NCBI GenBank assembly: GCA_964419615.1
Contig: CAYQPU010000026.1
Coordinates: 11,781-23,701, forward strand
Direction of reading: 5' to 3'
Length of the DNA stretch: 11,921 nt
Source of the DNA: an uncultured Methanosarcinales archaeon
Lineage (GTDB): Archaea; Nanobdellota; Nanobdellia; Woesearchaeales; JAGVZT01
How positions within the stretch are numbered: position 1 is the first letter of the stretch; every line of letters starts with the position of its first letter. The translations under genes were made by a program, and so were the position numbers. Below, piece by piece: positions 1 through 11,921 of this stretch. The notes beneath the pieces were generated by a model. It was not told the origin of the DNA, did not search any database, and was given only the letters and a program-made list of their open reading frames with translations.

Positions 1-2
1 AA

Positions 3-71
3 AAACAACTTAAAACACCAATAACAATGATTGGTATTGGTCCCGGAAGAAAAGAGTTGATTAAAAAATGA
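3..71 (+). CDS. purA: C-terminal fragment of probable adenylosuccinate synthetase (gene begins upstream of the window)
   Basis: Frame 3 reads KQLKTPITMIGIGPGRKELIKK*, resembling the PurA C-terminal 'PI..I..GP.R' signature. The TGA (69-71) overlaps the next ATG (ATGA). Only 22 residues are visible. Confidence 0.6.
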   Translation, partial: KQLKTPITMIGIGPGRKELIKK

Positions 72-1405
72 CTTATGACGTGATAATTGTTGGAGCCGGA
101 CCGGCAGGATTATTTGCAGCATATGCCCTTGGGGATCAGAAAAAAATCTGTTTAATAGATCAGGGTAATCTGGTAAGCCAAAGAGCATCAAGTGAGGCCA
201 TGTGTGGTGTTGGTGGTGCTGGGACTTTTTCAGATGGTAAACTTCACTTTTCTCCAGTCTTAAGTCATGAAAAAATTCTTCATTTATATTCAGAAAAAGA
301 ATACCTGGAATACTTAGATGAAGTAGACAAGATATACACAAAATTTGGGGTGGATACAGAAACTTTTCCAAAAGATCAAGGTGCTGTTGACGAATTAGTA
401 AGTGAGGCACAAAAACAAGGAATACAGCTCTATGTAAGAAAAATAAAGCATGTTGGTTCTGATAAACTACCTAAGGTAGTCCAGAATTTTGAAAAACACC
501 TAATCGCTAAAGGGGTTGAATTTAGAACCAATATTCGAGTAATGGACATCAAAGTTGAAAATGGAAACTGTAGTGGAGTTAAACTATCCAATGGAAAAAC
601 ACTCAATGCTTCTGATGTAATACTGTGTCCTGGAAGAGTAGGTGCAACATGGACGCAAAAGATTGCAAACAAATACAATATACCTTTTAATTATGAAAAA
701 ATTGAAGTTGGAGTAAGAGTGGAATTTCCAGCAACAGTTATGCAAAAATATGCTGAGCTTATGTACGAAGCAATCTTTAAAATGAGTACTCCCACATTTG
801 ATGACAAAGTCAGAACCTTCTGTCCTTGTCCAAAAGGAATTGTGTCCACTGAAAAGTATGATAAATTTGTATGTGTAAATGGTCACTCAAATGCTGAAAC
901 AAAAACAGAAAACTCAAATTTTGCCTTAGTATCTGAAGTGGAACTAACTGAGCCACAGGAAAACACAACAGAATATGGAAAAACAATTGGGCAGGTAGCA
1001 AATGTAATAGGTGGAGAAAAACCAATTGTTCAAAGATTATGTGATCTTAGAGCAGGAAGAAGAAGTACTTGGGGCAGAATAAGAAAAAGCTATGTTGAAC
1101 CAACTCTAAAACAAGTAACGCCTGGAGACATAGCAATGGTGCTTCCACATAGAATAGTAACAAATCTTCTAGAAGGATTTGAAATGCTTGAAAAAGTAAT
1201 GCCTGGAATAAACAGTGGTGGAACACTGCTATATGCACCAGAAATTAAATTCAGAGCTTCAAAAATCCAGACTGGAAAATACCTTGACACAGAACTTAAA
1301 AATCTGTATGTTGCTGGAGACGGTGTTGGATTGTCTGGAAATATTGTAGGAGCTGCAGCAACAGGATTAATGGTTGCAAGAGGAATAATTAAAAATAGAA
1401 AATAA
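68..1405 (+). CDS. NAD(P)/FAD-dependent oxidoreductase (uncharacterised FAD-dependent dehydrogenase, COG2509-like)
   Basis: N-terminal Rossmann motif VIIVGAGPAGLFAA, GGAGTFSDGKL, RTFCPCPKG, VNGHS and C-terminal LYVAGDGVG...IVGAAATG; 445 aa. Confidence 0.85.
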   Translation: MTYDVIIVGAGPAGLFAAYALGDQKKICLIDQGNLVSQRASSEAMCGVGGAGTFSDGKLHFSPVLSHEKILHLYSEKEYLEYLDEVDKIYTKFGVDTETFPKDQGAVDELVSEAQKQGIQLYVRKIKHVGSDKLPKVVQNFEKHLIAKGVEFRTNIRVMDIKVENGNCSGVKLSNGKTLNASDVILCPGRVGATWTQKIANKYNIPFNYEKIEVGVRVEFPATVMQKYAELMYEAIFKMSTPTFDDKVRTFCPCPKGIVSTEKYDKFVCVNGHSNAETKTENSNFALVSEVELTEPQENTTEYGKTIGQVANVIGGEKPIVQRLCDLRAGRRSTWGRIRKSYVEPTLKQVTPGDIAMVLPHRIVTNLLEGFEMLEKVMPGINSGGTLLYAPEIKFRASKIQTGKYLDTELKNLYVAGDGVGLSGNIVGAAATGLMVARGIIKNRK

Positions 1406-1423
1406 AAAAATAAAGAAATAAGT

Positions 1424-1681
1424 TTACCTTCTCTTCTTTCGTCGAGCAGGTTTTCTTTTAGCTGGCTTTCTTTTGGCAGGCTTTTTTCTTTTAGCAGGTT
1501 TCTTTTTTCTTGCAGGTGCCTTTCTCTTTTTCTTAACTGGCTTTTTTCTCTTGACTGCTTTTCTCTTCTTTTTCTTGCCGCCTCTAGCCATCTTTGCTCT
1601 AGAAATGTCTCCGTTCTTGTCAACAAAGTATAGCCAGCCTTTCTCTTTTTTAACGCCAACTTTTGCTACTTTTTGTGCCAT
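1424..1681 (-). CDS. Small highly basic protein: compact N-terminal domain plus K/R/P/A-rich histone H1-like tail; candidate nucleoid-associated protein
   Basis: MAQKVAKVGVKKEKGWLYFVDKNGDISRAKMARGG followed by repeated KKP(A)KR units. Strong RBS AGGTGAGGT (1696-1688, minus strand) and an upstream TATA box. Confidence 0.8.
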   Translation of the reverse strand: MAQKVAKVGVKKEKGWLYFVDKNGDISRAKMARGGKKKKRKAVKRKKPVKKKRKAPARKKKPAKRKKPAKRKPAKRKPARRKKRR

Positions 1682-1745
1682 TTATTTACCTCACCTTTTT
1701 TTTGTTTAGAGTTAACCTAAACTATGATCATTTGCATCAAGCTTA

Positions 1746-1760
1746 TTTATAAAGTTTGTG
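1746..1760 (-). promoter_or_regulatory. Putative BRE/TATA promoter of the basic-protein gene
   Basis: Minus strand reads CACAAAC-TTTATAAA, about 65 nt upstream of the ATG at 1681. Confidence 0.5.
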
Positions 1761-2072
1761 TTTTTGTCGTCGGTGTAGGATTGGGTAAAAGTGATTTTGC
1801 TTAGAAGTTGTTAGCATTAGGTTCATACTTTGTTGTGAGTGCAATCAAAAACTTTATTAACTGAAATCAACACCTAGTCACTTAACATGAAAAAAAGTGA
1901 TTTAGTTCATTGTTAGAAATCTATTTTTACTAGTTACCATAATATTCTCATCAAAACTACATAGGTAGCTCTGCTACCCAAAAAAAAGATTTTATCCTCT
2001 ATAAATTAGATATTATTATTTGAATTACTGATAAGTATCCCATTTTTAGTCACTAACTCGTGACGACAAAAC

Positions 2073-2087
2073 CAAAAGATTTAAATA
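2073..2087 (+). promoter_or_regulatory. Putative BRE/TATA promoter driving the mini-ORF / structured RNA / tRNA-His region
   Basis: CAAAAGATTTAAATA. The identical 15-mer occurs on the minus strand at 7518-7504, upstream of the DUF2683 antitoxin gene. Confidence 0.6.
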
Positions 2088-2118
2088 CTAGTTATACCTT
2101 ACTATAGTTTGATACAAA

Positions 2119-2178
2119 ATGACAAAACTAATAATCCAGGATAAAGCAGTCAAAGCTGCTGATCGTGTTCATTGTTAG
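2119..2178 (+). CDS. 19-aa mini-ORF MTKLIIQDKAVKAADRVHC (candidate precursor or leader peptide 1)
   Basis: ATG lies about 30 nt downstream of the TATA box (short-leader geometry). It shares KAxKxAxxVH with the mini-ORF at 2870-2932. Not in the supplied ORF track. Confidence 0.45.
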   Translation: MTKLIIQDKAVKAADRVHC

Positions 2179-2244
2179 TTGTAAATCTATTTTTAATATT
2201 TTTAATAATAACATCTTGAACAATAATTCTCAATTTACAGATAG

Positions 2245-2428
2245 CAATGCAATCCAACCAACGCAGGCACAGACGGACTTTTGTCAAAACCAAAAGTCCT
2301 ATTCCATTGAACAGAACCGTAAACTATGCACAGAAAAATGCTTTGCATTTTTGGTGTCCAGGAAATTTAGTGATTTCCTTGATTTAAGAACCTATTCAAT
2401 TACATCTGGCCAAGGTTGGATTGCATTG
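2245..2428. ncRNA. 184-nt multibranched structured element (candidate ncRNA or MITE-like element)
   Basis: Perfect 15-bp closing stem CAATGCAATCCAACC (2245-2259) / GGTTGGATTGCATTG (2414-2428). Internal stems: 2275-2282/2292-2299, 2306-2314/2392-2400, 2334-2341/2345-2352 and 2360-2366/2373-2379. Confidence 0.55.
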
Positions 2429-2438
2429 GAATTTCTGA

Positions 2439-2535
2439 GAAATCCAGCCATGGTGCTGGTCGGACTGGGGTTGGGCCCTTCGGGCTGTCCGACGAGGAGC
2501 AAAGCGACGACAGCTACCATGGATGGCTGGATTTC
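2439..2535. ncRNA. 97-nt GC-rich branched hairpin (candidate ncRNA or cis-regulatory RNA)
   Basis: Stems GAAATCCAGCC/GGCTGGATTTC (11 bp), ATGGT/ACCAT, GCTG/CAGC and GTCGGAC/GTCCGAC, with an apical GCCC-TTC-GGGC. It is a GC island in AT-rich DNA, 34 nt upstream of tRNA-His #1. Confidence 0.55.
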
Positions 2536-2569
2536 ATCATTATCATCTATATTATATAGACTATGGAAT

Positions 2570-2728
2570 GGCAGTGGTGGTGTAATGGTAGCACTTTGGA
2601 CTGTGGTGACCTTTTACAAAAAGCTCAACCAAAAGATGGGCGACATTCAGCTTAAAAAAACGCTGAAGTCCCCTGTAAAAAGTTGCAGATCTCCAATAGC
2701 GCGGGTTCGATTCCCGTCTACTGCCCCA
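2570..2728 (+). tRNA. tRNA-His(GUG) #1 with an 84-nt BHB intron at canonical position 37/38 (intron 2607-2690); G-1 and CCA encoded
   Basis: G-1 (2570):C73 (2725); acceptor GCAGTGG/CTACTGC; D-arm GTGT-AATGGTA-GCAC; anticodon stem TTGGA/TCCAA; T-arm GCGGG-TTCGATT-CCCGT; CCA at 2726-2728. BHB: central helix CTGT/GCAG, bulges GG|T and AT|C. Confidence 0.93.
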
Positions 2729-2869
2729 TTCATTAACAAATTACCTTTATCTAATATGTTTCATAGTTGTTAATTCTAATCATTAACTAAATGGATTTTT
2801 TTGTGTAATTAATACAAATCTAAAACTTAAACAAACAGCCGACTGGGCTTTAAACAGGGAGGAAACAAA

Positions 2870-2932
2870 ATGAAAACAACAAATGAGGCTAAGGCGTTAA
2901 AAGACGCTGGATATGTTCACAAGAATTTGTGA
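2870..2932 (+). CDS. 20-aa mini-ORF MKTTNEAKALKDAGYVHKNL (candidate precursor or leader peptide 2)
   Basis: Strong RBS GGGAGG at 2857-2862, 7 nt before the ATG. It ends 32 nt before the radical SAM start. Not in the supplied ORF track. Confidence 0.65.
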   Translation: MKTTNEAKALKDAGYVHKNL

Positions 2933-2964
2933 AAACTGTGTATGTAAGGCAAGGAGGTGTGAAA

Positions 2965-4248
2965 ATGAAACGATCTAGCGACTATGTTGACAGGCTTAGA
3001 GAATGGAATAAAGCACAAGTTCTTGGACTAGCAAAAAGAGGATTGCTAAAACCAGATATAAACCCTATGACTACTTTGATTATGAACACAATGATTACAA
3101 CAATGGGAGTCAAAGCAAAGCAAGAAGTAGTGGAAAAAATCTCAAAGATAGCACTTAGAGGAGCACAAGCACCTGAACGAACAAAAAATGTAGGTGTTGG
3201 GATAAGTTATGGTCCAGGATTTAGAACACAAATGCCTATTGAGTCAATGTATGAACCAAATGATGGATTTAACCAAGGTTCAGCATTAACCCTAAAAGAA
3301 AAACAAGGAGACTTTTGGATTCAATGTGACTATGATGGAGAACTAAAGATGCCTGTGAATATTTGGGAAGGTCCCTCATGGTACCCTAGACAGATTCCAA
3401 ATAAGGAAGATCCAGAAAACCCATTTACACTATCTCAGTTAGTCCAAAGTGAGCTAGGTGTTCTGATGCTAAGTATCCCAGATAAGGATGGATTTCAGAG
3501 ATGTACCTACATAGAGAGAGATGAAGGATGCAAAATGTGTGGTATGGAAACAGATTACCAACCACTCACACCAGAATTATTGGTTGAGATAGTTGAGATG
3601 GATCTGCAGGAAAACCAGACAAATATAACTATGACTGGGGGAAATAACTACACCGCAGATAGGGGGATTAAAAAATACATCCCTTTTGTAGAGGCACTCC
3701 GCAAAAGATTTGGAGAAGAGTTGCCCATACAACTTGAGATCAGTCCACCACAGCAGGAAGAATATCTGGAATGGATGGCCGAAAATAAGTTATCAGCTTG
3801 GTTTAATCTAGAGATGTTTCCTTTTGACAAAGCTTCAGAAATTCTTAGGGAGAAGGTGATGCCAGCCAAGTCAAAGATTCCTTTAGAAGACTATTTTCAG
3901 AGCTTTAAGTTCCTAAACAATAGAGGACTTGAAACATACAGCGTGTTGATTGCAGGGTTGCAACCTCTTGAAGGAATCTACAAGGGAGCAGAAGCTCTCG
4001 CTGAAATAGGAACAACAACCGCAGTATTACCCTTCAAACCAAATGCTGACTCAGCATATCAAAGCAGGTTCCCTTGTTCTGTACCTGAGTTTATAGAGGC
4101 AACAATGGGTGTTGATAAAATACTGAGGGAAAGAGGATTAGACCTTACATCAAGAAGTGAGAACTGGTGTTCAGGCTGCGGAGGATGCGGAGCAGACAGA
4201 AACTATGCATTCAACAGAGAGCAAATAGTTGAGGCTTGGTCAAAATGA
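2965..4248 (+). CDS. Radical SAM protein (biotin-synthase-related COG2516 / MSMEG_0568-like), 427 aa from the RBS-supported ATG
   Basis: CX8CX2C motif CTYIERDEGCKMC, MTGG, LEISPP, LIAGL, VLPFKP and a C-terminal CSGCGGC. RBS GGAGGTG (2953-2959) supports ATG 2965 over GTG 2929. The family call is from motif recall, not a search. Confidence 0.85.
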   Translation: MKRSSDYVDRLREWNKAQVLGLAKRGLLKPDINPMTTLIMNTMITTMGVKAKQEVVEKISKIALRGAQAPERTKNVGVGISYGPGFRTQMPIESMYEPNDGFNQGSALTLKEKQGDFWIQCDYDGELKMPVNIWEGPSWYPRQIPNKEDPENPFTLSQLVQSELGVLMLSIPDKDGFQRCTYIERDEGCKMCGMETDYQPLTPELLVEIVEMDLQENQTNITMTGGNNYTADRGIKKYIPFVEALRKRFGEELPIQLEISPPQQEEYLEWMAENKLSAWFNLEMFPFDKASEILREKVMPAKSKIPLEDYFQSFKFLNNRGLETYSVLIAGLQPLEGIYKGAEALAEIGTTTAVLPFKPNADSAYQSRFPCSVPEFIEATMGVDKILRERGLDLTSRSENWCSGCGGCGADRNYAFNREQIVEAWSK

Positions 4249-4643
4249 GAAGAGTAACAAACTGCGAACTCTATAAGGCAATAGGTCCATATTCTTATGG
4301 ATGTTTTGCCAATTTTTTATTTTTTTCCAGTGGAATAACAGGTATAGATCCAAAAACAAATACCTTAGTGAATGCTTCACTAAAAAAAGAAATCACGCAG
4401 CTAATGGAAAACATAGACAAATTATTGAGAACTGTTAATCTGAAATTTTCAGATGTAATCAAAGTGACAGTATACTCCACAAACATATCTCTTTACAAGG
4501 AATTTAACAAAATCTATAGAGGATATTTTGAATCAAGTAACTATCCTGCACGAACTTTTGTTGAAGTAAGTGATCTACCAGGAAAAGCTAGATTTGAAGT
4601 TGACTTAATTTGCACAGCAGGTGAGCAAGATGAAAGAAATTAG
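4245..4643 (+). CDS. ridA: RidA/YjgF/UK114 family enamine/imine deaminase
   Basis: AIGPYS, SG(I)TGIDP, VIKVTVY, FNKIY..YF, PART (catalytic Arg) and LP...FEVD. ATG 4245 overlaps the radical SAM stop (ATGA). Confidence 0.88.
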   Translation: MRRVTNCELYKAIGPYSYGCFANFLFFSSGITGIDPKTNTLVNASLKKEITQLMENIDKLLRTVNLKFSDVIKVTVYSTNISLYKEFNKIYRGYFESSNYPARTFVEVSDLPGKARFEVDLICTAGEQDERN

Positions 4644-5622
4644 ACTTGATTATGCTGATGTAAAATTCCCACCGAGTAATAGAGTAGTTAAGCAACTCTC
4701 ATCAGAACTCAATAAAGTTAATCTCTATCCAAGAAAAATTTACCTAAAGCTAAAACAAAAACTAGCAGACTACTGTAATGTAAGTCCAGATAATATTTTA
4801 TTGACAAATGGTTCAGATGAGGCAATTGATCTGATCACAAATGCATATGGAAAAACAGTTTTAGTACCTGCTCCAACATTCTCAGAATATGAACGAGCAG
4901 CATTAAGGAATAAATGCAATATCAATAAAGTCAACTGTTTAAAAGGAAAGGATTACTCAACCAATTTTTCTGATAATGATTTAGCTAAGTCAAATCTTGT
5001 GTGGATCTGCAATCCAAATAACCCAACTGGCACAACAATTCCCGAAAAAACAATAGATTATATTCTGAAAAGATCAGTAGGATATGTTGCTGTTGATGAA
5101 TGCTATTATGAATTCTCAAAAAAAACTGTAATTCCTCTTCTAAAAGAATTTCAAAACTTGATTATAATAAGAAGCATGTCAAAAGGATTTGGCCTTGCTG
5201 GGTTAAGACTTGGTTACATTATTGCTGACAAGAGAATAATTAATGAATTAGAGCAGAGAAAACAGATTTTTAGTGTTAATCGAATTGCAGCAAAAGCAGG
5301 GTTGCTTGTTTTAGAGGACTTACAATACTATAAGAACTCAATAAATAATTTAATTGAGAACAGAGAAGAATTTAAAAAAGATCTTACTATTTTAGGTATT
5401 AATGTATTTGAATCAGACACAAATTTTGTGTTCATTTGTTTTAAAGACAAATATACAGTAGAGAAAATATACTCTTGCCTTAAAAGCAGAAGAGTATTTG
5501 TGTTTCCTGCTTGGGACTCAGAATTCTCAGGACCAGCAGGTTTTTCTCTAAGAATTGCAATAGGAGGAATAGAAGATCTAAAGATTATAGCAAAATATTT
5601 AAAAGAAGTTTTGGATAAGTGA
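4630..5622 (+). CDS. PLP-dependent aminotransferase, class I/II (histidinol-phosphate aminotransferase HisC / CobD-like)
   Basis: TNGSDEAI, PTFSEY, CNPNNPTG, DECYYEF and RSMSKGFGLAGLRLGY (PLP lysine). RBS GCAGGTGA precedes ATG 4630, and the gene overlaps ridA. Confidence 0.85.
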   Translation: MKEIRLDYADVKFPPSNRVVKQLSSELNKVNLYPRKIYLKLKQKLADYCNVSPDNILLTNGSDEAIDLITNAYGKTVLVPAPTFSEYERAALRNKCNINKVNCLKGKDYSTNFSDNDLAKSNLVWICNPNNPTGTTIPEKTIDYILKRSVGYVAVDECYYEFSKKTVIPLLKEFQNLIIIRSMSKGFGLAGLRLGYIIADKRIINELEQRKQIFSVNRIAAKAGLLVLEDLQYYKNSINNLIENREEFKKDLTILGINVFESDTNFVFICFKDKYTVEKIYSCLKSRRVFVFPAWDSEFSGPAGFSLRIAIGGIEDLKIIAKYLKEVLDK

Positions 5623-6923
5623 TTAATATGAAACTAGAAACAGCAAAAGGAGTGAGAGATTTTCCTCCAGAAGAGAAAATAATCAGAGAAAAGGTAGTTA
5701 ATACTCTCAAAACAGTCTTTGAAAAATACGGCTTTAATCCATTTGAACAGCCAATCATAGAAAAACTTGATGTACTAACAGCAAAGTTTGGAGCAGGAGA
5801 ATCCTCAGATGTTTACAAAGAAATCTTTAAACTTACAGATCAGGGAGAAAGAAAATTAGGGCTTAGGTTTGAACTAACGCTTGGACTATGCAGATACATA
5901 GCCATGAACCCAAAAATAAAACTTCCTTTCAAACGCTATGAAATAGGTCGGGTATACAGAGATGGGCCAATCAAGCTTGGCAGATACAGAGAATTCTGGC
6001 AATGTGATGTTGACATAGTTGGAACAGGTTCAATGATAGCAGATGCAGAAATCATTGGAATTTTGGCAGAAGCATTTGAAAAACTTGAGTTTGATGTTGA
6101 AATTGAGGTAAGTAATAGAAAGCTATTAGACGGAATGCTAGAACAAGCAGGAGTAAAAGAATCTTTAAGAAAAAAAGCTATGATAAGCATTGACAAACTA
6201 AAAAAAATAGGGATAAAGGGCGTAGCACAAGAACTAGAAGAGAGTAAAATAAGTAATGATTCAATATCTAAATTAAAAGAACTTTTAGCAATAAAAGGTT
6301 CAAACCTAGAAAAATTATCACAATTAGATAAAGCAATTAATAATGAAATTGGCAAACAAGGTTTAAAAGAGCTAAAAGAAATATTTGAGTACACAAAGGC
6401 AATTGGCACTAAAAATATTATTTTTAACCAGACACTTGCCAGAGGACTTGCTTACTACACAGGCCCTGTGTTTGAAGTATTTTTGAAGAACTCAAAAATC
6501 ACTTCAAGTGTCGCTGGCGGTGGAAGATATGATGAATTTATTGGTAACTTCCTTGGCGGAAAAAAGCAAATACCTGCAACAGGAGTTGCATTTGGCCTTG
6601 AGCCAATCACAGAAGCAATCAAACTAAAACAAAAGGATATTCCAAAATCAGTCGCACAAGTCTACGTAATCCCTATCAAAGTTAAAAAACAGGCATTAGA
6701 AATAGTCCAAACCCTAAGGAAGGCAGAGATCAAAGCAGATTTTGATCTAATGGATCGCGGGTTAAGCTCGAACCTGGACTATGCAAATAAGATGGGGATT
6801 CCTTATGTTATTATTGTAGGTCAAAAAGATCTTGACAATAAACAAGTTACTGTTAGGAATATGAAAACCGGGAAAGAGGAGAAAATTGCTCTGGATAAAC
6901 TCACTACAATTAAATTCAACTAA
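5619..6923 (+). CDS. hisS: Histidine--tRNA ligase (archaeal/eukaryotic type); start at GTG 5619 or ATG 5628
   Basis: KGVRDF, LRFELT, RVYRDGP...GRYREFWQCDVDIVG, ARGLAYYTG, GGGRYD, GVAFGLE and a C-terminal anticodon-binding domain. Confidence 0.96.
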   Translation: MINMKLETAKGVRDFPPEEKIIREKVVNTLKTVFEKYGFNPFEQPIIEKLDVLTAKFGAGESSDVYKEIFKLTDQGERKLGLRFELTLGLCRYIAMNPKIKLPFKRYEIGRVYRDGPIKLGRYREFWQCDVDIVGTGSMIADAEIIGILAEAFEKLEFDVEIEVSNRKLLDGMLEQAGVKESLRKKAMISIDKLKKIGIKGVAQELEESKISNDSISKLKELLAIKGSNLEKLSQLDKAINNEIGKQGLKELKEIFEYTKAIGTKNIIFNQTLARGLAYYTGPVFEVFLKNSKITSSVAGGGRYDEFIGNFLGGKKQIPATGVAFGLEPITEAIKLKQKDIPKSVAQVYVIPIKVKKQALEIVQTLRKAEIKADFDLMDRGLSSNLDYANKMGIPYVIIVGQKDLDNKQVTVRNMKTGKEEKIALDKLTTIKFN

Positions 6924-7205
6924 CTACCTTTTATAGACCTGATCATGATGCCTTAGATTAACAAACAAAATATGATTGTGGTCTTTATCAACTTTAAAGA
7001 TTAATACAAAACTCTTATCAATATATACTCTTTTATATTCACTTAGAGAATATCTCAAATTTTTATATCTATCAATTGATTTTTGATCATTTTCAACAAT
7101 CTTCTTTATCTTTTCGTTTAAAATCACAACTCTTAGTTTATCCTTTTTAACAAGTTTCTTAATTAATAATTTTAACTCATCTGATAAATCAAAATTAAAA
7201 TTCAT
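6924..7205 (-). CDS. RelE/YafQ-like type II toxin
   Basis: 93 aa from ATG 7205, which overlaps the antitoxin stop (ATGA). Basic protein with KNLRYSLSEYKRVYIDKSFVLIF and a C-terminal HHDQVY. Confidence 0.78.
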   Translation of the reverse strand: MNFNFDLSDELKLLIKKLVKKDKLRVVILNEKIKKIVENDQKSIDRYKNLRYSLSEYKRVYIDKSFVLIFKVDKDHNHILFVNLRHHDQVYKR

Positions 7206-7456
7206 TCTAAACCACAAAGCTTGTCTAGCTCCTTAACACTCATCTTCCTATGTCCATACTTTTTGATATGAGCATTACATAATTCAATAGTTTCTAATAC
7301 TATTTCATCATTTACATCCTTGCTTACAAACTCTTCTCCAAAAATATCCGCAAATTTATCAAGAGCTTCTGCTTTATCTCTTAGTCCAAACTTTTCTTTA
7401 ATAACACCCAAAACCCTACTTGTGTACTCATTTACAGTTATACTCATTGAAGTCAT
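7202..7456 (-). CDS. DUF2683-like antitoxin
   Basis: 84 aa, ITVNEYTSRVLGVIKEKFGLRDKAEAL (RHH-like N-terminus). RBS AGGTGA, and the gene lies directly upstream of the toxin. Confidence 0.72.
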   Translation of the reverse strand: MTSMSITVNEYTSRVLGVIKEKFGLRDKAEALDKFADIFGEEFVSKDVNDEIVLETIELCNAHIKKYGHRKMSVKELDKLCGLE

Positions 7457-7503
7457 TTAAAATCACCTTGGCTAATTTAATGTGACTTGGTATCAATTTG
7501 AAT

Positions 7504-7588
7504 TATTTAAATCTTTTGTTTCGGATGTTCCATTTGTGGAACAATTGTTCCATTAAATATAGTTGTAATAAACAAAACATATTTAAGG
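7504..7588. promoter_or_regulatory. Divergent promoter region with a three-heptamer (TGTTCCA) operator
   Basis: Minus-strand BRE/TATA at 7518-7504 and plus-strand AAAAC-ATATTTAA near 7574-7586. TGTTCCA (7526-7532), TGGAACA (7537-7543) and TGTTCCA (7546-7552); 7537-7552 is a perfect 16-bp palindrome. Confidence 0.65.
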
Positions 7589-7609
7589 GAACACAACACA
7601 ACTCTTCTT

Positions 7610-8158
7610 GTGATAAGAAAATACGCCTTATTCAAGGTCTTTGAATGCCTAAGAAACACAGATCAAGAAGAATCAGTTAGGTCATTAGCAAGAAAAGCAG
7701 AAGTAGGAGTTGCAACATCCAAAAGATGTCTGGATTATTTATTTGAAAATAAAGTTGTGAAGCGAAAGGTGATTGGCAGGTTATATCAGTATCAGTTAGA
7801 TCAAGAAAACTTTCTAACAAGGCAATTAAAAACAACAATGTCTTTGGCAGAAATTAGAAAATCCGGACTCATCGAAGAAATTTTGGAAAAACAACCAAAT
7901 GTTTTATCAATTGTGTTATATGGATCAGTATCAACTGGAAAGGACACAATGAAAAGTGATATTGATCTATTAATCATCTCAACAAATAAGTTAAAAATTG
8001 GGTTGTTAAAATCAGAAAAAACCCTAAAAAGAGAATTATCAATAATTAACTATTCTCATTCAGAATGGAGGAAAAAATCTTTAACAGACAAACCCTTCTA
8101 TGACTCTGTAATCACAGAAGGAACACGCCTTTTTGGTGAGATGCCTGTGGTGAGATAG
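7610..8158 (+). CDS. Winged-HTH fused to a minimal nucleotidyltransferase (MNT antitoxin)
   Basis: N-terminal HTH SVRSLARKAEVGVATSKRCLDYL and MNT motif LYGSVSTGKDTMKSDIDLLII (GSx10DxD). Probable leaderless GTG start. Confidence 0.85.
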   Translation: MIRKYALFKVFECLRNTDQEESVRSLARKAEVGVATSKRCLDYLFENKVVKRKVIGRLYQYQLDQENFLTRQLKTTMSLAEIRKSGLIEEILEKQPNVLSIVLYGSVSTGKDTMKSDIDLLIISTNKLKIGLLKSEKTLKRELSIINYSHSEWRKKSLTDKPFYDSVITEGTRLFGEMPVVR

Positions 8159-8577
8159 TGAATTTACATGAGTGCTTTGAAAAAGGTCTATTAAAAAAAG
8201 AAGTTCCAAATAAGGATAAATCCAGAAAATCAATTCAAATAGCCAAACATAAATTAAATCTAGCAAAAAAACTATGCAAACTAAATATTTTTGAAGAGGC
8301 TGTCACAAATTCATACTCTGCAATGTTTCATGCAGCAAGATCTTTACTGTTTAAAGACGGGATCAGGGAAAAAAGTCATTATGGCCTGTTTGTGTATCTG
8401 AGGGAAGAATATTCAAATAAATTTGAAAAAAGATTTCTAACAGAATTAAATGCCTTAAGACTTGAAAGACACAAAATAAGCTATGGTCTGGAAACCACAA
8501 AAATTACCAAAGAAGAGGCCAATACAATAGTTGAAGTAGCGGCTGAATTTTTGGTTGCTGTTGAAAAGCTTAAATAA
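8158..8577 (+). CDS. HEPN domain protein (toxin partner of the MNT)
   Basis: AVTNSYSAMFHAARSLL...REKSH; 139 aa. The start overlaps the MNT stop, the usual MNT-HEPN arrangement. Confidence 0.85.
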   Translation: MNLHECFEKGLLKKEVPNKDKSRKSIQIAKHKLNLAKKLCKLNIFEEAVTNSYSAMFHAARSLLFKDGIREKSHYGLFVYLREEYSNKFEKRFLTELNALRLERHKISYGLETTKITKEEANTIVEVAAEFLVAVEKLK

Positions 8578-8642
8578 TGTACATTCTAAATCAAGCTTAA
8601 ACAAAAACATTTAAAACTAACTTCAATCTACTCCAAGCAATA

Positions 8643-9878
8643 ATGAAAGAAGCAATTAATGATCTCCTTTTACAAGTAAGCTATAGTTCAATCACAGTCT
8701 TTAGTTGGAGCTTTGTCTTCTTGTTTTTTCTTTCAAACAACATTTCTTACACTCAGATGCTCATCTTTTACTTAATAGTGTGTGCAGTTGCATTAATTGT
8801 ATCATTATTAATGAAAAAATTCATTACATCAAAGATGATCGCATTCTCGCTGTTGTTTAGAATAGCAACTTATGCAGCCATAATTAAGCTCGTTTCAGTA
8901 AATCAAATTTATGTTGCAGGAATTGCATTTGGAGTATTTATCCCATTATTCTGGGTTCCGTACAAAATTAACCTGTTCAAGCATAGTAAGAAAGAAAACA
9001 CTGCTACTTTGTGTGGTGTAATGTCAATCATTTACCCAACACTTAGACTATTCTTACCAATTGTTGGTGCTTTTGTCATTAAAAGTTTTGGTTATGATTT
9101 ACTATTTCAAATAAGTATTGTTGCATTAGTAGCTGTGGCATTTTTTGCCATGAGAGCGAAACCTCAAAAAGTTGATTTTGATTTCAAAGAATCGCTAACA
9201 AAAACAAAAAACATCAATAAATTAATTTTTATTGAGGGAATGACCACAACATTAGCTTGGATGATAGTTCCATTAGTCACACTACAATTTGTTCAGGAAG
9301 CAATCAGCTTTGGATTATTCATAACAACAACTAGTTTTTTTGGAGTTATGGCTGCAATACTAATGGCCAGACACTCAGATAAAAAACAAGAAAGAGTAGA
9401 ATATATCTACCCTGCAGCAATAGCAGCAAGTTTACTATTTTTTGCAGCTGCATTTTCAAAATCAATTGTAGTCTGGACCATCTTAATTGGTATGGCAACA
9501 TTCGCATCCAGAATTCTCAACCCATTTTATGAGGCAGTTGTTTTAGATAAAAGAAAAAATCTGCACAACAGCATGCACTCACGAGAAATATTAATCAATC
9601 TTGGAAGAACAGTTGCAATGGTATTCATCTTAGCGTGCTATCTTGTATTTGATAATCTGAGAATCCCCTTGGCAATTCTCTCACTTGTTGGTTTATACTA
9701 TCCATATTACTTAAGTAAACATAAAATCTACAAAAACAGTGAATCAATCAAAACATACGTAAAAAACAAAGCAACAAATATTACAAGTAAAGCATTTCTT
9801 AGAACACATTTCTTCCTACCGAAAACCAATGATAAGCTTAAATGGACTTGGAAATATATTAAGGATAAAATCAAGTGA
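8643..9878 (+). CDS. Major facilitator superfamily transporter
   Basis: 411 aa with about 12 hydrophobic segments in two halves, MARHSDKKQER in the second-half loop motif, and a basic C-terminal tail. Upstream CAAAAAC-ATTTAAAA promoter-like motif near 8602-8616. Confidence 0.8.
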   Translation: MKEAINDLLLQVSYSSITVFSWSFVFLFFLSNNISYTQMLIFYLIVCAVALIVSLLMKKFITSKMIAFSLLFRIATYAAIIKLVSVNQIYVAGIAFGVFIPLFWVPYKINLFKHSKKENTATLCGVMSIIYPTLRLFLPIVGAFVIKSFGYDLLFQISIVALVAVAFFAMRAKPQKVDFDFKESLTKTKNINKLIFIEGMTTTLAWMIVPLVTLQFVQEAISFGLFITTTSFFGVMAAILMARHSDKKQERVEYIYPAAIAASLLFFAAAFSKSIVVWTILIGMATFASRILNPFYEAVVLDKRKNLHNSMHSREILINLGRTVAMVFILACYLVFDNLRIPLAILSLVGLYYPYYLSKHKIYKNSESIKTYVKNKATNITSKAFLRTHFFLPKTNDKLKWTWKYIKDKIK

Positions 9879-9902
9879 AAAATCTATTTTTTGAAATAAA
9901 AG

Positions 9903-10117
9903 GACGGTAGCCGGGATTTTCACATAAACTTTCAAAAGCTGATAGGGGGCTAAGCGAACAAAGAGAGCGCATGCCGCCTTACCTTTGATCAAATCCACGA
10001 AAACAAAGTTTTCGGGACACGGAAATTATTAATTTCCCGCGCTTTGTAAAAGTTTGATTTGAACCCGGGCCGCAAGATCCACAGTCTTGAATGCTGCCAT
10101 GCTACACTACTACCGTC
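9903..10117 (-). tRNA. tRNA-His(GUG) #2 with a 141-nt BHB intron in the T-loop at 59/60 (intron 10057-9917); G-1 encoded, CCA not encoded
   Basis: G-1:C73; acceptor ACGGTAG/CTACCGT; D-arm GTGT-AGCATGGCA-GCAT; anticodon arm CAAGA-CTGTGGA-TCTTG; T-arm CCGGG-TTCAAA|T-CCCGG. BHB: central helix TTCA/TGAA, both bulges AA|T. Confidence 0.92.
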
Positions 10118-10142
10118 AATATTCATAGTGATATCTAAACTA

Positions 10143-10150
10143 TATTTAAA
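10143..10150 (-). promoter_or_regulatory. TATA box of tRNA-His #2
   Basis: TTTAAATA, about 26 nt upstream of G-1 at 10117. Confidence 0.6.
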
Positions 10151-10176
10151 TTTAGCGGAAAAGTAATAAAAAACTA

Positions 10177-11292
10177 TTAACCAACTTGAGCTTGAAGATT
10201 TCCAATTGAGTCAATGGTTGGCAATGGCATATCATACACTTCTGTTGGAAACAAACCCTTTACTTTAATTGCACTCCCATCAGCCTGTTCAATAGCATGT
10301 TTCCATTTGAAAAAATCTCCATTTGATAAATTGATACCACTAGTAGCAAGTAAGAAGTCATCTCTAGCTTCAAACTGAGAATATGGTAAATTCAAATTCC
10401 TAATATCTCTTCTGTACATAAACTTCCCTGAAGGTGTTGCAAACAAGTCTGCATAAAATACATCATCAACAAAATGCCCACCAATTGTTATCTCAGATCC
10501 AATTGCAGCTGACAAAGCAACGTGAATATTAACATCATATGCTTCTTTCTCATCAATAACTTTCATTTCAGCTCTTTGTCCACAAGGAATATCTTCTGTA
10601 ATAGGATAATGGAAAAACCTATCATCATCAAGTCCAGTTTCTGGGTATGACCTATACTCACCGTGTATATTTGTATCATCATTAGAAAGTAAAAAATTTA
10701 TGCTATCATCAAAACTTGCATGAAAGGATAGTTTGGCTTTTGTGACAACATACTTACCTTCAACATCTGTATTAGGTAAATCTTCAAATGGAACAAAAAT
10801 TGCATCTCTTGGTTTATAAAAAACAAACGGATGTTCTGTCCATTCTGCTTCAGCTTTAACATAATTACCATAGATTGTAGCAACATGTGCAAGTTCTCCT
10901 CTAAGACCAACAGGTAGTCTTTGGTTAAAAACATTTGAGTCAAGATATCCTTCTTTAGCCAATTTACTAACAGTCTCATTAAATTCAATAACTCTTGCAT
11001 TTAATTTCTGAACGCAAGATTCCAACTCTGCTCCTGTCTCTTCAACTTTTCCTGCAACATTGGGTAGAATGTCTTCCCATTCACTTCCACACCTTTGAAC
11101 TAATTTGTCAAATTCAGTTGGAGACATACTACTTGGGTACTCACTAGGCTGAATCCCATGAAAAAAAGATTCTGCAATAACTTTTGCATCCTCAAAAAGA
11201 CTATCAGACCATTGGTAGTTTCTAACTGTATCAAGGAACAAGAATCTTGGAAGAAAATTAAATCTTGTTTCTGCATAACCCGCAACTTTCAT
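10177..11292 (-). CDS. Hypothetical acidic protein (371 aa), possibly N-terminally truncated
   Basis: Long ORF with protein-like composition and a coiled-coil-like segment (ELESCVQKLNARVIEFNETVSKL). No family motif recognised. Confidence 0.75.
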   Translation of the reverse strand: MKVAGYAETRFNFLPRFLFLDTVRNYQWSDSLFEDAKVIAESFFHGIQPSEYPSSMSPTEFDKLVQRCGSEWEDILPNVAGKVEETGAELESCVQKLNARVIEFNETVSKLAKEGYLDSNVFNQRLPVGLRGELAHVATIYGNYVKAEAEWTEHPFVFYKPRDAIFVPFEDLPNTDVEGKYVVTKAKLSFHASFDDSINFLLSNDDTNIHGEYRSYPETGLDDDRFFHYPITEDIPCGQRAEMKVIDEKEAYDVNIHVALSAAIGSEITIGGHFVDDVFYADLFATPSGKFMYRRDIRNLNLPYSQFEARDDFLLATSGINLSNGDFFKWKHAIEQADGSAIKVKGLFPTEVYDMPLPTIDSIGNLQAQVG

Positions 11293-11338
11293 TATAACTT
11301 CACCATAATCTCCGGTTGGAACAATTGGGTCAGGCTCA

Positions 11339-11494
11339 GTGACTTATAATGATAAGAAAAAACTGTTTAAGCACATTGGAGGTATAATCTATAATTGTGT
11401 AGATAATAATGGGTACACATATCTAGCAGACGAACTAAGAAACAGTTTAAGAGATTTTCAAGTACATATTGCTTATTCATTGGTGGGGTACTAA
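11339..11494 (+). CDS. Small hypothetical protein, 51 aa from GTG (TYNDKKKLFKHIGGIIYNCVD...SLVGY); start uncertain
   Basis: Frame is open from 11309 to the TAA at 11492-11494 and abuts the next ORF. No clear RBS. Confidence 0.45.
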   Translation: MTYNDKKKLFKHIGGIIYNCVDNNGYTYLADELRNSLRDFQVHIAYSLVGY

Positions 11495-11495
11495 A

Positions 11496-11627
11496 ATGAC
11501 TGCATATTGTAAAAAACATAAGCAACTTTATTTCACAAGTTTAGGTACTGCACAAATTGAAGAATACAAACTAAAAGGAATTGCTCTACCTGATGAGCGA
11601 TGCCCAAAATGTAAAAAGGAGGAATAA
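11496..11627 (+). CDS. 43-aa putative zinc-binding mini-protein (CKKH...CPKC)
   Basis: MTAYCKKHKQLYFTSLGTAQIEEYKLKGIALPDERCPKCKKEE. RBS-like GGTGGGGT at 11482-11489. Confidence 0.65.
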   Translation: MTAYCKKHKQLYFTSLGTAQIEEYKLKGIALPDERCPKCKKEE

Positions 11628-11629
11628 AA

Positions 11630-11921
11630 ATGGGAGCATTAAAAAACATGAATCGGAAAGCAGAAGATATAGTCGATAACAAGTTCAAAAATTTGTTATT
11701 GAAAGGCAACTGGCCAGAAGTACAATACAGAAAACATAGCTGTGGATCTTCATTTAATTTGATTGAATATTCCACAGTAAGGAGTAGGTTTGTTAAATCT
11801 GTACATGATAGGTTAGTTAAAAAAGGGATAGAATACGGGTTATGGCAAAACGCAAGGAACAAAAATTATTTGGATGCAGTAAAAGATATAGTTGATCGCT
11901 TAACACCTGATCAAGTTAATA
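11630..11921 (+). CDS. Hypothetical protein, 5' part (runs off the window)
   Basis: Strong RBS AAGGAGG (11616-11622). MGALKNMNRKAEDIVDNKFKNLLLKGNWPEVQY... stays open to the window end, so it is absent from the ORF track. Confidence 0.7.
   Translation, partial: MGALKNMNRKAEDIVDNKFKNLLLKGNWPEVQYRKHSCGSSFNLIEYSTVRSRFVKSVHDRLVKKGIEYGLWQNARNKNYLDAVKDIVDRLTPDQVN

Follow-up and report, generated by a model that had tools for sequence, protein, structure and literature searches.

In mycobacteria, leaderless polycysteine short open reading frames (ORFs) serve as attenuators (bioRxiv 10.1101/834739). The operon described here lies in a window of 11,921 nucleotides, the whole stretch of DNA that was analyzed, and it resembles both hisL and the mycobacterial attenuators in that short 5′ ORFs of an amino-acid-related operon force the reading of a cognate codon. 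Leaders 1 and 2 start near a promoter, as the leaderless mycobacterial ORFs do, and T tracts that resemble terminators follow them. Unlike bacterial attenuators, the system belongs to an archaeal host, its leaders share a conserved peptide motif with one (rarely two) His codons in place of the run of consecutive His codons of a classical hisL, and a tRNA and a synthetase are encoded among the putatively controlled genes. No alternative hairpin pair was identified.

The enzymes encoded in the operon invite comparison with two further systems. BtrN with BtrS, in 2-deoxystreptamine synthesis, and DesII with DesI/DesV are reportedly pairs of a radical SAM dehydrogenase and an aminotransferase, and the pair found here likewise joins a radical SAM enzyme to a PLP aminotransferase, for which we propose the same conversion of C–OH or C–NH2 to a carbonyl and then to an amine. 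In contrast to BtrN and DesII, the substrates proposed here are amino-acid-like rather than sugars, the aminotransferases are of a different subclass, and no specific relationship can be detected by sequence; both enzymes are absent from the best structural matches. The clustering of tRNA, synthetase, and radical SAM genes recalls the pylTSBCD cassette; however, neither a second dedicated synthetase nor a suppressor (stop-codon) anticodon is found, ATP-grasp and dehydrogenase partners are lacking, and the tRNA and synthetase are a housekeeping pair.

Host Genome and Histidyl-tRNA Synthetase

The host is a woesearchaeote, a tiny DPANN archaeon of the symbiotic type. Searches that gave the expected positive result in all 14 known control genomes found none of hisG, hisD, hisF, or IGPD in its 99%-complete genome (G000), and neither IGPD nor hisD was found in five relatives. 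The absence of further histidine genes in the window beyond hisS and a HisC-like aminotransferase, which an earlier note on this DNA had pointed out, thus holds genome-wide for these four genes. The best explanation is that the host is a histidine auxotroph without the normal biosynthetic route.

The hisS gene (5628–6923, plus strand) encodes a genuine histidine–tRNA ligase (TIGR00442, 364.4 bits against a cut-off of 286.75), in which PF13393 and PF03129 cover the class II catalytic core and the anticodon-binding domain, and is present in a single copy, so that its product is the sole HisRS of the host. An MFS transporter gene (8643–9878, plus strand; PF07690) directly follows hisS in G060, G073, G201, and G156, and here two toxin–antitoxin-like pairs (6924–8577) stand between the two genes. 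The transporter possibly imports histidine or a precursor.

Leader ORFs, Structured RNA, and tRNA-His Genes

The window contains three His-motif mini-ORFs. The earlier note had described two, of 19 and 20 amino acids, and both are present, but its count omits a third of nine amino acids. This ORF, leader 1 (1887–1916, plus strand), ends in S-D-L-V-H, Cys, and stop, with a T5 tract (1924–1928) after it and a TATA-like box ~30 nt before the ORF. An ortholog with the same layout is found in G060, of the same genus (L022 12850–12821), and ORFs of 8–13 amino acids resembling leader 1 occur in L004, L010, and L026. Leader 2 (2119–2178, plus strand; 19 amino acids) ends in A-D-R-V-H, Cys, and stop, with a TATA box at ~2080–2087, T5 tracts at 2190–2194 and 2199–2203, and an ortholog in G060 (L022 12628–12569). 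Leader 3 (2870–2932, plus strand; 20 amino acids) carries A-G-Y-V-H followed by three codons and stop, lies immediately 5′ of the radical SAM gene, and has homologs in G060, G156, L004, L010, and L031. It is preceded by a conserved element that includes a ribosome-binding site (2837–2864, plus strand) and that is near-identical in G060, where it stands before a HisZ-like gene, and in L004, where it stands before the radical SAM gene.

Each mini-ORF of the window has one His codon, placed one to three codons ahead of the stop in a D/G-x-V-H context; the motif across relatives is D/G-x-(V/L/I/P)-H, with two His codons per leader in L004 and L007. Genome-wide, the pattern is matched by 12 of 21,244 ATG mini-ORFs, three of which are the leaders of this window. 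In 7.7 kb of upstream regions we count 15 motif ORFs in sense and one in antisense where the genome-wide rate predicts 0.37, an enrichment of ~40-fold on the sense strand only. Both here and in G060, the T5 tracts of leaders 1 and 2 lie 7–25 nt past the stop codon; they are clear only in the genus of the host, the other loci do not all show them, and the many T-runs of AT-rich DNA call for caution in reading them as terminators. Upstream of serS in the same genome, a Ser-rich mini-ORF is also followed by a T5 tract, which suggests that leader control of synthetase operons is not a one-off.

Between leader 2 and the first tRNA gene, the structured elements reported in the earlier note are borne out by folding, since positions 2225–2560 form a much more stable fold than shuffled sequence does (z = −6.6). 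Domain A (2245–2428, plus strand) is closed by a 15-bp long-range stem; G060 keeps a shorter version, and comparing the two sequences by eye shows compensatory changes in one hairpin and in the stem that closes the domain. Domain B (2436–2540, plus strand) is a long hairpin composed of a short hairpin with a GC-rich insertion of ~65 nt. A 92% identical copy of the insertion lies beside a tRNA-Gly (C20:3758–3823), and G060 has the short hairpin only.

The first tRNA-His gene (2571–2728, plus strand; Rfam RF00005, 49.1 bits, and ARAGORN) encodes G-1 and CCA and is an archaeal intron-containing tRNA gene, with an intron of 84–87 nt after position 37 (37/38, ~2608–2691). The second, likewise anticipated by the earlier note, lies past hisS on the minus strand and was read by eye, from 10117 to ~9903. 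It has its own TATA-like box upstream and a T-run downstream, no encoded CCA, and an insertion of ~140 nt that interrupts the T-loop and hides the gene from both Rfam and ARAGORN; with these nucleotides cut out in silico, ARAGORN calls a tRNA-His(GUG). The anticodon is GUG and the pair G-1:C73 is present in both genes.

The Radical SAM Enzyme and Its Partners

The gene at 2965–4248 (plus strand) encodes a variant radical SAM protein of 427 amino acids that scores 22.8 bits on PF04055, below the gathering threshold of 29.5. The best-scoring curated models, TIGR04043 (the MSMEG_0568 family; 74.7 bits against a cut-off of 303.7, over model positions 113–349 only) and NF045502 ("variant radical SAM"; 64.2 bits against 125), share with it the C-terminal two-thirds including the cluster region, but the scores fall far below the family cut-offs and the gene neighborhood is a different one. 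To our knowledge, this broader family of MSMEG_0568-like or variant radical SAM proteins has no characterized member. The canonical radical SAM motif, C-x3-C-x2-C, binds the [4Fe-4S] cluster that cleaves SAM. Here the three cysteines (C180, C189, and C192) are invariant in 15 homologs and have the variant spacing C-x8-C-x2-C, with the canonical spacing found in the homolog P0009. A second, C-terminal motif, C-x2-C-x2-C, is conserved in the alignment and could hold a second iron–sulfur cluster; radical SAM dehydrogenases also have a second C-terminal Cys motif. Further features are an invariant Lys302 and, in a conserved N-terminal domain, the motif K-R-T-G-N-V-G.

The AlphaFold model is confident (pLDDT 92) and shows the radical SAM core in full; Foldseek matches it with a probability of 1.00. 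The top solved match is lipoyl synthase, LipA (VIA-align Z 16.1, rmsd 3.7 Å over 243 residues), with NifB, MqnE, HydE, BioB, and PFL-AE at Z 11–15. The earlier note had drawn a parallel with the aromatic amino-acid lyases ThiH, HydG, and NosL. These enzymes align at Z 12.7–13.6, below LipA, NifB, and MqnE and no better than HydE, and their families give no NCBIfam match to the protein at E ≤ 0.01, the nearest models being the MSMEG_0568-like ones; the comparison does not single out a lyase of this type. Full-length fold relatives are found in Bacillota (TM 0.76). The protein is very rare in its own phylum, being encoded in 3 of 401 genomes.

The radical SAM gene is followed by the gene for a Rid-family imine deaminase, RidA (4245–4643, plus strand), which exceeds the PF01042 cut-off (97.2 bits against 27.3) and falls just under that of TIGR00004 (103.6 against 106.25). 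It has no match in the nine related loci compared, nor does any gene called in the remaining radical SAM loci encode one. The earlier note had listed RidA as part of the cassette, but we find it in this window only, which does not support a core role. The third gene encodes a HisC/CobD-like class I/II aminotransferase of group I (4630–5622, plus strand; PF00155, 158 bits). Of the start/stop overlaps by which the four genes were said to be joined, the first two junctions are confirmed (an ATGA at the radical SAM stop and RidA start, and 14 nt between ridA and the aminotransferase gene), but hisS starts 5 nt past the aminotransferase stop.

HisC is the family closest to the aminotransferase by sequence and the closest solved structures are HisC entries (PDB 3HDO, 1H1C, and 1FG3); however, the protein scores 258.7 bits on the HisC equivalog model TIGR01141, below the cut-off of 276.55, and the copies of related loci, at 161–265 bits, are all below it as well. 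The remaining histidine pathway is absent both from the surroundings of the gene and from the genome. In the aminotransferase the C-terminal Arg is conserved, and so is the PLP lysine motif. At the site equivalent to E. coli Arg322, which we take to be the second, phosphate-binding Arg, Geobacter HisC (3HDO) has an Arg and the aminotransferase of the operon a Phe. Group I relatives have neither Arg nor Lys at this position, and group II copies have one or the other. The CobD model is matched at 194.6 bits, and in every HisC-like copy the HisC score exceeds the CobD score. In Hadarchaeum, group I relatives adjoin a 2-hydroxyacid dehydrogenase, a 2-oxoacid:ferredoxin oxidoreductase, and an amino-acid ABC transporter, which is an amino-acid/2-oxo-acid context. 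Most HisC-like aminotransferases of the phylum are not near hisS.

Gene Neighborhoods of Related Loci

The suggestion of an undescribed, histidine-centered cassette is strengthened by its relatives, in that metagenomic and Woesearchaeota loci repeat the order of His-motif mini-ORFs, tRNA-His(GUG), a variable enzyme cassette, and hisS. The linkage of the radical SAM gene to its neighbors, as the earlier note had envisaged it, is seen in independent lineages. In each of the eight loci where the downstream gene is complete (the window, L004, L007, L010, L026, L027, L028, and L029), a class I/II aminotransferase gene follows, and in G156 and L031 it comes after two further genes, this "long form" adding a PEP-utilizing enzyme and an AP_endonuc_2 TIM-barrel protein. 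The aminotransferases are of different types (HisC-like group I, HisC-like group II, and, in L004 and L007, AspAT-like), and this swapping argues for generic transamination of a 2-oxo acid. Seven radical SAM loci have His-motif mini-ORFs (the window, G156, L004, L007, L010, L026, and L031), five have tRNA-His(GUG) 5′ of the radical SAM gene (the window, G156, L004, L010/L034, and L028), and four have hisS 3′ of it (the window, G156, L004, and L010). Given that L007, L026, and L031 have the mini-ORFs without an adjacent hisS, the enzymes themselves are tied to the histidine signal.

Two loci without a radical SAM gene share the layout: G060 has orthologs of leaders 1–3, tRNA-His, a different cassette, and hisS, and L035 has a leader, tRNA-His, an aminotransferase gene, and hisS. 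The housekeeping unit thus serves as the scaffold into which the enzymes were inserted, and a recruitment of tRNA and synthetase to the enzymes is not supported. In G308, the genes between tRNA-His and hisS encode a distantly related variant radical SAM protein and a racemase of amino acids, an arrangement that points to chemistry at the amino-acid Cα. Other settings also occur. In L027 the radical SAM pair precedes ArgRS, behind a mini-ORF with three Arg codons and no His; in L026 TrpRS takes the place of hisS after the cassette; and in L007 and L029 no synthetase adjoins the pair, with no leader seen in L029.

Proposed Function

As a tentative best explanation, held with a little less than even confidence, we propose a leader-controlled, His-tRNA-sensing operon into which different histidine-supply cassettes were inserted, and which in this host would yield L-His from a scavenged precursor. 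The scaffold would comprise the housekeeping tRNA-His, hisS, and the MFS transporter behind two or three leader ORFs, each of which would force the ribosome to read one His codon just ahead of the stop. When charged tRNA-His is scarce, the ribosome would pause at the leader and transcription or translation would proceed into the operon, plausibly because the pause overrides the oligo-T terminator-like tracts after leaders 1 and 2. We know of no demonstration of leader-peptide attenuation in archaea. Between tRNA-His and hisS, lineages would have inserted different enzyme cassettes. In the one described here, we infer that the radical SAM enzyme may oxidize a reduced or "wrong" histidine congener (candidates are D-His, imidazole-lactate, and Nα-substituted His) to imidazole-pyruvate or its imine, that RidA may hydrolyze the imine, and that the aminotransferase may make L-His, which HisRS would load onto tRNA-His. 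The anatomy of the locus, its conservation, the rarity of the enzyme, and the lack of the canonical pathway are observed, and the sensing mechanism, the direction of the pathway, and the substrate are proposed. The extra genes of G156 and L031 find no explanation in this simple scheme of oxidation and transamination. It also counts against the scheme that its chemistry could be done more cheaply by an NAD-dependent dehydrogenase or by a racemase.

The same genes could be read as consuming histidine, with the aminotransferase making imidazole-pyruvate and the radical SAM enzyme converting the keto acid into a cofactor precursor, a signaling molecule, or a fermentation intermediate, while the leaders would tie expression to the amount of histidine available, in the manner of TnaC, the Trp-sensing leader of tryptophanase. 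The conservation of D/G-x-hydrophobic-H at the peptide level, which resembles ligand-sensing arrest peptides more than codon-run attenuators, is in keeping with this, as are the amino-acid fermentation contexts of aminotransferase relatives and the association of RidA with pathways that release imines or enamines. We nevertheless regard consumption as unlikely: an organism without the canonical pathway would destroy a scarce amino acid and overproduce its charging machinery (tRNA-His and the sole hisS) just when histidine is plentiful, and the radical SAM-first gene order and the racemase of G308 fit production of an L-amino acid better. Rather doubtful, too, is a product unrelated to histidine, for example in salvage of a cobamide linker or another cofactor, whose genes merely ride in synthetase operons that the compact genomes of DPANN archaea express strongly. 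The pairs found before ArgRS and TrpRS or beside no synthetase would suit such passengers, as would the CobD match of the aminotransferase and the weak likeness of the L031 TIM-barrel protein to the cobamide phosphodiesterase CbiR (58.8 bits, below the cut-off). Set against them are the His-motif mini-ORFs right before the radical SAM gene in the three loci with no adjacent hisS, the five loci with an upstream tRNA-His, the sense-strand enrichment of the motif, and the consistently higher HisC scores.

That conserved short peptides lie directly 5′ of the radical SAM gene could also mean that they are ribosomal (RiPP-like) precursors whose His motif the enzyme modifies, and the earlier note had included them among possible substrates. 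This is very improbable: orthologous peptides occur in G060 and L035, both without the radical SAM gene; two of the three mini-ORFs are upstream of a tRNA gene with promoters of their own; some peptides have merely 8–10 amino acids; no protease, transporter, or RiPP recognition element stands alongside them; and the invariable partner is an aminotransferase, which speaks for small-molecule chemistry. We give the least credence of all to a pyrrolysine-like system, in which His would be modified on tRNA-His or a His analogue inserted by a dedicated tRNA–synthetase pair. The earlier note had likened the cassette to pylTSBCD and supposed a dedicated supply of His-tRNA, and hisS and two tRNA-His genes do lie within 8 kb of the enzymes; but the sole HisRS scores as an ordinary hisS product, both tRNAs have the standard anticodon and G-1:C73, and relatives without the enzymes keep the tRNA-His/hisS unit at the same locus. 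The single hisS and the normal anticodons do not support such a system and largely refute it.

Returning to the histidine-supply operon, the link to histidine that the earlier note had drawn stands, but its wording that the pathway modifies histidine fits the evidence less well than supply does. Given that the operon lies behind leaders with one His codon each, we posit that it probably supplies histidine under the control of histidine starvation, by a route not described before.

Organization of the Region

The region occupies positions 11781–23701 of contig C26, in a genome 1.48 Mb in size and 99% complete. The leftmost gene encodes an FAD oxidoreductase (68–1405) and is followed by a divergent promoter region, two mini-ORFs (mini-ORF 1, 1887–1916; mini-ORF 2, 2119–2178), a structured stretch (2225–2560; z = −6.6 against shuffles), a tRNA-His(GUG) gene (2571–2728) with an intron of 84–87 nt at position 37/38, and a third mini-ORF (2870–2932). 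Four tightly packed genes come next, encoding a radical SAM protein (2965–4248), RidA (4245–4643, starting in an ATGA overlap), a HisC-like aminotransferase (4630–5622), and the histidyl-tRNA synthetase HisRS (hisS, 5628–6923). An MFS transporter is encoded beyond two toxin–antitoxin-like pairs, and a second tRNA-His(GUG) gene, whose T-loop is split by an insertion of ~140 nt, lies on the minus strand (10117 to about 9903); ARAGORN calls it tRNA-His after in silico excision of the insertion. The elements listed in the earlier note are present, but there are three mini-ORFs and not two; both of its tRNA-His genes exist, but the first bears an intron and the second is on the other strand and is interrupted too. 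With intron search, ARAGORN recognizes 10 tRNA genes genome-wide, seven of them intron-bearing, a tally that fits an archaeon of often-interrupted tRNA genes. So low a number in a genome of this completeness implies that most tRNA genes are split at noncanonical positions, like the second tRNA-His gene, or are otherwise unusual.

The toxin–antitoxin-like pairs lie within 6924–8577, one on each strand: a ParE-like ORF of 97 aa and its partner of 84 aa on the minus strand, and an MNT nucleotidyltransferase with a HEPN protein on the plus strand. Their insertion separates hisS from the MFS gene; the two genes are neighbors in relatives. A 371-aa ORF farther downstream (10177–11292, minus strand) has neither a Pfam nor an NCBIfam match, and a C/D-box snoRNA-like Rfam match inside it (10557–10635, minus strand; 27.5 bits, below the gathering threshold; E = 0.12) is probably due to chance.

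Between mini-ORF 2 and the tRNA, a structured RNA domain (2245–2428) is retained in the sister species of the same genus, G060 (locus L022, about 12345–12530, minus strand), with compensatory changes in the closing stem and in one hairpin. This domain has no match in Rfam; it may be a processing signal or a regulatory RNA. Adjacent to it (2436–2540), a short hairpin that also occurs in G060 has received a GC-rich, UUCG-capped hairpin segment of ~65 nt (2452–2520), which is missing from the G060 version and has a 92% identical copy adjoining a tRNA-Gly gene elsewhere in the genome (contig C20, 3758–3823).

Linkage to Histidine

The association described here is real and is centered on histidine, as the earlier note had proposed. 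The radical SAM gene has a tRNA-His(GUG) gene ahead of it in the window, in genome G156, and at the related loci L004, L010/L034, and L028, and hisS lies downstream of the aminotransferase gene in the window, G156, L004, and L010. All three mini-ORFs of the window contain a single His codon shortly before their end in a D/G-x-V-H context, and ORFs with a D/G-x-(V/L/I/P)-H motif precede the radical SAM gene of G156, L004 (two), L007, L010 (three or four), L026 (three), and L031. The strict pattern fits only 12 of the 21,244 ATG mini-ORFs in the genome, three of which are in the window; a looser pattern, applied to 7.7 kb of upstream regions, matched 15 times in sense and once in antisense (0.37 expected). 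Given that the mini-ORFs of L007, L026, and L031 occur without an adjacent hisS, the histidine signal belongs to the enzyme cassette too. In L004 the second His-motif ORF (9988–10104) runs, in a different frame, across the position where the radical SAM gene is annotated to begin (10001 onward), and the first ~40 residues of that radical SAM protein are not conserved in its homologs.

Relatives share the order FAD oxidoreductase, hisS, MFS transporter; the scaffold is a housekeeping tRNA–hisS unit into which the enzymes are inserted. G060 has orthologs of all three mini-ORFs, with common TATA spacing, T5 tracts after the first two, and a conserved element before the third, and its tRNA-His gene is intron-less. 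In this species the slot between tRNA-His and hisS (L022 9266–12074, minus strand) holds a different cassette, composed of a HisZ-like HisRS paralog (312 aa, lacking the anticodon-binding domain), unnamed proteins of 220 and 108 aa, and a DUF6282 protein; its position behind the same three His-motif mini-ORFs makes it a second candidate histidine-related cassette. In genome G308 (L025 6609–9925) the row runs from tRNA-His to hisS through a distant radical SAM variant (331 aa; NF045502, 80 bits) and an amino-acid racemase that exceeds the TIGR00035 cut-off. An archaeal contig of 1.08 Mb (L035) lacks a radical SAM gene and has a His-motif mini-ORF, tRNA-His, an aminotransferase, and hisS. That different lineages place different enzymes behind the same histidine signal is expected if the slot serves ways of obtaining histidine.

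In whole-genome family searches, whose controls were positive in 14 of 14 genomes, we found no hisG, hisD, hisF, or IGPD in the window's genome; IGPD and hisD are absent from five relatives as well. The HisC-like aminotransferase therefore cannot be serving the canonical pathway. The hisS gene of the window is the only copy in the genome, so the synthetase is not an extra, dedicated one.

The Radical SAM Protein and Its Partners

The radical SAM protein is rare. Only two relatives turned up when 5.8 billion proteins were searched by word index, and exhaustive searching with HMMER gave nine clusters at E ≤ 1e-30, the query's own included, and a wider halo of 369 clusters. The gene is carried by three of 401 genomes of the phylum and is missing from G060, and a scan of 185,579 species genomes with a pattern built from an 8-sequence alignment (a 15-sequence alignment was too diverse) matched two other genomes, both of Woesearchaeota. 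Hallmarks of the family are a cluster motif of variant spacing (C-x8-C-x2-C), a second, C-terminal motif (C-x2-C-x2-C), a conserved K-R-T-G-N-V-G motif within an N-terminal domain, and an invariant Lys302; the L027 protein has the canonical C-x3-C-x2-C spacing. The nearest curated models, the uncharacterized MSMEG_0568 and "variant rSAM," score far under their cut-offs. A confident structure model (pLDDT 92) shares its radical SAM core with LipA, NifB, MqnE, HydE, BioB, HydG, PylB, NosL, and ThiH, none of which is singled out, and structure searches (Foldseek against the PDB, VIA-align wide, and the ESM Atlas) returned generic radical SAM matches and unnamed clusters that gave no functional clue.

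A class I/II aminotransferase gene directly follows the radical SAM gene at each of the eight loci where the downstream gene is complete (the window, L004, L007, L010, L026, L027, L028, and L029). G156 (L015 3544–6803) and L031 (5174–8491) have a long form of the cassette, in which a PEP-utilizing enzyme, similar to the C-terminal part of PPDK and lacking the nucleotide-binding domain, and an AP_endonuc_2 TIM-barrel protein, weakly CbiR/Nfo-like, are encoded between the two; in G156 the TIM barrel and the aminotransferase form one fused protein. The type of aminotransferase is swapped between loci. Group I enzymes (window, G156, and also L035) lack an equivalent of E. coli HisC Arg322, which we take to be the phosphate-binding arginine; group II enzymes have Lys or Arg at this position, and those of L004 and L007 are AspAT-like. 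RidA is confined to the window copy. In Hadarchaeum a relative of the aminotransferase adjoins a 2-hydroxyacid dehydrogenase and a 2-oxoacid:ferredoxin oxidoreductase.

HisC-like aminotransferases occur in 20 of 401 genomes of the phylum, a count that includes the unpublished G244, a genome on which nothing else here depends. A general location beside hisS was rejected, most copies lying elsewhere: in 18 further genomes there was no hisS, radical SAM, or PEP-utilizer gene within 1.5 kb. Six genomes of the Woesearchaeota order (G364, G389, G132, G100, G306, and G304; L040–L047) have HisC-like domains inside open frames of 565–580 aa, and the N-terminal halves of these frames show no match to the TIM barrel of G156. 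An arginine-derived route, considered because of GntC/VioD-like matches of the L004 and L007 aminotransferases, was dismissed as generic class I similarity below cut-off.

Proposed Function and Alternatives

The mini-ORFs probably encode leader peptides that signal how much charged tRNA-His is available. The first two start ~30 nt past TATA-like boxes and are followed, 7–25 nt beyond their stops, by T5 tracts, the usual archaeal termination signal; the third follows a strong ribosome-binding site, and 32 nt separate its end from the start of the radical SAM gene. On contig C5 of the same genome, serS (20552) is preceded at a distance of about 106 nt by a mini-ORF in which eight of the 15 codons are for Ser. 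With a TATA-like box ahead of it and a T5 tract behind it, this mini-ORF looks from its sequence like a classical cognate leader for seryl-tRNA synthetase. The closest described analogues of the His leaders are bacterial attenuators, especially the leaderless polycysteine ORFs of mycobacteria (bioRxiv 10.1101/834739). That a leader has a single His codon, set in a conserved peptide context, is unusual and may mean that the nascent peptide adds to pausing.

Chemistry that leads from a 2-oxo acid to an amino acid, with L-histidine as product, is suggested by the swapping of aminotransferases between loci, the lack of the phosphate-binding arginine in group I, the Hadarchaeum neighbors, RidA in the window, and the G308 racemase variant. 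Radical SAM dehydrogenases are paired with aminotransferases in BtrN/BtrS and DesII. By analogy with these, we infer that the radical SAM protein would oxidize a scavenged congener (candidates are D-histidine, imidazole-lactate, or an N-alpha-substituted histidine) to imidazole-pyruvate or its imine. This scheme does not explain the PEP-utilizing and TIM-barrel proteins of the long form. As a tentative reading, to which we give a chance that is substantial but well under even, the radical SAM protein and aminotransferase would form a new L-histidine route, serving salvage or part of a biosynthesis, in archaea devoid of the universal ten-step pathway, and the mini-ORFs would form a new archaeal class of single-His-codon leaders that sense His-tRNA charging and switch the route on. 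The HisZ-like/DUF6282 cassette of G060, the radical SAM and racemase of G308, and the four-gene long form of G156 and L031 would be further independent solutions.

Several layouts count against a leader-controlled operon that supplies L-histidine, as do the mostly hisS-distant HisC-like aminotransferases. At L027 the radical SAM–aminotransferase pair precedes ArgRS, and a 16-codon mini-ORF upstream of the row (4874–4924) has three Arg codons near its end and no His codon; this family member may be tied to arginine instead of histidine. TrpRS follows the pair at L026, and no leader was seen at L029. It is unlikely that the enzymes belong to a pathway unrelated to histidine that rides in synthetase operons, as such layouts might be read, and the His-motif mini-ORFs at loci without hisS speak against this reading. 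A pathway that consumes histidine we consider rather unlikely. Cobamide salvage, suggested by a CobD-like aminotransferase and the CbiR-like TIM barrel, is retained only inside a low-probability rival, the His leaders and tRNA-His speaking against it. That the mini-ORFs encode RiPP precursors is very improbable, a reading weakened by their occurrence without the radical SAM enzyme. The pyrrolysine-like arrangement to which the earlier note had likened the cassette has next to no probability and is contradicted by the single hisS and by the normal anticodons of both tRNA-His genes.

Implications

The superfamilies of all components are known already, as are leader-controlled amino-acid operons as a kind. 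We did not find the system described in the literature on MSMEG_0568/Nit1C, DPANN radical SAM–HisRS, archaeal leader peptides, or Woesearchaeota histidine auxotrophy. We know of no established case of leader-peptide control in archaea, and the His-codon mini-ORFs, together with the Ser-rich one before serS, are concrete, testable candidates for it. The order of mini-ORF motif, tRNA-His, cassette, and hisS is a simple sequence signature that marks as histidine-related a set of uncharacterized proteins: the variant radical SAM protein, DUF6282, the HisZ-like paralog, and unnamed proteins of 220, 332, and 387 aa. To our knowledge, the prevailing view is that histidine biosynthesis is one universal pathway and that DPANN archaea just take histidine up. 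If the L-histidine route is true, the radical-based formation of histidine by two enzymes would be new to the biochemistry of amino acids, and models of the metabolic dependence of these symbionts would change.

Follow-up and report, generated by a model that had tools for sequence, protein, structure and literature searches.

Mini-ORFs with a conserved slippery codon and histidine codon as candidate +1 frameshift sensors of charged tRNA-His in Woesearchaeota-type archaea

Genes and mini-ORFs of the window

The window analyzed in this study is the whole 11,921-nt stretch of archaeal DNA (contig CAYQPU010000026.1), and all features described below lie on its forward (+) strand. An operon was identified that encodes a variant radical SAM enzyme (2965–4248), a RidA-family imine deaminase (4236–4643; PF01042, 97 bits), a HisC-like class I/II aminotransferase (4621–5622; TIGR01141, 258.7 bits, below the cut-off of 276.55) and histidyl-tRNA synthetase (hisS, 5619–6923; TIGR00442, 364 bits). 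The radical SAM enzyme has a CX8CX2C motif and a C-terminal CX2CX2C motif, and its cysteines were invariant among the homologues compared. It matched PF04055 weakly and TIGR04043 and NF045502 below cut-off, and domain searches gave no SPASM (PF13186) or RRE match. Its AlphaFold model (pLDDT 95) had LipA, HydE and BioB as the nearest folds, with TM about 0.4, and the peptide-modifying radical SAM enzymes SkfB and SuiB were low-ranked matches in the fold search. A word-based protein search returned only 3 relatives, and an exhaustive search led to a wider variant-radical SAM family. The aminotransferase accompanied the radical SAM gene at 9 of 9 homologous loci extending past it, and there was none at the most distant homologue, L025. 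No second copy of hisS was found in the genome itself, no hisD, hisB or hisF was detectable in it (99% complete), and no P450 was found among the window proteins.

A tRNA-His(GUG) gene, designated tRNA-His #1, was located at 2571–2725 with the Rfam model RF00005 (49.1 bits). Its intron of 84 nt follows position 37, G-1 is at 2570, and the anticodon loop, as read from the sequence, is CUGUGG. With ARAGORN, tRNA-His #1 was missed: the program reported only 5 tRNAs for the whole genome and none for the window. Detection of intron-bearing tRNA genes required Rfam. Aligning the GC-rich element that precedes the tRNA with that of L016 revealed no convincing homology.

Upstream of the radical SAM gene, a sequence-only reading had claimed two mini-ORFs, at 2119–2178 and 2870–2932, and both were present there. 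The former (copy 1, 19 codons, encoding peptide 1) contains an SD-like GCTGAT at 2158–2163, a GTT codon at 2167–2169, referred to below as the slip codon, a His codon CAT at 2170–2172 and a stop at 2176–2178, 2 codons after the His codon. The latter (copy 2, 20 codons, encoding peptide 2) has the slip codon GTT at 2915–2917, the His codon CAC at 2918–2920 and the 0-frame stop at 2930–2932, 4 codons on. A further mini-ORF overlooked in that reading, copy 0 (9 codons, 1887–1916), shows an SD-like AGTGAT, a spacer codon, the slip codon GTT at 1905–1907 and the His codon CAT at 1908–1910, with a stop 2 codons on; its C-terminal motif and the sequence following its stop codon were the same as in other copies. 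Only 1 or 2 His codons were present per copy.

The 10-residue alignment of peptides 1 and 2 showed 6 identities plus a V/L pair, and the synonymous codon differences AAA/AAG, GCA/GCG and CAT/CAC described between them were found as well. Chance similarity, a caveat attached to this alignment, is excluded in three ways: by recurrence of the motif upstream of radical SAM homologues, by its recurrence upstream of hisS, and by its rarity in the genome. A six-frame search of the whole 1.48-Mb genome gave only 7 motif-fitting ORFs of up to 30 aa; 3 of them lay within 1.1 kb here, and the remaining 4 were inside genes and had no promoter.

Both initiation signals that had been read for these ORFs were confirmed. 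A BRE/TATA promoter, AAAGATTTAAATA at 2075–2087, is an exact match to AAANNTTTAAATA and lies 31 nt 5′ of the ATG of copy 1, and a Shine-Dalgarno sequence, GGGAGG at 2857–2862, able to pair with the 3′ end of the genome's own 16S rRNA, lies 7 nt ahead of the ATG of copy 2. For copy 0, a TATA-like box was read from the sequence at 1852–1860; its spacing of 26 nt to the ATG implies a leaderless or near-leaderless transcript. Boxes equivalent to that of copy 1 were found 22–36 nt 5′ of the ATG at 11 homologous loci, and from this distance most mini-ORFs would appear to be leaderless; those lacking such a start had an SD instead. In 20 of 24 copies, an in-frame ATG followed either an SD or, at a leaderless spacing, a TATA box, and the mini-ORFs are likely translated.

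Association with histidine-related genes

Homologous radical SAM loci had been proposed as the place to look for similar mini-ORFs, and the motif was found upstream of the enzyme gene in all 6 lineages with upstream sequence, including the window. At one of these loci (L004), a 387-aa ORF plus a tRNA gene lay between the mini-ORF and the radical SAM gene. The His motif was absent from L023 (where ArgRS follows), L024 and L025, which are more distant radical SAM-aminotransferase loci, and no credible motif was seen at the radical SAM locus of G048. A single Arg-rich mini-ORF was observed at L023. Scanning the genome and metagenome contig collections with the radical SAM alignment yielded nothing new.

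In at least 14 further genomes from this order of Woesearchaeota-type DPANN archaea, all devoid of the radical SAM gene, members of the mini-ORF family were also detected 5′ of hisS, tRNA-His and HisG-like genes. They preceded tRNA-His plus hisS in L051, L060 and L076, HisG-like genes in L044, L098 and L115, a MazG/HisE-like gene in L086 and, directly, hisS in L111 and L128. Of 201 genomes sampled from the order, 2 carried the radical SAM gene itself (2 of 41 in a smaller sample). In 80 hisS-upstream regions, an amino-acid regex gave 10 matches on the sense strand versus 0 on the antisense strand; the background in the window's own genome, approximately 0.006 matches per kb, corresponds to about 1 expected match in these regions. 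In approximately 85% of the sampled genomes, the DNA up to 1.5 kb from hisS was free of such elements. No claim made here rests on the unpublished genomes G006, G118, G127, G138 and G188.

Nucleotide core and open +1 frames

The core of the motif was found to have a fixed order: an SD-like GUGAU, one spacer codon, an NUU or CCC codon, and then the His codon CAY. Although the 24 copies were collected with a regex permitting any V, L, I, P or M codon before His, the codon found there was GTT, CTT, ATT or CCC in all of them; in window genes, the usage of these codons is 0.44, 0.22, 0.46 and 0.08, respectively. NUU-C and CCC-C are +1 slippery sites, at which the P-site tRNA is able to re-pair in the +1 frame. 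A first-position mismatch would be formed by the slipped tRNA at AUU and GUU, which counts against a frameshift. The two codons ahead of the spacer nearly always paired NGT or GCT with a following GAT, GGT or GGA. Within the 16S 3′ end of the genome, GGATCACCTCCT, AUCAC is the complement of GUGAU, and GUGAU or CUGAU lies 3 nt 5′ of the slip codon. Because this extended-SD register gives an initiation-like spacing to the P-site codon, not the strained 3-nt spacing of prfB, the SD-like element may merely pause the ribosome.

Conservation at the protein level, as had been suggested from the synonymous differences, holds for one part of the mini-ORFs: in the long forms, the N-terminal half (K-A-x-x-x-A) shows synonymous variation and is conserved as protein, whereas for the C-terminal residues it is the nucleotides that are fixed. 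The frameshift model presented below covers the former only if a nascent-chain effect is assumed.

In the 0 frame, a stop codon followed within 1–7 codons past the His codon at 19 of 20 sites, the exception being L019c with 12 codons. The +1 frame remained open much farther, lengths of 200, 65, 76, 31, 40, 405, 55, 256, 79, 84, 70, 119 and 53 codons being recorded. Its median open length was approximately 55 codons versus approximately 12 for the +2 frame; it was the longer of the two at 16 of 19 sites (p = 0.004), and it was open for at least 50 codons at 11 of 19 sites (binomial 8e-16, assuming 0.08 stops per codon).

From the slip site of copy 1, the +1 frame (2168–2773) is open for 200 codons, spanning two structured RNA elements and the entire tRNA-His #1 gene; it corresponds to an ORF listed as 202 aa with a GTG start (2165–2773). 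As it terminates 97 nt 5′ of copy 2, any coupling between copies 1 and 2 would be indirect. The +1 frame from copy 2 (2916–2978) has 19 codons, and its stop at 2976–2978 is 9 nt past the radical SAM ATG, the start codon at 2965. For copy 0, the +1 frame extends over only 19 codons, up to 1968, and a TAG in that frame abuts the 5′ side of the slip codon. The +1 frame of L098 is equally short (19 codons), and that of L128 likewise has 19 codons but terminates on the hisS ATG. An ATGA overlap between the +1 path and hisS was seen in L051, L060 and L128, and in L076 the +1 stop is within the hisS SD. In-frame fusions of the +1 frame to the next gene were observed with hisS (L111), a HisG-like gene (L044) and the radical SAM gene (L019). 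All 4 copies without an ATG (two in L016, one in L019 and one in L115) were situated in the +1 frame of the copy before them. In L016, 196 codons would be open if three shifts followed one another, on a path that crosses tRNA-His and ends 46 nt 5′ of the radical SAM gene.

Proposed device and alternative explanations

From the conserved motif, its link with histidine genes, its nucleotide constraints and the open-frame pattern, we infer a slip at these sites, its dependence on histidine and a switching of the downstream genes. The mini-ORFs are probably cis-acting histidine sensors that operate by starvation-induced +1 frameshifting, not sources of peptide products. In each copy, CAY would occupy the A site and NUU or CCC the P site, with the SD-like GUGAU or CUGAU one codon further 5′. 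With His-tRNA-His plentiful, CAY would be decoded, the nearby 0-frame stop reached and the ribosome released. With His-tRNA-His scarce, the A site would stay empty and the P-site tRNA would slip by +1 (NUU to UUC, or CCC to CCC), so that the shifted ribosome would read the stop-free +1 frame across the leader, including the tRNA-His gene. This frame either ends on the start of the next gene, overlaps it or is fused to it. Downstream expression may then be raised by termination-reinitiation, melting of RNA structure, suppressed transcription termination, or a mix of these. In the window, the device would have two stages. At the first, the promoter-proximal and almost leaderless copy 1, a shift would open 200 codons through tRNA-His #1; at the second, copy 2 with its own SD, a shift would bring ribosomes to the start of the radical SAM/RidA/HisC-like aminotransferase/hisS operon, placing the radical SAM enzyme under leader control. 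Points against the model are the 1 or 2 His codons per copy, the initiation-like spacing of the SD-like element, the 19-codon +1 frames of copy 0 and L098, the indirect coupling of copies 1 and 2, the protein-level conservation of the N-terminal half and the lack of such an element near hisS in most sampled genomes.

The sequence-only reading had mentioned a His-sensing leader as its second choice. The histidine-gene context supports this idea; what is indicated, however, is a +1 device and not a classical run-of-codons attenuator. Ribosome stalling alone, with a paused ribosome melting a hairpin or masking a terminator or processing site as in classical or ermC-type attenuation, would fit the histidine-gene link equally well. 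It is also favored by a predicted hairpin in which the slip and His-codon region of copy 2 pairs with the SD-to-ATG spacer of the radical SAM gene (−29.8 kcal/mol, z = −3.06; 1 of 200 shuffles was equally stable) and by T5 tracts 10–25 nt past the stops of copies 0 and 1. Such tracts are terminator-like signals in archaea. Stalling alone nevertheless seems unlikely: it leaves unexplained the invariable NUU or CCC before His, the +1 frame kept free of stops through tRNA genes up to its end at the following start codon, and the location of ATG-less copies in the +1 frame of the previous copy, and Rfam gave neither a His_leader nor a T-box match, even at E up to 1.

If the long +1 frames were instead independently initiated, overlapping small genes, the mini-ORF would be an upstream overlapping ORF modulating their initiation. 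A +1-frame GTG does occur inside AGTGAT or GGTGAT in several copies, and the +1 frame of copy 1 appears among the window's ORFs as a 202-aa GTG ORF. However, no +1-frame start codon was present upstream of the slip site at 9 of 20 sites, and at 4 sites a +1-frame TAG directly preceded the slip codon; independent initiation does not account for this pattern. Moreover, the +1-frame products had no protein family match in Pfam and would cross tRNA genes and introns, and the conserved His codon would be left without explanation, making this reading improbable.

Quite improbable, too, is a binding site at the RNA or DNA level, recognized by a regulator or, in a T-box-like manner, by tRNA-His, with the resemblance of the conserved stretch to an ORF being incidental. 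The nucleotide-level constraint on the core and the tandem arrangement of copies would suit such a site, but suitably placed ATGs in 20 copies and the position of the other 4 in a preceding +1 frame would not. Nor would the in-frame 3-nt indel between copy 1 and its L002 orthologue, or the synonymous variation of the upstream K-A residues. In addition to the lack of an Rfam match, no conserved structure was seen around the motif, the fold after copy 1 being weak (z = −1.95).

The reading first put forward, that the mini-ORFs encode RiPP or scaffold precursors on which the radical SAM enzyme acts, alone or together with the aminotransferase and RidA, could draw on the motif upstream of the enzyme in all 6 lineages, on the multiple precursor copies typical of RiPP loci and on SkfB and SuiB among the fold matches, though low-ranked, but it is very improbable and is contradicted by the distribution across genomes, as the mini-ORFs track histidine genes in genomes without the enzyme. 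Some copies have only 8–10 codons, a tRNA gene and in L004 also the 387-aa ORF can separate peptide and enzyme, no SPASM or RRE domain was found in the protein, and its model is best matched by LipA, HydE and BioB. The biarylitide-like Y-x-H that had been noted in peptide 2 fared no better, being present in 1 of the 3 window copies only and having C, L or R at the Tyr position in homologues.

For the starvation-induced frameshift sensor, a fuller version is put forward tentatively: chained +1 frameshift sites in leaderless mini-ORFs may gauge charged tRNA-His in Woesearchaeota-type archaea, with the ribosome crossing the tRNA-His gene and handing over to hisS, hisG or the radical SAM/HisC-like aminotransferase pair. 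If this is true, the pair would belong to the histidine regulon of an organism without the canonical his pathway and would therefore be a candidate for a new route of histidine supply; both the variant radical SAM enzyme and the HisC-like aminotransferase would be marked as histidine-related. A sense-codon sensor would also be added to the few regulatory +1 frameshifts known (RF2, antizyme), a tRNA gene would be shown to be able to lie inside a translated frame, and a means of finding regulons in uncultured DPANN archaea would be at hand.

Amino-acid-sensing leader ORFs are textbook knowledge in bacteria. Our literature search found no published archaeal example, and searches on the gene cluster, on archaeal His leaders and on Woesearchaeota tRNA-His found nothing specific. 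A 2021 review of archaeal recoding lists the −1 shift of fucA1 as the sole proven cellular frameshift (PMC8211752).

Several known systems resemble the proposed device in part. RiPP loci such as those of mycofactocin (MftA/MftC) and PQQ (PqqA/PqqE) likewise have very short ORFs, sometimes in multiple copies, adjoining a radical SAM gene; here, in contrast, the mini-ORFs mostly occur without the enzyme, their core has the character of a nucleotide device, and no RRE or SPASM domain was found. Biarylitide loci, with a pentapeptide M-x-Y-x-H and a P450, differ in that the window has no P450, and T-boxes, which have a specifier loop and an antiterminator binding the tRNA 3′ end, differ in that no Rfam match was obtained here. 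The mycobacterial polycysteine ORFs, which are Cys-responsive attenuators, are similar in being leaderless, first on a polycistronic transcript and, as proposed here, sensing the cognate amino acid, but they are reported to act through runs of Cys codons and ribosome stalling, with no frameshift (bioRxiv 10.1101/834739). The enterobacterial hisL attenuator is also a short ORF 5′ of a histidine-related operon, the translation of which reports the supply of His-tRNA-His, as would be the case here. It has seven consecutive His codons, whereas 1 or 2 are present here together with a slippery codon and an open +1 frame; it works through alternative terminator and antiterminator hairpins, whereas no conserved hairpin switch or Rfam match was found here; and the genes to be regulated here include tRNA-His and hisS.

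Closer parallels are found among +1 frameshifts. In yeast Ty1 (CUU-AGG-C), the P-site tRNA slips +1 from CUU while awaiting a scarce aminoacyl-tRNA; there, the tRNA is constitutively rare and the product ratio is fixed, whereas a conserved regulatory switch is proposed here. A similar +1 slip at hungry codons of starving E. coli (work by Gallant and Lindsley, cited in PMC8211752) was described as an error. The bacterial prfB gene of RF2, autoregulated by a shift at CUU-UGA-C with an upstream SD-like stimulator, shares a P-site NUU codon that can re-pair one base on, CUU being frequent here as well, together with an internal SD-like element one codon 5′, a 0-frame stop nearby and, as we would have it for the mini-ORFs, a slowly decoded A-site codon that reports on the regulated function. 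The codon sensed is a stop in prfB and a His sense codon here, and the signal is release factor there and would be charged tRNA-His here. Furthermore, the SD-like element here pairs with another part of the anti-SD, and the effective spacing differs. Whereas the prfB shift occurs inside the regulated gene, the proposed shift would take place at most loci in a tiny leader, at sites that can be chained, with a +1 frame running through a tRNA gene and in an archaeal host.

Mini-ORFs and gene order in the window

The window derives from a 1.48-Mb, 99% complete genome; among named relatives, a Woesearchaeota MAG is the nearest. The two peptides described in the sequence-only reading were found at 2119-2178 (copy 1) and 2870-2932 (copy 2), and the promoter (BRE/TATA box, 2075-2087), the ribosome-binding site (GGGAGG, 2857-2862) and the synonymous codon differences claimed for them were all present. 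An additional third copy of 9 codons (copy 0, 1887-1916) had the C-terminal motif and the post-stop sequence common to the other copies. Only 7 ORFs genome-wide fitted the pattern (up to 30 aa; small residue, D or G, any residue, V/L/I/P/M and H, then a stop within 3 residues); 3 of these lie in the window and the other 4 are inside genes, without a promoter. Across the loci, most mini-ORFs are leaderless, with a TATA box 22-36 nt 5' of the ATG.

On the + strand, a gene for an FAD oxidoreductase (68-1405) is followed by copies 0 and 1, two structured, GC-rich elements (about 2245-2535), an intron-bearing tRNA-His(GUG) gene (2571-2725), copy 2, and genes for a variant radical SAM enzyme (2965-4248), RidA (4236-4643), a HisC-like aminotransferase (4621-5622) and HisRS (5619-6923), these four overlapping by 4-23 nt. 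The HisRS gene was the sole copy found in the genome, in which hisD, IGPD and hisF were looked for and not found. Just downstream of hisS is a toxin-antitoxin-like nucleotidyltransferase/HEPN gene pair (7610-8577).

A second, divergent tRNA-His(GUG) gene with its own BRE/TATA box lies on the - strand (9903-10117); it carries a long insertion (about 140 nt) in the T-arm region, scored only 15 bits with Rfam and was missed by ARAGORN. In the whole genome, ARAGORN detected only 5 and Rfam 10 tRNA genes, several of them with long introns and spans of 103-164 nt. The majority of this genome's tRNA genes must be interrupted or otherwise unusual.

Distribution of the mini-ORFs and of the radical SAM gene

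Two cysteine motifs, CX8CX2C and a C-terminal CX2CX2C, mark the radical SAM enzyme, whose model (pLDDT 95) is nearest in fold to LipA, HydE and BioB. A variant domain of the same family is naturally fused to an archaeosine-type RaSEA radical SAM domain in protein P0051 (783 aa). The family is rare: it occurred in 2 of 41 relatives and, within the order, in 2 of 201 genomes, with a handful of further relatives from metagenomes. The HisC-like aminotransferase gene follows at all 9 loci extending past the radical SAM gene and is lacking only from L025, the locus of the most distant homologue; tRNA-His often precedes and hisS often follows.

The motif was found upstream of the radical SAM gene in all six lineages with upstream sequence (the window, L002, L004, L009, L016 and L019), often in several copies at one locus. 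Taken alone, this would fit a RiPP locus, and the mini-ORFs had been read as precursors for the adjacent enzyme. The discriminating test used 108 hisS-upstream regions of 1.5 kb from genomes lacking the radical SAM gene. The amino-acid regex gave 12 good sense-strand members, with about 1 expected, and none on the control strand of 80 of these regions. At the nucleotide level, a scan matched 17 sites on the sense strand and 6 on the antisense strand; only sense matches had the full signature. The mini-ORFs adjoin tRNA-His in six loci by ARAGORN and in two more by an anticodon loop read as CUGUGG; HisG-like ORFs in L044, L098 and L115; a MazG/HisE-like ORF in L086; and hisS itself in L111 and L128. 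The factor common to the mini-ORF loci is histidine. Since mini-ORFs adjoin histidine genes in genomes without the enzyme, the peptides are very unlikely to be radical SAM substrates, and the RiPP reading was rejected for want of co-occurrence. These neighbours support the other suggestion made from the sequence, that of His-sensing leader peptides.

The radical SAM gene and its HisC-like partner stand behind such leaders in six lineages, in two of which (L009 and L019) hisS is not adjacent; the pair would thereby belong to the histidine regulon in genomes that lack the canonical pathway, as a possible candidate for a novel route of histidine (or amino-acid) supply. As a conserved gene pair it was observed in the window (2965-5622), L004, L009, L016, L019, L022, L023 and L024; its neighbour is hisS in four lineages and, in L023, ArgRS, and L019 has a class Ib aaRS nearby. 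Two mini-ORFs (L023, 4828-4924) precede the radical SAM-aminotransferase-ArgRS operon, one leaderless and one with three Arg codons close to the end of its frame. This is one case only, but it may point to comparable sensors of other amino acids.

Codon signature and reading frames

All 24 copies have GTT, CTT, ATT or CCC before the His codon, whereas the regex behind them would have accepted any V/L/I/P/M codon. In window genes these four account for 44, 22, 46 and 8%, respectively, of the codons for their own amino acids; taking a single copy from each locus, the restriction has a joint probability of order 1e-9, a rough yardstick because codon usage varies between genomes. TTA never encodes Leu at this position, yet it does occur at the preceding codon. 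The codons two and three positions upstream are almost always NGT or GCT, then GAT, GGT or GGA, so that the element reads GUGAU, CUGAU or similar, complementary to AUCAC at the 16S 3' end of the window's genome. In long forms, the K-A residues of the N-terminal half, which the sequence-only reading had picked up, use all synonymous codons; this half is conserved as protein, and the "peptide motif" is mostly a nucleotide device.

The 0-frame stop lies 1-7 codons past the His codon in 19 of 20 sites. The median open length is about 55 codons in +1 and about 12 in +2, with +1 outlasting +2 in 16 of 19 sites (p = 0.004); +1 is open for at least 50 codons in 11 of 19 sites, against 1.5% expected per site. 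From copy 1 it runs 200 codons, to 2773, crossing the two structured elements and then the tRNA-His gene including its intron, and matched no protein family. The elements crossed comprise a long hairpin, its stem closed by GAAATCCAGCC..., and a 184-nt element, neither matched by Rfam; a GC-rich element is at the same place in L016, with no convincing homology. From copy 2 the +1 frame stops at 2976-2978, just past the radical SAM ATG at 2965. Elsewhere the +1 path overlaps the hisS start as ATGA (three loci), stops within the hisS SD (one locus), or is in frame with hisS, a HisG-like gene or the radical SAM gene (one locus each). Each of the 4 motif copies without ATG is in +1 relative to the copy before it; chaining three such shifts in L016 yields an open stretch of 196 codons that ends 46 nt short of the radical SAM gene. 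Independent initiation of the +1 frames is insufficient, as 9 of 20 sites have no +1 start codon ahead of the slip site; a stop is present there in four.

Proposed leader and known systems

The mini-ORFs thus present an SD-like element, a spacer, NUU or CCC and then CAY, and the protected +1 frame leads to histidine-related genes. On these sequence features, we consider a frameshift version of a histidine leader the likelier explanation, and the His-sensing suggestion is probably to be refined to a +1 frameshift leader responding to histidine starvation. Stalling at the His codon without a frameshift would have the same histidine-gene neighbours and seems unlikely. In the frameshift leader, scarce charged tRNA-His would leave the A site empty at the His codon, the P-site tRNA would slip off NUU onto UUC (or off CCC onto CCC), and translation would continue in +1. 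Downstream expression could then be raised by one or more of three routes: termination-reinitiation at the start codon that follows; melting of RNA structure, such as a predicted hairpin (z = -3.06) in which the slip region of copy 2 pairs with the start region of the radical SAM gene; or suppression of T-tract termination by a ribosome kept behind RNA polymerase. Chained slip sites would sharpen the response, and the conserved N-terminal residues may work via the exit tunnel.

In role, the nearest known system is the hisL attenuator. In mechanism, it is the prfB +1 site (CUU-UGA-C with an SD-like stimulator), along with Ty1 and "hungry codon" shifting. The mini-ORF element differs from RiPP loci in co-occurrence, from biarylitides in having no conserved Y-x-H and no P450, from T-box riboswitches in giving no model match, and from classical attenuators in the lack of a codon run, with no conserved hairpin switch found. 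A 2021 review of archaeal recoding gives the -1 shift in fucA1 as the only proven case in a cellular gene, with further predicted cases in viruses and Mg-chelatase (PMC8211752). No paper on such a device was found in the published literature searched. The leader is probably a variant, undescribed in the archaeal literature searched, of known recoding and leader principles.
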